The position numbers and the translations under genes are program-made. A stretch of 64,000 bases of DNA, from the NCBI GenBank assembly GCA_963746185.1, contig CAVVAE010000003.1, forward strand, positions 11,387 to 75,386, in the 5' to 3' direction. Of this stretch, positions 1 through 64,000 are shown piece by piece. Under the pieces are notes generated by a model. That model saw only the letters and a list, made by a program, of their open reading frames with translations. It was not told the DNA's origin and searched no databases. The first letter of the stretch is position 1. Each line of letters begins with the position of its first letter. The stretch comes from an uncultured Actinomycetota bacterium (GTDB taxonomy: Bacteria > Actinomycetota > Actinomycetes > Propionibacteriales > Nocardioidaceae).

Positions 1-225
1 CGAGACTGAACTTCTCCAGCACGCGCGCTCCGCGCCCGCATCCCCATCGCTGCTGCGGGAAGTGGGATCGCGCATCAGCGGCGCCAGTGCCGCGACCAGC
101 GCATCGGCGTCGCCGGGTGGCGTCAGCACGCCGGTGACGCCGTCCTCGACCACGAATTCGGCCGCCCCCGCCCGCGACGCCACCAAAGCCGCGCCTGATG
201 ACATCGCCTCGATCAGCGTACGGCG
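1..225 (-). pseudogene. C-terminal fragment of a GT4-like glycosyltransferase; runs off the left edge and the 5' part is absent
   Basis: Minus-strand translation from 225 downward reads RRTLIEAMSSGAALVASRAGAAEFVVEDGVTGVLTPPGDADALVAALAPLMRDP, the conserved C-terminal sugar-nucleotide block of GT-B/GT4 enzymes. An in-frame TGA at 226-228 lies directly upstream, about 30 nt from the stop of the neighbouring gene, so a normal N-terminal half cannot be encoded here. Confidence 0.45.
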
Positions 226-255
226 TCAGTTCGTGGGAGCCCGACTCTGGCGGAC

Positions 256-1734
256 TCAGCCGGCGAGGTGGAGGAACGAGCCGACCCGAGACAGTCCCCG
301 TCCGAGCCTGCTCACAGACGACGACTCGGGTGGCGCCGTATGGGGCAGCGCCGCGACCAGGTCGGCCGTCGTACTCGGTGGTGCATCGGTGAGCACGGTG
401 TAGATCGTGCTGCCGGACTGCCACACGGCCATCGTGGGCAGCCCCTCCTTCACCCAGATCGAGCCGCCGTCTGACGTGATGCGGTCGAAGCCTGGCAACG
501 CCGCGTCATCGAGCTGACCGTGCTCCTCGAACACCGAGACCGTGGAGAGTCCGTCGGAGTACGCCGCATGCATGACGTCGCGCTTGCCGTCGAGCCGGTG
601 CAGCAGGGTGAGGTGGAAATCGCTGGGCAGTGTTTGCGGACACGCCCAACCTTTGTCGGTCAACGTCGCAGCGAACTCAGTGGAGACCGGTGTCGCGGAG
701 GGGGCCTCGAACTCAGGGGGCAGGTGCGGGATGAAACCTTTGCGGGTGGTCTGCAACGACGTCAGGTCGCTCGACCTGACCAGGGCCCCACCGTCGTACA
801 GCTCGCGGCGAAGCAGCATGCCGCTGGCATCGTCGATCCAGAAATTCGCCGTGACGTCTCCGTCGCGGGACGCCGAGATCACGGTGGCTTGCCGACCGGC
901 AAGGTTGTCATGACCGACGACGGCGACATCGTAGGAGTCGATCAGCAGGTCAACCGGTTGTCCGCCGAGGCCACTGGCGCCCGAGGACTCGCGGGCGGCG
1001 ACAAAAGTCGCCGTTGGGCTATCGGGGTCGCTCGTCGCGAAGCTGGTGCCCTGACGCGGGGAGTGCTCGACCTCGAGCGTGACACTTGACTCGCCTTGCG
1101 GTCCAAACCAGCTCACTCGTCGGGTCCCGGAGTAGGCCACCCGGGCTGGGGCGGTCGCGGCTTGGTGAAGCAGGCGTACGGCGCGTCGGTCGTCGCCAGT
1201 GGCGCCGTGCGAACCTGTCGCCGTCAGGGACCTGCCGACCTGTGCAGCGAACGGCGGGCCCGACCGGCTGGAGTTGCGGGTCGTGGTCACCTTGGTCGCT
1301 ATCGCCTCGACGGCGGGGTCTGACAGTCCGGCAGCTCCGGTACTGCCCGCGAACTCCGCGGAGAACTCCTCGATCGGTGGGGCCACCTGGTGCTCCGGCT
1401 CCTGAGGTGCGCCGACCGCGTACGCGAGCGTGAGAACCGCAAGGGACACCGATCCGGCACCGACCAGGGCTCGCCGGGCGGCAACCGTGGTCCAGGGTGA
1501 GGACGTGACACCACCACTGGTGGGTGCCGGCCGGACAGCTCCCAGCGTGGCGAACAGGTCAGCGGGGGGCTCAGCGGCGGCCAGGCCGAGCAGCCGCTGT
1601 TTGAGCGCGTAAGTCTGTTCGAGCTCTTGCTGGCAAACCGCGCAAGCCCGGGCGTGGGCGATTGCTCGCTTGCGCGCCCGACCCTGGAGCTCGCCGTCGA
1701 TGAGGGCTGACACCTTGTGGTGGAGGTGGCTCAT
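256..1734 (-). CDS. Anti-sigma-E factor: zinc-finger anti-sigma N-terminus, one TM segment, large MucB/RseB-like extracytoplasmic domain
   Basis: 492-aa ORF. The N-terminus [12 protein letters not shown]...[12 protein letters not shown] fits the H-x3-C-x2-C anti-sigma motif. A hydrophobic segment ([13 protein letters not shown]) follows, and the C-terminal 300 aa look MucB/RseB-like. Its ATG (1732-1734) overlaps the sigE stop (1731-1733). Confidence 0.75.
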
Positions 1735-2318
1735 CGCGTGCCCCCGACATGGCTCGGGTCGACGGCACCCCCGAATCGAGTACGTGATGCAGTGGGCGCC
1801 CGATGGGCGAGCGCTTTACGAAGCATGGAGCGGCCGCGGTGGATGCGTGAGCGCACCGTGCCGATCTTGACGTCGAGGACGGCGGCGATCTCGTCGTAGG
1901 TCAACCCCTCGACGTCGCACAGGACCACGGCGACACGGAAGTCCGGTTGCAGCTCAGCGAGGGCGACTTCGATGTCACCGTCGAACGACTGGTCGTCGAA
2001 TCCGGCCGCAGGCGAGGGCAGAAAACCTGCCAGCTTGTCGCCGACGTCGTCAGGCAGTGAGTCGAATCGGATGCGCTGGCGGCGACGGGCCTGGTCGAGG
2101 AAGAGGTTGGTGGTGATCCGGTGCAGCCAGCCTTCGAACGTGCCTGGCTGGTAGGACGACAGTGAGCGGAAGACCCGCACGAAGACCTCTTGGGTCAAGT
2201 CCTCGGCGTCGTAGCGGTTGCCGGTGAGGCGGTAGGCGAGGCGATAGACGCGTGCCGAGTGCAGCCGGACGATTTCGTCCCAGCTGGGGGGGTCCCACTC
2301 CTCGGCAGACCGGTCCAT
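1731..2318 (-). CDS. sigE: ECF RNA polymerase sigma factor SigE
   Basis: The blocks [59 protein letters not shown] and [25 protein letters not shown] are near-identical to those I recall in mycobacterial SigE. The maximal ORF extends to 2483. The ATG at 2316-2318 is preceded by GAGGAGG and is preferred. Confidence 0.9.
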
Positions 2319-2638
2319 GCCGGTGCCACCTCCTCGGCCTCGTTGCACGACGTTCGCGATGAAGACCGTGCTGGCCTGGCTGCTCGTGGCGTCCCTCCCT
2401 GAAGTTGGTGGCGCCTCGAGCTCAATCGCTTGTCCTCTAGAGTACGTGACCCGCATACCGAGCCAAGTCGCCGAAGTGTCCAACGGTCACCGGCTTACGT
2501 ATGTTCCCCCAGCCATCACTGAATGAGCTGCTTGCGTACGACGACGCGGCATGTCGGCGCCCGCACGTGTGCAGACCCGGGCACGAAACGGATAGGCTCA
2601 GGCAGCGGCGCACCACGGCCCCCTCCAGGGCCAAAACG

Positions 2639-3307
2639 GTGTTCCATCGGAGCCGGATCGAGGAGGCCACCATCGCCACGGGGTTGAAGCCTGCGTCTTG
2701 GGCGTATGCCGAAGGATTCGTCACCGAGGACGAAGTGTTGACCAATGCGCGGTCTCGGGCCGCCGAGGTCAACGCCGTCCCGATCGGCGCCGGTGGAGGC
2801 GCCGCCCTGCGACTCGTCGCTGCCCTCCTTGACGCCAAGAACGTTGTCGAGATCGGCACCGGTTGCGGCATCTCCGGAGTGTGGATGATGCGCGGGATGC
2901 GAGACGACGGCGTCCTCACGAGTGTCGACCTCGAGGCCGAGCACCAACGGATGGCCAAGCAGGCGTTCACCGAGGCAGGCATCGCGTCCCAGCGGGTGCG
3001 GCTGATCCCCGGTGCCGCGCTCGAGGTGCTCCCCCGCCTCACCGACGAGCACTACGACCTGGTCTTCTGCGACGGCGACAAGCAGGAGTATCCGCAGTAC
3101 CTCGAACAGGCTCTGCGTCTGCTCCGCCCCGGCGGCGTGGTGGCCTTCGACAACTCGCTCTGGCACGACCGGGTGGCCGACTCCTCAGTCCGCGACCCTG
3201 AGACGGTCGCGATCCGCGAGACGCTCAAGCAGGCGGCCGAGCACGAGGGGCTGCTGTCCGCCCTGCTCCCCGTCGGCGACGGCCTGCTCCTCGCCCAAAA
3301 ACGCTGA
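2639..3307 (+). CDS. Class I SAM-dependent O-methyltransferase (caffeoyl-CoA OMT-like; Rv1220c-type neighbour of sigE)
   Basis: SAM-binding motif VVEIGTGCGISGVWM, plus DLVFCDGDK and GGVVAFDNSLW. Divergent from sigE, as in mycobacteria. The ORF opens at 2501; the GTG start at 2639 was chosen by comparison with the recalled Rv1220c N-terminus and is uncertain. Confidence 0.85.
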   Translation: MFHRSRIEEATIATGLKPASWAYAEGFVTEDEVLTNARSRAAEVNAVPIGAGGGAALRLVAALLDAKNVVEIGTGCGISGVWMMRGMRDDGVLTSVDLEAEHQRMAKQAFTEAGIASQRVRLIPGAALEVLPRLTDEHYDLVFCDGDKQEYPQYLEQALRLLRPGGVVAFDNSLWHDRVADSSVRDPETVAIRETLKQAAEHEGLLSALLPVGDGLLLAQKR

Positions 3308-3318
3308 CCGTCTTGGGG

Positions 3319-3395
3319 TTTGCCTTGTTGACAAGCCAAAAGGATTGTTAACAAGGCAAATCTGCCTTGCAGACTGTGGGTTTGCCTTGCAGACT
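3319..3395. promoter_or_regulatory. AT-rich intergenic motif cluster: imperfect 15-nt inverted repeat plus a 13-nt direct repeat, four copies of TGCCTTG in total
   Basis: TTTGCCTTGTTGACA (3319-3333) pairs with TGTTAACAAGGCAAA (3346-3360) at 14 of 15 positions. TGCCTTGCAGACT occurs twice (3363-3375, 3383-3395). The cluster lies between convergent genes and is visibly lower in GC than its surroundings. Confidence 0.4.
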
Positions 3396-3454
3396 CTCGC
3401 CCTGGCCCAGTCCCGTCCTCGCTCAGACTTGCAGTGACTCACACGCGCCCTGAC

Positions 3455-4075
3455 TCAGACTCGCCCTCGCTCGGACTCTCGCGGCCGCGGTTCGTCTCCG
3501 CTGCCGGACGCTGGAACCGTGCTGGTCGGCACCCAGAACCGGAGCTTGTCCTCACGATGGTCCTCGTAAACGCCACCGGCAGCCTCGATCACCTTGCGCG
3601 AAGGTTCGTTGGTGTCGTCACAGGTCACCAGAACCGGGTCGATCCCCAGCTCGTGGCAAAACGGCAGCGCCGCGATCAGCATCGCGGTGGCGTTGCCCAT
3701 CCGGCGGGCAGACGGTCGTACGACGTACCCGATGTGACCGCCTAGCTCGAGCAGCCACGGCGTGAGCGAGTGTCTGATCGAGAGCCGACCGAGGTACTCC
3801 TCACCGTCGACCCACCAAAGCGTCGTGGACGGCACGATGCCTTCGGGCAGCCAGGTGGTCGTCAGCTCCAGCTCACGCAGCCGCCGACAAAACTCGGTGA
3901 ATGTGTCGAGGTCATGCAACGACTCGAACGGGAAGAACTCGCCCTCGAAGTCTCCGACTTGGCCGATGATCGTGAGCCCGGCGTAGCGCTCGTCCTCTTC
4001 GAGGAACCTGATCTCGCGTACGGCGTCGAGGAACGACCGCTGGTAACGCGGGTCGGGTCGCACAAGCTCGGCCAT
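3455..4075 (-). CDS. GNAT family N-acetyltransferase
   Basis: The acetyl-CoA binding block IGYVVRPSARRMGNATAML and the overall GNAT layout are present. The internal ATG at 4073-4075 (MAELVRPDPRYQRSF) is preferred, because the 127 aa upstream in the 333-aa ORF are low-complexity R/S/T-rich. Confidence 0.8.
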   Translation of the reverse strand: MAELVRPDPRYQRSFLDAVREIRFLEEDERYAGLTIIGQVGDFEGEFFPFESLHDLDTFTEFCRRLRELELTTTWLPEGIVPSTTLWWVDGEEYLGRLSIRHSLTPWLLELGGHIGYVVRPSARRMGNATAMLIAALPFCHELGIDPVLVTCDDTNEPSRKVIEAAGGVYEDHREDKLRFWVPTSTVPASGSGDEPRPRESERGRV

Positions 4076-4127
4076 GGACCCAGGGTACGGAGCGCGGCAA
4101 CAGCCAGCGACCGCAAGAGCCGAACGC

Positions 4128-5660
4128 TCAGGCTTCGACGTTGCCGATCCAGCGCAGCAGCAAGCGGGCGCCGAACCCGGTCGCACCCAGCGAGTACTCG
4201 AACGCGTCCTTCGGGGAGTCGCCAACACTCGCGATGTCGAGGTGCGCCCACGGAGTGGAGCCGGCGAAGTGCTGCAGGAACAGTGCCGCCGTGATCGACC
4301 CAGGCTGGCCGGCCATGTTGGTGGAGTCGGCGACCGCGTTATCGAGCAGCGACTCGTACTCGTCGCTGAGCGGCAGACGCCACAACGGTTCACCGGCGGC
4401 CGTCCCAGCAGCGTCCAGCTCAGCGGCGAGACTCTCGTCGTTCGCAAAGAGCGCACCGAGCGTCATCCCCAGCGCCACCTTCCCGGCGCCGGTCAGCGTG
4501 GCGATGTCGACCACTGCGCTGGCATCGATGTTGGCATCGGCATACGCGAGCGCATCGGCCAGCACGAGCCGTCCTTCTGCGTCGGTATTGCCGACTTCGC
4601 TCGTGCGCCCGCCGAAGTGCGTGACCACGTCACCAGGCCGCATCGCAGCGCCGCCGAAAGCGTTCTCCGCGGCCGCCACCAGCCCGGTCACCTTGACGCG
4701 CACTCCGAGATCTCGCAGCGCGCCCATCACCGCGATGACGACGCCAGCGCCGGTCATGTCCCGCTTCATGTTCATCATCGAGTCGCGCGGCTTGATCGAG
4801 ATTCCGCCGGAGTCGAACGTGATGCCCTTGCCGATGATCACTAGATGTGGCGTACGACGGTTGGACTTCTTCGGCTTGTAGTCCAGCCGAACGAACCGCG
4901 ACGGATAAGCCGACGCCGAACCTACGGCGATGATGCCGCCGAAGCCGTCGGCCGCCAATCGCTTGTCGTCCCACACCGTCACGTCGAGGTCGGCGGCCTT
5001 CGCAGCCTCACGCGCCCACTCCTCGAGCCGCTCGGGACTTTTCTCATTGGAGGGAGTCAGCGCGAAGGCACGCGCCCGCCAAGAGGCCTTCGCGCGGATC
5101 GTGGCGCGTTCGACCACGTCGGCACGGGACGGACCAGCCAGGTCGGTGAGTACGACGACGGGGGCGTGCGGTGGCTTGGGCTCTTCAGACTTGCGGTGAA
5201 ACCCGAAGGCGCCGAGCACGAGACCTTCGGCGAACGCTCCCAGCTGGTCATCGTCGGCGAGCGCGCCGATCGAGGCGGCAGCAGGTCCTCTGGTGCGCGC
5301 TGCCCGCGCGACTGCGGCGCCGGCCCGTCGGTAATCGCGCGAGCGCTCCTCGCCCAGTCCGACGAGCATGACCTGTTCAACGGCGCCGGCGTCAAACACC
5401 TCAAGCGAGACGACTTCGCCGGCTTCACCTTTGGCCTTCGCTCGGTCGAGCAGGGCGAACGCGTCGACGCCGAGGTTCGTCAGTGCCTGTTCGCCTCCGA
5501 GGCCGACGGTGTAGTTGTCGTCGGAGTTGGTGAACCCGATCGCGATCAGCTTCGCATCGGTGGAGGCGACGTGCGACGTACTCAGCTCGATGACGGTGGG
5601 CAGGGGCTGGCTGGCGTGGGTCGACACCCGGGAAACACTAGCGCTGCTGGTAGACGACAT
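4128..5660 (-). CDS. pepA: Leucyl aminopeptidase (M17 family)
   Basis: 510-aa ORF carrying the M17 signature NTDAEGRLVLADAL and the metal-ligand blocks VIIGKGITFDSGG and MKRDMTGAG. Confidence 0.95.
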   Translation of the reverse strand: MSSTSSASVSRVSTHASQPLPTVIELSTSHVASTDAKLIAIGFTNSDDNYTVGLGGEQALTNLGVDAFALLDRAKAKGEAGEVVSLEVFDAGAVEQVMLVGLGEERSRDYRRAGAAVARAARTRGPAAASIGALADDDQLGAFAEGLVLGAFGFHRKSEEPKPPHAPVVVLTDLAGPSRADVVERATIRAKASWRARAFALTPSNEKSPERLEEWAREAAKAADLDVTVWDDKRLAADGFGGIIAVGSASAYPSRFVRLDYKPKKSNRRTPHLVIIGKGITFDSGGISIKPRDSMMNMKRDMTGAGVVIAVMGALRDLGVRVKVTGLVAAAENAFGGAAMRPGDVVTHFGGRTSEVGNTDAEGRLVLADALAYADANIDASAVVDIATLTGAGKVALGMTLGALFANDESLAAELDAAGTAAGEPLWRLPLSDEYESLLDNAVADSTNMAGQPGSITAALFLQHFAGSTPWAHLDIASVGDSPKDAFEYSLGATGFGARLLLRWIGNVEA

Positions 5661-5722
5661 GGACCCCGGCGGTGCGTGTGCACCACCGGGGTCGGGGTCT
5701 GTGTGGGTGAGTGACGGGGCCG

Positions 5723-5890
5723 TCAGCTGGTCACCAGGCTCAGCGCCTTCTCGAGAGCCTTGGCTTCGTCAGCATTGAGCTCGACAACGAGCCGTCCGCC
5801 GCCCTCAAGCGGGACTCGCATCACCAAGCCGCGTCCCTCTTTCGTGACTTCAAGCGGACCGTCGCCCGTCCGCGGCTTCATCGCCGCCAT
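5723..5890 (-). CDS. Small conserved actinobacterial protein, DUF3117-like (55 aa)
   Basis: Hand translation gives MAAMKPRTGDGPLEVTKEGRGLVMRVPLEGGGRLVVELNADEAKALEKALSLVTS. This closely resembles the conserved actinobacterial family I recall as DUF3117. It is below the 60-aa cutoff of the supplied ORF track. Confidence 0.85.
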   Translation of the reverse strand: MAAMKPRTGDGPLEVTKEGRGLVMRVPLEGGGRLVVELNADEAKALEKALSLVTS

Positions 5891-5984
5891 GCGCACCTAC
5901 CCTTCATCGTGAGCGCCGGGAATCTACCCCTTCGCGGGTCGAGACGCCGGTGGCGCATCAGTATCTCGAACCATTATCGCACCG

Positions 5985-6863
5985 GTGCCCGATACGTGCG
6001 GCAGACTGCTCGATGTGAATGCCCGGTCGGCCCTTTTTGACGTGTACGGCGACCACCTCCGGCCGCGAGGCGGAGCCGCTCCCGTGGCTGCGCTGGTCCG
6101 CATGCTCGCGCCCCTCGACATCGCCGCACCCGCTGTGCGGACCGCGATCTCCCGCATGGTGCAGCAGCAGTGGTTGGCAGCGGTCCGGCTCGATCAGGGG
6201 CCGGGCTACCGGCTCACCCCACGGGCCGAGCGCCGTCTCACCGACGCTGCCAACCGCATCTACCGCAGCGGCATCGCGCCGTGGGACCACCACTGGCACA
6301 TCCTCGTCATCGACCGCATGCCCAAGCGGGCATCGCGCGAGCGAGTACGCACCGGGCTCGGCTATCTCGGGTATGCCGTCTTGCGTGACGACACCTGGAT
6401 CAGCCCCCGGGCGTCCGGCGAGGTCGACGCCCTGTTGGAGCACGACGGGGTCCGGGCGCAACGGTTCTGGTCAGAGCACGACGGCGACGACGCCGCGCTC
6501 GCCGCCCAGGCCTGGGACCTCGACGGCCTCGGCCGTGCCTACGCCAGATGGCTCGACGAGGCCCGCGACCTGGTCCCAACCGTCCCGAGCGGCGATCCTC
6601 CCGAGACTTCCCGTGCTGCCGGGCCTCTCGACGGGCTCAGCGACCAGGACGCGTTCGTCGTACGCAGCCGACTGGTTCACGAGTGGCGCAAATTCCTGTT
6701 CCGCGACCCTGGACTGCCCCGAGAGCTGTTGCCGGATCAGTGGCCTGGCGACGATGCCGCCGCGTTCTTCGACACCGAGGCGGCTCGCCTGCTGCCAGCG
6801 GCCGGACGGTACGTTGATGCATGTCTGCGTCCGAACGGGACCACCCGAAACGGGTCTGCCTAG
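5985..6863 (+). CDS. PaaX family transcriptional regulator
   Basis: The N-terminal winged-helix block ALFDVYGDHLRPRGG...LVRMLAPLDIAAPAVRTAISRMV and the C-terminal block LVHEWRKFLFRDPGLPRELLP are typical of PaaX_N and PaaX_C. The start could instead be the GTG at 6015. Confidence 0.8.
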   Translation: MPDTCGRLLDVNARSALFDVYGDHLRPRGGAAPVAALVRMLAPLDIAAPAVRTAISRMVQQQWLAAVRLDQGPGYRLTPRAERRLTDAANRIYRSGIAPWDHHWHILVIDRMPKRASRERVRTGLGYLGYAVLRDDTWISPRASGEVDALLEHDGVRAQRFWSEHDGDDAALAAQAWDLDGLGRAYARWLDEARDLVPTVPSGDPPETSRAAGPLDGLSDQDAFVVRSRLVHEWRKFLFRDPGLPRELLPDQWPGDDAAAFFDTEAARLLPAAGRYVDACLRPNGTTRNGSA

Positions 6864-6908
6864 TCGACGCCCCGGCCGACGGAGTCCGATGCCGAGAGGG
6901 AGTGACCG

Positions 6909-7700
6909 ATGGGTGAACCGGTGAGGTACGACGTCGCCGACCACGTCGCGACGATCACGCTCGACCGCCCCGAGTCGATGAACAGCCTCGACACCGCGAC
7001 GAAGGACGCCCTCCTTGCCGCCATCGAGCGCGCCGGGTCCGATGACGAGGTCCGCTGCGTCGTCATCACCGGGACCGGCCGAGCATTCTGCGTCGGGCAG
7101 GATCTGCGCGAGCACATCACCAACATGACGACCCAGTCGCTCGAAGAGGTGTGGGCCACAGTCGACAAGCACTACTCGCCGATCGCGATGGGGATCGCGG
7201 GCATGCCGAAGCCGGTGATCGCGGCGATCAACGGCGTCGCGGCTGGCGCCGGACTATCGATCGCGATGGCCTGCGACCTGCGGATCAGCGCCGACTCAGC
7301 CGGTTTCAACACCGCCTTCACCGGAGTTGCTCTCTCGTGTGACACCGGCGCCTCGTGGACGCTGCCGCGGCTCGTCGGTCCGACCAAAGCGATGGAGCTC
7401 ATGCTCGTGCCGCGAACGCTCGACAGCCAGGAGGCCCTCGCACTCGGGCTGCTCAACCGCGTCGTACCGGCCGACGACCTGGCGAAGGAGGCCGCCACGC
7501 TGGCAGCCGAGTTGGCCGCCGGGCCGACGCTCGCCTACGCATCCGTGAAGCAGTCGGTCGCGTACGCCGCGATACATTCACTGGAGGACTCCCTGGCCTT
7601 CGAGAGTCAGATGATGGCTCGCACCGGCGGGTCCGAAGACCACCAGAATGCTGTGAAGTCGTTCGTCGCCAAGGAAAAGCCGACATTTGAAGGTCGATGA
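6909..7700 (+). CDS. Enoyl-CoA hydratase/isomerase (crotonase) family protein
   Basis: Crotonase motifs VVITGTGRAFCVGQDL and KPVIAAINGVAAGAGLSIAMACDLRI. Confidence 0.9.
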   Translation: MGEPVRYDVADHVATITLDRPESMNSLDTATKDALLAAIERAGSDDEVRCVVITGTGRAFCVGQDLREHITNMTTQSLEEVWATVDKHYSPIAMGIAGMPKPVIAAINGVAAGAGLSIAMACDLRISADSAGFNTAFTGVALSCDTGASWTLPRLVGPTKAMELMLVPRTLDSQEALALGLLNRVVPADDLAKEAATLAAELAAGPTLAYASVKQSVAYAAIHSLEDSLAFESQMMARTGGSEDHQNAVKSFVAKEKPTFEGR

Positions 7701-7701
7701 G

Positions 7702-8550
7702 ATGAAGCAACGCACCCTTGGAACCTCCACGAAGTACGCCGCAACCACATCAGCTGTCGCTCTCGTCCTGAGTCTCGCAGCGGAGCCGACATCGGTCGGG
7801 GCACCTGCGCTGGACGATGAGGGTACGACGTCGGGGTCAACCGCGACCGCCGCGTCGGTCACGGCGAAGGCGGGTCGCTCTCTGGCCAGCAGGGTTGGAG
7901 CACCCCGGCGGGTACATCAACTCATCACGGTCAGTGCGAGCAGCTGGTCGTCGACGCATGCCACGCTCAAAGCCTGGCGCCGCGCGGCAAGCGGCCGCTG
8001 GACTCTTGCGCATCGGCCGATCTCGGTGATCGTCGGCTACAACGGCTGGGTCAAGGCTCGCGACCGTCGCCAGTCGACAGGGACGACTCCGGCAGGACGC
8101 TTCGAGCTGCCCTACGCGTTCGGGCGGTTGTCCGACCCGGGTGCTCACCTGCGCTACCGCGACTTCGACCGGAGCGAGTGGTGGCCCTATGAGCCGCGAG
8201 ACAAGGCGACGTACAACGTCTGGCAGTGGCACAAGGCGCCCCGGACGCATTGGCGCAGCGACTACTCCGAACATCTCTGGGACTACGCCGGCCAGTACGC
8301 CTATGGCCTGGTCGTCGGGTTCAACCTGCCGAAGGGCGTCCACTACTCGTCGCAGCGGCGTCAGTGGGTGGCGCGTAATACGGCCGACACTTCGCGGGGT
8401 GGGGGGATCTTCCTTCACGTGCGGGGTGATGGGCTAACGGCCGGCTGTGTCGCGATGGATCGCCGCCAGGTGCGCTGGTTGATCCGCTGGCTGCGTCCCA
8501 AGGCCAATCCGCAGGTTGTCATGGGACCCTACCGCTACATCTCGCGCTGA
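7702..8550 (+). CDS. Secreted L,D-transpeptidase (YkuD) family protein
   Basis: N-terminal signal-like segment KYAATTSAVALVLSLAA, plus the catalytic block GGGIFLHVRGDGLTAGCVAM (His...Cys of YkuD). The ATG at 7702 lies just after the upstream stop; the ORF also opens at 7687. Confidence 0.8.
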   Translation: MKQRTLGTSTKYAATTSAVALVLSLAAEPTSVGAPALDDEGTTSGSTATAASVTAKAGRSLASRVGAPRRVHQLITVSASSWSSTHATLKAWRRAASGRWTLAHRPISVIVGYNGWVKARDRRQSTGTTPAGRFELPYAFGRLSDPGAHLRYRDFDRSEWWPYEPRDKATYNVWQWHKAPRTHWRSDYSEHLWDYAGQYAYGLVVGFNLPKGVHYSSQRRQWVARNTADTSRGGGIFLHVRGDGLTAGCVAMDRRQVRWLIRWLRPKANPQVVMGPYRYISR

Positions 8551-8701
8551 TCCACGACGTCGTCGAAGGGCCTCGGTCGGTCGCTCTCGACGGGCTCTTG
8601 CGCCTGCGCTTCGCGCTTTGACGGCGCTCCGAGTCCCGCCCTCCGGCGCCCATCCGGCTCGTCCTCTCCCTGGTCGGCTAGCGCTGTTGATGGGGGTTGG
8701 G

Positions 8702-9517
8702 CTAGAAGTGGCCGCCGATGGCGCGGACGAGGCCACGAGCGGCTCGGCCCTGCAGGTAGTGCTGGCTCGGATGCGGGCCGAACTCGACGGTGACGCAAGC
8801 CCCGTCGTGCCGCCGGTTGAACCACTGCGTCAGGGTCCCGTGGCAGGCACCCGAGCAGTCGAACTCCCTGGTCGGCAGACGCAGATACCGCGCCAGCCGC
8901 TGAGCGAACGGCCGGTCCTTCGCGCCGTACACATCGATGCCGCGCAGCGGGGAGTGCATCGTCACGACGTAATCGGGATCGACCCGGTCGAGGAAGTGCT
9001 TGAGTCTGCGGGTCTCGGGCTCAGAGTTCGGCCGCGGCCCAGACTCGACCGTGCCGTTGAGCCGCTTCCATTTCACCGGGAAGTTGCGGTTGAGGTCGAC
9101 GCCATGCGCATTCTTGCGCTGATGACGCAGTACGCCGTCCACGTTGTCGCGCGGGATCGCCCACAGGTGCACGCCCTTGATCGGCCGACCGTGGATCAGC
9201 GTGCTGAGCACGATCGAGCCTTCGGTCTCATCGCCATGCATCGCCCCGATCGCGACGACAGTCTTGCTGGCGCCGCGACTGCCCAGTTCGAACGCGCGGA
9301 TCGGATGACGCTTGACCGAGTACCCGATGATGCGGCGGGAGATGACCGCGTCGGATCGAGCCTGCGCCATGGAGCCGGCCGCCGTCTGTATCGGGTCGGC
9401 CGTCTGCGCAGGGCGAGGCGATACGGCGTACAACGGTCCTGTCGCCGCTAGCCCACCGATGATCAGGGCGGTGAGCCCGACTCGGCCGAGCCGACGCAGA
9501 GCAGGTGGTGCGGTCAT
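8702..9517 (-). CDS. Secreted M14 zinc carboxypeptidase-like peptidase (murein peptide amidase / gamma-D-Glu-DAP peptidase type)
   Basis: Motifs IGAMHGDETEG, HGVDLNRNFP and EPETRRL...VVTMHSP, with a signal-like N-terminus RRLGRVGLTALIIGGLAA. The ATG at 9515-9517 overlaps the tag stop at 9514-9516 (ATGA). Confidence 0.8.
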   Translation of the reverse strand: MTAPPALRRLGRVGLTALIIGGLAATGPLYAVSPRPAQTADPIQTAAGSMAQARSDAVISRRIIGYSVKRHPIRAFELGSRGASKTVVAIGAMHGDETEGSIVLSTLIHGRPIKGVHLWAIPRDNVDGVLRHQRKNAHGVDLNRNFPVKWKRLNGTVESGPRPNSEPETRRLKHFLDRVDPDYVVTMHSPLRGIDVYGAKDRPFAQRLARYLRLPTREFDCSGACHGTLTQWFNRRHDGACVTVEFGPHPSQHYLQGRAARGLVRAIGGHF

Positions 9518-10095
9518 GTGCGGATCCTTTCCCGTGCCCAACAGTCAGCCAGGTGGTCGTTGACGAGTCCGGCGGCCTGCATCAGGGCGTATGCGGTGGT
9601 CGGCCCCACGAAGGTGAAGCCGCGACGTTTGAGTTCCTTGGCGAGTGCTTTCGACTCCGGCGTCTGGCTCGGTACGTCGGCGAGTGTCTTCGGCGCCGGC
9701 GCGGGCGGCGGGGCGAATGCCCAGATGAGCTCGGTGAGTGACTCGTCGAGGGCGGCGGCAGCGCGCGCATTGGTGAGAGCGGCGTCGATCTTGCCGCGGT
9801 GACGAACGATTCCCGCGTCCGCGAGCAACCTCTCCCGGTCGGTTTCGTCGAAGCCCGCCACTGTCGAGACATCGAAGTCCGCGAACGCAGCTCGGAAGTT
9901 GTCTCGCTTACGCAAGATCGTCAGCCACGACAGGCCCGACTGGAATCCCTCGAGGGTGAGCCGCTCGTAGAGCCCGTTGTCGTCACGAATCGGCTGGCCC
10001 CACTCCGCGTCGTGGTACGTGAGGTAGTCAGGCGTGGACAAGCCCCACGGGCATCGCAGTTCGCCGTCGGGGCCGAGCTGCGCATCGGACGTCAT
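9514..10095 (-). CDS. tag: DNA-3-methyladenine glycosylase I
   Basis: CPWGLSTPDYLTYHDAEWGQP...LTLEGFQSGLSWLTILRKRDNFR is the canonical Tag block. Confidence 0.95.
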   Translation of the reverse strand: MTSDAQLGPDGELRCPWGLSTPDYLTYHDAEWGQPIRDDNGLYERLTLEGFQSGLSWLTILRKRDNFRAAFADFDVSTVAGFDETDRERLLADAGIVRHRGKIDAALTNARAAAALDESLTELIWAFAPPPAPAPKTLADVPSQTPESKALAKELKRRGFTFVGPTTAYALMQAAGLVNDHLADCWARERIRT

Positions 10096-10538
10096 CGGAC
10101 GTCGTCGCTGGTGGAGGCTGGCTGCTCCTCCACAGGTGGCGGTGTCTGGTCTCGGTCCACGACCACCGGGCGTTCGTCGTCGACCGCGTCAGCCGGGGAA
10201 TCGACCGGCCGGTCAGCGACAGCGTCTGCGTCTGCGGCCGCGACCTCACCGTCTGTGGGCTGGTCGCCCTGATGGCTGGACTCCTCGTGCCGCTCCCGGG
10301 CCATCAGGTCGGCTCGCATCCGGTCGATCAGCGCATCGACCTCGTCCATCCGGTAGCCGCGCAGTCCTGTGTTGAGGCGGACGGCGTCCAGGTCATCGGA
10401 GGTCAGCGGCCGCCCGGTGGGGATCCCACGGTCAGCACGGTCTTCATAGACCTCGCCCATCGCGTCGTCACGCCCGGCGGCGAGGATGGCCACCACTCCG
10501 AGCACCACGACGAGAACGACGACCCACAACCAGATCAC
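10092..10538 (-). CDS. DivIVA-domain-containing membrane protein
   Basis: N-terminal TM segment (IWLWVVVLVVVLGVVAILAA) followed by the DivIVA N-domain signature LNTGLRGYRMDEVDALIDRM. Its stop overlaps the tag start. Confidence 0.75.
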   Translation of the reverse strand: MIWLWVVVLVVVLGVVAILAAGRDDAMGEVYEDRADRGIPTGRPLTSDDLDAVRLNTGLRGYRMDEVDALIDRMRADLMARERHEESSHQGDQPTDGEVAAADADAVADRPVDSPADAVDDERPVVVDRDQTPPPVEEQPASTSDDVR

Positions 10539-10594
10539 GAGACAGATCGTGCCACGCTTGGACCGAAACGGTGGTAATCGGGTGAGGAGCGGAC

Positions 10595-11458
10595 GTGTCG
10601 ATGGTGCTGGGACGACGTGACTTCGGCGATGCCGAGGTCGCCGTCATGGCGATCGTCAACCGCACGCCCGACTCGTTCTACGACAAGGGCGCGACCTACG
10701 CCGAAGGTGCCGCGCTCGACCGGGTGGCCGAGGTCGTCGCCGAGGGCGCTGACGTCGTCGACATCGGTGGCGTGAAGGCCGGCTACGGCGACGACGTCGA
10801 TGTGGCGGAGGAGCTACGCCGGACGGCGTCCTTCGTCGACGCGGTCAAAGCGTCGTACCCCGACCTGGTGATCAGCGTCGACACCTGGCGCGCCGAGGTC
10901 GCGCGGGAGTTGGCCCAGCGCGGCGCCGACATCCTCAACGACACCTGGGCGGGAGCCGATCCAGAGGTGGCGGAGGTGGCGGCCGAGTTCGGCGTCGGGC
11001 TCGTGTGCAGCCACACCGGCGGGCTCGGGCCACGCACCGACCCACACCGCGTCGAGTACGACGACGTGGTGGCCGACGTGATCACCACCGTGACGGGACT
11101 GGCGGAGCGGGCAGTGAGCCTGGGCGTCGACCGGCGGCACATCCTCGTCGACCCGACTCACGACTTCGGGAAGAACACCCGGCATTCGCTCGAGCTGACC
11201 CGACGTCTCGACGAACTGGTGGCCACCGGCTGGCCCGTGCTCGTCGCGCTGTCGAACAAGGACTTCGTTGGGGAGACACTCGATGTGTCGACCGAGTTGC
11301 GGCTCACCGGGACGCTGGCCGCCACCGCCATCTCGGCGTGGCACGGGGCACGGGTGTTCCGCGCGCACCAGGTGGCTGAGACGCGGCAGGTACTCGACAT
11401 GGTGGCCTCGATCGCCGGGCGACGCCCTCCAGCGCGAGCTACCCGCGGCCTCGCCTAG
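10595..11458 (+). CDS. folP: Dihydropteroate synthase
   Basis: MAIVNRTPDSFYDKG, DVVDIGG, ILNDTWAG and LVALSNKDF are pterin-binding DHPS motifs. Confidence 0.93.
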   Translation: MSMVLGRRDFGDAEVAVMAIVNRTPDSFYDKGATYAEGAALDRVAEVVAEGADVVDIGGVKAGYGDDVDVAEELRRTASFVDAVKASYPDLVISVDTWRAEVARELAQRGADILNDTWAGADPEVAEVAAEFGVGLVCSHTGGLGPRTDPHRVEYDDVVADVITTVTGLAERAVSLGVDRRHILVDPTHDFGKNTRHSLELTRRLDELVATGWPVLVALSNKDFVGETLDVSTELRLTGTLAATAISAWHGARVFRAHQVAETRQVLDMVASIAGRRPPARATRGLA

Positions 11459-11466
11459 CCGTTGAC

Positions 11467-11539
11467 CCGTCACTTGTGGTTGCGCGAGCCGTCACTTGTG
11501 GTTGCGCGAGCCGTCACCTGTGGTTGCGCGAGCCGTCAT
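11467..11539 (+). repeat. Tandem array of three 22-nt units plus a 7-nt partial unit (CCGTCACTTGTGGTTGCGCGAG)
   Basis: Units at 11467-11488 and 11489-11510 are identical. The unit at 11511-11532 has one substitution. The partial unit CCGTCAT (11533-11539) contains the ybaK stop codon (11536-11538). Confidence 0.95.
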
Positions 11540-12042
11540 CGGGCGATCGACGCTGTCGTCCCGTTCGTGACGCGAAGCAACTCACCGGGTGAAAGCTCGA
11601 CGTCGACGCCGCGTTTGCCAGCTGACACCAGGATCGTGTCGTACGACGTCGCGGACTCGTCGAGCACCACCGGCAACGGCGTACGTCCACCCAGTGGCGA
11701 GATGCCACCGACCACGGATCCGCTGACGCGTTCGGCAACTTCGGGAGGTGCCATCGCGACCTGCTTCTCGCCCAAGACCTGCGCCGCCGCCTTCAGGTCG
11801 AGCTGACCGGACACGGGTACGACGCAGAGCACATACCGCCGCCCCGCCTCGACCATCAGAGTCTTGAAGACACGCTCGGGTTCGACCCCGAGCGCTAGCG
11901 CTGCCTCGGCTCCATACCCGACGGCACTGCTGACGGCATCGCCGTGTTCATAGGTGCGCACGGTGTGCTCCACGTCGGCCTCGACGAGGCGAGTGAGCCC
12001 GCGGCGTAGCCGCTGACCGCTTCTTCTTCGCCACCTAGCCAT
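11536..12042 (-). CDS. ybaK: Cys-tRNA(Pro)/Cys-tRNA(Cys) deacylase, YbaK/EbsC family
   Basis: The blocks ERVFKTLMVEA, VLCVVPVSGQLDLKAAA, GGISPLG and VVLDES...DTILVSAGKRG are YbaK-like. The internal ATG at 12040-12042 is preferred, because the ORF upstream of it is translation of the repeat array. Confidence 0.85.
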   Translation of the reverse strand: MARWRRRSGQRLRRGLTRLVEADVEHTVRTYEHGDAVSSAVGYGAEAALALGVEPERVFKTLMVEAGRRYVLCVVPVSGQLDLKAAAQVLGEKQVAMAPPEVAERVSGSVVGGISPLGGRTPLPVVLDESATSYDTILVSAGKRGVDVELSPGELLRVTNGTTASIAR

Positions 12043-12071
12043 CCTGGCACTGCGCGCGTCATCACTGCCGG

Positions 12072-12138
12072 GTCGCGCAACCACAAATGACGGGTCGCGC
12101 AACCACAAACTGACGGGTCGCGCAACCACAACTGACGG
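12072..12138 (-). repeat. Tandem array of three 22/23-nt units, reverse complement of the 11467-11539 array
   Basis: GTCGCGCAACCACAAATGACGG (12072-12093), GTCGCGCAACCACAAACTGACGG (12094-12116) and GTCGCGCAACCACAACTGACGG (12117-12138). The reverse complement of the first matches the left-array unit at 20 of 22 positions. Confidence 0.95.
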
Positions 12139-12145
12139 GTGAAGT

Positions 12146-12949
12146 TTATTCGGAGCGGTGGGGTTCGACGTGAGGTTGGCCGCCCGGGCCTATCGTCGCT
12201 TCGCGTTCGTGCCGCGCTGCCACCATGATCGCGACCGCTTCGTCGATGTCGTCAGTCAGCCGCAGCAGGTCGAGGTCCTTCTCGCTCACCTTGCCGCCCT
12301 CGAGGACGACGGCACGGATCCATTCAACGAGCCCGCCCCAGTACTTCGTACCGAGCAACACGATCGGGAACGACGTCACCTTCTGGGTCTGCACAAGCGT
12401 GACGGCCTCGAAGATTTCGTCGAACGTGCCGAACCCACCGGGCAGGGCGATGAAGCCTTGCGCGTACTTCACGAACATCGTCTTGCGAGCGAAGAAGTAG
12501 CGGAAGTTGATGCCGATGTTGACCCACTCGTTGATGCCAGACTCGAAGGGCAGCTCGATCCCGAGCCCGACCGACAGCCCACCTGACTGCGAGGCGCCGC
12601 GGTTCGCGGCCTCCATCGCTCCGGGTCCACCTCCGGTGATGACCGCGAATCCCGAGCCCACCAAGGCGGCACCGAGTGCGATCGCCTGTTCGTAGTCAGC
12701 ATCGCCGGGCTTGCTCCGTGCGGAACCGAAGACCGAGATGGCCGGACCGAGCTCGGCCAGCGCGCCGAATCCCTCGACGAACTCCGCCTGGATCCGCAGC
12801 ACCCGCCAGGGATCGGTGTGCACCCAGTCGGTCGGTCCGCGCGAGTCGAGCAAGCGTTGGTCGGTCGTCGAGCTCTGCACCTGCTCACGACGCATGACAA
12901 CAGGGCCACGCCGCTGCTCCCGTTGCCTCGATGGCTGCTGATCAGTCAT
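12146..12949 (-). CDS. LOG family protein (TIGR00730-type nucleotide 5'-monophosphate nucleosidase)
   Basis: Motifs VITGGGPGAMEAANRGA and ALPGGFGTFDEIFEAVTLVQT (PGGxGTxxE). Confidence 0.9.
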   Translation of the reverse strand: MTDQQPSRQREQRRGPVVMRREQVQSSTTDQRLLDSRGPTDWVHTDPWRVLRIQAEFVEGFGALAELGPAISVFGSARSKPGDADYEQAIALGAALVGSGFAVITGGGPGAMEAANRGASQSGGLSVGLGIELPFESGINEWVNIGINFRYFFARKTMFVKYAQGFIALPGGFGTFDEIFEAVTLVQTQKVTSFPIVLLGTKYWGGLVEWIRAVVLEGGKVSEKDLDLLRLTDDIDEAVAIMVAARHEREATIGPGGQPHVEPHRSE

Positions 12950-13034
12950 GCGTCCAACCTATCGGGAGGAACGACCCGGAACTCCCGTGTGCACATATCT
13001 GCACCGACTGTCACCGTGGCGCTGGTCCGTTCGT

Positions 13035-14111
13035 TCAACCTGACGAGGAGAGCCAAGCCGTCATTTGCTCGAGACAGGTGTGCAAGTGGGCCAGCGGCAC
13101 GTGCTCTCCCTGGGTGTGCGCCAGCTCAGGATTTCCTGGTCCGAAGTTGACCGCCGGGATACCCATCGCGCTGAACCGCGCCACATCTGTCCAGCCGAAC
13201 TTCGGGTTCGCCGCACCACCCACGACCGCGAGGAAGGCTGCGGCGGCGGGCAGCGTCAGACCCGGCAGTGCTCCGGGCGCGGAGTCGCGCACCACCACGT
13301 CGAACCCCTCGAACACTTCCCGCAGATGCGCTTCGGCCTCGTCGACTCCACGGTCGGGTGCGAACCGGTGGTTGATCGTCACCGTGCACGAGTCTGGCAA
13401 GACGTTGCCCGCGACCCCTCCACTGATGCCGACGGCGTTGAGTCCCTCGTGGTACTTGAGGCCGTCGATCACCGGACGCCGAGGCTCGTACGACGTGAGA
13501 CGAGCCAGCACCTCCCCGGCGGCGTGGATCGCGTTGACCCCGTTCCACCAGCGGGCGGAGTGTGCGCGAACGCCGCGCGTCGTGACATCGATCCGCATCG
13601 TGCCTTGGCAGCCCGCCTCGATGACAGCGTTGGACGGTTCCATCACCACAGCGAAGTCACCAGCCAGCATCTCCTCGCGCACAGCAGCGATCAACGTGAG
13701 TCCGTTGCGCTCCGCCTCGACCTCCTCCGCTTCGTAGAACACGTAGGTCAGGTCTCGGTTGGGCTGGTCCAGCGTCGCGGCCAACTTCAGCGCCACCGCG
13801 ACACCGCCCTTCATGTCGCACGACCCAAGTCCGTGCAGCGCGTCACCCTCGACCCGAGCCGGCAGGTTGTCGTTGACTGGGACGGTGTCGACATGACCAG
13901 CCACCACGACACGCTCAGGACGTCCGAGCGTCGTACGCGCGACCAACGAGTTCTGATGGCGCCACAGCTCCAACCACGGCACGTCGGCCAGCACGCTTTC
14001 GATCTCGTCACTGATGGTCTTCTCGTTGCCGCTGACGGACTCGATGTCGACCAGTGCGGCAGTCAGATCGACGATGTCGGCATGCGGATCCAGAGACGTC
14101 ATGGCCGCCAT
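13035..14111 (-). CDS. dapE: Succinyl-diaminopimelate desuccinylase
   Basis: M20 peptidase motifs VVVAGHVDTVP and GLGSCDMKGG, adjacent to dapD. The start was chosen at the ATG at 14109-14111 (MAAMTSLD); 14102 is also possible. Confidence 0.88.
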   Translation of the reverse strand: MAAMTSLDPHADIVDLTAALVDIESVSGNEKTISDEIESVLADVPWLELWRHQNSLVARTTLGRPERVVVAGHVDTVPVNDNLPARVEGDALHGLGSCDMKGGVAVALKLAATLDQPNRDLTYVFYEAEEVEAERNGLTLIAAVREEMLAGDFAVVMEPSNAVIEAGCQGTMRIDVTTRGVRAHSARWWNGVNAIHAAGEVLARLTSYEPRRPVIDGLKYHEGLNAVGISGGVAGNVLPDSCTVTINHRFAPDRGVDEAEAHLREVFEGFDVVVRDSAPGALPGLTLPAAAAFLAVVGGAANPKFGWTDVARFSAMGIPAVNFGPGNPELAHTQGEHVPLAHLHTCLEQMTAWLSSSG

Positions 14112-14136
14112 TGTGTCGAAGCCAGCCGCGGCCCCG

Positions 14137-14826
14137 TCACGCGTTCGACGTAAAGGCGCAGAACTCGTTGCCTTCGGGGTCGGCCATGATGTGCCAGCGA
14201 TCCTCCGGAGTCGGTTCGCGCAGCACGGTCGCACCGGCCGAGACGAGGTCGTCCACCGAGTCGACCGTGACGTCCCAGTGGATGCGGTTTTTTACCGTCT
14301 TCGGTTCGGGCACGGGCACGAAGTCCCACCCGTTGTAGGGCAGACCAGGCATGTCCTCGAGCCACCACCAGTCCTTGTCGGCCCGACCGTCGAGCTTCGC
14401 CCCCAGCACCTCAGCCCACCAACTCGCGACAGGCTTGGGATCGACGCAGTCGATCACCAGCTCGTGCAGCCGGTACGCCGGCAGGTCGTCAGGCGCGCGC
14501 ACGAACGCACAGAACTCACCGCCCTCAGGGTCGGCCATCACGGTCCAGGGACGGCCGTACTCCTCGGCAGGTTCGAGCACCTGGGCTCCCAGCTGGACGA
14601 GCTCGTCGATCGACCCGGCATGCACGTCGATATGCACCCGATGCTTCACGCTCTGAGCTTCGGGTACGACGTTCATCCAGACCTGTTGCTCGGGTTTGTC
14701 ACCGACAAGCGCGCCAGCCTCACCGTCAGGCTCGAAGCGCAGCCCGAGCGCGGCCGCCCAGAAGCGGCCGAGTTGCTCGGAGTCACTGGAGTCGATGCAG
14801 AGGTCCTTGTAATGCGCGATCGCCAT
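14137..14826 (-). CDS. VOC/glyoxalase-like two-domain protein
   Basis: Two internally similar halves (HRVHIDVHAGSIDELV...ADPEGGEFCAF and NRIHWDVTVDSVDDLV...ADPEGNEFCAF), typical of duplicated glyoxalase-like folds. Confidence 0.7.
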   Translation of the reverse strand: MAIAHYKDLCIDSSDSEQLGRFWAAALGLRFEPDGEAGALVGDKPEQQVWMNVVPEAQSVKHRVHIDVHAGSIDELVQLGAQVLEPAEEYGRPWTVMADPEGGEFCAFVRAPDDLPAYRLHELVIDCVDPKPVASWWAEVLGAKLDGRADKDWWWLEDMPGLPYNGWDFVPVPEPKTVKNRIHWDVTVDSVDDLVSAGATVLREPTPEDRWHIMADPEGNEFCAFTSNA

Positions 14827-14929
14827 CCGGCGAACCTAGCGACCCACGCCGACAGGCGCATTCGTATTTCTCGGGCGCAAACGCGAGGGGGAACGAGGGA
14901 GGTCTTTTCGCACTGGGTAGCGTTGTGGG

Positions 14930-15871
14930 GTGACCGCCACCGACACGTCAGCCTGGGGCTTCGGCCTGGCCACTCACGACGTCGCTGGCAACGTTCTCGA
15001 CGTCTGGTACCCCGAGCCTGCCCTCGGCCAGGCGCCCGATGACTACCACTCACCGAGCGGCCTGGCCTCACTGGAAGGTCACGACCCGGTGCGCGAAGTC
15101 TCCCGCTCCGTCGTCCACGTCGCCATCGACGACCTGGCAGCGCCGCCGCGTGAGACCGTCGACGTCTGGCTTCGGCTGCACCTGTTGAGCCACCGGCTGG
15201 TCCAGCCGCACGGTCAAAACCTCGACGGAATCTTCGGCCTGCTCACCAACGTCGTCTGGACGACGCTCGGACCCTGCGCCGTCGACGGTTTCGAGCAGAC
15301 CAGGCTCCGAGCCTTCGAGGCCGACAAGAGCATCCAGGTGTTCGGCGTCGACAAGTTCCCGCGGATGGTCGACTACGTCGTCCCGAGCGGGGTGCGGATC
15401 GGGGATGCCGACCGGGTGCGCCTGGGCGCGCATCTCGCGGTGGGCACCACCGTGATGCACGAAGGTTTCGTGAACTTCAACGCCGGCACCCTGGGCAGCT
15501 CAATGATCGAAGGGCGCATCTCAGCCGGTGTGGTCGTCGGTGACCATTCGGACGTGGGTGGCGGCGCGTCGGTCATGGGCACGCTGTCAGGCGGCGGCAC
15601 CGAGGTCATCTCCATCGGGCAGCGTTGCCTGCTCGGCGCCAACGCCGGCGTGGGGATCTCGCTCGGCGACGACTGTGTCGTTGCCGCCGGGTGCTACGTC
15701 ACCGCTGGCACCAAGCTGACGCTGCCGGACGGCTCCATCGTCAAGGCGCGCACACTCTCCGGCGAGTCAGGCTGGCAGTTCTGGCAGAACAGCCTGACCG
15801 GGGCTGTCGAGGCGGTGCGGCGCGACGGTTCGGGTGTGGAGCTCAACGCTGCGCTGCATACGAACTCATAG
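14930..15871 (+). CDS. dapD: 2,3,4,5-tetrahydropyridine-2,6-dicarboxylate N-succinyltransferase
   Basis: Actinobacterial DapD length. Left-handed beta-helix hexapeptide region ([35 protein letters not shown]...[19 protein letters not shown]). Divergent from dapE. Confidence 0.88.
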
Positions 15872-15882
15872 GCGATCGACTG

Positions 15883-16854
15883 ATGCCGCGTAAACGCACG
15901 GTGATCTTAGGCGTCGTTGCCCTCGGACTGGTGGCAGGCGGCGGCTACATCGCCGTACAGAAGGGGATCGGTCCCCTTCCTGACCCCGAGCGCTGTGTTG
16001 CCACGGTGGATGGCCACAGCGTCGGCATGTCCACCGAACAGGCCGAGAACGCCTCGATCATCGCCGCCGTCGCCGCGCGTCGGGAACTCCCCGCACGGGC
16101 CGTCTCCATCGCGATCGCGACCGCCTTCCAGGAGTCGAAGCTGGAGAACATCAGCGGCGGCGACCGCGACTCGCTCGGGCTCTTCCAACAACGTCCGAGT
16201 CAGGGTTGGGGCACCGAGAAGCAGATCATGGATCCGTACTACGCCAGCAACGCGTTCTACGACGCGCTCGTCAAGGTCGACGGCTACCAGGACATGGAGA
16301 TCACCAAGGCAGCGCAGGCGGTGCAGCACTCGGCGTTTCCCGACGCCTACGCCGACCACGAGCAGGACGGCCGGACCATCGCGAGCGCCATGTCGGGCTA
16401 TAGCGAAGCAGCCTTCACCTGTACGACGGAACAGCCAAACGGAGGGGCCCAGGACATCACCGAGTCGGGGCTTACACCCAGGGCCGAAGAAGTCCGCGAG
16501 GACATCAAGACGTCGTTCGGTGAGTTGCCGCTCGGCGGCTTCGCACCGGGAGGTGTCACGAGTGGACACATGAAGGGCTCGAGCCACTACGAGGGCCGGG
16601 CGATCGACGTCTTCTTCCGGCCGGTCAGTGCCGACAACAGCCGTCGGGGATGGGTGCTCGCGCACTACCTCGTCGCCAACGCCGAACGTCTGGACATCAA
16701 CCACGTCATCTTCGACGACCGCATCTGGACCGCGGGCGACGAGTCGGAGGACGGCTGGCGCAACTTCGACCCGCCTGATGTCTCCAGCGGTACGAGCGCT
16801 GGGACCAGGGAGGTGCTCGAACATCGCGACCACGTCCACGTCGACGTGGTGTGA
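15883..16854 (+). CDS. Conserved exported/membrane-anchored hypothetical protein
   Basis: The ATG at 15883 gives MPRKRTVILGVVALGLVAGGGYIAV (signal/anchor). The conserved-looking block is AFQESKLENISGGDRDSLGLFQQRPSQGWG. The 86 aa upstream in the 409-aa ORF overlap dapD and are R-rich. Confidence 0.6.
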   Translation: MPRKRTVILGVVALGLVAGGGYIAVQKGIGPLPDPERCVATVDGHSVGMSTEQAENASIIAAVAARRELPARAVSIAIATAFQESKLENISGGDRDSLGLFQQRPSQGWGTEKQIMDPYYASNAFYDALVKVDGYQDMEITKAAQAVQHSAFPDAYADHEQDGRTIASAMSGYSEAAFTCTTEQPNGGAQDITESGLTPRAEEVREDIKTSFGELPLGGFAPGGVTSGHMKGSSHYEGRAIDVFFRPVSADNSRRGWVLAHYLVANAERLDINHVIFDDRIWTAGDESEDGWRNFDPPDVSSGTSAGTREVLEHRDHVHVDVV

Positions 16855-16860
16855 CCGTCG

Positions 16861-18003
16861 TCAGAAGAGGCGCTGGGCTGCAGACTCCACGCGCTCATCG
16901 GTAGCGGTCAGCGCAACGCGAACGTGATCGGCGCCGGCCGCACCGTAGAAGTCTCCCGCCGCCACCAGGATGCCGTGTTGGGCGAACCAGCGGACGGTAT
17001 CCATGCAGGCCTCGCCGCGCGTGACCCAGAGGTAGAGCGAGCCCTCGGAGTGGTCGATCCGGAACCCGGCCCTCTTCAACGCATAGCTCAGCATGATCCG
17101 GCGCTCCATATAGAGCTGCCGCTGCTCCTCGATGTGCCCGTCCTCGTTGAGTGCCGCCCGCATCGCGACCTGAACCGGGCCAGGCACCATCAATCCACTG
17201 TGGCGCCGCACCTCTCGCAGGCCGGCGACGATGGCGGGATCACCCGCGACGAAGGCGGCCCGATAGCCAGCCAGGTTGGAACGCTTCGACAATGAGTGGA
17301 CAGCCAGGACGCCGTCGAGCGAACCGCCGTTGACGTTTACGTCGAGGACCGACACCGGCTCGACGTCCCAGGCGCACTCGAAGTAGCACTCGTCCGAAGC
17401 CACCACCGCTCCTCGCTCGCGAGCCCACGTGATGACCTTGCGGACGTGGTCGGCGGGGAGCACTCGGCCGGTCGGATTCGACGGAGAGTTGATCCACACC
17501 AGCGGGACCTTGCGCGGGCCAACGGAGAGCGTGCTGTCGCTGGCCAGGAAGTCGGCGCCGGCGAGGATGGCCCCGACGGCGTACGTCGGATAGGCCACCT
17601 CTGGGATGAGAACCGTGTCGCCGGGTCCGACACCCAGTTGAGACGGCAGTGACGCCACCAGCTCCTTGGAGCCGATGGTCGGGAGCACGGACTCCTCGTC
17701 GAGGTGCATCGAGCCGCAACGCCGCCGGAGGTAGCGGATGATCGCGTCCCGGAGCTCGGTGGTCCCCCACACCGTGGGGTAGCCGGGTGAGTCTGATGCC
17801 GCTTGCAACGCCCTCTGAACGACGAGGGGCGTGGGGTCGACCGGGGTACCGACCGAGAGGTCGACGAGCCCTTCAGGATGTGCTGCGGCCTGCTTCTTGA
17901 CCTCGATGAGCCGGTCCCACGGAAAGTCCGGCAGCGGCCGAGAAACAGACCGCGCCGCCAACCCCGACGGGGCAGACGGCGCGGACGTGGACGCCGCGTC
18001 CAC
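16861..18003 (-). CDS. dapC: Succinyldiaminopimelate aminotransferase (class I PLP aminotransferase)
   Basis: Aminotransferase blocks (INSPSNPTG, HSLSKRSNLAGYR with the PLP lysine) and the actinobacterial dapC-fdx pairing. Confidence 0.82.
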   Translation of the reverse strand: MDAASTSAPSAPSGLAARSVSRPLPDFPWDRLIEVKKQAAAHPEGLVDLSVGTPVDPTPLVVQRALQAASDSPGYPTVWGTTELRDAIIRYLRRRCGSMHLDEESVLPTIGSKELVASLPSQLGVGPGDTVLIPEVAYPTYAVGAILAGADFLASDSTLSVGPRKVPLVWINSPSNPTGRVLPADHVRKVITWARERGAVVASDECYFECAWDVEPVSVLDVNVNGGSLDGVLAVHSLSKRSNLAGYRAAFVAGDPAIVAGLREVRRHSGLMVPGPVQVAMRAALNEDGHIEEQRQLYMERRIMLSYALKRAGFRIDHSEGSLYLWVTRGEACMDTVRWFAQHGILVAAGDFYGAAGADHVRVALTATDERVESAAQRLF

Positions 18004-18014
18004 GGGTCTAGGGC

Positions 18015-18341
18015 CTAGCCTTCTTGGGCTTGAGGCGGCAGCGCGGCGATCAGCGGGTGGTCCTTGTCGATCACACCGAGCTTGGCGGCGCCACCGGGCG
18101 AGCCGAGGTCATCGAAGAACTCGACGTTCGCGGCGTAGTAGTCCTTCCACTTCTCAGGAGTGTCGTCTTCGTAGAAGATCGCCTCCACGGGACAGACCGG
18201 TTCACAGGCGCCGCAATCCACACATTCATCGGGGTGGATGTAGAGCATCCGCTGGCCTTCGTAGATGCAGTCGACGGGGCATTCGTCGACGCAGGCCAGG
18301 TCCTTCAGATCCACGCACGGCTGCGCGATGACGTACGTCAT
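18015..18341 (-). CDS. fdxA: 7Fe ferredoxin
   Basis: MTYVIAQPCVDLKDLACVDECPVDCIYEG...HPDECVDCGACEPVCPVEAI carries the [3Fe-4S]/[4Fe-4S] cysteine motifs. Confidence 0.95.
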   Translation of the reverse strand: MTYVIAQPCVDLKDLACVDECPVDCIYEGQRMLYIHPDECVDCGACEPVCPVEAIFYEDDTPEKWKDYYAANVEFFDDLGSPGGAAKLGVIDKDHPLIAALPPQAQEG

Positions 18342-18452
18342 CTTGGTCCTCCTCGATCATGGTCCTCTGCCCCGCCTGGGCGCAGTAGGGCTACAACACA
18401 ACTAGTATCTACGCCGCACCCATACCTGCGAAATCCAGGTCCACTCATTGGA

Positions 18453-19424
18453 GTGTCGTTGCCCCTGCATCCCGGCCTCGTCGGTCACCGCGTGGTCGTA
18501 CGACGCCGGCTTCCAGGTGAGACAGGTCCCAGCGGTGGACCCGCCATGACCGACGTGCTCGGGATCCTCGAGGTGTGGGGCGACACCACGATCAGCGTGC
18601 GACGAGAGGACGGCGACCTCGTCACATTTGCCATCGCCGACATCGTGACGGGCAAGCCCGTCCCCCCGCGAGGCTCGACTCGACTCCGGATCAGCGCGGA
18701 GGCGTTGCAGGGGATCTGTGCGGCCGGCTGGCGAGGCGTCTCGGAGGAACGTCTCGGTGACTGGCTGCTGCGCTCCAGCGGCGGCTTCACCGGGCGGGCC
18801 AACTCCGCCCTGATCGCCGGCGACCCAGGCATGGCCCTGCCGGACGCTCTCTCAGCTGTGCGCCACTTCTACGCCCGCCACGGATGTCCTCCGCTGGCCC
18901 AGGTCATCGTCGGAACAGACTGGTTGCATCGGCTCGAGGCAGAAGGCTGGCACCCTGCCCGTCCTCACGAACCAGACGCGATCGTGCAGGTCGCCTCGGT
19001 GGCACAGGCCCGCAGGGGGGCCAACCCCCCGACTTCCGACGTGGCCTTGTCTGCCACGTGCTCCGACAGCTGGCTGCGCCTCTACGGCCGGACCGCGGGA
19101 CACGATGCCGCGATGGCCATGCGCGTGCTCGCGTCAGGGGGCGAAGTCTGCTTCGCCCAGATCGGTGACCCCGTCGTTGCGATCGGACGCGGTGTCGTGA
19201 CCGGCGACTGGCTCGGACTCTCTGCCGTCGAGGTCGTCCCCGAACAACGGGGACAGGGTCTGGCCAAAGCAGTCGTGCAGGGTCTGCTGGCGTGGGGCGC
19301 TTCGCTGGGTGCCCTGTCGTCGTACCTGCAAACACTGCCCAACAATGCTGCGGCACTGGGGTTGTACGCCCGATACGGCTTTACGACGCACCATGCCTAC
19401 CGCTATCTGGCCCCAGTGGAATGA
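18453..19424 (+). CDS. GNAT family N-acetyltransferase
   Basis: C-terminal GNAT block VVPEQRGQGLAKAVVQGLLAWG...ALGLYARYGF. The 466-aa ORF from 18024 is antisense to fdxA for its first 320 nt. The GTG at 18453 and the ATG at 18546 are the plausible starts. Confidence 0.7.
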   Translation: MSLPLHPGLVGHRVVVRRRLPGETGPSGGPAMTDVLGILEVWGDTTISVRREDGDLVTFAIADIVTGKPVPPRGSTRLRISAEALQGICAAGWRGVSEERLGDWLLRSSGGFTGRANSALIAGDPGMALPDALSAVRHFYARHGCPPLAQVIVGTDWLHRLEAEGWHPARPHEPDAIVQVASVAQARRGANPPTSDVALSATCSDSWLRLYGRTAGHDAAMAMRVLASGGEVCFAQIGDPVVAIGRGVVTGDWLGLSAVEVVPEQRGQGLAKAVVQGLLAWGASLGALSSYLQTLPNNAAALGLYARYGFTTHHAYRYLAPVE

Positions 19425-19468
19425 CGGGCCGGCTGGATGCGAAAGAGAGCGCCAAGAAGGCGTCTCGG

Positions 19469-19810
19469 TCAGGCCTCGCCCACGAGAAGACCGCTCGGTT
19501 CGCCGGAGCGTGACGGCAGGCTGTCGTCAGAGACTCTGCCGGGTATCGCGTGCACGGTGTTGTGATGGCACGTGCCGCATACCCAGCCTTCCACCGACAT
19601 CGGGACCTCATTGGCTTGTGACTCGGTGTAGAAGGCGTGGCCCATCTTCAACGCCACGAGGACGTCGGCAACCTTCATCAGCGTCGGCGGGCCGACGCCG
19701 ACCTCGATCGCTACCTCACCGATGTGGTCTTGATCCGTGCACGAGAGCGATCTCATCGTGCAGACAACCTTGTACCGACTCACCCAAAGCCCCTCTGTCC
19801 CAGTTTCCAT
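19469..19810 (-). CDS. Hypothetical protein
   Basis: The ORF uses GC-rich third codon positions. There is a loose, from-memory resemblance to DUF3892-type small proteins (KVVCT...DHIGEVAI...FYTES). The ATG at 19808-19810 was chosen; the maximal ORF reaches 19903. Confidence 0.45.
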   Translation of the reverse strand: METGTEGLWVSRYKVVCTMRSLSCTDQDHIGEVAIEVGVGPPTLMKVADVLVALKMGHAFYTESQANEVPMSVEGWVCGTCHHNTVHAIPGRVSDDSLPSRSGEPSGLLVGEA

Positions 19811-19948
19811 CAGGATAGAAACGACGACGCCCCACGGGAGCCCAGTTGTGGCGCTAGTCGTCCGTTCGGAGGCAGCAAATGAGCCGAACGATTGACCCGC
19901 CATTCAAGGTTGCACCCGCGGACCCACCTGGGCTGAGGGCTCGCGGGC

Positions 19949-21616
19949 CTAGCGGCAGACCACGGTGTCCAAGGGCGCGTAGCGCGAGTGCGTCGTCTCG
20001 GCGCGCTGGTGACCTTCGGACTTCAAGGTGCGGATGACGTTGACCTCGAAGCCAGCAACACCCTTTCGCGGCACACAATTGCGGGACCGATCGCGAATCA
20101 CCTTCGGCTTGACGATGTTGGAGCGCGGCGAGGTCTCTGTCGTGATCTTCCAGTAGGGGGTGCTCCACATCTGGACGTGAACCACGCCCGAACCGCCCTT
20201 CGCCGCATCGACAAAGGCCCGCACGTAGACGCCGTAGGGAGACTCGTTGATGAGCACGAGATCGGTGGCCGGCGGCTCGATATGGGCATCGCGACCGATG
20301 GGGAATTCGGGTGAGTAGATCCGGTTCGCGCTGCGCTCGGGGGCTGAGAGCCCGGCGTTGAACGCGGCGTCGTACGTCACGGAGGCCACGAAGGATGCCG
20401 TCGCCGGCGAAGACGCGGTGTCGACGTGACTGATGAAGCTGAAAGTGGCATCTGGCTTCAACAGAGTCCCGTCGAGCTGACGGACCATCGTGGTGGGGTT
20501 GCCCCCCATGGTGTTGTCGGAGTAGCGAATTGCCTTGCCTGACACGCGTTCGTTGACGCGCAGCATCCGCATCTCCTGGGTGGTGGTGTTGGGGTTGTCG
20601 GCAACGATGTCGACGCTGCCATGACGGTCGTCGCCCTGACGCGGCACCACGCGGAGGACAGCTGCGGCCAACGCCTCCTTGCTCACCGTCACGCCGCTCC
20701 GTCCCGGTATGACGACGGGGTGGCCGTTCCTGAACAAGATCCGCGCGTTGACCGGGTGATGCGGCAACCTTTGCAGCACTGGCCGTGCTCGTTGGATCAG
20801 GACGTCCGCGTCGATGTCGAGCTGAAGGCCGGCGTCGCCGACGACTGCGCGCAACGCCCGCCCGAAGTGGCCACGGGTGAGCGTCATGGTGGCGTCAGCA
20901 GCCCGCAGCCGAATCGGCCCACTCAGCGCGCGCCGGGCCGTCGTATCCATGAACTGGGTCGCCTCGATCGCGGTGATCGCTGGTTGGACAGCCTCGATCG
21001 GCAGGGTGACGGTGTCATCGCCCGCGATCAGGGCTTCTTCCAACCGTTCGCCGCTGTTCTGGAAGTTCAGCGCCCGCCCGGCCTGGCCGAACGTCGCCTT
21101 GGGCTCACCGGACGCAAACGAGACCTTCGAGTCGATGGGCTCGCGCTCCACGTGGCGAGCAATCTTGGCCAGGCTTGCCGACAGCTCGGACTCGTCGGTG
21201 TCGACGACGGGCTGGAGTGACTCACCGCCCATGAGCACATGCAGCATGTGGCGGGGATCCCACGGGCTACCGCCGAGCCCTTCCTCGAGAGTGGCGTCGA
21301 TGTCGAACGTCAGTCCCGCCACTTGCGGATCGAGACTGAACTCTTGTCCTGCTGCGGACACTTTCAGCGGTTGCAGCAGCCGTGGCGCCAACTCCTCTTG
21401 CAAGACAATGCGCGCCTCGTCCTGATCCATGCCACCCACGTCGATGCCCGCCACCTCCGTGCCCGCAGGCAGCTTGTCGCCCGCTACGAAGTACCCGACG
21501 GCGTACAGCGCGCCGCACAGCAGCGTGAAGCCGATGATGAAGACCGTCGCGAACCGCAGGTCATGGGTCTTGGGCAAGTCGTCGAGGTAGACCTTGCGTC
21601 GCGGCCACAGCCTCAT
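19949..21616 (-). CDS. VanW/YoaR-like membrane-anchored protein
   Basis: N-terminal TM anchor (FATVFIIGFTLLCGALYAV) and a C-terminal VanW-like region (VTYDAAFNAGL...YSPEFPIGRDAHI...VLINESPYGVYV). The ATG at 21614-21616 overlaps the upstream stop at 21613-21615. Confidence 0.78.
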   Translation of the reverse strand: MRLWPRRKVYLDDLPKTHDLRFATVFIIGFTLLCGALYAVGYFVAGDKLPAGTEVAGIDVGGMDQDEARIVLQEELAPRLLQPLKVSAAGQEFSLDPQVAGLTFDIDATLEEGLGGSPWDPRHMLHVLMGGESLQPVVDTDESELSASLAKIARHVEREPIDSKVSFASGEPKATFGQAGRALNFQNSGERLEEALIAGDDTVTLPIEAVQPAITAIEATQFMDTTARRALSGPIRLRAADATMTLTRGHFGRALRAVVGDAGLQLDIDADVLIQRARPVLQRLPHHPVNARILFRNGHPVVIPGRSGVTVSKEALAAAVLRVVPRQGDDRHGSVDIVADNPNTTTQEMRMLRVNERVSGKAIRYSDNTMGGNPTTMVRQLDGTLLKPDATFSFISHVDTASSPATASFVASVTYDAAFNAGLSAPERSANRIYSPEFPIGRDAHIEPPATDLVLINESPYGVYVRAFVDAAKGGSGVVHVQMWSTPYWKITTETSPRSNIVKPKVIRDRSRNCVPRKGVAGFEVNVIRTLKSEGHQRAETTHSRYAPLDTVVCR

Positions 21617-21990
21617 GACGGGCGTCCCGCCGATGCCGCACTCACGATCACGCAAACAGGCGCGATGAGAAGGAAGCTGAGGCCAAGCCAGTCCTGAGCC
21701 AACAGGTAGTCACCCTCGGGACGACCCCCCAGGACCAGACCGGCACCGATGATCCAACCTCCAGCCGCAGCGAAACCGTACGGACGCCCGATCGCGCGGG
21801 CCAGGAGGACGACGCCGACCGAAGCAGCGATGCTCAAGATCAGTCCCCACGGCAAAGCGATGCCGCCGGGACGCCAGGCCATCCGCGACACCAGCGCGGC
21901 TAGCGCGGCCACACAGAAGGACGCGGCGCCGATCGCCACCGCCAAGGTCATCATGACAGCACGACTGCGGACCAGATCAGCGGTGGGCAC
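21613..21990 (-). CDS. Small polytopic membrane protein following mshB
   Basis: 3-4 hydrophobic segments (MMTLAVAIGAASFCVAALAAL, LILSIAASVGVVLL, GGWIIGAGLVLG, LSFLLIAPVCVIV). The GTG at 21988-21990 lies 4 nt after the mshB stop. From memory, similar small membrane proteins (DUF6113-type) follow mshB in other actinobacteria. Confidence 0.6.
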   Translation of the reverse strand: MPTADLVRSRAVMMTLAVAIGAASFCVAALAALVSRMAWRPGGIALPWGLILSIAASVGVVLLARAIGRPYGFAAAGGWIIGAGLVLGGRPEGDYLLAQDWLGLSFLLIAPVCVIVSAASAGRPS

Positions 21991-21994
21991 CGAC

Positions 21995-22912
21995 TTAGGC
22001 CACTCCGGCGAAGAGGTCAGACTCGAACCCGTCGACGACGTCAGCCGCTGAGCCCTTGACGAGGCGGTAGAACTCGGTGCCCCAGACTTCATTCCCGATG
22101 TTGTTGGAGAGGGCGAAGAACGGGCCATCGACGGTGATCTGGGTGCTATGCGCACGCATGGCGGCAAGCTTTTGCTCGACGCGCTCACCTCCTTCGATCT
22201 TGGCGGAGATCAGCTCGTCGGGCGTGACGAACGGTGGCAACGGGCCATCAGGATCCATCCCCTCGAACGTCGTCACGTCACCCATGGCGCGCAGGTCGCG
22301 AAGGCCTTGACGCATCCGGCTCTCCGACATCGCCGTCCAGTAGATCTTCGGCACCTCCCAGGCCGGCCCGAGATCACGGCGATAGGGGTCGGCTCCGGCG
22401 AGCAGGCTGCCGTACATCGCCACTCGGTGGGCCTGAATGTGGTCAGGGTGACCGTAGCCACCGAACTCGTCGTACGTCACGAGCACCTGGGGTTTGACCT
22501 CACGGATGATCTCGACCAGGTGGTTGGACGCCTCGACGAGGTCGGCGGCCCAGAACGTGTCGGGGCGGATTTCGTCGGGAGGCTTAGCACCCCACTCCCC
22601 CTCGGCCATTCCGGTGTCGCGGTATCGGCCCGGGCCGCCCAAGAAGCGGTAGTCGGTGACGCCGAGTTCGCGCATCGCGTCGTCGAGTTCTCCGATGCGG
22701 TGCTGACCAAGCTTGTCGTCCCGGTGTGAAGCCAGGTGCTCCAGCGTAGGGACGAGCACTTCACCTTCTTCGCCGAGCGTGCACGTGACGAGCGTGACGA
22801 GCGCACCTTCGGCGACGTACTTGGCCATCGATGCGCCATTGTTGATCGACTCGTCGTCAGGATGGGCGTGGACCAGGAGCATGCGCCGGTCAGGCAAGGT
22901 GTCGGCTGTCAT
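21995..22912 (-). CDS. mshB: N-acetyl-1-D-myo-inositol-2-amino-2-deoxy-alpha-D-glucopyranoside deacetylase (mycothiol biosynthesis)
   Basis: LmbE-family motif [15 protein letters not shown], plus [18 protein letters not shown] and MshB-typical length. Confidence 0.92.
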
Positions 22913-23022
22913 GGCGCCCAGCCTACGACCCGCCTTCTGCCATCGCGGTCAGCGACTCTGGCCGCCGGCCGCCGGCTCTGGCCTACGAGCGACGGTTGAT
23001 TTGCCGGATGGGAAGATGAGGA

Positions 23023-23565
23023 ATGCGCAAAGTCGTGCTCTACCAACTGCTGTCATTGGACGGGGTCGCCGAGGAACCCAGCGATTGGATGTTCGATGTC
23101 GACAGAACGATTTTCGACAACCTCGGCAACATCATCGCGACGCAGGACACCGTCCTCTTTGGCCGCAAGACCTACGACTATTGGGTCGACTTCTGGCCGA
23201 CCTCCGATGTGGAGCCGTTCGCAAGCTTCATCAACAACACACACAAGTACGTGTTCACCTCGAGCACCCCGACCCAGGAATGGGCGAACTCGACCATCGT
23301 CAACGACCCGCCCACCGAGTTCGTCGCCGACCTGAAGCAGCAGTCCGGAGGCGACGTGGGCGTGCATGGAAGCATCGCGCTGGCCCAATCGCTGCTTCGC
23401 GCCAACCTCATCGATGAGCTCCGACTGGTCGTGGCGCCGACGATCGCCAACAGCGGTCGACGACTGTTCGACAGTGACGACGCCCTTCGCAAGCTCGAGC
23501 TGCTCGAGAGCCGCACCACCGATGGTGGGTCGTTGCTGCTGACCTACCGAGTGAAACTGCCATGA
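23023..23565 (+). CDS. Dihydrofolate reductase family protein (RibD C-terminal domain type)
   Basis: MRKVVLYQLLSLDGV...FGRKTYDYW...GDVGVHGS..L...LIDELRLVVAP pattern. Confidence 0.85.
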   Translation: MRKVVLYQLLSLDGVAEEPSDWMFDVDRTIFDNLGNIIATQDTVLFGRKTYDYWVDFWPTSDVEPFASFINNTHKYVFTSSTPTQEWANSTIVNDPPTEFVADLKQQSGGDVGVHGSIALAQSLLRANLIDELRLVVAPTIANSGRRLFDSDDALRKLELLESRTTDGGSLLLTYRVKLP

Positions 23566-24920
23566 CCGTCGCACCCAGTTTCCGGCTCGACGACGAACAG
23601 TCGATTCGCGACCGGATGAGCGAGTTCTCCGTGCCCGGCCTGAGCATCGCGGTGATCGAGGCCGGCCAGGTTGTCGACCAACGCTCGTACGGCGTCCGCA
23701 CCACAGGTGATGACTCGCCCGTGACACCGACGACCCGGTTCCAGGCCTGCTCGATCAGCAAACCGGTGACCGTATTGGCGATGCTGCGGCTCGTCGAGCA
23801 GGGTCGGCTCGATCTCGACGCGGACGTCAACGACAGGCTCAAGTCCTGGCGGGTCCCAGCGAACGGTGGTTGGCAGCCACGAGTGACGCTCCGCCATCTC
23901 GCCAGCCACTCGGCCGGGCTGACGGCGCACGGTTTCCCCGGCTACCCGCGCGGCACCACAGTCCCCAACCTTGTGGAGGTGCTGTCCGGCATCTCGCCGG
24001 CGAACACAGAAGGCGTCCGGGTGGACATCGTCCCCGGCGTGCAGTTCCGTTACTCCGGCGGCGGAACGACCGTGATGCAGTTGCTGCTGGAGGATTCCAC
24101 CGGTATGCCGATCGCCGACCTCCTGCGCGAGCTGGTCCTCGAGCCGCTCGCGATGGAACACAGCGGCTACGAGCAGCCGCTCCCTCAGGCGTGGCACGAC
24201 GACGCCGCCACAGCGCATGACATCGACGGTCGCCCGATCGAGGGAGAATGGCACGTCTATCCCGAGCAGGGTGCTGCGGGCCTCTGGACCACGCCGTCCG
24301 ACCTGGCAAGCTTCGCCATGGCGATCCAGGACGCCGCCGCGGGGAACGACGGTGCACTCATCTCGGCCGGGATGGCGGAGCAGATGCTGACGCCGCAGAC
24401 GCCGCCGGCACCCGGGGCAGAGCGGATCGGCGGCCTCAACGCGGTGGGGCTCGGGCCGTTTGTGCGCTGGGTTGACGGCCGAACGACGTACTTCGGCCAC
24501 AGCGGAAGCAACGAAGGCTTCCGCTGCCACCTGATGGCTCACCGCGACGAGGGGATCGGTGCCGCCGTCATGACGAATGGCGACGGAGCAGCCCCGTTGA
24601 TCATCGAGGCGTTCGACGCCATCGCGGCAGCGCAGGGCTGGGACGGCTACAGCACCGAGCCGATGGATGCGCTGCCACCCAAGGGGAACGCCCTCGACCA
24701 GTTCACCGGCAGCTACTCACTGCCAACGGGTACGCCGGTCGACGTGCACCGTAGTGGCGACCACCTCAACGTCGTGATCGGCGACCAACCCGCGTTGGCG
24801 TTCTTTCCGCGTGATGCGACCACGATCGCAGCGCAGCTGGCCGATGCCACGTTGACCAAGTCCGACGACGGCTTCGTGTTGCACCAGAGCGGCACGGACA
24901 CGCCTTGTCGACGGGTGTGA
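23562..24920 (+). CDS. Serine hydrolase, beta-lactamase/transpeptidase-like family
   Basis: S-x-x-K motif SISKPVT, then YSGGG and HSGSNEGF blocks. The ATG overlaps the preceding stop (ATGA). Confidence 0.85.
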   Translation: MTVAPSFRLDDEQSIRDRMSEFSVPGLSIAVIEAGQVVDQRSYGVRTTGDDSPVTPTTRFQACSISKPVTVLAMLRLVEQGRLDLDADVNDRLKSWRVPANGGWQPRVTLRHLASHSAGLTAHGFPGYPRGTTVPNLVEVLSGISPANTEGVRVDIVPGVQFRYSGGGTTVMQLLLEDSTGMPIADLLRELVLEPLAMEHSGYEQPLPQAWHDDAATAHDIDGRPIEGEWHVYPEQGAAGLWTTPSDLASFAMAIQDAAAGNDGALISAGMAEQMLTPQTPPAPGAERIGGLNAVGLGPFVRWVDGRTTYFGHSGSNEGFRCHLMAHRDEGIGAAVMTNGDGAAPLIIEAFDAIAAAQGWDGYSTEPMDALPPKGNALDQFTGSYSLPTGTPVDVHRSGDHLNVVIGDQPALAFFPRDATTIAAQLADATLTKSDDGFVLHQSGTDTPCRRV

Positions 24921-24942
24921 ACGCGTCAAGAGTGGTGGCAGA

Positions 24943-24962
24943 CTAGTTCGCGATCGAACTAG
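24943..24962. promoter_or_regulatory. Candidate MarR operator (8-bp perfect inverted repeat with 4-nt spacer)
   Basis: CTAGTTCG-CGAT-CGAACTAG, 21 nt upstream of the MarR start codon. Confidence 0.55.
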
Positions 24963-24982
24963 CCGAGGCTGGAGGTAGAGAC

Positions 24983-25489
24983 ATGACGGCCGCAGCCCAC
25001 CCTGATCCCAGCCACCTCGTAGTGGATCAGCCGGGTGCCAACGTCGCGCTCGACCTATTCGTGCTCCACCAGCATCTCGGCGCCCTCCTGGACGTGGCCT
25101 TCGCCGACACAGGGGTCACGCCGTCGCAGTACCCCGTCTACTCCCAGCTCGGGCGAGGCACGTCGACTCCCGGCCAGATCGGTACCACGCTGGGTCTGCG
25201 TCCCGGCACGCTCTCCGGATACCTCTCGGCGATGGAAACTCGCGGCCACGTTGCCAGAGTCCGCAACGAGCACGATGGTCGGTCGCACATGATCGCCCTT
25301 ACGGAAACCGGAAAAGAGCAGTTGCGGGTGTGCCGACTGCGGATGCGACGCGCGTTGAAGGCCCTCAACACCCGCCTCGGATCCGCAGAGCAGGTCGACG
25401 CTGTTCGCCTGACCCTGGGCCAGCTCGACCAGGCGATCCTGGCCGCCACGACGGGACTGCAGGAGCGATCACGGTCGAGTGAGACGTGA
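24983..25489 (+). CDS. MarR family transcriptional regulator
   Basis: Winged-HTH block TPSQYPVYSQLGRGTSTPGQIGTTLGLRPGTLSGYLSAMETRGHVARVRNEHDGRS. Confidence 0.9.
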   Translation: MTAAAHPDPSHLVVDQPGANVALDLFVLHQHLGALLDVAFADTGVTPSQYPVYSQLGRGTSTPGQIGTTLGLRPGTLSGYLSAMETRGHVARVRNEHDGRSHMIALTETGKEQLRVCRLRMRRALKALNTRLGSAEQVDAVRLTLGQLDQAILAATTGLQERSRSSET

Positions 25490-26134
25490 CCTGCGGCGCC
25501 TGGAGCCGATCCTCCCCCACGGTTTGAAGACGCCAAGCACGGTGGCGAACGACAAGGCGATCAGCGACACGGCGGGCGGGAAGAACAGCGTGGACATGTC
25601 CCGCGTTGACGTCTCGCCGGCCAGCAGGTCGCTGCCGTGCTCTCCCACGTCGCCCATCCCGGGGCGCAGCACGACGACAATCAGTGTGCAGAGCACGAGA
25701 TTGAGGACCAGCTTCACCGCGACCCACCAGTACCGCAGCAGACCCCACTTGCTGCCCCAGCCGAGGACGACACCGGTCGCCAGGCAGACCAGTCCGGCAG
25801 CCAGCATCGGCCAGACCACAAAGAGGGATAGCGCCCGGTAGGCGACCCCCTTGACCGCTGGGTCGTCGCTGAACCAGCCGGTGAACACGAGGACGGCGAC
25901 GATGACATCGACCCCGATCCAGATGCCGCCGGACAAGATGTGCAGCGCGAGGGTCGTCTTGCGTAGCCGAGCGCCCAACCGGCGTTCCCGCCGAACGGGA
26001 ACATCGACGGTGGACCGGGTTGGCGTGGCGATGGTCTTTGAGCTCATGGCTCCCACCTCTCCCTTGGTGACGACGGCGATGGCGTCGTGGTGCGCTCCCA
26101 TGGGTGTGCCCTGCTCTGTCAGGGTCTCACTCAA
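25469..26134 (-). CDS. Integral membrane protein, unknown function
   Basis: Four clear hydrophobic spans (TLALHILSGGIWIGVDVIVAVLVF, LFVVWPMLAAGLVCLATGVVLGW, WWVAVKLVLNLVLCTLIVVVL, PPAVSLIALSFATVLGVF). Start uncertain (26134, or 26047 at MSSKT). Confidence 0.6.
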   Translation of the reverse strand: MSETLTEQGTPMGAHHDAIAVVTKGEVGAMSSKTIATPTRSTVDVPVRRERRLGARLRKTTLALHILSGGIWIGVDVIVAVLVFTGWFSDDPAVKGVAYRALSLFVVWPMLAAGLVCLATGVVLGWGSKWGLLRYWWVAVKLVLNLVLCTLIVVVLRPGMGDVGEHGSDLLAGETSTRDMSTLFFPPAVSLIALSFATVLGVFKPWGRIGSRRRRSRLTRP

Positions 26135-26135
26135 T

Positions 26136-26155
26136 CTATTTCGTGATCAAACTAA
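26136..26155. promoter_or_regulatory. Second copy of the MarR-box-like 20-mer
   Basis: CTATTTCGTGATCAAACTAA matches the 24943-24962 box at 16 of 20 positions. It sits in the divergent promoter region between the membrane protein gene and the SDR gene. Confidence 0.4.
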
Positions 26156-26209
26156 AACTCAAGGTCCGGAATCGCAGGTTCCGATGTTGGCCAGTGCTTT
26201 ACTGACGGC

Positions 26210-27157
26210 ATGACGCAAGACGCAGCACCGGCGCCACCGTCATTGACGGGGAAGGTCGCACTCGTGGCTGGCGCCACTCGCGGCGCAGGACGTGCGATTG
26301 CCGTGGAACTCGCACGCGCAGGCGCCTATGTCTACGCCACCGGACGGAGCTCAAGAGCGACCGGCCCTTCGGACATGGAACGCCCGGAAGTCATCGAAGA
26401 GACCGGCGAACTGATGATCGCTGCAGGCGGCGATGGCGCTGCGATCCGAGTGGACCATCTCGAGGAGTCCGAAGTTGTCGGGCTCCGCGAGCGCATCACT
26501 TCCGAACACGGACGGCTCGACGTACTCGTCAACGACATCTTCGGGGGCGGAAAGTTCACCCAGTGGGAGCGGAAGGTGTGGGAGCACGACATCGATGCGG
26601 GCTTCTACATGCTGCGGATGGGTCTGCATACGCACCTGATCAACATTCGGCACCTGGTGCCTCTCATGCTCGAGCATCCTGACGGCCTGGTCATCGAGGT
26701 GACTGACGGAACCTCGGAGTACAACGCTGACTTCAGGCGAGACGTGGGCTTCTACTACGACCTCGTCAAAGCCGGCGTCGAACGCATCACCGCGGGACTT
26801 GCCACCGAGTTCGACATTGCCGGCGAGCAATGCACCGCGGTGGCCGTGACACCCGGGTGGATGCGGTCGGAGTCGATGCTTGAGCAGTTTGGTGTTACCG
26901 AGGACAACTGGCGCGATGCGTGCGCGAAAGTGCCTGGGTTCGACATCTCGGAGTCCCCCGCGTTCGTCGGCCGTGGCATCGCAGCCCTCGCCGCAGACCC
27001 CGACCGGCACGCCTTCGCCGGCCAGGTGGTGTCTTCGGCACTGCTCGCGCGAATCTACGGGCATACGGACTTGGATGGTTCTCGACCCGACGTGTGGCTG
27101 CAGCACGCCGAACAGGTGCGACTCGGCAAGGACAGAAACGCCCTCGGGTACCGCTGA
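26210..27157 (+). CDS. SDR family oxidoreductase
   Basis: Rossmann motif GKVALVAGATRGAGRAIAVELARAGAYVYATGRS and the VNDIFGG block. Confidence 0.85.
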   Translation: MTQDAAPAPPSLTGKVALVAGATRGAGRAIAVELARAGAYVYATGRSSRATGPSDMERPEVIEETGELMIAAGGDGAAIRVDHLEESEVVGLRERITSEHGRLDVLVNDIFGGGKFTQWERKVWEHDIDAGFYMLRMGLHTHLINIRHLVPLMLEHPDGLVIEVTDGTSEYNADFRRDVGFYYDLVKAGVERITAGLATEFDIAGEQCTAVAVTPGWMRSESMLEQFGVTEDNWRDACAKVPGFDISESPAFVGRGIAALAADPDRHAFAGQVVSSALLARIYGHTDLDGSRPDVWLQHAEQVRLGKDRNALGYR

Positions 27158-27198
27158 GCGGGCCGGGGAGACTCCCGCGACCCGCCCAACGTGAACTC

Positions 27199-27729
27199 TC
27201 ACGACCGCGCTTTCCCGTCAGCAGGCAAGACATACCTCGCGCCCAGGGCGCGGGCACCGACCACCAAGCCGGCGGCGGCGAGCACGATGTCCTTGAGCAC
27301 GTACTGCGCCTCGAGCGTGGGCAGGTACCCAGGGAAGAGGTCGCCGAAGAACAACACGACCGGCGACATGATTCCGACCAGAGATCCGGCGAGGACGACT
27401 AACCCTGCTCGCAGTCCGATCCCCGTGAGCAGCGTCAGCCCGATGAAGCACTCGAGCAGAGCGGTCATCAGGACTGCTGCCGTCCCGGAGATCACGCCAA
27501 GTGTCAACGTGTCGATCGTCCGCATGACGAGAGCCTCCGCCGGAGAGGCACCTGGAAAGAACTTGAGAATTCCGAAGCCCAGGAAGACCAAGCCAAGGCT
27601 GACCCGAAGCGCCGTGACGCTGTGGGCGGCCAGCCATTTCGCCGTGATGTCCATGAGGTTGGCGGCGATGCGCCGCTCGGCAGGTTGATGCGCTTGGTTC
27701 TGCCGGCGAACCGTGGTGGTGACACTCAT
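27199..27729 (-). CDS. DoxX family membrane protein
   Basis: Four TM spans with a DoxX-like layout (LRVSLGLVFLGFGILKFF...). The ATG at 27727-27729 (MSVTTTV) is preferred over the 207-aa maximal ORF. Confidence 0.72.
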   Translation of the reverse strand: MSVTTTVRRQNQAHQPAERRIAANLMDITAKWLAAHSVTALRVSLGLVFLGFGILKFFPGASPAEALVMRTIDTLTLGVISGTAAVLMTALLECFIGLTLLTGIGLRAGLVVLAGSLVGIMSPVVLFFGDLFPGYLPTLEAQYVLKDIVLAAAGLVVGARALGARYVLPADGKARS

Positions 27730-27940
27730 GATGAACTCCTTGCGTCCGGGGTCCCCCTTGAACCCTTCGGACTCCGACAATTCCGAGGTATGGAGTTCAA
27801 AACGTCCGCCGACCAACGTCATCCTCCCTGCGCGAGCTGCCGCAGCTCGGGCTGCGCGCTACGCCGCTCGACGTACGTCCATCTGCGATGGCGCGCGCGA
27901 AGACTGGGCGAACCGAGGGCCTTCGTAAGCCTGGCTGCCG

Positions 27941-28240
27941 TCAGTCCTTGCGTCGCGGGGCGTTGGGCAGATCTGGTGGCGGCACGTCGGCGTCCGGATC
28001 CGTGACCGCGGCATTGCTCGTCAACGGATCCACCTCTTCGACCCAGGCATCGATGTCTTCGACCAGCTCTCGCACGTCAGCAGCCGGAGCGTCGGTGTGC
28101 ACGACGTACACGATCGCCTCGCCGTCGTCGTCACCAGCGAACCGCTCCCGACTTGCACCAGCGGCGAACCCGGCGATCAGCAACGTGTCGACGAGACTGT
28201 CGGCGTCGTCCGACTCGTGAAACGTCACGCGGAGTGGCAT
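27941..28240 (-). CDS. Small acidic hypothetical protein (99 aa)
   Basis: GC3-rich ORF, strongly acidic (many D/E), with no recognisable motif. Confidence 0.5.
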   Translation of the reverse strand: MPLRVTFHESDDADSLVDTLLIAGFAAGASRERFAGDDDGEAIVYVVHTDAPAADVRELVEDIDAWVEEVDPLTSNAAVTDPDADVPPPDLPNAPRRKD

Positions 28241-28262
28241 CGCTCCTCCTCAGCTGAGTGAT

Positions 28263-28281
28263 CGCGGGAACTTCACCCGCG
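28263..28281 (-). terminator. Short GC hairpin downstream of the Nudix-kinase gene
   Basis: CGCGGG-AACTTCA-CCCGCG, 23 nt after the stop at 28304. There is no U-tract, so function is uncertain. Confidence 0.3.
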
Positions 28282-28303
28282 AGACTAGCGGCGGAAGCCC
28301 GCG

Positions 28304-29473
28304 CTACAGCAAGGCCCTGATGGCAGGCACCCGACCACGCAGCGCGTCGAGGGACTTCGCGGTGTACAAGGGTGCGCCGATCTTCTCGAGGTTGACCATC
28401 CCGGGGTCTCCGGCGGCTGCCCCGTCCACCATCACCCGGATCGAGCGCTCGATCCGAGCCACGACGGCGTCGAGGATCTCTCTCGCCGAGACATTTCCGC
28501 CGTAGGCGACCGTCATCACCTCGAGCCGATGGGCGCTCACGTCTGCCGGAAGGTCATCGTGCAGGGCCACCCAGTTCCACGCGGCGAAAGCCAGGTCGTC
28601 GAGTGGCTTGCCTGGCCCAGCCAGGTCCCAGTCGTACACACCGACCACCCGTTCGCCGTCTGCGGAGGTGCTCACGGCCACGTTGTACGGCGCGAAGTCG
28701 TGGTGGCAGATGATCTCGTCCTCCGCGAGAGGTCGGTGGACACTACGCCACGGTCCCTCGCCCCGAAAACTGACGACGGCATCGTGGTAGCGGCGCAGCC
28801 AACGCATCGCGTCGATGAGAAGTGGTTCAGGCTGAACGGTATGCATCTCGGGAACACTGCCCGGCAGATAGGTCAGGACTTCTCGTCCTTCGCTGTCGAT
28901 TCCGAGCACTCGGGGCACCTCAGCCAGGCCCGCCGCGTCGAGATGGGCGAGCAAGGCGTGGACGGAGTCGCTCCAAGGTCCGATCGCGCGACGTACGGTT
29001 CGGCCGATTCGCATGGCACCGCCGACGTTGCCGCCAGGCAGCCGGTGCCCATCGAGCAGGAGAGTCCGCAGCTCGCCGAGAAACGGCCGGTCTGCCGGCA
29101 GCCAGTCCACGTCCCCGATGTCCTCTGGCCCGAGCCAGCGCAGCGCGTCGTGTTCCGTAGGAGTCGGTTCGCCGTCAATCAGCCGGGCCACGTGGACGGT
29201 CAGCTCATAGCCAGGCTTGATCAGTGCCCGCCCAGCCAACGAGCCCACGACTTCGACCGTGCACGACAACTCCTCGCGGATCTCGCGCACGACCGCCTCG
29301 GCAGCGGTCTCTCCGGTGTCGATCTTGCCGCCCGGAAGCTCCCAGCCACCTGACACGTCTGACGGGTAGACGCGCCGCGCGGCGAGCACCCGGCCTGCGT
29401 GCACGACCGCAGCCGCGGCCACCTCTACGTTCGGTTCAGCCACGACACGCAGCCTCGCACACCAGGATTCCAA
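28304..29473 (-). CDS. Fusion protein: N-terminal Nudix (MutT-like) hydrolase plus C-terminal aminoglycoside-phosphotransferase-like kinase domain
   Basis: Nudix box GGWELPGGKIDTGETAAEAVVREIREELS. The C-terminal half has APH/choline-kinase-type catalytic blocks ICHHDFAPYNVAV (HxDxxxxN) and VGVYDWDLAGPG (DWD). Confidence 0.8.
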   Translation of the reverse strand: MESWCARLRVVAEPNVEVAAAAVVHAGRVLAARRVYPSDVSGGWELPGGKIDTGETAAEAVVREIREELSCTVEVVGSLAGRALIKPGYELTVHVARLIDGEPTPTEHDALRWLGPEDIGDVDWLPADRPFLGELRTLLLDGHRLPGGNVGGAMRIGRTVRRAIGPWSDSVHALLAHLDAAGLAEVPRVLGIDSEGREVLTYLPGSVPEMHTVQPEPLLIDAMRWLRRYHDAVVSFRGEGPWRSVHRPLAEDEIICHHDFAPYNVAVSTSADGERVVGVYDWDLAGPGKPLDDLAFAAWNWVALHDDLPADVSAHRLEVMTVAYGGNVSAREILDAVVARIERSIRVMVDGAAAGDPGMVNLEKIGAPLYTAKSLDALRGRVPAIRALL

Positions 29474-29502
29474 GGATTCGCGCGAAGCTGACGAGGCAAC
29501 TG

Positions 29503-30177
29503 CTACTGATCGCGGGTGGCGATGCCGGGGTAGTTGGTGACAAGGCCAGCGAGGTCGTAGGTCAGCTCACATTCGAAGTTGAACGTCGGAGATTCGTAGT
29601 GAAAGACGAGATTTTGCTCGCTCGTGTCGGTGAGTGTGTATCGCTGGTCAAGCCGCTCTACGCGAAGATCGTCGGCCCGGACGAATACGGCCGGGACTTC
29701 TACTGTCTCGTCTGCGACGAACGGGATGCGGTGAACGGGGAGGGTGTTAGTGACGGCCGATGACTCGAAGTCAACGTCCTCACATCCGTCAAGCTCGGGT
29801 CTGCGGACGCCATCAACGATCCATCGATGACCGTCAACGCGCTCAAGCGACAGGATCCGCACTCCCTTGGCGGTGGAGTTCATGGCCTGCACGGTCTGGG
29901 TGCGCCATTGAACGTCAACCTCGACCTCGTAACCGACTGTCCACAGTGACTGGTCTTCTCGGGCTGTCGTGTGACCACGGAGACAGTGCCGCTCGCCGTG
30001 GACCTCGACGAAGAGCACTTCAAATCCTGTGCGCACTCCGATGTGATTCCAGGCGGCCCTCGCCGGCATTGGCGCAAGCTGCAGCATCTTTCTGACCATA
30101 AAGGATCGATCCATCCGTCGTCGTGTCATCTGCAACCAGCTCTTGGTGCGCCTCGCGGATCCCGCAGCCTCGCACAC
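29503..30177 (-). CDS. Putative glycolipid-binding domain protein (DUF1089-like)
   Basis: From memory of the Glycolipid_bind family: AAWNHIGVRTGFEVLFV..., DVDFESSAVTNTLPVHR and CELTYDLAGLVTNYPGIA. The true start is probably internal. Confidence 0.65.
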   Translation of the reverse strand: MCEAAGSARRTKSWLQMTRRRMDRSFMVRKMLQLAPMPARAAWNHIGVRTGFEVLFVEVHGERHCLRGHTTAREDQSLWTVGYEVEVDVQWRTQTVQAMNSTAKGVRILSLERVDGHRWIVDGVRRPELDGCEDVDFESSAVTNTLPVHRIPFVADETVEVPAVFVRADDLRVERLDQRYTLTDTSEQNLVFHYESPTFNFECELTYDLAGLVTNYPGIATRDQ

Positions 30178-30262
30178 GCTCCAAGAAAGAAGTCAGCGAA
30201 TTCCGGGAACTCATGATGGGCTCCGGACATAGGTAGGTGTGAAGCCACTCGAGGGGATGCAC

Positions 30263-30847
30263 ATGGCGACGCAGGATCTCGACCACTCGGACTCCTTGCT
30301 CGTCGACGAGATGAGACGCGGGAGCAGCGCGGCGCTAGCTGCGTTGTTCGACCGTCACGCCGATGCCGTCTACACCTTCTGCTTCAGACGCACCGCGTCG
30401 TGGCACGCCGCCGAGGACGCCACCTCGACGGTGTTCCTCGAACTGTGGCGCGGCCGAACGAAGGCGACGGCGTACGACGACTCGGCCCTGCCCTGGCTGT
30501 ACGGCATAGCGCGAAACGTGTGCCGGACAACCGACAGGTCGGCCCGCCGGCTGACCAGGGCGTTGCGTCGGGTGCCGCATGAGGGGGCGGCATCCGGTGA
30601 CGACATGGCCGATCGCGTCGTACGACGTGTGGACAGCGAGCGCCAGATGGCCGCCGTCCTCGCAGCCATCGCCGAACTGCCCGAACGAGAGCGCGACGTC
30701 TTCGAACTCGTCGTGTGGGCCGGCGAGAGCTACGAGGCGGCAGCCGCTGCGCTCGAGGTCCCGATCGGCACGGTCCGCTCCCGACTCTCACGCGCTCGAC
30801 GGCGGTTGTCCCTGGCAGTCGACGACAGCGATGAGCCTGCGCCGTGA
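30263..30847 (+). CDS. ECF-type RNA polymerase sigma-70 family factor
   Basis: Region 2 (FDRHADAVYTFCFRRT...AEDATSTVFLELWR) and region 4 (LPERERDVFELVVWAGESYEAAAAALEVPIGTVRSRLSRARRRL). The ORF opens at 30239. The ATG at 30263 has GAGGGG 6 nt upstream. Confidence 0.88.
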   Translation: MATQDLDHSDSLLVDEMRRGSSAALAALFDRHADAVYTFCFRRTASWHAAEDATSTVFLELWRGRTKATAYDDSALPWLYGIARNVCRTTDRSARRLTRALRRVPHEGAASGDDMADRVVRRVDSERQMAAVLAAIAELPERERDVFELVVWAGESYEAAAAALEVPIGTVRSRLSRARRRLSLAVDDSDEPAP

Positions 30848-30907
30848 TCACCGTGATCAGCCGTGACCCGGCCCGCCAGCCATCCACCACGAGACGAAGG
30901 ATCTGCC

Positions 30908-31879
30908 ATGTCTGAACGCAATGACCTCACCCCGCCGCCAGAGGAGCCACTTCCCGGCGAGAGCAAGCAAGCTATCCGAGCCCGGTTGCTCGCGTCTGCC
31001 GACCAGCCGTCGATGTCGCCGGCCCGACGCTGGCTGATGCCCGCCCTGGCGGCCGCGGCCGTACTCATGATCGTGGCTGCGGGCGCCTTCGCTGTGAGCC
31101 GCGACGACAACTCAGGCGGCCCGGGCTCGCCGCAACCGCTGGCTCCGGCTGGTTCAGACTCCCCTGTGCCGGACGACATCACGTTCTCTGAGCCGGGTTG
31201 GACGTATTCTCCCGAACCAGAGCCGGACTATCCCAAGCCCCATTCGACGAACTACCCGACCGTCACGATCGATCCGACGATGACTCCCGACCCTGGTGCG
31301 GTGACCGCGACCAGTTGCGACGACGAGATCGACAGTCTCCACGAACCCAGTCTGCGCGGGGCCTCCGTCACCGCCGAGCGGGATGCCGGCCGCGGTACGA
31401 CCTACCTCTACGAGACCAAGTCGGCATGGGTCGTGTGCGACGACACGACGGCAGCCCCTGGGGGACCGCAGTCAGAGATGGGCTTCAGCCCCACTCTGGT
31501 GTCGTTCCATCAGAAGTCGGAGACCTACCAGCCTGACACCGGCACCCTCGGGATCAGCGAAAACTACATCTCCGACATCAACGGTGCCATCGGGTCCGCG
31601 TACTTCTTTGCGGCTGGACGCGACTTCGACGGCGTCCAGGCGATCTCCTACAAGTTCCCGGACGGTCACACCGAGGACGCGGTCGTCGGACAGAACGGGC
31701 TCTGGTCGATGAATTACCTCGTGACTGACCCCTCGACGGTCCGTCTCTACGCGGGTGGCCGCCAACTCGACCCGATCGAGGTCACCGTCCACTACTCGCC
31801 AGGGGGCGGTGGTGGCACCGACACCTTCACCCTGCAGTGGGGCCTCAACACCTGCGCCCAGGTCAACCATGGTTGTTGA
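30908..31879 (+). CDS. Single-pass membrane protein with large extracytoplasmic domain; candidate cognate anti-sigma factor
   Basis: Short cytoplasmic N-terminus, a TM segment (WLMPALAAAAVLMIVAAGAFAV), and a P/T/D-rich linker followed by about 230 aa. Located directly downstream of the ECF sigma gene. No zinc-finger anti-sigma motif is visible. Confidence 0.55.
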   Translation: MSERNDLTPPPEEPLPGESKQAIRARLLASADQPSMSPARRWLMPALAAAAVLMIVAAGAFAVSRDDNSGGPGSPQPLAPAGSDSPVPDDITFSEPGWTYSPEPEPDYPKPHSTNYPTVTIDPTMTPDPGAVTATSCDDEIDSLHEPSLRGASVTAERDAGRGTTYLYETKSAWVVCDDTTAAPGGPQSEMGFSPTLVSFHQKSETYQPDTGTLGISENYISDINGAIGSAYFFAAGRDFDGVQAISYKFPDGHTEDAVVGQNGLWSMNYLVTDPSTVRLYAGGRQLDPIEVTVHYSPGGGGGTDTFTLQWGLNTCAQVNHGC

Positions 31880-31930
31880 TTTGACGGAGTGAGAGGACGG
31901 CGAAGCCGTCGGCTCATTCCGCCAAATCAA
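31876..31930 (+). terminator. Nested stem-loop after the ECF/anti-sigma pair
   Basis: Outer arms TTGATTTGACGG (31876-31887) and CCGCCAAATCAA (31919-31930) pair at 11 of 12 positions. The inner perfect hairpin is GACGGC-GAA-GCCGTC (31896-31910). It overlaps the stop codon. No U-tract. Confidence 0.45.
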
Positions 31931-32129
31931 AGGGGGCCTGGCGCGGCGCAGCCGTGACAGGCCCTCAAGCCACGTGCGGCCGATGCCGTACTCCTCTCCA
32001 TCAGCCGTGAGGTGTCTACAAACTCACATGACCTGGGCGTACGTGTCAGCGAGCGCAGCGGTAAAGTCCGAGCCAGCCGAGGATGGGACTGCGACCACCG
32101 CATCGTGACGAGCTGAAGGAAGCCAACGC

Positions 32130-32918
32130 ATGTCGACAGGAGTCATGGGGCCGGGCCGCGCCCGCATACCAGCGAAGACGTTCCGTCAGGACCGCTGGTG
32201 GATCGTGCCCTTGGCAACCTTCGTGGTGTTCACGGCGTTCGTCATCTACGCAACGTGGCGGGCCTTCGCGGGAGAGCACTACTACTCGGCTCCCTACATC
32301 TCCCCGCTCTACTCCCCTTGCCTCACCGACAGTTGCGTCGAGGGCTCTTCGGACTTCGGACAGCCCTTCTCTTGGTGGAACCTCTCCCCCGCGTTGCTCA
32401 TCCTGATCTTCCCACTCGGGTTCCGGCTGACCTGTTACTACTACCGGAAGGCCTACTACCGGTCGTTCTGGCTCTCCCCACCCGCGTGTGCCGTCGCCGA
32501 GCCGCACCGCAACTACACCGGTGAGACACGGCTCCCGCTGATCCTGCAGAACATCCACCGCTACTTCTGGTACGCCGCCATCGTGGTCTCGCTGATCCTG
32601 ACCTACGACGTCGTACTCGCCTTCCGCGACGAGCACGAGGAGTGGGGGCACATGGGCCTCGGCACGGTGATCTTCGTGATCAACATCGTGCTGATCTGGC
32701 TCTACACCTTGTCGTGTCACTCCTGTCGACATGCGGTCGGTGGGCGCCTCCGGCACTTCTCCAAGCATCCGTTGCGCTACAAGCTGTGGACCGGCGTCTC
32801 GAAGCTCAACCTGAGCCACGCCAAGTATGCGTGGCTGTCCCTCTTCTCGGTCGCGTTTGCTGACCTCTATGTCTACCTGTTGTCCACCGGCGCCTTCGAC
32901 GACCCGAGGTTCTTCTGA
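32130..32918 (+). CDS. Succinate dehydrogenase/fumarate reductase membrane anchor (Sdh1, Rv0249c-type)
   Basis: Polytopic membrane protein with conserved His/Cys (HRYFWY, CHSCRH), immediately upstream of the flavoprotein and Fe-S subunits. Confidence 0.78.
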   Translation: MSTGVMGPGRARIPAKTFRQDRWWIVPLATFVVFTAFVIYATWRAFAGEHYYSAPYISPLYSPCLTDSCVEGSSDFGQPFSWWNLSPALLILIFPLGFRLTCYYYRKAYYRSFWLSPPACAVAEPHRNYTGETRLPLILQNIHRYFWYAAIVVSLILTYDVVLAFRDEHEEWGHMGLGTVIFVINIVLIWLYTLSCHSCRHAVGGRLRHFSKHPLRYKLWTGVSKLNLSHAKYAWLSLFSVAFADLYVYLLSTGAFDDPRFF

Positions 32919-32920
32919 AC

Positions 32921-34795
32921 ATGAGCACGCCATCCGAACAGAACCCGGCACGCCACCCGATGACGGGCAACGTGCTGAGCAGCGACTCCCCGTCTGAGCC
33001 GCACGGCTTTGAAGAGCACACGTACGACGTCGTGGTCATCGGCGCCGGCGGGGCCGGGCTGCGCGCCGCGATCGCCGCCAACGACGCCGGCGCACGCACG
33101 GCCATCGTCTGCAAGTCACTGTTGGGCAAGGCGCACACCGTGATGGCCGAAGGCGGCATCGCAGCCTCGATGGGCAACGTCTACCCCGAGGACAATTGGA
33201 AGGTTCACTTCCGCGACACCATGCGCGGCGGCAAGATGCTCAACAACTGGCGGATGGCTCAGTTGCACGCCCAAGAAGCACCCGAGCGAGTGATGGAGCT
33301 CGAGGACTGGGGAGCACTGTTCGACCGGACCCCTGACGGTCTGATCTCCCAGCGCGACTTCGGCGGCCACCGCTACGCTCGCCTCGCCCACGTCGGGGAC
33401 CGCACCGGGCTCGAGATGATCCGCACTCTGCAACAGCGCGCTGTCGCTGTCGGGATCGACGTGTTCATGGAGTGCACGGTCACCGAGATCTTCAAGGATG
33501 GCGACCGGGTCTCCGGAGCCTTCGCCTACTGGCGCGAGTCCGGTCGGTTCATCGTCTTCAAGACTCCGAACGTGGTGCTCGCCACCGGCGGCATCGGCAA
33601 GTCCTACCAGGTCACCAGCAACTCCTGGGAGTACACCGGCGACGGCCACTCGTTGGCGCTGCGCACCGGTGCCTCGCTCATCAACATGGAGTTCGTGCAG
33701 TTCCACCCCACCGGCATGGTCTGGCCACCGTCGGTCCGCGGTCTCCTCGTCACCGAGTCCGTTCGCGGAGATGGCGGGGTGCTGCGCAACTCCGAAGGCA
33801 AGCGCTTCATGTTCGACTACATCCCGGAGTTCTTCAAAGCCGAGACCGCCGACAGTGAAGAAGAAGGCGACCGCTGGTACGACGACAAGACCAACAACCG
33901 GCGGCCACCCGAGCTGCTCCCTCGTGACGAGGTCGCGCGAGCGATCAACTCCGAGATCAAGGCGGGTCGCGGATCCCCGCATGGCGGCGTCTTCCTCGAC
34001 ATCGCCTCACGTCGTACGCCGGAGTTCATCAAGCGCCGGCTGCCGTCGATGTACCACCAGTTCAAAGAGCTCGCTGACGTCGACATCACCGCCGAACCGA
34101 TGGAGATCGGCCCGACCTGCCACTACGTCATGGGCGGCGTCGAGGTCGACGCCGACACCGGGCAGAGCATCGTCGAGGGGCTGTACGCCGCTGGCGAGGT
34201 GGCTGGCGGGATGCACGGGTCGAACCGGCTAGGCGGAAACTCGCTGTCTGACCTGCTCGTTTTCGGTCGCCGAGCTGGGCTCAACGCGGCGTACGCTGCC
34301 GAACGGACATCCGCGAACCGGCCCGTCGTGACCGACGACGAGGTGAAGGACGCAGCCGAGCGAGCGCTTGCTCCGTTCACTGTCGAAGGGGGCGAGAACC
34401 CCTACACGATCCAGAACGACCTGCAAGACATCATGCAGCGACTGGTCGGAATCATCCGGGACGCCGATGAGCTCTCGGAGTCGCTCCAGGAGATCGACGC
34501 GCTCCGCGAACGAGCCTCGCGCCTCTCCGTGGAGGGCAACCGCCAGTACAACCCTGGCTGGCACCTTGCGCTCGACCTCAGCAACATGCTCATCGTGTCG
34601 GAGTGCATCGCCAAGGCCGCGCTCGAGCGCAAGGAGTCACGAGGTGGCCACACCCGCGACGACTACCCCGGCCCTGACCGGTCCTGGGGCACCGTGAACC
34701 TCGTGGAAACACTCGGCGAGGATGGCCACGTCGAGATCAAGCACCAACCACTGCCCGTCATGCCTGACGAGCTCAAGTCCATGTTCGAGCAGTGA
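32921..34795 (+). CDS. sdhA: Succinate dehydrogenase/fumarate reductase flavoprotein subunit
   Basis: FAD motifs DVVVIGAGGAGLRAA and AHTVMAEGG, the active-site region FHPTG, and SRGGHTRDDYP. Confidence 0.95.
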   Translation: MSTPSEQNPARHPMTGNVLSSDSPSEPHGFEEHTYDVVVIGAGGAGLRAAIAANDAGARTAIVCKSLLGKAHTVMAEGGIAASMGNVYPEDNWKVHFRDTMRGGKMLNNWRMAQLHAQEAPERVMELEDWGALFDRTPDGLISQRDFGGHRYARLAHVGDRTGLEMIRTLQQRAVAVGIDVFMECTVTEIFKDGDRVSGAFAYWRESGRFIVFKTPNVVLATGGIGKSYQVTSNSWEYTGDGHSLALRTGASLINMEFVQFHPTGMVWPPSVRGLLVTESVRGDGGVLRNSEGKRFMFDYIPEFFKAETADSEEEGDRWYDDKTNNRRPPELLPRDEVARAINSEIKAGRGSPHGGVFLDIASRRTPEFIKRRLPSMYHQFKELADVDITAEPMEIGPTCHYVMGGVEVDADTGQSIVEGLYAAGEVAGGMHGSNRLGGNSLSDLLVFGRRAGLNAAYAAERTSANRPVVTDDEVKDAAERALAPFTVEGGENPYTIQNDLQDIMQRLVGIIRDADELSESLQEIDALRERASRLSVEGNRQYNPGWHLALDLSNMLIVSECIAKAALERKESRGGHTRDDYPGPDRSWGTVNLVETLGEDGHVEIKHQPLPVMPDELKSMFEQ

Positions 34796-34808
34796 GGGAG
34801 ACGCACTG

Positions 34809-35582
34809 ATGGGATACGACCTCAAGCTTCGCATCTGGCGCGGCGACAAGTCGGGCGGCGAGCTCGGCGACTACACCGTCGCGGTAGAGGAAGGGGAGGT
34901 AGTGCTCGACGCGATCCACCGGCTGCAGGCGACTCAGGCCGGGGACCTCGCGGTGCGATGGAACTGCAAGGCAGGCAAGTGCGGCTCGTGCAGTGCCGAG
35001 ATCAACGGCAAGCCACGGCTGATGTGCATGACACGGCTGACCGACTTCGATGCGTCCGAGACCATTACCGTCACGCCGTTGCGCACGTTCCCGATCATCC
35101 GCGACCTGGTCTGCGACGTCTCGTTCAATTACGAGAAAGCCAAGCAGGTACCAGCGTTCGCGCCCATCCCCCGCGACGCTGACGGCAAACGCCGAATGCA
35201 ACAAGTCGAGGTCGAGCGCGGCCAAGAGTTCCGCAAGTGCATCGAGTGCTTCTTGTGCCAGGACGTCTGCCACGTCATCCGCGACCACGACGACAACAAG
35301 GAGTCGTTCGCGGGCCCACGGTTCTTCCTGCGGTACGCCGAGCTCGACATGCACCCGCTCGACACCAACGACCGCCGCCAGCTGGCGCAGGATGCCGCAG
35401 GTATCGGGATGTGCAACATCACCAAGTGCTGCACCGAGGTGTGCCCCGAAGGGATCAAGATCACAGACAACGCGATCATCCCGATGAAGGAACGTGTCGC
35501 TGACCGCAAGTACGACCCGCTCGTCTGGCTTGGCTCGAAGATCTTCACCCGCGGCGACCGCGCCGGCCGCTCGGAGGTCTGA
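34809..35582 (+). CDS. sdhB: Succinate dehydrogenase/fumarate reductase iron-sulfur subunit
   Basis: [2Fe-2S] motif CKAGKCGSCSAEINGKPRLMC, plus CIECFLCQDVC and CNITKCCTEVCP clusters. Start at the ATG at 34809 (MGYDLKLRIW). Confidence 0.95.
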   Translation: MGYDLKLRIWRGDKSGGELGDYTVAVEEGEVVLDAIHRLQATQAGDLAVRWNCKAGKCGSCSAEINGKPRLMCMTRLTDFDASETITVTPLRTFPIIRDLVCDVSFNYEKAKQVPAFAPIPRDADGKRRMQQVEVERGQEFRKCIECFLCQDVCHVIRDHDDNKESFAGPRFFLRYAELDMHPLDTNDRRQLAQDAAGIGMCNITKCCTEVCPEGIKITDNAIIPMKERVADRKYDPLVWLGSKIFTRGDRAGRSEV

Positions 35583-35745
35583 GCTTTCAGCACTCGTTCG
35601 ATTTTGTATGCAGTTCGAAGTCTCAGGTGAGCGTGCATGGTCGAAACCGCGAGAGCGCAACGTCTCACCGACGGCACGCGACCTCCGAGCGTGCAAACTC
35701 CTCCAGCGCAGGCAGAGACCTACCGACACCTTTAGGCTCGGCTTC

Positions 35746-36852
35746 GTGTCGAGACTGTGGAAGGTCTACTCCGGATTGCGCCGCTGGACGCGGTTGCGTG
35801 CGACGGGTGACGGGATCCGGCTCTTCGAAGGCGCTGACCTCGGGCGCAGCGTCGATCGGCTTGCGGAGTCTCTCGGCGGCCGGGCCGGGATCGACGAAGT
35901 ACTGGCAGACCTCGATCGCAACGCCGTGGTGGTCGACATACCCGCGACTGCTGCCACCTACGGGTTTCGCTGGGACGATGCCGATTCCGGTGATGCGGAG
36001 TGGTGGCCTCAGGGCATCACCACGTCGGCCGACGCAAGCGACGCCGAGGACATCAGGGGACGCAAGCTCGTGGTGGTGGCGTGGTACGCCAAGCGGCTCA
36101 AAGGACTGACCAAGGGTGTGCGCCTGAGCTTCGCCGATGTCACGGACGAGAGTGCGCCGCGCTACCGACATGTGCTGCTCGTCGAACCATCGAGGAACTG
36201 GCTGACACGCAAGGTGTCGATGCGTCCAGTGCCGGTGCACGCCGGCGGGATCCTCTGGTACGGACCGTCGATTCTCGTGGCGGACACCAGCGGCGGCTTC
36301 CGCACGTTCCAGGTGGACGACATCCTGCGCGTCGACGGCGACGGCTGGCGCGGCTACCAGTACGTGATGCCCCAGCGGACGTCGTACAAGGCCGTGAACG
36401 ACCGCGGCTTCTCGCCCTTCAGGTTTTCGTTCGTCTCGCTGGACCGCAGCGGACCTGACCACCAGCTGATCGCCGGCGAGTACGGCGGCACCGGCACCAA
36501 GAACCGGCTGATCCGTTTCCGCTTCGACGCAGCGAAGACGGCGCTCGCGATGGACGACGGTGTGTCACGGCCCGAGGAGATCGTGCTCGACGGGCTGACC
36601 CACATGCAGGGTGCGACCGTCGTTCGCGGCACGTACTACCTCTCGACGAGCCGCGGCGGCAAGACACCGGGCACGTTGTGGGTTCGGCCGCCTGGTGAAG
36701 AAGTTCGCGAGTACCGCGGCGTGCTGGCGATCGGACCCGAGGACCTCACGTACTGGCCGCAGCGTGATGAGCTGTGGAACTGCTCGGAGTACGTCCAGAA
36801 GCGCTACGTCTACTCGATGCCCCTCGCCACCTTCTCCGAATCGCCTGACTGA
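35746..36852 (+). CDS. Conserved hypothetical protein (about 368 aa, beta-rich)
   Basis: Long GC3-rich ORF with no motif I can assign (WWPQGITTS, HAGGILWYGPSILVADTSGG, GEYGGTGTKNRLIRF). Start uncertain: GTG at 35746 or ATG at 35608. Confidence 0.6.
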   Translation: MSRLWKVYSGLRRWTRLRATGDGIRLFEGADLGRSVDRLAESLGGRAGIDEVLADLDRNAVVVDIPATAATYGFRWDDADSGDAEWWPQGITTSADASDAEDIRGRKLVVVAWYAKRLKGLTKGVRLSFADVTDESAPRYRHVLLVEPSRNWLTRKVSMRPVPVHAGGILWYGPSILVADTSGGFRTFQVDDILRVDGDGWRGYQYVMPQRTSYKAVNDRGFSPFRFSFVSLDRSGPDHQLIAGEYGGTGTKNRLIRFRFDAAKTALAMDDGVSRPEEIVLDGLTHMQGATVVRGTYYLSTSRGGKTPGTLWVRPPGEEVREYRGVLAIGPEDLTYWPQRDELWNCSEYVQKRYVYSMPLATFSESPD

Positions 36853-36914
36853 GCGCGGACCGATTGAGCACGGGCTGGTCGGACGAATCGGGGCCAGCGG
36901 CGTACGGTGAAGTC

Positions 36915-37202
36915 ATGGCAAGTGTGCTGACGCAGGACCAGATCTCCGAGGCCCTCGACTCACTGAGTGGCTGGACGCTCGAGGGTGGCGACACGATCCG
37001 GCGAGATGTCACGGCAGACTCTTTCGCGGGTGGGATCTCGCTCGTCGACCAGGTCGCCGTCATCGCTGACGCGATGGACCACCACCCCGACATCGACATC
37101 CGCTGGACGACGATCACGTTTCGGCTGTCCACGCACTCCGCGGGCGGGTTGACTCACAACGACTTCCGGCTGGCTGCCGAGATCGACCGACTCGCTCCCT
37201 GA
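36915..37202 (+). CDS. phhB: 4a-hydroxytetrahydrobiopterin dehydratase (pterin-4-alpha-carbinolamine dehydratase)
   Basis: LSGWTLEGG...F...A..FV..VA..A....HHPDIDIRWTTITFRLSTH is the PCD signature. Confidence 0.9.
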   Translation: MASVLTQDQISEALDSLSGWTLEGGDTIRRDVTADSFAGGISLVDQVAVIADAMDHHPDIDIRWTTITFRLSTHSAGGLTHNDFRLAAEIDRLAP

Positions 37203-37287
37203 GCCCGCCTCTGGACCCCCAGCCCCCGCGGGGTAATACTGGAGAAGATCCCCGCGGAGACTCCGCGCCGGATCTGGAGGTCTCCAG

Positions 37288-37530
37288 ATGAAGATCAACC
37301 GCGTGACCGTCGTCCTCGTCAGTACTTTCCTCGCACTCATCGCGGCAACCGGAGTCGCCGCCGCATCGGGCGGCAACGATGCTCACAGCCAGAACGGCAA
37401 GAACAGTCCGGTGCAGGTCGGCAACTTCACGCCGTGGCACAGCAAGCCGACGCCGGTTCACGTGCAATACCGGCCACACGTGATGTGTGACGAGCTCAAT
37501 CACGGCGCCATGTACGACCAGCGCTCCTAG
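37288..37530 (+). CDS. Small secreted protein (80 aa)
   Basis: Signal peptide MKINRVTVVLVSTFLALIAATGVAAASG, followed by a 52-aa H/P/N/Q-rich mature part with a single Cys. Confidence 0.6.
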   Translation: MKINRVTVVLVSTFLALIAATGVAAASGGNDAHSQNGKNSPVQVGNFTPWHSKPTPVHVQYRPHVMCDELNHGAMYDQRS

Positions 37531-37612
37531 TCCACACGGCCAGGCTGTCTGCGTCTTCCTGACACGGTAGGGCTCGCGCGACCCTCATACCTTGGGTTGA
37601 GATGATCGCGGC

Positions 37613-39262
37613 ATGGATGCTGACGTGATCGTGGTGGGTGCTGGGCTCGCCGGCTTGGTCGCCACCGCCGAACTGGCAGACGCCGGGCGCAAGGTCCTTC
37701 TTCTCGACCAGGAGCCCGAGACAAACTTCGGTGGCCAAGCGCACTGGTCGTTCGGTGGGTTGTTCCTCGTCGACTCCCCAGAGCAACGCCGGATGGGCAT
37801 CCATGACTCGCACGACCTGGCGCTCCAGGACTGGATGGGGTCCGCGGGCTTCGACCGCCCCGAGGACCACTGGCCGCGCAAGTGGGCCGATGCCTACATC
37901 GACTTCGCTGCCGGTGAGAAGCGCGCCTGGCTGCACGCGCAGGGCATGCGTTTCTTCCCCGTCGTCGGATGGGCGGAGCGCGGCGGCTATCTGGCCACCG
38001 GCCACGGCAACTCGGTCCCTCGCTTCCACGTGACGTGGGGCACCGGACCCGGCGTGGTGGCGCCGTTCGAACGACGCGTCCGCGAGGCGGTGAGCCGCGG
38101 CCAAGTGCACCTGAGGTTCCGCCACCGCGTCGACGAGCTTGTCACCCATTCCGGAGAAGGCCGCGGCGTGCGAGGCACGCTGCTGGAAACCAGCGCGCAG
38201 GCACGTGGCGCCGCGAGCTCGCGTACGCCGGTAGGCGAGTTCGAGCTCAACGCCCAGGCGGTCATCGTCACGTCGGGAGGGATCGGCGGCGACCACGACC
38301 TGGTCCGTCGCTGCTGGCCGGCTCGCCTCGGAACCCCTCCCCAGCACATGATCACCGGCGTCCCAAGGCACGTCGATGGCCGGATGCTCGGCATCACGGC
38401 GGACGCGGGCGGCAGGATCATCAACCCCGACAGGATGTGGCACTACGTCGAAGGCGTGCGCAACTGGAACCCGATCTGGGATGGCCACGGCATCAGGATC
38501 CTGCCTGGCCCGTCCTCAATGTGGTTCGACGCGACAGGTCATCGGCTACCTGCGCCGTTGTTCCCTGGCTTCGACACGTTGGGGACCCTGGGGCACCTGC
38601 GCTCGACCGGACACGACCACAGCTGGTTCGTACTGACTCAGAAGATCATCGAGAAGGAGTTCGCACTCTCGGGCTCTGAGCAAAACCCCGACCTCACCGG
38701 CAAGAGCGTCCGCCAGGTACTGGGACGTGTCAGGTCAGGGGCGCCTGGCCCGGTCGAGGCCTTCAAACAACGAGGGGACGACTTCGTCGTGGCCGACACT
38801 CTCGACGAGCTCGTACGTGGGATGAATGCGCTGACCGACGTACCCCTCCTCGAGTACGACGATCTGCGACGTGAAATCGAAGCTCGCGACCGTGAGCTGG
38901 CCAACGGTTTCGGCAAGGACGCCCAGATCATGGCGATCCGCAGCGCTCGCGCGTATCGCGGCGACAAGCTCGTGCGCGTCGCGTCGCCACACGGCATCCT
39001 CGACCCCAAGGCCGGGCCGCTGATCGCGGTGAAGCTGCACATCATCACCCGCAAGACACTCGGCGGGCTCGAGACGGATCTTGACGGTCGCGTCCTCACG
39101 GCTGAGGGCAACCCGCTGCCCGGGGTGTATGCAGCTGGTGAGGTCAGTGGCTTCGGAGGTGGCGGCATGCACGGCTACCGCGCATTGGAGGGCACGTTCC
39201 TCGGAGGTTGCATCTTCTCGGGTCGAGCAGCTGGGCGCGCCGCAGCAGCCGCAACGGCCTGA
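37613..39262 (+). CDS. FAD-binding dehydrogenase (fumarate reductase/KstD-like flavoprotein fold)
   Basis: N-terminal DADVIVVGAGLAGLVATAELADAGRKVLLLDQE and C-terminal GVYAAGEVSGFGGGGMHGYRALEGTFLGGCIFSGR. Confidence 0.9.
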   Translation: MDADVIVVGAGLAGLVATAELADAGRKVLLLDQEPETNFGGQAHWSFGGLFLVDSPEQRRMGIHDSHDLALQDWMGSAGFDRPEDHWPRKWADAYIDFAAGEKRAWLHAQGMRFFPVVGWAERGGYLATGHGNSVPRFHVTWGTGPGVVAPFERRVREAVSRGQVHLRFRHRVDELVTHSGEGRGVRGTLLETSAQARGAASSRTPVGEFELNAQAVIVTSGGIGGDHDLVRRCWPARLGTPPQHMITGVPRHVDGRMLGITADAGGRIINPDRMWHYVEGVRNWNPIWDGHGIRILPGPSSMWFDATGHRLPAPLFPGFDTLGTLGHLRSTGHDHSWFVLTQKIIEKEFALSGSEQNPDLTGKSVRQVLGRVRSGAPGPVEAFKQRGDDFVVADTLDELVRGMNALTDVPLLEYDDLRREIEARDRELANGFGKDAQIMAIRSARAYRGDKLVRVASPHGILDPKAGPLIAVKLHIITRKTLGGLETDLDGRVLTAEGNPLPGVYAAGEVSGFGGGGMHGYRALEGTFLGGCIFSGRAAGRAAAAATA

Positions 39263-39264
39263 GG

Positions 39265-39531
39265 TCAGAGAAACCACGTCCCCGCGACGACACTCGGGAT
39301 GACGCCGACCACCACCCACGGGGTCTTCCACGAGATCTCGTTGATGAGGCGAACCCCGAGGATGCCGCCCACGTTGAGGATGGCCGCGATCGTGAGCAGG
39401 CCGTACATCGCACTGGGACGGTCATCCTCGATGGTGAAGATCGCTGCGAGGATCAGCCCGGTCGAGTGGGCGAAGATCAGTGTCAGGACCAGCGCGCTGA
39501 GAACCCAACGTTGAACCCGGGTGATGTGCAC
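39265..39531 (-). CDS. Small membrane protein (88 aa, about 3 TM)
   Basis: Hydrophobic spans WVLSALVLTLIFAHSTGLILAAIF, MYGLLTIAAILNVGGILGV and WVVVGVIPSVVAGTWF. Confidence 0.6.
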   Translation of the reverse strand: MHITRVQRWVLSALVLTLIFAHSTGLILAAIFTIEDDRPSAMYGLLTIAAILNVGGILGVRLINEISWKTPWVVVGVIPSVVAGTWFL

Positions 39532-39678
39532 GAAGACTCCTGGTGGCGCTGCGTGGAACGCTGCGTCGTCCTTAGGTCAATCGCCGCGCGAAACGTGGTC
39601 GCAGTCTACCGACGGCTGTCCCGGAATTCTTCGTGCCAGCCAGACGGCGTACGACGGTTCGCCGCCTTGTGCTGGCGG

Positions 39679-39957
39679 CTACGCGGCCGGGGCGGTGTGC
39701 AGCGCAGTGTTGGTCACGACCGTCTGCTGCCGGTGTTCGACGGCGAGGCACTCGGCCTGACGATGCGGGAGGAATCCCGAATCGGCTGCGCAGTCATGAC
39801 ACACAGCAAGGGCGAGCCCTCCCAGGTGAATCACCTCGATGATGTGCGGGTGGCAGGGTTCCTCGCTGAGTGCGTGCTGGTGATCCCGGCGATGCGCGGC
39901 CGCGGCCGTGCTCGCTGCCACCTCGGTCACTGCCATGGCTAGCTTGTGCTGCTCCAT
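39679..39957 (-). CDS. Hypothetical His/Cys-rich small protein (92 aa)
   Basis: GAGGAGG lies 10 nt upstream of the ATG. The protein has 9 His and 4 Cys (CHPH, CHDC). No family recognised. Confidence 0.4.
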   Translation of the reverse strand: MEQHKLAMAVTEVAASTAAAAHRRDHQHALSEEPCHPHIIEVIHLGGLALAVCHDCAADSGFLPHRQAECLAVEHRQQTVVTNTALHTAPAA

Positions 39958-40152
39958 TGCCTACGCACCTCCTCGCGCTGTGTTCAACGTCTCTACGACG
40001 CCGCGGAGACCCTGGACGTTCCCTTGTGTTCATGTAAACGCGAAGGACCGACGTTTTTGGTCAAGACACGCATGAACCTGACTCGTCGTACTCGTGCGGC
40101 TACCCCCCGACTTCTCCCAGGAGGCACGAGCGGATGCCCTGATACGCCAACG

Positions 40153-40211
40153 CCGAGTGGGAGGATCCGGCGCGCCACACTGTGGCTTGGGCGCCGCAAC
40201 CTCCCACTCGG
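40153..40211 (-). terminator. Long stem-loop immediately downstream of the MFS gene
   Basis: Perfect 12-bp arms CCGAGTGGGAGG (40153-40164) and CCTCCCACTCGG (40200-40211), with further GC pairing inside. It ends 13 nt from the MFS stop at 40224. Confidence 0.5.
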
Positions 40212-40223
40212 GATTCGCGTCAG

Positions 40224-41786
40224 CTACGAGACAGCCACCTTCCTGTCGTCCGCGTCGACATAGGCATCTTCTTGTGCTGACTCGAGCTCGGCCTTCTTGC
40301 CCGGGATCGCGACGATGAAGATGACGAGTGCGGCGACCAGGGCCGCGGACGACGTGATGAGCGCGACCCCCATGCCGTCGACAAACGCGTGACGCGCGCC
40401 GTCGGCCAGGCTCGTCCCCCGGTCACCCAGACGACCGGCGATCCCAAGTGCTGATGCCAGCGACTCTCGTGCACCGTCAACCAACGCGGCTGGAGCGTTT
40501 GCCGGCGCTGCCTCGGTGACTCCTGAGCGGTACTGCTGGTTCAGGATGCTGCCAAGGATGGCAATGCCCAACGTTCCGCCGACTTCCCGAGCGGCGTCGT
40601 TCACCGCAGAGGCGACCCCCTGCTTGCTCGCCGGCACGGCGGAGACGATGTCGGTCGTCGCGGGAGCCGTGGCGAACGCCATCCCGGCGCCGACGGGAAT
40701 GATGCCAGCGAGCAGCAGCCAGTACGACGAGTCCGTGCCGAGCTGGCTCAGCACCAGCATTCCGACCGCCATCAAGCCCAATCCGGCGACAGCCAACGGT
40801 CGACGGCTCACGCGGGCCGCTAGATGCGGGACCACCTTGCGGGACAACCCGCCAATCACCATGGCCATCGGGATCAGGGCCAAGCCCGCTTGGAGTGCCG
40901 AGTAGCCGAGCACGAGCTGGACGTACTGGATGACCAGGAAGACGAAGCCGAAGAAGACGAAGAACTGCAGCGTGATCGAGAAGACCCCGGTGCTGAAGTC
41001 GCGACGGGCGAACAGCCGTGGGTCCAGAAGCGGATCCTTCGCCAGCAGGCCCCAGGCCACCCAGGCCACCAGGCTTACGCCGCCGACAGCGAACGCGGTA
41101 AGAGTCAGACTGTCGCCCCACCCGCGCTCGGGTCCTTCAATGGCACCAAAGACGATGCCGGCAAGCACCAAGACGGAGAGCAGTCCGCCGACGTAGTCGA
41201 CCCGCGGAGGGTTCTCGTCGCGTGAGTTCGGGATCAGGCGAATGGCGAGGATCCCGACGACGAGACCTAGCGCAGCGCTGAACCAGAACACCGACTGCCA
41301 GTCCCAGACCTCGAGCAGCATTCCCGAAGTCAGCAGGCCGAGGACTGCTCCCGCGCCGGCGACGCCGATCCAAGCGCCGACTGCCTTGGCCCGTTGTTCC
41401 TTGGGAAAGGACGTCGTGATGATCGACAGCGTGGTGGGCATGACCAGGGCGGCGCCAACGCCCATCACCCCACGCAAAGTAATCAGTAGTCCTGGTGACA
41501 TGGCGAGAGCTGCCAGGCCAGAGCCGGCGGCAAACACCAGCAGGCCGGCGACGAGCACCGGCTTGCGTCCGTAACGATCACCAAGCGCGCCAGCGGGCAA
41601 CAGCAGACCGGCGAAGACCAGCGCATACGCGTCGACGATCCACTGCAACTGGCTCATGGTGGCGTCTGTCGACTCGGCCAGGTTGGGCAACGCGACGTTC
41701 AGCGCTGGGACGGCGGCCACGACCAGGGCCAGGGATAGCAGGACAACGGGCAGCAGGGCAGTTCTCTGGGTTCCATGCGTGGACAT
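40224..41786 (-). CDS. MFS transporter, DHA2 (14-TMS, EmrB/QacA-like) drug:H+ antiporter family
   Basis: 520 aa with about 14 hydrophobic spans and the motifs GALGDRYGRKPVL and LPNLAES...QWIVDAYAL. Confidence 0.92.
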   Translation of the reverse strand: MSTHGTQRTALLPVVLLSLALVVAAVPALNVALPNLAESTDATMSQLQWIVDAYALVFAGLLLPAGALGDRYGRKPVLVAGLLVFAAGSGLAALAMSPGLLITLRGVMGVGAALVMPTTLSIITTSFPKEQRAKAVGAWIGVAGAGAVLGLLTSGMLLEVWDWQSVFWFSAALGLVVGILAIRLIPNSRDENPPRVDYVGGLLSVLVLAGIVFGAIEGPERGWGDSLTLTAFAVGGVSLVAWVAWGLLAKDPLLDPRLFARRDFSTGVFSITLQFFVFFGFVFLVIQYVQLVLGYSALQAGLALIPMAMVIGGLSRKVVPHLAARVSRRPLAVAGLGLMAVGMLVLSQLGTDSSYWLLLAGIIPVGAGMAFATAPATTDIVSAVPASKQGVASAVNDAAREVGGTLGIAILGSILNQQYRSGVTEAAPANAPAALVDGARESLASALGIAGRLGDRGTSLADGARHAFVDGMGVALITSSAALVAALVIFIVAIPGKKAELESAQEDAYVDADDRKVAVS

Positions 41787-41817
41787 GGCCTCCTCCTTCT
41801 TGAATCAAGCGGGAAAA

Positions 41818-41886
41818 CCAACACGTGTTGGCTTTCGTTGAAAGCCAACATACGTTGACTTCTGTCGAATGTCAACACTCGTTGAC
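41818..41886. promoter_or_regulatory. Three CAAC-N4-GTTG inverted repeats in the MFS/TetR divergent promoter region (candidate TetR operators)
   Basis: CCAACACGTGTTGG (41818-31, perfect palindrome), GCCAACATACGTTGAC (41844-59) and GTCAACACTCGTTGAC (41871-86). Confidence 0.6.
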
Positions 41887-41966
41887 TTTTACTTGGCCGC
41901 CTGACACAGTGATCCGCACCCGCCCCGCATCGCAGCCGCACCAACACCCGCAGAGGAGAGGAGCCA

Positions 41967-42557
41967 ATGGCCACGTCAGACGCTGTTCAGATCGCCGAAA
42001 TGACGAAGTCGCAGCGCACCAGGGCCGCCATCCTCGCCGCGGCGCGCGAGCAGTTCGGGCTGCACGGTTACGACCGCGCCAGCATCCGGGCGATCGCCAC
42101 CCAGGCGTCGATTGACCCGTCGATGGTCATCCGCTACTTCACCAGCAAGGAGGCACTGTTCGCGGCAGCAGTCAATGTCGACCTGATGCTGCCCGACCTG
42201 AGCCAGACGCCGCCCATGGACCGGCCCCGGGCCCTGACCGAGCATTTCCTCGAGCGTTGGGAAGGGTCGCTGAGCGACGACGTGCTGGTGATCTTGCTGC
42301 GTTCAGCGGTGACCAACGCACAGGTCGCAGATCGCCTGCGGGAGGTGTTCGTCGAGCAGGTCGCAGCGGGGCTGCGCCCCTTGCTGCCGGAGGGTGAGGT
42401 CGAGCGCCGTGCGGCCCTGGTCGCGAGCCAGCTGCTCGGAGTCGCCCTCACGCGCTACATCCTGCAACTACCCGGGATGGCAGAGCGGTCACGCGATGAG
42501 GTGGTCGAAGACATCGCGCCGACGGTGCAGCGCTATCTCATCGGAAAGCTGCCGTAG
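41967..42557 (+). CDS. TetR/AcrR family transcriptional regulator
   Basis: HTH block RTRAAILAAAREQFGLHGYDRASIRAIATQASIDPSMVIRYFTSKEALF. Confidence 0.92.
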   Translation: MATSDAVQIAEMTKSQRTRAAILAAAREQFGLHGYDRASIRAIATQASIDPSMVIRYFTSKEALFAAAVNVDLMLPDLSQTPPMDRPRALTEHFLERWEGSLSDDVLVILLRSAVTNAQVADRLREVFVEQVAAGLRPLLPEGEVERRAALVASQLLGVALTRYILQLPGMAERSRDEVVEDIAPTVQRYLIGKLP

Positions 42558-43177
42558 TGCAGGTCACCACCGAAAGCCCTGGGTTCATCGCCGACAGAGC
42601 CCTCGCACTTGAGGTAGCGGGTTCGCGTCCACCTGTCATCGGCATCTCGGGGTTCGGAGGCGCAGGAAAGTCGACACTCGCCAGCCAGCTGCAACAACAG
42701 CTACCGGGATCAGTGGTCGTGCCCGGAGACGAATTCCTGTTGGCACATCCACCTGCTGAACGTTCGGATGACTGGGGCGACGTCGATCGCGATCGACTCT
42801 CTCGTCAGGTGCTGGAACCCGCTCACGAAGGGATGTCGGTCAAGTACCAGGTATGGGACTGGGACGCCCGAGCACCCGGACCATGGGTGGCCATCGACTC
42901 GGCCACGGCCATCATCGTCGAAGGGTTGGCGCTGTACGTCCCTGAGCTCGTCAGTCTGTTCGACCTACGAGTGTGGATAGACATCGACCTCGACTCGGCG
43001 ACTGCTCAGGGCATGTGGCGTGACGAGCATGAGTATGGCAACGCTCAGGCTGCGCTCTGGGTCGAGGTATGGAAGCCGAACGACGCTGACTTCTTCCGCA
43101 AGTTCCGCCCGGACACAGCCGCGGACATTCTGTTCAAGCCGCCGAACTCCCGGTCTCCTTCCGGAACGGCTCGCTAG
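42557..43177 (+). CDS. P-loop NTPase, uridine kinase/phosphoribulokinase-like
   Basis: Walker A motif GISGFGGAGKSTLA, then PGDEFL and IIVEGLALY blocks. The GTG start overlaps the TetR stop. Confidence 0.68.
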   Translation: MQVTTESPGFIADRALALEVAGSRPPVIGISGFGGAGKSTLASQLQQQLPGSVVVPGDEFLLAHPPAERSDDWGDVDRDRLSRQVLEPAHEGMSVKYQVWDWDARAPGPWVAIDSATAIIVEGLALYVPELVSLFDLRVWIDIDLDSATAQGMWRDEHEYGNAQAALWVEVWKPNDADFFRKFRPDTAADILFKPPNSRSPSGTAR

Positions 43178-43224
43178 CTGCGGCCGGACCGGCACGTCAA
43201 CGCGACGTACGTGCTCCAGTCGGG

Positions 43225-43632
43225 TCAGGTTGCTGGCGTGTCCGCGCGCCAAGCAGCCCGCCACTCAGGGGCATCCCAGCCCTCCATCACGTAGATGCGT
43301 TCGAGCACGACTTTGTCGTCTCGGAACTCGAGCATCTGTACGCCGTACTGCCAGGGGCCGCCGTTGTAGCTGACCGAACACTCGACGACGACCACATTGT
43401 CCCGTGCTGTGATCCGTCGGATCTTGTAGCTCACGTCGGCCGGGTACTGGCTGCGCCACTCCTTGAAGTTGGCAACGCCTTCGAACCGCTCCCCCGATTG
43501 CGGAAACTCCAACACCGCGTCGTCGTGGTACATCTCATGGGAGCGGTCGGGATCGGTGCCGATGTACTCCCAGTGCCGCCGCACCTGGTCGAGCAAAACC
43601 GACTGATCGACCGTCGAATCTCCCGGACTCAT
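43225..43632 (-). CDS. NTF2/SnoaL-like fold protein
   Basis: 135 aa with YHDDAVLEFPQSGERFEG..NF...Y and VVVECSVSYNGGPW patterns. The 291-aa maximal ORF has an implausible N-terminal extension. Confidence 0.72.
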   Translation of the reverse strand: MSPGDSTVDQSVLLDQVRRHWEYIGTDPDRSHEMYHDDAVLEFPQSGERFEGVANFKEWRSQYPADVSYKIRRITARDNVVVVECSVSYNGGPWQYGVQMLEFRDDKVVLERIYVMEGWDAPEWRAAWRADTPAT

Positions 43633-43701
43633 CGCACGATGGTAGGTGTTGCCATGGCGATCCAGCCAGCGGTTTGTCGGACCGCCATGGGAGCCTGAAC
43701 T

Positions 43702-44034
43702 ATGGCGTACGACGAAGACCTGGCCGACCGCATCCGCTCTGCGATCCAGGCTCAGGACGGCGTGACCGAGAAGCGGATGTTCGGCGGACTCGCGTTCCTG
43801 ATCAACGGGAACATGGCCGTCAGTGCGAGCGGAAAAGGCGGGCTCCTTCTTCGAGTCGATCCCGCCGAGACAGATTCGCTGGTGCGCGAGGACGGAGTGA
43901 CCCGTTTCGAGATGCGCGGACGCGCGATGGACGGCTGGCTGCGCGTTGACCCGTCCGCCACCACCTCTGACCAGGAGCTCAAGCGGTGGGTCCAGGTCGG
44001 CGTGGCCTACGCCGGCTCCCTGCCGCCGAAATAG
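43702..44034 (+). CDS. TfoX N-terminal domain protein
   Basis: DLADRIRSAI....VTEKRMFGGLAFLINGNMAV is a TfoX_N-type block. Confidence 0.8.
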   Translation: MAYDEDLADRIRSAIQAQDGVTEKRMFGGLAFLINGNMAVSASGKGGLLLRVDPAETDSLVREDGVTRFEMRGRAMDGWLRVDPSATTSDQELKRWVQVGVAYAGSLPPK

Positions 44035-44271
44035 TGCGAACGAGCGGAGCTGATTTCCATGACGAGGTAGGTCATCGGACCGGATCGGGTGGTCTGACAC
44101 GTTCGATGCCGAGTACGTCGCTCTGACCCATCTTCAGCCGACGCCTTCATCACACTCGACGAACAACTCGCCCACGCAGTAAAGGATCTGGTGAGTGTCG
44201 CGCCCATGGATACGCTGTACTAGCGGCTGTCCACGAGTCGGACACAGTGGTTGAAGGCTATCTTCGATGGC

Positions 44272-45201
44272 ATGACGGATGCTGCCGCGAGCCGCGTGGT
44301 TGCCCTCCCGGGCAATCGGATGCTCCACGCATGGGAGGGCGGAGATGCGGATGGGGTCCCCGTCGTGTTTCAACACGGAACACCCTCGGGGCGGTTGCAG
44401 GCGGTGCTCGGTGCAGACAGCGCTCGCCGGCTGGGTATCCGCCTCATCTCGTTCAACCGGCCTGGATACGGACGTTCGACCGACACCCCACCCAGCCTCG
44501 CCTCCGTCGGTCTCGACACACTTCGGGTCGCCGACGAGCTGGGCGTCGACCGATTCGCTGTACTTGGTGCATCTGGGGGCGGTCCGTACGCCATCGCTAC
44601 GGGCATTGCTGACCCGGGAAGGGTGCTGGCTGTCGGCCTCGCCGCCGGCATCGGCCCGTGGCGGCTGATCGAGCCGCCAGACTTCGGGGATCCCGACCGC
44701 CCACTCCTTGCGCTCGCGGATGCCGGAGACGTGACTGGAGCGTTGAAAGGCTTCCGCGCGCAAGGCGCCGTCGCCTACAGCCGGATGCTCCAGCTCGCTG
44801 ACAAGGCCGCGGTCGAGGAGTTCTTCAGCGACGCACCTGAGGACCTCGGCTGGCTCGACGCGCAGGCCAAGAAGCTCTGGGCGGCGGACCTTCGTGATGC
44901 ACTGCAGACGTACGACGGCTATGCCCGCGACAACGTCGCCTGGGGCGGCGATTGGGATGTCGACCCATCTCGCCTCGGTGTTCCAAGCTGGCTCTGGTAC
45001 GGAGAATTGGACCGCGTGGTGGCGCCATCGCACGGGCATTGGCTGGCAGAGCGGATCCCTCACGCAACGCTCGTCATCCGGCCCGGCAAGGGCCATGGCG
45101 GCACCATCTTCGAGTTCTGGGACGACATGCTTTCCACTCTGCGAGACCAGGTTCTCCGTCGCGCTGCACGCGGTTCTACCCCGCCAGATCAGGACGCCTA
45201 G
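44272..45201 (+). CDS. Alpha/beta hydrolase
   Basis: HGTPSGRL (oxyanion region) and nucleophile elbow VLGASGGGPYA. The ORF opens with TTG at 44251; the ATG at 44272 is preferred. Confidence 0.85.
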   Translation: MTDAAASRVVALPGNRMLHAWEGGDADGVPVVFQHGTPSGRLQAVLGADSARRLGIRLISFNRPGYGRSTDTPPSLASVGLDTLRVADELGVDRFAVLGASGGGPYAIATGIADPGRVLAVGLAAGIGPWRLIEPPDFGDPDRPLLALADAGDVTGALKGFRAQGAVAYSRMLQLADKAAVEEFFSDAPEDLGWLDAQAKKLWAADLRDALQTYDGYARDNVAWGGDWDVDPSRLGVPSWLWYGELDRVVAPSHGHWLAERIPHATLVIRPGKGHGGTIFEFWDDMLSTLRDQVLRRAARGSTPPDQDA

Positions 45202-45381
45202 TCGAGGTCCAACCCAACCGCGTTGAGGCCGGGCAAGTATCTACGGTGGGGTGTGCGCACTCATCCGCTGTGGTACCCGTTCGCGCCGCCATCAATGGAG
45301 GACATCAAGGCTGCGCGTGCGCGTCAGCGCGCGAGGATTCACACGTTGAAGCGAAACTCGACCACGTCACCGTCCCAGCCT

Positions 45382-45666
45382 CTACCCACGACGAATCACC
45401 CGATAGATCGTCTCGGACTCCGGAGCTGGGCGGGGCTCGTCGTGCCAGCCGATCTCCTGACCCCTTGCTGAGATGGCCGCCTTCACTGCGCTGACGTCCA
45501 CGTCGTCCTCGAAGAAGGCGATCGACAGACCGTTCCCCGTCTCCGGGTCAACCAGATGGTACGCATCGAGGACGCCCGGCACGGACTTCGCAGCGTCGAT
45601 GACCCACTGACGATCGTCCTCGGGCATCGGATTCCACACGGCGACGCGAGCAAACATGGGCAGCAC
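45382..45666 (-). CDS. Hypothetical small protein (possibly a dimeric alpha/beta-barrel, ABM-like)
   Basis: 94-aa GC3-rich ORF directly downstream of ychF, with GGAGAG upstream of the MFARV start. The fold guess is from sequence pattern only. Confidence 0.5.
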   Translation of the reverse strand: MLPMFARVAVWNPMPEDDRQWVIDAAKSVPGVLDAYHLVDPETGNGLSIAFFEDDVDVSAVKAAISARGQEIGWHDEPRPAPESETIYRVIRRG

Positions 45667-45675
45667 TCTCCAGTT

Positions 45676-46773
45676 CTAGGGCTTCCTCGATGTAGATGTT
45701 GATCCAAAGCGGAACTCGACCACGTCGCCGTCGGCCATCACGTAGTCCTTGCCCTCGATGCGCACCTTGCCGGCGGCCTTCGCGGCATTCATCGAACCGG
45801 CCGCCACCAAGTCGTCGTACGACACGATCTCCGCCTTGATGAAGCCACGTTGGAAGTCGGTGTGGATGACACCGGCGGCTTCGGGAGCGGTCGCACCCTG
45901 CTTGATGGTCCATGCCCGAGACTCCTTCGGACCAGCCGTGAGGTAAGTCTGCAAGCCAAGGGTGTCGAAACCGACACGGGCGAGTACGTCGAGCCCCGGC
46001 TCGTCGACGCCCATCTCCTCGAGCATCGCGCGAGCCTCGTCGTCATCGCCGAGCTCAACCAACTCAGCCTCGAACTTCGCGTCGAGGAAGATCGCCTCCG
46101 ACGGCGCGACGATCTCCCGCATGCGGGCCTTGAGCTCCTCGTCGCCCAGCTCGTCGGCGTCACAGTTGAACACGTAGATGAACGGCTTGGCCGTCATCAA
46201 CATCAGCTCGCGGACCAGTGTCTTGTCGATCGAGGTGGCGAGGATCGGCGTACCCGCTTCCAACGCGGACTTCACCTCGCGGACCGCCTCCAGCAGAACC
46301 GCGTTCTCTTTCTTGAGTCGCGCCTCTTTCTCCAACCGCGGCAACGCCTTCTCGACGGTCTGCAGGTCAGCGAGAATCAGCTCGGTCTGGATCGTGGAGA
46401 TGTCGTCGGCCGGATTGACCTTGCCCTCGACGTGCGTGACGTCGTCGTCCTCGAAGACCCGCGTCACCTGGCAGATCGCGTCGGACTCGCGGATGTGCGA
46501 CAGGAACTTGTTGCCCAGCCCCTCCCCCTCGGAAGCACCCCGAACGATGCCAGCGATGTCGACGAACTGGACCGTCGCGGGCAGCGTCTTGGCCGACTCG
46601 AAGAGCTTGGCGAGTACGCCGAGTCGCGCGTCTGGGACGCCGACCACGCCGATGTTGGGCTCGATCGTCGCGAACGGGTAGTTCGCCGCGAGCACATTGT
46701 TCTTGGTGAGCGCGTTGAAGAGGGTCGATTTGCCGGCGTTGGGGAGTCCGACGATTCCGATGGTGAGTGCCAC
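45676..46773 (-). CDS. ychF: Redox-regulated ribosome-binding ATPase YchF
   Basis: IGIVGLPNAGKSTLFNALT, NYPFATIEPN, DIAGIV.GAS.GEGLGNKFL and the C-terminal TGS block GVIHTDFQRGFIKAE. The GTG start at 46771-46773 gives 365 aa. The 655-aa ORF upstream extension is spurious. Confidence 0.95.
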   Translation of the reverse strand: MALTIGIVGLPNAGKSTLFNALTKNNVLAANYPFATIEPNIGVVGVPDARLGVLAKLFESAKTLPATVQFVDIAGIVRGASEGEGLGNKFLSHIRESDAICQVTRVFEDDDVTHVEGKVNPADDISTIQTELILADLQTVEKALPRLEKEARLKKENAVLLEAVREVKSALEAGTPILATSIDKTLVRELMLMTAKPFIYVFNCDADELGDEELKARMREIVAPSEAIFLDAKFEAELVELGDDDEARAMLEEMGVDEPGLDVLARVGFDTLGLQTYLTAGPKESRAWTIKQGATAPEAAGVIHTDFQRGFIKAEIVSYDDLVAAGSMNAAKAAGKVRIEGKDYVMADGDVVEFRFGSTSTSRKP

Positions 46774-46926
46774 GGGCGACAACAGTACGGCGAACGGGCC
46801 GCCACCCGGAAATCCAGCACCGAGCCGTCGACAGATGGCCGTACCTGCGCCCGGAGGGTTACACCCTGAGCTGGCAGGGTTCCGCAGTGTCTTGTGCGCT
46901 GCCCACCCCGCGTCTACCGTCGGAAC

Positions 46927-47331
46927 ATGGGGAACGGCCTCCTCGGTGCGTTCATCGCCATCGCCTTCGTCACGCTGATGCTCGGCGTGACAGTCGGTGG
47001 CGTGCTCTACCAGCACGAGATCGCGGCGTTCTTCCGGCGGTTCGCCGGCCGATTCTCGACGCCGCCTGAACCTCCAGCGGGTCTGCCCATTGAACGTATC
47101 GCCCGGGACGCCCGCCGCCTCAGGACCGAGCTGCTCGTCCCCGCTCCCGGAACCCCGATGGCCCGCCGGATAGCCGTGCAGCGGGCGTACGACGACCTGC
47201 TGGCTGACGCGTGCGAAGCGCTTGATGTCCCCGACACCCTGAGTGATCTTCCCCCGGGCACGGAGCGGGATGCCGAGCGGCTGCACGTGGAGCATGAGCT
47301 TGATGAGGCCGGCCTGCGCCTCACCGCGTGA
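46927..47331 (+). CDS. Hypothetical membrane-anchored protein
   Basis: N-terminal TM (LLGAFIAIAFVTLMLGVTVGGVL) followed by a charged helical region. Confidence 0.5.
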   Translation: MGNGLLGAFIAIAFVTLMLGVTVGGVLYQHEIAAFFRRFAGRFSTPPEPPAGLPIERIARDARRLRTELLVPAPGTPMARRIAVQRAYDDLLADACEALDVPDTLSDLPPGTERDAERLHVEHELDEAGLRLTA

Positions 47332-47362
47332 CCCGCGAAGAACGCAGGTCCTGAAGCTCCGG

Positions 47363-48256
47363 TCAGTTACGGGACTCGCATTGGAAGTCTCTGTCGCCCT
47401 CGCCCGAGTTGGCTGACACCTTGTCGCGGCCACTGCCGCACAGGAGGAAGTCCGCACCCGCATCGCCCCAGAGCTGGTCATCACCGTCGCCGGCCCAGAT
47501 CCGGTCTTCACCGCTTCCACCGTGCAGAGTGTCACGACCATCGACGGCGACGATGTCGTCGTTGCCCGCACCGCTGTGCACGAGGTCGTTGCCAATCCCG
47601 GACCTGATCCAGTCGTTGCCGCCGCCGCCCCAGACAACGTCACGACTGGAGAAGCCGTTGAAGAAGTCGGGACCCGCCCCGAAGCGGGCGACGTCGTGGC
47701 CCTTGTCGCCCAACACGGTCACGGCGAATGTGGCGGGCAGGGAAGAGGCGTCGGTGTAGTCGTTGCCGAGCCTCGGCCAGATCTCGACCAGCATCGGCCG
47801 GTTAACGGTTCTGCCTTCGCGTAGCCGACAGATAGCAGCGACGCCCACCCGCACCTTCTGCCGGTGGCAGGCGCGCGTCAGCTTCCTGAACGATTCTGTG
47901 CCGGTGTCGGCGAAGCGGAGCCGGCCGTCCACGAGAGTGACCACGAGGTGGCTGTTCTGCTGGCCGCTTTGGTAGCGATATCCGTGCTCGGTCTTGATGA
48001 GCCAGCCCTTGTCCTTCAGGCCGACGCCGACGCTGCCGGCACCCTTCAGCTCCGTCTCGAACTTGTACGGAGGCCCGGCATTGGTACCGGGGGGCGGGTT
48101 GTTCGTGCCATCAGCAGTTCCGACGCTCACGGCAGACATCACCGCTGCAACGAAAAATACAAGGGCCGAGACTACGGTGCGACGAAGCAAAACATCCTCC
48201 TGGAGTCGGCCCCTCGACTGCCGGGCGGCAAGGGTGGCCAGCAACGGTCTCGACAC
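47363..48256 (-). CDS. Secreted calcium-binding protein with hemolysin-type (RTX) nonapeptide repeats
   Basis: Signal-like VVSALVFFVAAVMSAVSVGTA. The C-terminus has seven GGxGxDxUx-like repeats (GGGGNDWIR, SGIGNDLVH, SGAGNDDIV, GGSGEDRIW, AGDGDDQLW, GDAGADFLL, CGSGRDKVS). Confidence 0.8.
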   Translation of the reverse strand: MSRPLLATLAARQSRGRLQEDVLLRRTVVSALVFFVAAVMSAVSVGTADGTNNPPPGTNAGPPYKFETELKGAGSVGVGLKDKGWLIKTEHGYRYQSGQQNSHLVVTLVDGRLRFADTGTESFRKLTRACHRQKVRVGVAAICRLREGRTVNRPMLVEIWPRLGNDYTDASSLPATFAVTVLGDKGHDVARFGAGPDFFNGFSSRDVVWGGGGNDWIRSGIGNDLVHSGAGNDDIVAVDGRDTLHGGSGEDRIWAGDGDDQLWGDAGADFLLCGSGRDKVSANSGEGDRDFQCESRN

Positions 48257-48377
48257 GAGTTCTGCGCGGTCAGCCCGTCCAGACCGAAAACGCTACCCGA
48301 GCAGCCGCCTCTCCGAGGCCGGTTTGCTGATTCTCAGTGATCTCACACTCACTGAGCGTTATCGTCATACCGCCACG

Positions 48378-49316
48378 TCAGGGCGCAGGTTCGAGCTCCG
48401 GGAAGGTCCAGGTGCCGTCGAGGATCTCGGGGCGTGGCCGGTACATGCGGATGGCGTAGTTCCATCCCTCTTGCAGTGGTAGCGGGTTCGGGTCGCTGTC
48501 GCCGCCGCCGAGGGTGACAGTGATGGAGCCGTCGGGATTCCTGGTTCCGGAGACGCTGTTGACGCTGTAGGCATCCAGGTCGTTCTTGTGGAGGAAGCCA
48601 TCCGCGCCGTAGACGGTGATGGACCAGAACGCGTCGACGGGGACGTCCTTGACCGTGATGGTGTACCGGCCGATCGGGAGGTGCGGCTCGACGCTGGCGT
48701 AGAACGCCTCACGCTCGGGCAGGCCGCCCCATCCGCTAGCGGTGCCGACCTGGTGCCGGTGCGGGTCAACCTCCTCCTTGGTCCCGAACATGCCGTGGGT
48801 ATCCAAGCCCTGTGCCGATTCAGCCAGCAGACCCTGGCGGATCGCGGTGAAGGACTCCTCGTCGTAGTCCGGCAGATCCAGCGGCTCGCTGGACACGGCG
48901 GTCAGTGAGAAGCCGTCTTGAATGACATGCACTAGCGCGACGTCATCGGGGTCGGTCGCGTCGACCAGGATCCGGGCGGCCAAGAGAACGTAGGGGGTGT
49001 CGAACTCCTCCATGGTCAGCGTGTAGTCACCTGGCTCGGTGAAGATTCGGTTGATGTAGTGGTCCTGGTTGACCACCATCACCGTCAGATACCGGCCTCC
49101 AGCGTCCGGGACCGTCACCGTCGCGGGCATGGAGATGTTGACCACGGCGACGCTGTACAGAGTGTCTCTGTTCGACCGGATCACGGTCTGGTTGTCGATC
49201 GACACAGGTTCCCGGTTGTGCTGCCACCGGTTCACCCCGCCCGCCTGCGCCTGGATCCCCACCAGCATCCGGTTCGTCTCGGCCCGCACGAAGTTGTCGC
49301 TCGTAACAGTGATCAT
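48378..49316 (-). CDS. DUF1254/DUF1214 two-domain protein
   Basis: DNFVRAETNRM..., VIRSNRDTLYSVAVVNI, PDAGGRYLTVMVVNQDHY, then the FWSITVY block typical of DUF1214 (from memory). Confidence 0.72.
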   Translation of the reverse strand: MITVTSDNFVRAETNRMLVGIQAQAGGVNRWQHNREPVSIDNQTVIRSNRDTLYSVAVVNISMPATVTVPDAGGRYLTVMVVNQDHYINRIFTEPGDYTLTMEEFDTPYVLLAARILVDATDPDDVALVHVIQDGFSLTAVSSEPLDLPDYDEESFTAIRQGLLAESAQGLDTHGMFGTKEEVDPHRHQVGTASGWGGLPEREAFYASVEPHLPIGRYTITVKDVPVDAFWSITVYGADGFLHKNDLDAYSVNSVSGTRNPDGSITVTLGGGDSDPNPLPLQEGWNYAIRMYRPRPEILDGTWTFPELEPAP

Positions 49317-49400
49317 GAGTGGCTGCCTCCCGGCGTTCGCAGAAACGTACTCGGCTCGCATCGTATCCAGGCTCGAAGCGCAGCCTCGGCCAAGGAGCCC

Positions 49401-49961
49401 TCAAGCCAGGGGCGGGTCGATGACTTTCGTGACAAACGTCAGTGAAGAGCTGCCCACGCGACCCGTCACCTCCCAGCAGCCTGAAGTCGGAAACATGACT
49501 GCCGTGGATTGAAAGCCGGCGCGGCCGTAGCCGCCGGGGACCCATGACCGGAGAGCCGCCGCGTCCGCGTCCAGTCGTCGACCGGTAACTCTGAGGTCGC
49601 CATTGACGCCTCGTGTCCACGGGAACTTGACCGCGATAGTGCCGTTCGGCCGGGCTCGCCCGTAGTAGGCCGGGCGGACGATGCCCCGTGGGTACAACTC
49701 GACCCAGAGCCGCCCGTTGCCATGGCTCAACGGACTCGTCTGGCCAGGCGGGTTGTTGCCATTCGACAGGGTGACGGGACAGTCGGTTGACGGTGTAGAC
49801 GGTGATGGCGCACGCGGACTCGGTGACCCATCCACACCGGTCGGACGCAGCGACGATCAGCTCGTGGCAGGGTCGGGCGTCGTCTCTCGGACCGGTTCAG
49901 CCGTGCATGAGGCGAGAAGCAAGGCGACGAACACACGACTCCGCGCATGCTTCCAGTACAG
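49401..49961 (-). pseudogene. Lipoprotein gene interrupted by an in-frame TGA
   Basis: In a single frame: ...HARSRVFVALLLASCTAEPVRETTPDPATS-TGA(49857-49859)-SSLRPTGVDGSPSPRAPSPS...GCWEVTG.... The lipobox is LLAS-C (Cys codon 49905-49907). No ATG is in frame upstream (CTG at 49959-61 or GTG at 49932-34 only); the nearest ATG (49946-49948) is in a different frame. Confidence 0.5.
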
Positions 49962-50137
49962 CGCGCCAGGGGTCGTGAATCCAGACCCACACCGGTACGT
50001 ACATCAGCAATCCAGCTCTCGGGCTCAGAATCCCTTACCCACAAGGGAAAACAGAGAAAACTGACGGCCCGACGGGAGAATGGAATCCCGCCGAGCCGCC
50101 AGCCCCACCACTTAGGCGGGCCTCACGGAGAGCGCAC

Positions 50138-53100
50138 TCATCTCGGCGACTGGGCGAACCCGACCGCGTTGAGGAAGAGCCGCTCGCCCGACGTCGTCCA
50201 GCCCATGTCGGGGCCGACAGCGCCAGTGACCGCCATCGATGCGAGCAGCACCTCGACATCGTTGTGGGTGACCCATCTGAACGTGGCGCCGTTGCCGACG
50301 CTCGATCCTCCGTTGTTCAAGGTCACGCGCTGAGTCGCAAGCCGCGGACCCTTGTAGGACTCGATCGTGGAGTAGTAGCTGCCCTCAGTCAGGATCGTCG
50401 CCGGGTTGGAGATGCCCGCGAACAGCGCGTGCCGCCGGTCCTGCTCGGTCAGCCGCACCGAGCCATCGCCGTACCCGTCGCTCCCGACCTTGACTCGATC
50501 GGTGAACTTCTCCAGCAGCCGGATGCCACCTTCGCTGCCCCACGTGCCGGTCCAGACCACGCCGGTATGGCTGGCGCGGGTGGCTGCTTCGAGAGAGTTG
50601 AACTCCGCCTGAGACACGGTGCCGCCGCCGCTCCCGTTGACCACCACGGCGTCGTACGCCGACAGGTCCATCTTGGTCGACCATGGCACCTTGCCGGCAG
50701 CGACGTCGTGCTCCCGAAGGAAGTCGACGACCTGTCCGTCGACGTCACCCACAACACCGACGTCGATCGACGTCAGTTCGACGTTGTGTGTCGTCTCCGG
50801 GCCGACGTAGTCGATCGTCGACTCGTCGGTCAGGTAGCCCTCAGCTGCCACCGCGATGGTGTACTCGCCGTCGAGCAGACCAGACTGCGAGTAGTGACCA
50901 CCCGCGTCAGTCATGGTGCGGAAGCCCTCGACACCTGAGCCGATCACCGTCGCCCCTTCGACTGGCTGCCCCCCGTCATCGACAACCGTGCCGCTCAGCA
51001 CGCCGCGCGCCAGTGGCTCGAGCGCGATGTCGGCCGTCACCTGTTCGGAGTCGGTCACGGTGACCTGCTGACTCGAGGGTTGGTAGCCCGTCGCTTCCAC
51101 CGTGACCGTGTAGGTGCCGTCGGGTACGCCGATGGCGTAGCCGCCTGCTTCATCCGTGACGTCAGACGCACCCAGCTCGGTGATTCTCACGTCAGCGCCG
51201 ACCACGGGATCGCCGCCCGACGTCACAGTGCCGTTGATCTCACCCCGGGTTGCAGTCGCGGCAAACGACACCGCATTGAGGTAGATCCTTTCGGCTGCGG
51301 CAGTCCACTCATCGCCGGGACGACCGTAGGTGCCGGCCGTGAGGCTTCCGAGCAGCACCTCGACGCTGTCGGTGGAGGTGTAGGCAACGCCCACCCCGCC
51401 TCCGAGCTTGCTGCCATCAGCGTCGTTGTGCAGGTCGGCAATCGTGGTACCGCTGTAACCACCGAAGGTGAGGTATTGCTGGTTGCCACCCTCTGGATCG
51501 TTGATGATCGTCACCGGCTCGCCCGCGTCGAAGCCGGCGAAGATCGGGTGTCCACTGACGGGGACATAAGAAACCGGACTCGGTACGAAGTCATAGTCGA
51601 CCGATGCCGGGTCGCCTCTGAGGTCATGGAGACTTCCGATTGCGTCGCCGCCCCACTGGCCGCCGAACAGCACGGATACGCCGTTGTCGGCCGCCGCGTT
51701 GAGCGTCGCGTTGAACTCGCCAAGGAAGGCGGAGCTGACCCCACGGTTGAAGACCACCACGTCGTACTCGTCGATCTGCTCCCGCAGCGTTGACAGCTCG
51801 GTGGGGGTGTAGTCGGTCACGGTGTAGCCGTCAGTCGCGAGCAGGCCTCGAACGCTGCCGAGGTAGTCACCGACGAGTGCCACCGGCACCGAGGGATCGA
51901 GCTCGAGATCAGCCGTCGCGGCTTCTCCCGCCACGATCGTGACCGGCACGCGGCCTGTCTGTAGCCCAGTCGCCGATGCGGAAACCCGGTAGTCCCCGGC
52001 AGGCACACCCTCGATCAGGAACGAGCCGTCGGCGGACGTGGTCGCCGCGAAGGCAGTTCCGTCGACCCGTACCGTCGCGCCCGAGACCGGAGCCGCGGAC
52101 TCGTCGGTCACGGTGCCCGAGACGTCGCCCGCAGGCAGTAGCGCAAGCGCGATGTCGCGACTCACCGACTCGCCGACTCCGACGGTCACTGAGACCTCGG
52201 ACGACGCATGGTTGGTCGCCTCCCCACGCAAGGTCCAGGTCCCGGCCGGAAGTCCGACGACATAGTCGCCATCTGCCGCGACGTCGTAGCGGCGGCCGGT
52301 CTCGACCACCGTCACGGTGCCGGCGACTGGCCCGGCCGCGCTGGTCAGCGCACCCTCGACCTGTCCACCTGCGGGCGGCGCATCGAGTGCGTAGCGGACG
52401 GCGTTGCGCAACAGCAGTTCAGCCTGCGGACTCCAGGCGTCGCCGACAACGTCGTCGTAGCCAGCGAAGCCGTACGTCGACATCGACAGCGTGCCGAGGA
52501 GCACGTCGACGCCTGCAGCGCCACGCGGCCGCTCACCGACGAGCCCGCCTCCGTCGAGCACGTCCGACGACACGGTCGCGAGAGTGTCGCCACTGAAGCC
52601 GTCGAACCATGAGTACTCCGAGCCGTCGTCGATCAGCTTGAACGTCGACGGAAGCCCAGCCATGATCGGGTGATCTGAGTCCTCGACCTGGACCGTGACG
52701 GCTCCGTCGGAGCGGTCCTCGTTGTTGCCAGTTGGGTCGCCGGTGTAGTCGGTCAGGTAGCGGAACGAGCCGCGCCCGAACTGGTCGAGCCACACCACCG
52801 AGATGCCGGCACGAAGCGCCGCCGAGTCAAAGGCCTGCAACCCTGCCCTGCCGGGGTCGAAGCCCGCGTTGTTCGCGTTGTTCGCAATGACGAGGTCCAG
52901 GTCAGCGATCGCTGCTGTGTCGGACCAGCTCAACGCCTGCGGCGTGTAGCCCCAGTGCGTCAGCCAGGCGGCGACCTTGCCCTGGTAGTCGTCAATCACG
53001 CCGACGCGTGCGGTGACTCGAAGGTTGACGTCGTACGACGTGGGAGCCCCAGCCGTCACGTTGACCGCGTCACGATCGCGTAGATAACCATCGTGGGTGA

Positions 53101-56100
53101 CATCGACCTGGTAGTTACTCGGCTCGACCCGAGGCAGCACGTAGGAGCCGTCGGACGCCGTCGTAGCCAGCCTCGGTGCACCAAGCAGGCGCACGGTGAC
53201 ACCGGCGACCGGCTGACCGTCAGACGTCACGACTCCGCTGAGGCTTCCATCGTCGGCCTTCGGGGTCAGTGCGACATCGGACGTGACTGCACCACCGTCG
53301 TCGATCGACACCTCGCGGGTCGTCTCGTCATAGCCGAAGCCTGCGTAACGAATGGTGTAGTCGCCTGGGGGCAGGCTGAGCGTGTAACTGCCGTCTGCCG
53401 CCGTAGGTGTGCGCTGCTCCGTGCCGTCGACCGACACAGTGCCACTGACTGGGGCACCCGCCTCGTCTGACACCGTGCCGGAGACCGAGCCCAGTGCTGG
53501 ATCGGCTGCGAAGAGCACCGAGTTGGCGTAGAGCCTGCGACCCTGCGCCGTCCAGTCCTCTGACGCTTTCAGCAAGATGTCCGATGTCATGCCGCCGAGG
53601 AGCAGATGGATGCTCGACGGCGTACGTGGTTGATACGTGATGCCGACACCATGGGAGCCGCCGAGCTCGGAGACCACATCGGCGACCGGGAAGCCGGTGT
53701 AGCCAGGGATGGCCGTCGAGTAGTTGTTGGCGGTGAGCACTGGCGGGTTGGCGGGGAGACCGTCGAAGATGGGATGGGACGCATCAGCTGCAGAGAAGCT
53801 GACCTCGCCCTCGTCGTCGAACTGCGCCCGTGGCTGGGACGGGTTGCCGTTGAACTGCCGGAGCAACCGCACTCCCCCGTCACTGGAGAAGTAGCCGTCA
53901 CCGAAAACGCCGCTGACGCCGTTGGCGTCCATCGCCGACTGCCAGCTGGCGAACTGCGCCACTGTCGGCGTAGTCGGGTCGTTGAACACCACCACGTCGA
54001 GGTCGGGGATGCGCGCCGTGGATGTCCACGTCAACTGTTCAGTCGTGAGGCCCCTGACCTGGAGCACGGTCGCGATCGTGTTCTGGTAGTCGCCCATGAT
54101 GCCGACGTGCGGCGCTGTATCAAGGGTGACATCGGCCGTAATTGTCTGGCCTCCGACGATGGTGACGTCCTGGCTGTAGGGCAGGAAGCCGGTGGCCGCG
54201 ACACTCAACGTGTAGTCCTCGGCAGGTAGGCCGCTGACTGTGTAGGTGCCGTCGGACGCCGTGGTGGCGTTGAACGTCGTCCCGTCGATCGTGACGGTTG
54301 CACCCGCCACCGGTTCGCCGTCCCCATCGCTCACTGTGCCGGTCACCGAGCCGAGCTCAGCCGGCGTCATCGTGACGTCGACGGTTTGCGTCTCGCCTCC
54401 CGTCACGGTGACGTCGCGCTCAACAGCGGCCGCTCCGGTCGCGCGGAATCGCAACGTGTAGGTGCCGGGGTCGAGGACCAGCTTGTAGCTGCCGTCGGAC
54501 GCAGTACTGGTGTGATAGCCGGTGCCGACGGCGGTGACGGTGGCCGCCGCCGGAGCGCCACCTTCGCCAGTCACGGTGCCGTGTACGACACCGTAGTCGG
54601 CATCGATCGCGTAGTCGACCGCGTTACCGATGAGCTGTTCGGTGATGGGAAGCCACTCAACGTCCGGCCGGCCCCAAGGGGCAGCCGCGAACGATGACAA
54701 CAGCACATGCACGCTGTCGGTCGAGCGCGGTTTGTAGGCGATGCCGGACCCGACCTCGCCCTTACCGTCCGTATGCAGGCTGGCCAGATTGACTCCGGAG
54801 TAGCCGTTGAACGCTGCCCACTCATTGTTCGCCGCCAGCACCGGTACGCGGCTGCCCACGGTCAACCCTTCGGTGAGTGGGTGCTCCTGGCCGGCGATCA
54901 GGGAGACTCGGCCGCTGCCCGTGGAGTCGGTAACGACACTCGCTGGGTCACCGGTCTGGTCGGAGAGGTTGAGGATGCTGCCGTAGCCGATGCTCCACTG
55001 ATCGAGCCAGATCACGCTGGTCCCAGCCGCGTCGGTGGCGTCGATGAACGGCTGGATCACTCCGGCCGCGGGTCGGTCCTCGGCCCCATTGGCGAGCACC
55101 ACGTCGTAGTAGTCGGGGTGCGCGGTGACTTCGGCGTACGACGTCGTGTCAGCCGGGTAGCCGAGGTCTTCGAGAACTCCGACCATGCGGCCCTGGTAGT
55201 CACCCATGACTGCGACCTGATAGCGGTCGAGCGTCACGGGCTGGTCAGTGGTCTGACCCGCCGTGACCGAGACTTCGGTGGTGTAAGGAACGAAGGCGTC
55301 CTTGTCGACGCGGAGCTGGTAACTTCCGGCCGCGATGGTTGCGAACGAGAAGGTGCCGTTCGCAGCTGTGGTGGCTGGGTCGAGCGGCGTACCTTCGAGC
55401 ACTACCTCGGCACCTTCGATGGGATTGCCGTCGCCATCGAGCACGGTGCCAGTGACGGAACCGGTGCCAACGGGCGTGAGGGCGAAGTCGGCCGACGTGA
55501 TTTGCCCGGCCGCGATCGTCACCTGCTGGCTCTCGTCAGAGAACCCGTAGGCGCTGGCCTGCAGCTGGTAACTGCCCGGTCGGTGGTCGAGCTGGTAGTC
55601 CCCAGTTGCGGGGTCCGTGGTCGTCAACGCACCTGTGTCGGTGATCGTGACGGTGGCGTCGAGAGGTCCGTCCGGACCCGTGACCGTGCCGGTAACTCCG
55701 CCCGTGGTGCGGTAGGCGTAGAGCATGCCGCTGGTGTCGCCGGTGACAAACGTGCCGTCGTCGTACGCACCGCTGCTCGTGACATTGGCGTCGACGTCGT
55801 CGACCCACACGCGCTTGCCGGTCACCGCGTCGAGCGCAAAGAGCACACTGTCGATCTGTGAGCCACCGATGACGTAGCCATCTCCGGTCGTCATCAACGA
55901 GGACGAGACCGGGCCAGTGTCCTGGTGGCGCCAGGCCACCGTGCCGGTGATCCGGTCATAGGCCACGACAGCGCCGTTGGCGTGCGTGCCGCTGATGACC
56001 AAGTCGCCGTAGATGGCTGGGCTGCTGCCTTGCGCGTCGCCATGCGTGCTGTTCTGCCACGCGATGGTGCCGTCGTCGGCGTTGACTGCGAGGAACGTGC

Positions 56101-59017
56101 CGTCCCAGGCCGCATCACTGGTCGTGGTGACGTAAACGAGCCCATCGGAAACGGTCGGGGCGCTGTAGAACGTGTCGTCGTCACGTTGGAGGGTCCAGGC
56201 GACTTCGCCGGTGGAGGTGTCGAGTGCCACGAGACGGCCCTCGTCAGCGCTGGTGACGTAGAGCTGGCCGCCGTCGACGGCCGGGCCGTTGAAGATTCCG
56301 GCAGCGACTGGTGTGCTCCACAAGACCTCGCCGGTCATCAGGTCGATCGCGTAGACCGAGTCGGCGACTTCCGAGGGTCCGGTGTTGGCGTAGACGACGC
56401 CGTCCACCACAGCGGGCTGGGTGTACACGGCCAGCTGGCCCGGAGTCGCGACGTGCCACAGCACGTCGCCCGTGGCGGCGTCGAGAGCGGTGAACCCGCC
56501 GGCCAGACCACCGCCGATGACCACGACTCCGTCAGAGACTGCTGGGCTGCCTCGAAGCTGGTCACCGACGTCGTAGCGCCACATGAGTTCGCCCGTGTCG
56601 AGGTTTCGTGCCTGCAGCTCGCCCGAGATCGTGCCGACATAGACGATGCCGTCGGCGATGACTGGCGAGGCGAAGGTGATGCCGGTGCCGGTGTCGACCG
56701 ACCACTCACGCCGGAGCGTGTCGGGGGCCACGGCCTTGCTCGTGTATCCGCTGTGCGCACTGTTGTTCTGGTACTGCGTCCAGCCATTGTCGGTGGCGCT
56801 GGCGAGTGGTGCGAGGGTCGGGTTCAGCATCTTGGTCTTCGGGATCGACACCGTCGAAGACCAGGGCTTGAAGCCGGTGGCTCGTACTCGTACGACGTAC
56901 TCGCCAGCAGGGATGCTCGTCGAGAACTTGCCGTTGCTGCCGGTGAAGACGGGGTCGACACCAGAACCGTCGAAGCTCACCTCTGCACCGGCGACTTGGC
57001 CGGCGGGCCCGGGCGCCGACCTCACGGTGCCGGAAACGGCGTGGTTCTTTGCGGACTTGAGGTCGATTGTCCGCGTCAAGGCTGAACCGGGCGTGATCTT
57101 GACCGGAACGTTGGCGGTCTGAAAACCAGGTGCTGTCACGCGGATGGTCTGGTTGCCTGCGGGGACCGTGAGCTGGAACTGGCCGGCGTCGTTGCTGGTG
57201 GTGTTCCATCTGGTGCCGGAAACGACGAGCTTGGCGCCGGCAACCGGCCCGGCTTTGCTTGTCACGGTGCCGCTCACGGTGCCGGAGTTGATGGCCTTGG
57301 TAACAGCGGCGTACGCGTCGACGATGCCGTTGCCGTAGTCGTTGTCGGGCAGGCTGCTGCCCATGTGCGACTCCTGCCGGGCGGTGCTGGTCAGCATCGT
57401 CTCGACGTCGTCCACGGTGAGGTTGGGGTTGGCGGCCAGGAGCAGCGCAGCCACTCCGGACACGTGCGGCGTTGCCATCGACGTACCGCTCAGTTCGACG
57501 TACTCGCCTTCGCCGAGCGACGTCGGGAACGACGAGTAGATGTGGTGCCCGGGGGCGGCGATTTCTGGCTTGGTGTAGTCGACGCCCTCCCAGCTGACGG
57601 GTCCGCGGCTGGAGAATCCTGCGACGACATCGTTGAAGTCCGTGGCACCGACCGCAAAGGAGTTCGGGAAGCTGCCTGGCGAACCGACGGTTGTAGGACC
57701 AGGTCCGTCGTTGCCATTGGCGAAGATCGGCACGATGCCAGCCGCCCTCCACGCTTCAACGTCGCCCCAGTACTGCGTGTTGTAGGTGTCTGCTGAGCCC
57801 CAGGAGTTGCTCACGAGGTCGGGCGCCGCGGTGGGGTCGCCACCTGGCGCGAGCATCCACTCGAAACCGCGGTGGATGCCGCTGGTGCTGGCGCCGCCGC
57901 CGTCGCTGAAGATCTTGGCGGCGATCCAGGTGGCCTTCGGCGCGACGCCGACGACCTCGCCGGGGGCGCCGCCGACAATGCTGCCGGCGACGTGGGTGCC
58001 GTGCCCGAAGCCATCGCCCGGGGCCGGGTAGTCCTCTGACGTAGCGACGAACCAGCTCTTCTCGAGGTCACCGGTGTTGCCGCGCCACGAGCCGGCGAGC
58101 GCGGGGTGGCTACCGTCGACGCCGCTGTCCATGATGCCGACGACGGTGCCTTGACCACGGTCATCGAACTCGCTCCACACCTGCGGAGCATGCACGCGCT
58201 CCAGTCCCCAGGTAGGCAGCTTGGGTCCGCCCTCGAGAGGCTCGGGGGTGGGCTCCTGGATCATGCCGTCGACGGTGACACTGGCGACGTCGGGGTGACG
58301 GGTGAGCCGGTTCAGCGCTTCGCTGTCGACGGTTGCGGAGAAGCCGTTGAAGATCCAGTACGGCTGGACTTTGGTCGCATGTCCGTCTGTGCGAAGTTGC
58401 TGGAACAGCGACGCCACTGAGGATCGTTCGTCACCGGCGAAGGATCGGAGTGCGTCGACGACAAGTGTGGACTTGGCATCTTGGCCGGCATCGGCGACGC
58501 GACGGTTCTCGGTCGCCTGCGAGAGGTCGCGGCTGTTGAGCTGCGTACGCCGCGTCAGTGCCGCGTCGAGTGCAGCCGCATCGGCGTCAGTCGCGAGCGC
58601 AGTCATATCGACCTGCTCACGAAGCCGGACGATGACCGCCACGTCGTCGCCGTCCGCTGCCTCACGAGTGACCTTGGGGGCGACGCCGGTGTCGGGCAGC
58701 AACACCGACTCGACGGCATCGTCATCTGCGTCGGTGCGGGCGGAATCGATCGACGTGACCGGAAGTCCGTCGGTGATGTCGGTGGCGCGGCCGTAGTCGG
58801 CCTTGGTCTTCGCGGCGGGACGCGAAGGCGCTGCGGTCGCCGCAGCGGTGGTGTCCGAGGTCGAGGCAGCGGCCTCGATTGCCGCTCCGAGCGAGGATGC
58901 TGGCTGTGCCGACGACGGCTGGTTGGACGCGTGCGCCGGCGAGCCGGGCAACAGCGTGACGGTGAGAAGAGCGGACGCGAGAGCAGGCAGCAAACGGCTG
59001 CCAAGGCGTGCGGACAA
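50138..59017 (-). CDS. Giant secreted subtilisin-like serine protease (S8), 2,959 aa, multidomain
   Basis: TTG start with a G-rich SD. Sec signal MSARLGSRLLPALASALLTVTLLPGSPAHA. I9-like propeptide (aa 124-255). Catalytic triad motifs GIMDSGVD (D297), GHGTHVAG (H339) and SGTSMATPHVSG (S513). Twelve CarboxypepD_reg-like domains, a PQQ-like propeller, and five alpha/beta modules of about 205 aa. Confidence 0.95.
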   Translation of the reverse strand: MSARLGSRLLPALASALLTVTLLPGSPAHASNQPSSAQPASSLGAAIEAAASTSDTTAAATAAPSRPAAKTKADYGRATDITDGLPVTSIDSARTDADDDAVESVLLPDTGVAPKVTREAADGDDVAVIVRLREQVDMTALATDADAAALDAALTRRTQLNSRDLSQATENRRVADAGQDAKSTLVVDALRSFAGDERSSVASLFQQLRTDGHATKVQPYWIFNGFSATVDSEALNRLTRHPDVASVTVDGMIQEPTPEPLEGGPKLPTWGLERVHAPQVWSEFDDRGQGTVVGIMDSGVDGSHPALAGSWRGNTGDLEKSWFVATSEDYPAPGDGFGHGTHVAGSIVGGAPGEVVGVAPKATWIAAKIFSDGGGASTSGIHRGFEWMLAPGGDPTAAPDLVSNSWGSADTYNTQYWGDVEAWRAAGIVPIFANGNDGPGPTTVGSPGSFPNSFAVGATDFNDVVAGFSSRGPVSWEGVDYTKPEIAAPGHHIYSSFPTSLGEGEYVELSGTSMATPHVSGVAALLLAANPNLTVDDVETMLTSTARQESHMGSSLPDNDYGNGIVDAYAAVTKAINSGTVSGTVTSKAGPVAGAKLVVSGTRWNTTSNDAGQFQLTVPAGNQTIRVTAPGFQTANVPVKITPGSALTRTIDLKSAKNHAVSGTVRSAPGPAGQVAGAEVSFDGSGVDPVFTGSNGKFSTSIPAGEYVVRVRATGFKPWSSTVSIPKTKMLNPTLAPLASATDNGWTQYQNNSAHSGYTSKAVAPDTLRREWSVDTGTGITFASPVIADGIVYVGTISGELQARNLDTGELMWRYDVGDQLRGSPAVSDGVVVIGGGLAGGFTALDAATGDVLWHVATPGQLAVYTQPAVVDGVVYANTGPSEVADSVYAIDLMTGEVLWSTPVAAGIFNGPAVDGGQLYVTSADEGRLVALDTSTGEVAWTLQRDDDTFYSAPTVSDGLVYVTTTSDAAWDGTFLAVNADDGTIAWQNSTHGDAQGSSPAIYGDLVISGTHANGAVVAYDRITGTVAWRHQDTGPVSSSLMTTGDGYVIGGSQIDSVLFALDAVTGKRVWVDDVDANVTSSGAYDDGTFVTGDTSGMLYAYRTTGGVTGTVTGPDGPLDATVTITDTGALTTTDPATGDYQLDHRPGSYQLQASAYGFSDESQQVTIAAGQITSADFALTPVGTGSVTGTVLDGDGNPIEGAEVVLEGTPLDPATTAANGTFSFATIAAGSYQLRVDKDAFVPYTTEVSVTAGQTTDQPVTLDRYQVAVMGDYQGRMVGVLEDLGYPADTTSYAEVTAHPDYYDVVLANGAEDRPAAGVIQPFIDATDAAGTSVIWLDQWSIGYGSILNLSDQTGDPASVVTDSTGSGRVSLIAGQEHPLTEGLTVGSRVPVLAANNEWAAFNGYSGVNLASLHTDGKGEVGSGIAYKPRSTDSVHVLLSSFAAAPWGRPDVEWLPITEQLIGNAVDYAIDADYGVVHGTVTGEGGAPAAATVTAVGTGYHTSTASDGSYKLVLDPGTYTLRFRATGAAAVERDVTVTGGETQTVDVTMTPAELGSVTGTVSDGDGEPVAGATVTIDGTTFNATTASDGTYTVSGLPAEDYTLSVAATGFLPYSQDVTIVGGQTITADVTLDTAPHVGIMGDYQNTIATVLQVRGLTTEQLTWTSTARIPDLDVVVFNDPTTPTVAQFASWQSAMDANGVSGVFGDGYFSSDGGVRLLRQFNGNPSQPRAQFDDEGEVSFSAADASHPIFDGLPANPPVLTANNYSTAIPGYTGFPVADVVSELGGSHGVGITYQPRTPSSIHLLLGGMTSDILLKASEDWTAQGRRLYANSVLFAADPALGSVSGTVSDEAGAPVSGTVSVDGTEQRTPTAADGSYTLSLPPGDYTIRYAGFGYDETTREVSIDDGGAVTSDVALTPKADDGSLSGVVTSDGQPVAGVTVRLLGAPRLATTASDGSYVLPRVEPSNYQVDVTHDGYLRDRDAVNVTAGAPTSYDVNLRVTARVGVIDDYQGKVAAWLTHWGYTPQALSWSDTAAIADLDLVIANNANNAGFDPGRAGLQAFDSAALRAGISVVWLDQFGRGSFRYLTDYTGDPTGNNEDRSDGAVTVQVEDSDHPIMAGLPSTFKLIDDGSEYSWFDGFSGDTLATVSSDVLDGGGLVGERPRGAAGVDVLLGTLSMSTYGFAGYDDVVGDAWSPQAELLLRNAVRYALDAPPAGGQVEGALTSAAGPVAGTVTVVETGRRYDVAADGDYVVGLPAGTWTLRGEATNHASSEVSVTVGVGESVSRDIALALLPAGDVSGTVTDESAAPVSGATVRVDGTAFAATTSADGSFLIEGVPAGDYRVSASATGLQTGRVPVTIVAGEAATADLELDPSVPVALVGDYLGSVRGLLATDGYTVTDYTPTELSTLREQIDEYDVVVFNRGVSSAFLGEFNATLNAAADNGVSVLFGGQWGGDAIGSLHDLRGDPASVDYDFVPSPVSYVPVSGHPIFAGFDAGEPVTIINDPEGGNQQYLTFGGYSGTTIADLHNDADGSKLGGGVGVAYTSTDSVEVLLGSLTAGTYGRPGDEWTAAAERIYLNAVSFAATATRGEINGTVTSGGDPVVGADVRITELGASDVTDEAGGYAIGVPDGTYTVTVEATGYQPSSQQVTVTDSEQVTADIALEPLARGVLSGTVVDDGGQPVEGATVIGSGVEGFRTMTDAGGHYSQSGLLDGEYTIAVAAEGYLTDESTIDYVGPETTHNVELTSIDVGVVGDVDGQVVDFLREHDVAAGKVPWSTKMDLSAYDAVVVNGSGGGTVSQAEFNSLEAATRASHTGVVWTGTWGSEGGIRLLEKFTDRVKVGSDGYGDGSVRLTEQDRRHALFAGISNPATILTEGSYYSTIESYKGPRLATQRVTLNNGGSSVGNGATFRWVTHNDVEVLLASMAVTGAVGPDMGWTTSGERLFLNAVGFAQSPR
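50147..55699 (-). repeat. Five tandem protein-level supermodules (about 365-370 aa each) inside the giant protease gene
   Basis: Each is [CarboxypepD_reg-like x2]+[alpha/beta module of about 205 aa]. Coordinates: 54599-55699, 53504-54589, 52379-53491, 51257-52366, 50147-51244. Landmarks recurring in every copy: GSVTGTV/GVLSGTV starts, V-G/A-V-x-G/D-D-Y, YDVVV.N, HP(I/L)..G(L/F), V.(V/L)LL, NAV.(Y/F)A. Confidence 0.85.
55709..56785 (-). other. PQQ-like/BamB-like beta-propeller domain of the giant protease (aa 745-1103, approximate)
   Basis: Repeated blades of the form SPVIADGIVYVGT..GELQARNLDTGELMWRY, SPAVSDGVVVIGG...FTALDAATGDVLWH, QPAVVDGVVYAN...VYAIDLMTGEVLWS, GPAVDGGQLYVTS..GRLVALDTSTGEVAWT, and so on. 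Confidence 0.75.
57308..58165 (-). other. Peptidase S8 catalytic domain of the giant protease (aa 285-570, approximate)
   Basis: The D297 codon is 58127-58129, H339 is 58001-58003, and S513 is 57479-57481 (checked against the nucleotide sequence). Confidence 0.9.
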
Positions 59018-59203
59018 GGGATCCCCCCAGGGTGCGTGAAAGGTGTGCGTGCCTTGTGACGCGGCTCACAGTAGTGACCCTTAGTGAGTGTGGCAATACC
59101 CAGCGTCGGGCAACATCGTCCAGGACGCCCCATTTCTGGTCGTTCCCACCAGTGCCCAGCTCGTCGTGCCGTCACAGCGAGTTACAACGAGCGGTGCGTG
59201 AGC

Positions 59204-59749
59204 TCACGGCGTGATGCGGAACAGCTCGAGTTCGGTCTGGTAGTACCGCGTCGTCCGTCCGAGTTCTTCCATGCCGAGCCGGCGGCACACCGCGATCGAG
59301 GGCGCGTTGTCCGGGCGAACGACCGCGAAGATCTCGTCGAGGCCGTGCTCGAAGCCCCAACTGAGAGCGCCTTTCGCCGACTCCGACGCCAACCCTTGCC
59401 CCCAGGAGTCGGGGTGGAAGTGCCAACCGACCTCGAACTCGCCGTCTCCATCGGGCAGCGGCACCAAGATGACCGTGCCGACGAGAAGGCCGTCGCTCTT
59501 ACGCTCCACCGCCCAGCGACCAGCGACCGGCTCCTCGCGGTTGATCTCACCCCACCTGTCGACCAGGCCTTGCGCCTGCTCGAGTGTCTCCATCGCCTTG
59601 GGCTGTGCGCCGAGCCACCGCGCCACCTCCCAACGCGAGTAGAGGTCGAGCACTCGGTCGACGTCACTGTCACGCCAATTGCGCAACCGACAACGGTCGG
59701 TCTCGAAGGCCACATCGCTGGGACCAGTCGCCTCGGCGTTCTCACTCAC
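59204..59749 (-). CDS. GNAT family N-acetyltransferase (RimJ/RimL-like)
   Basis: TDRCRLRNW...D...L..LY, the WAVERKSDGLLVGTVIL block, and QGLASESAKGALSWGFE (acetyl-CoA pocket). Confidence 0.85.
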   Translation of the reverse strand: MSENAEATGPSDVAFETDRCRLRNWRDSDVDRVLDLYSRWEVARWLGAQPKAMETLEQAQGLVDRWGEINREEPVAGRWAVERKSDGLLVGTVILVPLPDGDGEFEVGWHFHPDSWGQGLASESAKGALSWGFEHGLDEIFAVVRPDNAPSIAVCRRLGMEELGRTTRYYQTELELFRITP

Positions 59750-59769
59750 GCCGCGACCCTACCCACTCC

Positions 59770-60690
59770 TCAGCCACTGGGTATGGCGGCGAAGGCGCGG
59801 ACCGGAAACGTCCCGAAGTTTGCGACCTTCGGCGGTACGGCGAAGAAGCGGGCACCGCGCGGCGGCACCGCCTCGAGGCCCGTGAGGTGTTCCGCGATCG
59901 GGATGCCGGCGTCGAGCAGAATCGTGTGCGCTGGCCGGGTCTGGTCGGTCATGTCGTCGATGTTGGCGGCGTCGATTCCCACCAGTGCTGCACCTTGCTC
60001 GACCAGCCAACCGGCCCCGTCCCGCGTCAGGAAGGAGGCGTCTTCGACGTACGCCGGCGTCCCGAATCGCTCGCAGTCACCCGTCTCGAGCAGCACGGCC
60101 ATGCCACGTACGTCGTACGCCGCCAGGGCTTCGACTCCGATGCCTCCCGCAGGGGCGTCGCGCAGCTTCACGACGACTGCTGGTACGTCGGCGAGACTGT
60201 CGAGACTGAGTCCGGACAGGTCGACACCGCCCGCGAATCGATGATGCGGCGAATCGACGTACGTCCCCGTGTTGGCCACCATCGAGATCCGCCCGATCTC
60301 GAACGTCGTCCCCGGCGCGTAGACCTTCACTGCGGCTTCGCGCGAGAGGTGTGGGGTGATCTCCGGACCAGGCAGACCAGGCAGTGTCACCATGCCAGCG
60401 GTGATCACGTGGCTCAAGTCGACGAGTTGGGTCGCCGAATCGCCGGCGGCCATCGCCTGCGGCTGCCTCGGGCCGCCGCGGGTTCCCTTGTGAGCCTCTT
60501 CGACCATGACGACAGAGTCGAGACGTACGTCGGTGGCAGCGATCAGTCCGAGCGCGGCGACCAAGAGCGACTCGATCTCCTGATGCGCGACGTCAGTACC
60601 AGGGACGTCAAGGCGGAACCCCTGCACCTGGATCCCGCCACCGTTGGAGAAGGAGATGGCTGCATCCACAATCGCTCGGTGATCGGTCAT
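59770..60690 (-). CDS. Cyclase family protein (kynurenine formamidase-like) with an N-terminal extension of about 85 aa
   Basis: Cyclase motif NTGTYVDSPHHRF (HxGTHxDxPxH-like), LVDLSHVI and GIDAANID. The first 85 aa match nothing I recognise. Confidence 0.78.
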   Translation of the reverse strand: MTDHRAIVDAAISFSNGGGIQVQGFRLDVPGTDVAHQEIESLLVAALGLIAATDVRLDSVVMVEEAHKGTRGGPRQPQAMAAGDSATQLVDLSHVITAGMVTLPGLPGPEITPHLSREAAVKVYAPGTTFEIGRISMVANTGTYVDSPHHRFAGGVDLSGLSLDSLADVPAVVVKLRDAPAGGIGVEALAAYDVRGMAVLLETGDCERFGTPAYVEDASFLTRDGAGWLVEQGAALVGIDAANIDDMTDQTRPAHTILLDAGIPIAEHLTGLEAVPPRGARFFAVPPKVANFGTFPVRAFAAIPSG

Positions 60691-60925
60691 GGCGCCATGA
60701 TGGCGGCTGCGCCATGCACACCGTGAGAGGGAAGCCTGCCGTCAACCCGCGAATTCCCGCCCCACTTCTTCAGCCGACTGCCTCAGTGGGCTGCCTCAGA
60801 GGGTTTCGGCGGAGATGCCGTACCGAAGGGCGTCCTCGTAGCACTGGCTGCCCAATGAGCTACCAGCACACGACAGCACGCTTACCTACCGTGTTTTGTC
60901 GGCACTGCCTGTCATCGTCGTTCCT

Positions 60926-61659
60926 ATGAGCGCAACAACTTTCGTCATCGCCCTCCTGACCCTGGTAGCCGGTCTCGCCATCGGCGTGGTCATCGGTCAG
61001 CGATCAGCCACTCGCTCGCGCGATGACCTGCGCGCCGAACTTCGGATGCTCTCGGCTCAGGCCGTGACGGAGTCGAGCGACCGGGTATACGCCATGGCCG
61101 GTTCGGGTCTACGAGCGACCGAGCAGGTCGTCAAGCCGGTGCGTGAAAGCCTTGACCGGCTCAACGACCGGATCAACACGTTGCAGAGTGAGGGTGCGTC
61201 GTGGCAGTCGCAGCTCAAGCAGCAGGTCGATTCCGTGCACCTCAGTGGCGTTGAACTGCGCCAGCAGACCCAAGCCCTGGCTGAGGCGCTGCGCCGACCG
61301 CAAGTCCGCGGCATGTGGGGCGAGATGCAGCTCCGTCGTAGCCTCGAGCTGTCCGGGTTGACGGGACGCTGCACCTTCGACGAGCAGGTCACCCGCCAGA
61401 CCGACGACGGATTGCTCCGTCCTGATGTGGTCGTCAACCTGACGGGCGGCAAGCATGTCGTCATCGACTCGAAGGTGCCGCTCGATGCCTTCCTGTCAGC
61501 CACCCACGCGACCGGTGATCAACGCGATGCCGCTCTGGTGCGGCATGCGAAACAGGTTCGCGGCCACGTCGATGCGCTGTCGTCCAAGTCGTACTGGGCG
61601 CAGTTCTCGCCAGCTCCGGAGTTCGTGGTGATGTTCATGCCCGGAGAGGCGATCTTTGC

Positions 61660-61660
<1 letters not shown>
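60926..61660 (+). pseudogene. rmuC: DNA recombination protein RmuC, 3'-truncated (N-terminal 245 aa only)
   Basis: N-terminal TM (TTFVIALLTLVAGLAIGVVIG), coiled-coil region, then RPQVRGMWGEMQLRRSLELSG, PDVVVNLTGGKHVVIDSKVPL and FVVMFMPGEAIFA. The RmuC-like sequence stops abruptly at about 61660 and the reading frame runs into antisense liv sequence. Confidence 0.8.
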
Positions 61661-63134
<1,474 letters not shown>

Positions 63135-63135
<1 letters not shown>

Positions 63136-64000
63136 CAGCCGTGGCCCTCCCCGACGAGATCGGCCCGTACGGCGCGCCGCTGCTTCAGGAAGATCGACGG
63201 CATGCGCGTGGAGATCACGCCGCGCGGCTTCCAGATCATCACCAGCACCATGGCCAGCCCGAAAATCAGCATGCGGTAGTGCGTCGGCTCGAAATCGCGG
63301 CCCGAAGATCTGCTTCATCCATTCGAGCTCGCGCAGCAACTCGGTGCCGCCGATCAGGACGACGGCGGCGATGGCGACGCCGACCTGGCTGCCCATGCCG
63401 CCCAGCACGACGATGGCCAGGATCAGCGCGCTCTCCATGAACGTGAAGATCTCCGGCGTGACGAAGCCCTGGCCGCGCGGCGAAGAACGCGCCGGCAAAC
63501 CCGCCGAACATGGCGCCGAGCGCGAACGCGGTGAGCTTGGTGTTGGTGGTGTTGATGCCGAGCGAGCGGCAGGCGGTCTCGTCCTCGCGCAGCGCTTCCC
63601 AGGCGCGGCCTACGGGCAGGCGGCGCAGGCGCAGCGTCACCCAGTTGGTCAGCGCGGCGAGGCCGAGGATCACGTAGAAGAGAAAGATCGTGCGGTGGAC
63701 GGGGCGAACTCGAGGCCGAAGAAGGCGGCGAAGCCCTCGTCGCTGTCGTCGAACGGCAGGCCGAAGAAGCGTCGCGCGCGGCACGCCGGAAATGCCGGCA
63801 TAGCCGCGGGTGAGGTCGACCCAGTTGATCAGCACGAGGCGGATGATCTCGCCGAATGCCAGCGTGACGATGGCCAGATAGTCGCCGCGCAGCCGCAGCA
63901 CCGGAAAGCCGAGCAGGACGCCCCAGAAGGCCGCCAGGATGCCGGCCAGCGGCAGGCAGACCCAGAAGCCGAGGCTCGTAGTGCTGCGCCAGCAGCGCGA
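63135..64000 (-). pseudogene. livM: LivM-like ABC transporter permease gene, partial (runs off the right edge) and frameshifted
   Basis: GFWVCLPLAGILAAFWGVLLGFPVLRLRGDYLAIVTLAFGEIIRLVLINW, TFFGLPFDDSDEGF, IFLFYVILGLAALTNWV...[74 protein letters not shown] and [26 protein letters not shown]...GEGHG-stop require at least 4 frame changes. The TGA (63135-63137) overlaps the livG ATG. Confidence 0.75.

Follow-up and report, generated by a model that had tools for sequence, protein, structure and literature searches.

A predicted non-catalytic ThuA-like module repeated five times in a giant secreted S8 protease

The class-I glutamine amidotransferase (GATase1)-like fold includes families that share the fold of the module described here but lack a catalytic triad, such as the middle (trimerisation) domain of GH42 (GH42M; PF08532), the GIFT domain of IFT52 and DUF4350/GldG, all of which serve as accessory parts of larger proteins, either extracellular or involved in assembly. 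DUF4350, GldG and GH42M relatives have been proposed to form complexes (PMC5898192). The levan-binding domain of a Bacteroides levan SGBP resembles the ThuA-like structure 1T0B (bioRxiv 10.1101/2022.08.15.503959), and CBM87, the N-terminal GATase1/ThuA-like domain of Aspergillus Agd3, binds the polysaccharide of that enzyme (PMC7229062). ThuA itself (PF06283; 1T0B, 4JQS) stands alone in the cytoplasm and is encoded in a sugar operon. In contrast, the module reported here is extracellular, repeated and fused to transthyretin-like (TTR) domains and an S8 protease. By fold class and description it resembles CBM87, which is also non-catalytic, of the same fold class and carried on an extracellular enzyme, although CBM87 is present in one copy rather than five and its partner enzyme is a deacetylase rather than a protease (PMC7229062).

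Architecture of the protein and its five-copy repeat

The window (the whole stretch of 64,000 nucleotides that was analysed) carries a minus-strand gene at 50138..59017, identified from the list of open reading frames and its translation, that encodes a secreted modular S8 protease of 2959 residues having 0 Cys. Translation begins at a TTG codon, and the protein has a Sec-type signal peptide (...PAHA/S). Pfam assigned to the protein an I9 propeptide, Peptidase_S8, 12 CarboxypepD_reg stretches and a PQQ_2/BamB propeller. All features given below are on the minus strand. The S8 catalytic domain (aa 288-564, 57326..58156; PF00082, E 1.4e-54) has intact triad motifs (DSGVD at 297, HGTHV at 339 and GTSMA at 511) plus the oxyanion motif NSWG at 404, and the BamB-type beta-propeller occupies aa ~767-1100 (55718..56719; PF13360, E 8.7e-46; PF13570, E 9.2e-40).

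Downstream of the S8 domain and the propeller a three-domain unit, a transthyretin-like (CarboxypepD_reg) pair followed by the module, is repeated five times. In the first unit (supermodule 1) the pair spans aa 1107-1263 (55229..55699; Pfam, AlphaFold2 and Foldseek) and module copy 1 (M1) spans aa 1264-1475 (54593..55228; alignment, AlphaFold2, Foldseek and hhalign). The original prediction had placed copy 1 of a recurrent module at 54599-55222 (aa 1266-1473 of this reading frame), and this location was confirmed. The pairs of the other four units were delineated by Pfam, and their modules by profile search plus alignment except where noted. The second unit consists of a pair at aa 1476-1633 (54119..54592) and M2 at aa 1634-1842 (53492..54118), and the third of a pair at aa 1843-2000 (53018..53491) and M3 at aa 2001-2215 (52373..53017; profile search and a sub-threshold Pfam ThuA match). 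The fourth has its pair at aa 2216-2374 (51896..52372) and M4 at aa 2375-2591 (51245..51895), whereas in the fifth the pair at aa 2592-2748 (50774..51244) is followed by M5, which at aa 2749-2959 (50141..50773) forms the protein's C-terminal end. M5 is the most diverged copy and has DR in place of GDP and HA in place of HP.

The five modules, each of ~210 residues, are 26-38% identical in pairwise comparisons over ~205 aligned residues. In BLASTP between copies E ranged from 2e-14 for the weakest pair (M3/M5) to 7e-29 (M1/M3), and each of the five copies was found at E 1e-51 to 4e-65 by a profile built from the copies of other proteins. The similarity is far beyond chance, and the recurrence claimed from inspection of the reading frame was thus correct. 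The motifs that had been listed, V(A/G)V.GD, YDVVV.N, GVSV.W/F, GDP, HP(I/L), GYSG, V.VLL and W...NAV..A, are all present in the alignment. When the copies were compared with those of other five-copy proteins, copy i gave its best match to copy i in 92% of 10,400 comparisons, so the order of the five copies is ancient and position-specific.

Predicted fold and relation to ThuA

An AlphaFold2 model of M1 (pLDDT 86.7, pTM 0.89) was used as a Foldseek query. The 14 PDB matches at E<=1e-3 (E 9e-6 to 1e-3, TM 0.55-0.64) were all GATase1 or GATase1-like domains. The best of these were catalytic GATase1 proteins (PF00117), namely GMP synthase subunit A (2a9v; E 9e-6, TM 0.60-0.64), HisH and Pdx2, and the matched non-catalytic fold relatives were the IFT52 N-terminal domain (5fms), the GH42 middle domain (5xb7 and 6lvw) and NDST1. 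The structural similarity of the model to GATase1 domains, which have a flavodoxin-like alpha/beta core with an added antiparallel beta subdomain, places the module in the class-I glutamine amidotransferase-like fold superfamily (Pfam clan Glutaminase_I). A model of the whole of supermodule 1 (pLDDT 90.7, pTM 0.76) again matched 2a9v (TMt 0.64). Residues 1-157 of this model are all-beta (pLDDT 91-97 in ten-residue blocks), and this transthyretin-like part matched carboxypeptidase D TTR domains, pilins and SdrD B domains. Foldseek gave only these separate TTR/pilin-type and GATase matches and no solved multi-domain precedent for the TTR-TTR-module unit.

When the copies were scanned singly against Pfam and NCBIfam, nothing rose above threshold, the yield being one weak ThuA match and two chance-level matches. 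The ThuA match was in M3 (21.2 bits, E 3.9e-4, below the 33.4-bit gathering cut-off of PF06283), and M1, M2, M4 and M5 had no Pfam ThuA match. Among 68 diverse copies ThuA appeared at E<1 in two, none of which reached 33.4 bits, and DUF4350 (PF14258) gave weak Pfam matches in three (best E 1.2e-4), too weak for membership; no other Pfam family was found at E<1 in this set. A search of PDB sequences with the 68-copy profile returned weak matches to 3rht ('GATase1-like', E 0.009) and 1t0b ('ThuA-like', E 0.12), whereas a five-copy profile returned only a chance protocadherin match. PF07090 (GATase1_like), which may be the family of 3rht, had no members in 26 related genomes.

A module profile of 68 non-redundant copies was aligned by hhalign with a reference alignment of 14 ThuA domains from related genomes, giving a probability of 96.7% and E 3.7e-10 over 180 of the ~210 columns, essentially the whole domain. 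The secondary-structure elements have the same order in the two families, the module HP(I) aligns with the ThuA HP(I/S)T, and the HP(I/L)xxG(L) motif lines up, as does the C-terminal W/NAxxWA helix. In the same test catalytic GATase scored 38%, GH42M 11% and DUF4350 2.9%, compared with at most 36% for the reference families among themselves, and these three were rejected as the closest family. For GH42M and DUF4350 any relation to the module is undetectable beyond the clan level. As DUF4350 and GH42M align poorly, the profiles point to ThuA as the specific relative of the module. The GATase-like/ThuA-like pattern proposed earlier was therefore borne out when the structure prediction, Foldseek and profile-profile checks suggested with it were run, these returning a GATase1-type fold and ThuA. 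The weak matches to ThuA, 3rht and 1t0b agree with this, whereas the DUF4159-type domains also named in that prediction gained no support.

One explanation of these results would be that the modules are ordinary ThuA domains, of the kind acting in trehalose/3-keto-disaccharide metabolism, that the Pfam threshold missed. The hhalign score and the sub-threshold match in M3 are consistent with this, but the five His residues that characterize the 14 ThuA domains (located after beta1, after beta4, and in the sHP, HPIT and GH motifs) are reduced to one in the module. H125, the His of HPI, is retained in 97% of copies, whereas H86 aligns to D/G/S, H109 to the Asp of GDP and H192 to L/H (19% His); H13 is not covered by the alignment. 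The H86 and H109 columns are instead Asp-rich, and the loop that follows beta1 in the module carries Asp10. Moreover, the modules lie outside the cell as part of a protease and do not belong to a cytoplasmic sugar operon, and a scan of the whole genome found no true ThuA (best 19.9 bits). Because the threshold was failed and the His residues are lost, the alignments largely refute the ordinary-ThuA explanation, to which we give a very small probability. As no copy reaches the Pfam cut-off and only one of the five His residues survives, the module is best classified from these alignments as a divergent, apparently non-enzymatic ThuA homologue and not as a member of the ThuA family.

Loss of the catalytic residues

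Catalytic class-I glutamine amidotransferases (PF00117) have a Cys in a nucleophile elbow and a His-Glu pair that follows the final core strand; the module has neither. No column of the non-redundant copies from other proteins has the character of a Cys or Ser nucleophile: among 146 such copies no column contained more than three Cys residues, and column 75, which follows beta4, is a mixture of Asp (49%), Gly (24%) and Ser (18%). In the M1 model a seven-residue loop connects beta4 to the next helix in place of the tight nucleophile elbow. The Ser or Cys nucleophile of the peptidases having this fold (S51 dipeptidase E, C26 gamma-glutamyl hydrolase and C56 PfpI) is likewise missing, and no S51, C26 or C56 Pfam matches were obtained at E<1. 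The original prediction of a non-catalytic domain without a nucleophile or a conserved Cys holds and, given the complete absence of Cys from the protein, was understated. The alignments indicate that the module has lost the nucleophile of the amidotransferases and, of the five ThuA His residues, four.

In principle the conserved Asp and His residues could make up a novel active site, either alone or with a metal, and the module would then be an enzyme and the protease would carry five accessory domains with hydrolase or lyase activity. D10 and H115, which are 95-97% conserved, lie in post-strand loops, the active-site region of the fold, and a ThuA-like-fold domain of dimethylformamidase holds a mononuclear iron site (PMC7686228). 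We consider this explanation quite improbable, however, given the mixed composition of the column after beta4, the loop that replaces the elbow and the loss of four of the five conserved ThuA His residues. Several conserved acidic residues are also missing from copies 4 and 5, and five tandem copies suggest avidity over catalysis.

Putative ligand pocket and proposed role

Although the copies are only ~25% identical, a set of polar and aromatic positions is strongly conserved: D10 (95%), N46 (73%), an aromatic residue at column 77 (75%), D92 (66%), P93 (92%), H115 (97%), P116 (90%) and Y/F140 (91%). The conserved residues of M1 are D1273, N1310, D1339, W1341, D1357-P1358, H1379-P1380 and Y1406, together with G1408 and W1455. 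This degree of polar and aromatic conservation exceeds what a scaffold would require. The positions fall at strand ends or immediately behind them, with Asp following beta1, Asn following beta3, and Asp/Gly and an aromatic residue following beta4, along with the GDP and HP loops. In GATase1 and flavodoxin-like folds the strand ends are the usual site of the active or ligand-binding crevice. Given the flavodoxin-like strand order D10, N46, D75, W77, D92 and H115 would lie together on the surface, and we infer that these conserved residues form a retained putative ligand pocket. Note that copies 4 and 5 have Gly rather than Asp after beta4 and that in copy 5 the Pro of GDP is usually missing, and thus one identical site in all copies is impossible.

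We propose that the module is a non-catalytic ThuA homologue with a predicted ligand pocket, and that the five copies act as a multivalent exosite array that targets the secreted protease, a reading to which we assign a probability of about 0.5. Each module is perched on its transthyretin-like stalk pair, and the fivefold repetition of this unit behind the S8 protease and propeller would give the array its multivalency. The ligand of the putative pocket would most likely be a glycan and/or Ca2+, and the array would keep the protease on, or point it at, a target rich in polymers, for example a cell wall, a biofilm matrix or detrital polysaccharide. The ligand-binding role is deduced from residue conservation and fold.

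The same modules could instead be structural or oligomerisation beads that space the chain, self-associate or make protein-protein contacts and have no pocket for a small ligand or glycan. Other non-catalytic domains with this fold mediate contacts between proteins (the GATase1-like middle domain in GH42 beta-galactosidase trimers, and IFT52), the GH42 middle domain and IFT52 structures are among the Foldseek matches, and the DUF4350, GldG and GH42M relatives are the proposed complex formers noted above; a scaffold or oligomerisation function fits these facts equally well. The TTR stalk under the modules and the prediction of the supermodule as a fairly fixed unit (pTM 0.76) also favor a bead. 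However, the retention of Asp10, His115 and the strand-end Asn, Asp and aromatic residues at such low overall identity is unusual for a spacer, and the hhalign score to GH42M is just 11%. We regard the bead explanation as unlikely and as less probable than the exosite array.

A more elaborate version of the exosite array is possible, although we would sooner bet against it. The modules would constitute an unnamed 'protease-associated ThuA-like' family in which the ThuA His cluster was converted to an Asp-rich pocket with an aromatic platform. The five non-equivalent copies, in an order predating the divergence of the known orthologues, would form a Ca2+-dependent multivalent glycan-reading array that decides where the giant subtilase cuts and makes it a polysaccharide-addressed protease. 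If the pocket does bind glycans, these proteins would be proteases addressed by carbohydrate-binding modules, parallel to the glycoside hydrolases that bear CBMs, and the finding would bear on how soil bacteria attack polymer-embedded proteins. Independently of this version, the ThuA-like assignment puts a name and a fold on ~35% of a family of 3000-residue proteins, and the module is a clean target for a new Pfam/InterPro family.

The module family is rare (240 of 1.84 billion representatives). A TTR domain lies <=25 residues ahead of the module in 444 of 471 modules, and S8 is present in 110 of the 118 module proteins whose N-terminus appears complete. In proteins with one copy S8 comes first and is followed by two TTR domains, the module and then Ig-like domains. 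These associations show the recruitment of a ThuA-like domain to extracellular S8 proteases, which it accompanies almost obligatorily, in Actinomycetota, Chloroflexota and Bacillota. The genomic context of the Jiangella orthologue, which stands alone among unrelated genes, gave no clue to ligand or function. Full-length orthologues of 2900-3270 residues are found in Jiangella, Hamadaea, Micromonospora, Ornithinimicrobium, Gaiellaceae and Alkalihalobacillus. In databases proteins of the family are labeled only 'carboxypeptidase regulatory-like domain-containing protein' or even 'alpha-amylase' (UniRef).

Domain layout and predicted fold of the repeated module

The minus-strand segment 54599-55222 encodes aa 1266-1473 of a 2959-aa protein translated from an ORF with a TTG start (50138..59017, minus strand). 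The N terminus is a Sec-type signal peptide followed by an I9 propeptide (Pfam) and a Peptidase_S8 (S8, subtilase) domain (aa 288-564, Pfam E 1.4e-54), the triad motifs of which are intact. A PQQ_2/BamB-type beta-propeller (55718-56719, aa ~767-1100) lies between this protease head and a repeat tail, and two transthyretin-like (TTR; CarboxypepD_reg) domains are found between the S8 domain and the propeller (all Pfam assignments). In the long tail past the propeller Pfam recognizes further TTR domains only, and the unassigned gaps are the five module copies, M1 to M5 (aa 1264-1475, 1634-1842, 2001-2215, 2375-2591, and 2749-2959, all on the minus strand). The GC content of the gene (0.65-0.67) is no different from that of the remaining window.

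The five copies are 26-38% identical over ~205 aligned residues, and in BLASTP comparisons even the weakest pair gave E 2e-14 (M1/M3, E 7e-29). The original prediction of a recurrent module was borne out, as all five copies align and each of the motifs it listed was found. It had also stated that no cysteine is conserved among the copies; indeed, the entire 2959-aa protein contains none.

An AlphaFold2 model of M1 computed on the five-copy alignment was confident (pLDDT 86.7, pTM 0.89) and had an N-terminal half of alternating beta-strands and alpha-helices, then a C-terminal half made up mostly of beta structure, and finally a helix that closes the domain. Foldseek comparison of this model with the PDB returned 14 matches at E<=1e-3. 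These included catalytic class-I glutamine amidotransferase (GATase1) domains, namely GMP synthase subunit A (2a9v, E 9e-6, TM 0.60-0.64), HisH, Pdx2, and PhzE, together with other domains of this fold that have no GATase triad (those of NDST1 and homoserine O-acyltransferase, the GH42 middle domain, and the IFT52 N-terminal domain). The GATase1-like fold proposed from sequence inspection is therefore correct. A 369-aa AlphaFold2 model of the TTR-TTR-M1 supermodule (pLDDT 90.7, pTM 0.76) suggests a fairly fixed three-domain unit. Its module again matched 2a9v in Foldseek and its TTR pair resembled the stalk domains of pilins, adhesins, and carboxypeptidase D, and the search found no solved multi-domain precedent for the unit.

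Relationship to ThuA

No curated family accounts for the module. Pfam scans of the single copies gave only a sub-threshold ThuA match in M3 (21.2 bits versus a cut-off of 33.4), and a varied set of 68 copies drawn from other proteins gave weak matches to DUF4350 (three copies) and ThuA (two copies). A profile built from the 68 copies matched the PDB sequences 3rht, a "(GATase1)-like protein" (E 0.009), and 1t0b, a "ThuA-like protein" (E 0.12). Using hhalign with small reference alignments of domains from genomes related to the source genome, the module profile matched ThuA at 96.7% probability (E 3.7e-10, 180 columns) with the HP(I) motif in register, whereas catalytic GATase, GH42M, and DUF4350 scored 38%, 11%, and 2.9%, respectively, and the reference families matched one another at no more than 36%. 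By these profile comparisons the module is a genuine, albeit distant, ThuA homologue. It falls outside the ThuA family proper.

In a set of 14 ThuA domains, five histidines (H13, H86, H109, H125, and H192) are nearly invariant, and of these the module retains only that of the HPI motif (97% of copies). At the GATase nucleophile site after beta4, ThuA has H86, which aligns with a module column of Asp, Gly, or Ser; H109 aligns with the Asp of the GDP motif and H192 with a column having His in only 19% of copies. Hence, despite the strong profile match, it is very improbable that the module is an ordinary ThuA domain. A true ThuA is absent from the source genome. Those of large related genomes of the same order (loci L003, L004, and L016; genomes G017, G021, and G025) lie inside open frames of 1822-2009 aa, so bona fide ThuA domains are also parts of giant proteins in this order.

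A putative pocket that differs among the copies

Conservation was measured over 146 non-redundant copies, often only ~25% identical, and the best-conserved positions include more than Gly, Pro, and hydrophobic residues. These are Asp10 directly after beta1 (95%), Asn46 after beta3 (73%), columns 75 (Asp 49%, Gly 24%, Ser 18%) and 77 (aromatic, 75%) after beta4, Asp92-Pro93 of the GDP loop (66% and 92%), His115-Pro116 of the HP loop (97% and 90%), and Tyr/Phe140 of the GYSG motif (91%). The active-site crevice of flavodoxin-like and GATase1 folds is formed where beta1, beta3, and beta4 lie side by side at their C-terminal ends. A crevice with conserved acidic, amide, and aromatic residues, placed here by knowledge of the fold and having no nucleophile, would mark a binding rather than a catalytic site. 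The conserved Asp and His residues could instead belong to a new type of enzyme, which we consider unlikely.

The five copies differ at these positions. It is chiefly copies 1-3 that retain the Asp after beta4; in its place copy 4 (51245-51895, minus strand) has Gly or Ser and copy 5 (50141-50773, minus strand) has Gly. Most copy-5 sequences also have Arg or Glu in place of the GDP proline and often lack the HP proline. This position-specific decay of the putative pocket in modules 4 and 5 is conserved across orthologues, which suggests that the copies have different roles.

Distribution and proposed role

A search of 1.84 billion representative proteins with the five-copy profile gave only 240 proteins at E<=1e-3. 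In a set of 208 of these, five full-length copies occur in 67 proteins and a single copy in 94. An S8 domain is present in 110 of the 118 module proteins that look N-terminally complete, and a TTR domain lies within 25 residues before the module in 444 of 471 cases; thus, the evolutionary unit is TTR-TTR-module, which moves together with subtilases. Sampled single-copy proteins, one annotated as from a Dehalococcoidia bacterium, have an S8 domain, two TTR domains, the module, and then Ig-like domains (He_PIG, CARDB, TIG). Other variants have no recognizable S8 domain or have added dockerin and CARDB domains. The BamB/PQQ_2 propeller is present in 59 of the 67 five-copy proteins and in almost no single-copy proteins.

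Full-length orthologues with all five copies come from Jiangella, Hamadaea, Micromonospora, Ornithinimicrobium, Gaiellaceae MAGs, and Alkalihalobacillus, and are 33-69% identical to the part of the tail used as query (aa 1264-2215). In 92% of 10,400 cross-protein comparisons a given copy was closest to the copy at the same position in the other protein, indicating that the five-fold arrangement predates divergence of the orthologues and that each position has been separately maintained. The source genome carries its five copies in one gene and the module was absent from 25 related genomes (15 same-family, 10 same-order). The gene is therefore patchily distributed, through either horizontal acquisition or wide loss. 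The Jiangella orthologue lacks conserved operon partners.

Glycan binding by the GATase1/ThuA-like fold has direct precedent. In Aspergillus Agd3 the N-terminal domain (CBM87), which most resembles 3RHT and a ThuA-like protein, lacks the triad, binds galactosaminogalactan, and has conserved aromatic residues at the same end of the sheet as the conserved strand ends of the module (PMC7229062). The levan-binding domain of a Bacteroides levan SGBP resembles ThuA-like 1T0B (10.1101/2022.08.15.503959), and carbohydrate or PelB binding has been suggested for a similar alpha/beta domain of PelA (10.1101/2024.06.28.601253). We give a probability of about 0.5 to the reading that the five modules are non-catalytic exosites, displayed on TTR stalks, that would bind a glycan, possibly with Ca2+, and attach the protease multivalently to a polymer-rich target. 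The main competing explanation, a purely structural or oligomerization role as the fold has in GH42 or IFT52, seems to us appreciably less probable. The original interpretation of a non-catalytic GATase1/ThuA-like domain is supported by the fold match, the ThuA homology, and the lack of a nucleophile.

The fold, its superfamily, and its non-catalytic uses were already known. New is an uncurated family that has a set of conserved residues of its own, in which by alignment the ThuA histidines are largely lost and two align with Asp-rich columns. It is also new that this family is almost always joined to TTR domains and an S8 protease, and that its five-fold array is ancient and position-specific.

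Several orthologues are labeled "alpha-amylase" in UniRef and "carboxypeptidase regulatory-like domain-containing protein" at NCBI, names that capture neither the S8 protease nor the five modules. Module 5 forms the very C terminus of the 2959-aa protein (50138-50143), and the closest homologues of the protein from metagenomes (2902-2955 aa) stop at the same point, whereas in the Jiangella, Hamadaea, Micromonospora, and Ornithinimicrobium orthologues module 5 is followed by an extra Ig-like C-terminal extension of 110-250 aa.

Follow-up and report, generated by a model that had tools for sequence, protein, structure and literature searches.

Chimeric or concatemer long reads arise by ligation or in silico in nanopore or PacBio libraries. 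The locus described here resembles such reads, as they are generally known, in that several unrelated fragments of 2-7 kb are strung together head to tail and meet within genes at blunt junctions lacking homology. It also resembles them in its read-level indels and in a total length of ~19-21 kb, although in the present case these properties are known from assembled sequence. A genomic island offers a second comparison, because at this locus taxonomy and oligonucleotide composition switch abruptly at a sharp boundary inside a host gene. Unlike an island, however, the foreign DNA lacks an integrase, a tRNA target, direct repeats, and a second boundary. It consists of frameshifted housekeeping genes from several phyla, and the same assembly also contains the target gene in uninterrupted form.

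Contigs that fuse DNA of different species and yet pass marker-gene quality control are a recognized problem of metagenome-assembled genomes (MAGs), as set out in a survey (bioRxiv 10.64898/2026.10.15.759294). The present case is like the chimeras described there in that a contig with foreign sequence joined into it belongs to a genome that passes such quality control. The surveyed chimeras come from short-read MEGAHIT assemblies (10.64898/2026.10.15.759294), whereas the indels, tail sums of ~20 kb, and imperfectly overlapping contig ends found here point to a long-read assembly. A further difference from the chimeras covered there is that two contigs sharing a 1.8-kb block carry reciprocal "crossed tails" at this locus.

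The window, the whole stretch of DNA that was analyzed, comprises 64,000 nt and corresponds to C3:11387-75386 in an assembly of five contigs (C1-C5; 3.80 Mb, 66% GC). Marker-gene quality control describes the genome as 96.09% complete and 0.96% contaminated. Near the right end of the window, rmuC meets a livF-like gene. Judged from the sequence, this joint is almost certainly a metagenome assembly artefact, an inter-organism chimera rather than a biological rearrangement.

Position and anatomy of the joint

The features at the joint and to its right are as follows.

60926..61664, plus strand: rmuC 5' fragment, codons 1-246 of 398 plus one base; Pfam PF02646
61664..61665, between C3:73050 and C3:73051: putative chimeric joint; identity with C4 ends at 61664
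61665..62229, minus strand: livF-like ABC ATPase fragment without ~50 C-terminal codons; 2 frameshifts, near 61903 and 62036
62236..63135, minus strand: livG-like ABC ATPase; 4 frameshifts, near 62320, 62813, 62874-62904, and 62972
63135..64000, minus strand: 3' part of a livM-like permease that runs past the window; 4-5 frameshifts

The open reading frame that begins at the ATG at 60926 matches PF02646 only over profile positions 4-189/190 of 291. Its frame is RmuC-like up to 61663 and encodes meaningless sequence thereafter. On the opposite strand, the Pfam ABC_tran family matches the livF fragment in pieces only. The livF alignment spans residues 44-235 of a 285-residue stop-to-stop frame from Methylocapsa and residues 4-207 of a 258-residue frame from Neorhizobium. 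Because only part of each reference frame is covered, about 50 C-terminal residues are missing. An earlier, sequence-only reading of this DNA had described rmuC as cut mid-gene and fused tail-to-tail to a truncated livF, and the end of the Pfam match at 189/291, an intact 398-aa copy of rmuC on contig C4, and the two livF references bear it out for both genes.

The position of the joint follows from two limits. Identity with C4 stops at 61664, and homology to 80 alphaproteobacterial livF loci starts at 61663-61665 at the earliest, never left of 61663; the joint therefore lies between 61664 and 61665. That both genes are cut at the same point had been proposed before, and the joint falls within 3-8 nt of that estimate. 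The TGA at 61660-61662, previously called fortuitous, is indeed formed by rmuC's own bases, being the reverse complement of TCA within its GCT CAG G. The truncated livF thus takes its stop codon from across the joint.

No meaningful repeat or hairpin was found at the joint, only short chance matches in GC-rich DNA, and no tRNA was found in the C3 tail, which extends from the joint to the contig end, or in its flanks. No Rfam family matched across the whole tail. An integrase, transposase, or IS end was likewise absent, the Pfam matches in ten tail ORFs being to metabolic and transport fragments. These results agree with the earlier statement that no repeat, hairpin, IS end, or att-like sequence marks the joint.

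The shared block and an intact rmuC gene on C4

A Pfam search of the whole assembly revealed a second rmuC, ~3.3 kb from the end of C4. Comparison of C3 with the other contigs by blastn revealed a block of 1796/1796 identical positions that lies 2 kb from the C4 contig end. The features of the two contigs in this region are given below.

59204..59749, minus strand: GNAT acetyltransferase gene, present only on C3 and outside the shared block
59770..60690, minus strand: cyclase-family gene, 306 aa on C3, ending ...FPVRAFAAIPSG at its stop codon; the C-terminus is legitimate
59869..61664 (C3:71255-73050): block of 1,796 bp shared by C3 and C4, 100% identical to the reverse complement of C4:1999831-2001626
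C4:1999376-2000569, minus strand: full-length rmuC, 398 aa; Pfam match at C4:1999526-2000374, minus strand
C4:2001627-2003692: foreign tail of C4, 2,066 bp; matches Micromonospora at 94.1% nucleotide identity with eight one-base gaps

A base-by-base comparison of the contigs shows that matching falls to a random level on both sides of the block and that its edges are abrupt. At the right edge, C4 runs on as normal RmuC (...EAIFAQALETDPLLIDYAAGK..., 398 aa), whereas C3 jumps into livF. At the left edge, C3 has the normal cyclase C-terminus followed by the GNAT gene, whereas C4 enters junk: its copy of the cyclase reads through the edge into foreign sequence and extends to 404 aa. C3 is therefore "right" to the left of the block and "wrong" to its right, and C4 the reverse.

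Relatives provide an independent view of the expected gene order. An rmuC match was obtained in 19 of 20 relatives, each of the 19 having a single copy. The RmuC proteins of the same family (~398 aa) align to the C4 copy essentially over their full length, and those of more distant relatives align over most of it. The truncation is accordingly upheld, since none of the same-family proteins ends naturally at the joint. For synteny, ~19 kb around rmuC from five same-family genomes was compared by tblastx with three queries: a join of C3:60000-73050 with the reverse complement of C4:1987000-1999830, the actual C3, and the actual C4. In three genomes (G001, G003, and G005), GNAT and rmuC have the relative placement seen on C3, and the C4 genes follow in colinear order over >12 kb. 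A cyclase homologue lies between GNAT and rmuC in G003 and G005; no cyclase match was seen in G001, where GNAT is directly beside rmuC. The foreign tails of C3 and C4 gave chance-level HSPs only when compared with the rmuC loci of the relatives. GNAT occurs only on C3, and in three relatives it is colinear with rmuC and the C4 genes; the true path therefore leads on from the C3 core to C4. In the chromosome, C3 up to 73050 adjoins the reverse complement of C4 up to 1999830, which gives the order GNAT, cyclase, rmuC, C4 genes.

Neither form of the locus was recovered from other metagenomes. A 31-mer taken from the rmuC side had no exact match in the metagenome contigs scanned, whether to the chimeric or to the intact form, and among the encoding contigs searched there was no record of the chimeric 420-aa ORF or of the intact 398-aa RmuC.

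Foreign DNA at the contig ends

The C3 tail, from the joint to the contig end, measures 15,426 bp (C3:73051-88476) and is made up of pieces of different origin. Tail positions 1 to ~6,600 carry livF-livG-livM-livH, followed by SoxZ/CDGSH-like, SoxY-like, and FccB-like genes; the SoxY-like gene was identified by eye, with no Pfam family matching it. The piece with the liv operon is colinear with loci of alphaproteobacterial MAGs over 6.6 kb at ~77% nucleotide identity. Its best matches share 75-85% amino acid identity and belong to Alphaproteobacteria, mostly Hyphomicrobiales, and the best 80 livG loci all come from Alphaproteobacteria or from unclassified Proteobacteria/Pseudomonadota MAGs. 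No reference genome matched this piece at >85% nucleotide identity, which places the donor at the level of class or order. Tail positions ~6,800-10,750 (C3:79850-83800) form a piece of ~4 kb with a GC content of 46-49%. It encodes tandem FtsX/MacB-type permeases whose nearest relatives, at no more than 67% amino acid identity, are in Chitinophagaceae and other Bacteroidota. The remainder, ~10,800-15,426, has a GC content of 65-67% and contains fragments of a 2-oxoacid dehydrogenase E2, an ABC transporter, and an FAD oxidoreductase. The idea that the foreign tails are error-ridden copies of other parts of the same genome, as would result from an intra-genome chimeric read, was rejected, as blastn at word size 11 found no such copy. 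A separate suggestion that the low-GC piece is rRNA was also rejected, since Rfam gave no matches in the whole tail.

Composition changes at the joint together with taxonomy. The 3.8 kb to the left of the joint has a tetranucleotide r of 0.975 with the genome, whereas the four pieces of the tail give 0.87, 0.87, -0.05, and 0.89, all below the 1st percentile. Only 1 of 141 genome chunks scores below the three higher tail values, and none of the 141 scores below the piece at -0.05. The sequence-only reading had proposed that taxonomic origin and tetranucleotide profile be compared between the two sides. Both differ, the left being colinear with actinobacteria of the same family and the right being alphaproteobacterial and Chitinophagaceae-like.

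The reading frames of the tail are disrupted throughout. When protein references from two isolates, Methylocapsa sp. S129 and a Neorhizobium, are aligned to the DNA by a frameshift-aware method, they reveal 10-11 frameshifts in the 2,336 nt of window 61665-64000, or ~1 per 220 nt, and the sites agree between the two references. Those in livM lie near 63297, 63472, 63702, 63769, and possibly 63980. Frame switches in livF, livG, and livM are also apparent by eye in a three-frame translation. Farther along the tail, the frame switches at least 3 times in livH and at least 6 times in one of the Chitinophagaceae-like permease genes. A GC3 frame HMM indicated ~16 frame switches in 3.9 kb of high-GC3 liv genes, a figure of qualitative use only, given that the model called host genes mostly "non-coding" because its emission parameters misfit the host's weaker GC3 contrast. 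On the host side, alignment to a relative by the frameshift-aware method gives 0 internal frameshifts in the true frames of rmuC, the cyclase gene, and the GNAT gene; only true frames were used, as spurious antisense ORFs, read from stop to stop in the high-GC reference, confound part of this control. The single RmuC "shift" in the control alignment, at ~60919, is upstream of the start codon. A 2,959-aa ORF in the ORF listing left of the joint is also uninterrupted. Overall, the foreign tails keep about one single-base indel per 220-260 nt. The shifts in window 61665-64000 are errors of sequencing or polishing, the tail being foreign and low in coverage, and not host pseudogenization.

The C4 tail is the counterpart of the C3 tail at the other edge of the block. 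Its match to Micromonospora runs from end to end and begins within 2 nt of the block edge. It has a GC content of 73-74% and a tetranucleotide r of 0.87, and it encodes a frameshifted molybdopterin-oxidoreductase-like gene that is attached mid-gene to the host cyclase.

A similar arrangement is found at the other end of the window, where the parts of C3 are as follows.

1..218: last 218 nt of the foreign head of C3 (C3:1-11604), not host genome
219..61664 (C3:11605-73050): genuine C3 core, Nocardioidaceae genome, with blocks common to C2 and C4 at its ends

The core is supported by the blocks shared with C2 and C4, by a host-typical tetranucleotide profile (r with the genome, 0.975-0.977), and by synteny with relatives. 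The head of 11.6 kb has a tetranucleotide r of 0.85-0.89, below the 1st percentile, and contains an HldD fragment that is 99% identical in amino acid sequence to Bradyrhizobium. C3 diverges abruptly from C2 between window positions 218 and 219, which constitutes a second chimeric joint. From there, window 219-2272 (C3:11605-13658) is 99.76% identical to C2:903819-905871, again with abrupt edges, and the true path probably leads from C2 up to 905871 into C3 from 13659 onward. The last 7.4 kb of C2 (C2:905872-913248), with a GC content of 69-74% and a tetranucleotide r of 0.90-0.92, is probably another foreign tail.

Two side observations concern these segments. Window 219-2272 carries anti-sigma and SigE-like genes. 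Within the head, C3:7537-8580 is one stop-free frame that combines the N-terminal half of HldD (ADP-heptose epimerase) with alpha/beta-hydrolase-like sequence (...GFERFAVAGHDRGG...); this fusion may reflect either another chimeric joint inside the foreign head or a frameshift there.

Overlaps between the remaining contig ends are imperfect. C5 (21,052 bp) shares 10.5 kb with the start of C4 at 99.1% identity and 12.6 kb with that of C1 at 93.5%, and C1:1-2055 is 95% identical to the reverse complement of C4:1-2044. C5 looks like a read-level or strain-variant bridge, and its two overlaps suggest the order C4 (reverse complement)-C5-C1. Imperfect overlaps of this kind point to an assembly of long reads in which the contig ends had weak support and little polishing.

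Origin and meaning of the joint

The arrangement at the block suggests how the chimera may have formed. C3 consists of the true left flank, the block, and a foreign tail of 15.4 kb, and C4 of a Micromonospora tail of 2.07 kb, the block, and the true right flank, so that the two contigs are "crossed" over the sequence they share. The truncations of rmuC and livF are the juxtaposed ends of unrelated fragments, with no biological event having cut either gene. The indel rate resembles that of unpolished long reads at very low coverage, and the tails therefore probably derive from one or a few reads; at ~0.4%, the rate is below that of raw reads of older chemistries, such that some polishing or a newer chemistry must be assumed. 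The C4 tail, the block, and the C3 tail add up to 19.3 kb. On the basis of this geometry, we regard it as an even call whether a single chimeric concatemer read of ~19 kb crossed the chromosome path in the assembly graph. Such a read would comprise 2.1 kb of Micromonospora, 1.8 kb of the Nocardioidaceae genome, 6.7 kb of an alphaproteobacterium, 4 kb of a member of the Chitinophagaceae, and 4.6 kb of another high-GC organism. Its 1.8-kb host fragment might have been taken for a repeat in the assembly graph, with the resulting fork resolved crosswise. The block shared by C2 and C3 (window 219-2272) shows this crossed pattern again, and there the C3 head, the block, and the C2 tail add up to 21.0 kb.

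The joint could instead have arisen after assembly, if binning, scaffolding, or submission had pasted short, unrelated contigs together without N spacers. The pieces of the C3 tail, at 4-7 kb each and from differing taxa, are typical in size of small metagenome contigs, and foreign DNA is present at both ends of C3. However, the genuine segment breaks off within a gene precisely at the edges of the blocks shared with C2 and C4, in the case of rmuC at the limit of the 1.8-kb overlap with C4, and each partner contig has a reciprocal tail of foreign DNA. Because reciprocal tails at shared blocks are what an assembly-graph fork leaves when it is resolved wrongly, concatenation, which had been listed earlier among the possible causes, is less likely than a graph or read chimera. 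Ns are also absent anywhere in the assembly. We consider post-assembly pasting highly unlikely.

A real molecule, generated by illegitimate recombination or by foreign DNA that entered rmuC horizontally, whether in the host or in a subpopulation of it, would be compatible with a clean joint at which both genes are cut at the same nucleotide and with the small change in GC content across it (0.65 to 0.69). Against this stands the intact rmuC in the same assembly, 100% identical up to the breakpoint. An insertion would also have to bring together DNA of Alphaproteobacteria, Chitinophagaceae, and a further source within 15 kb, with every gene frameshifted, and to do so with no integrase, tRNA, or repeats. 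There is no second boundary back to the host: the foreign DNA reaches the end of C3 with no right-hand junction into host sequence, and the remainder of rmuC is found only on C4. Furthermore, no insertion model predicts that C4 should carry Micromonospora DNA beyond the opposite edge of the block. Real recombination or foreign insertion, the biological option of the sequence-only reading, is thus left unsupported by the intact allele and the missing second boundary, and we judge it extremely improbable. That the chromosome of a minority subpopulation captured a degraded patchwork of Alphaproteobacteria and Bacteroidota DNA at a double-strand break in rmuC, with C4 representing the majority, is scarcely credible either.

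The evidence accordingly favors an assembly chimera, the explanation that had been listed first, on the strength of the identical, intact rmuC on C4, synteny that continues into C4, and a frameshifted, multi-phylum tail that extends to the contig end. The joint is without biological significance, and its value lies in quality control, decontamination, and contig ordering. Gene calls and findings of "horizontal transfer", pseudogenes, or frameshifts in window 1-218 and 61665-64000 are to be discarded. Foreign DNA occupies C3:1-11604 and C3:73051-88476, ~27 kb of that 88-kb contig. It also makes up the final 2.07 kb of C4 and, probably, the final 7.4 kb of C2, despite the contamination of 0.96% given by quality control. 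For the genome of this uncultured member of the Nocardioidaceae, the corrected order is C2, the C3 core, and C4 (reverse complement), with C5 then suggested to bridge to C1, an order that could help genome closure.
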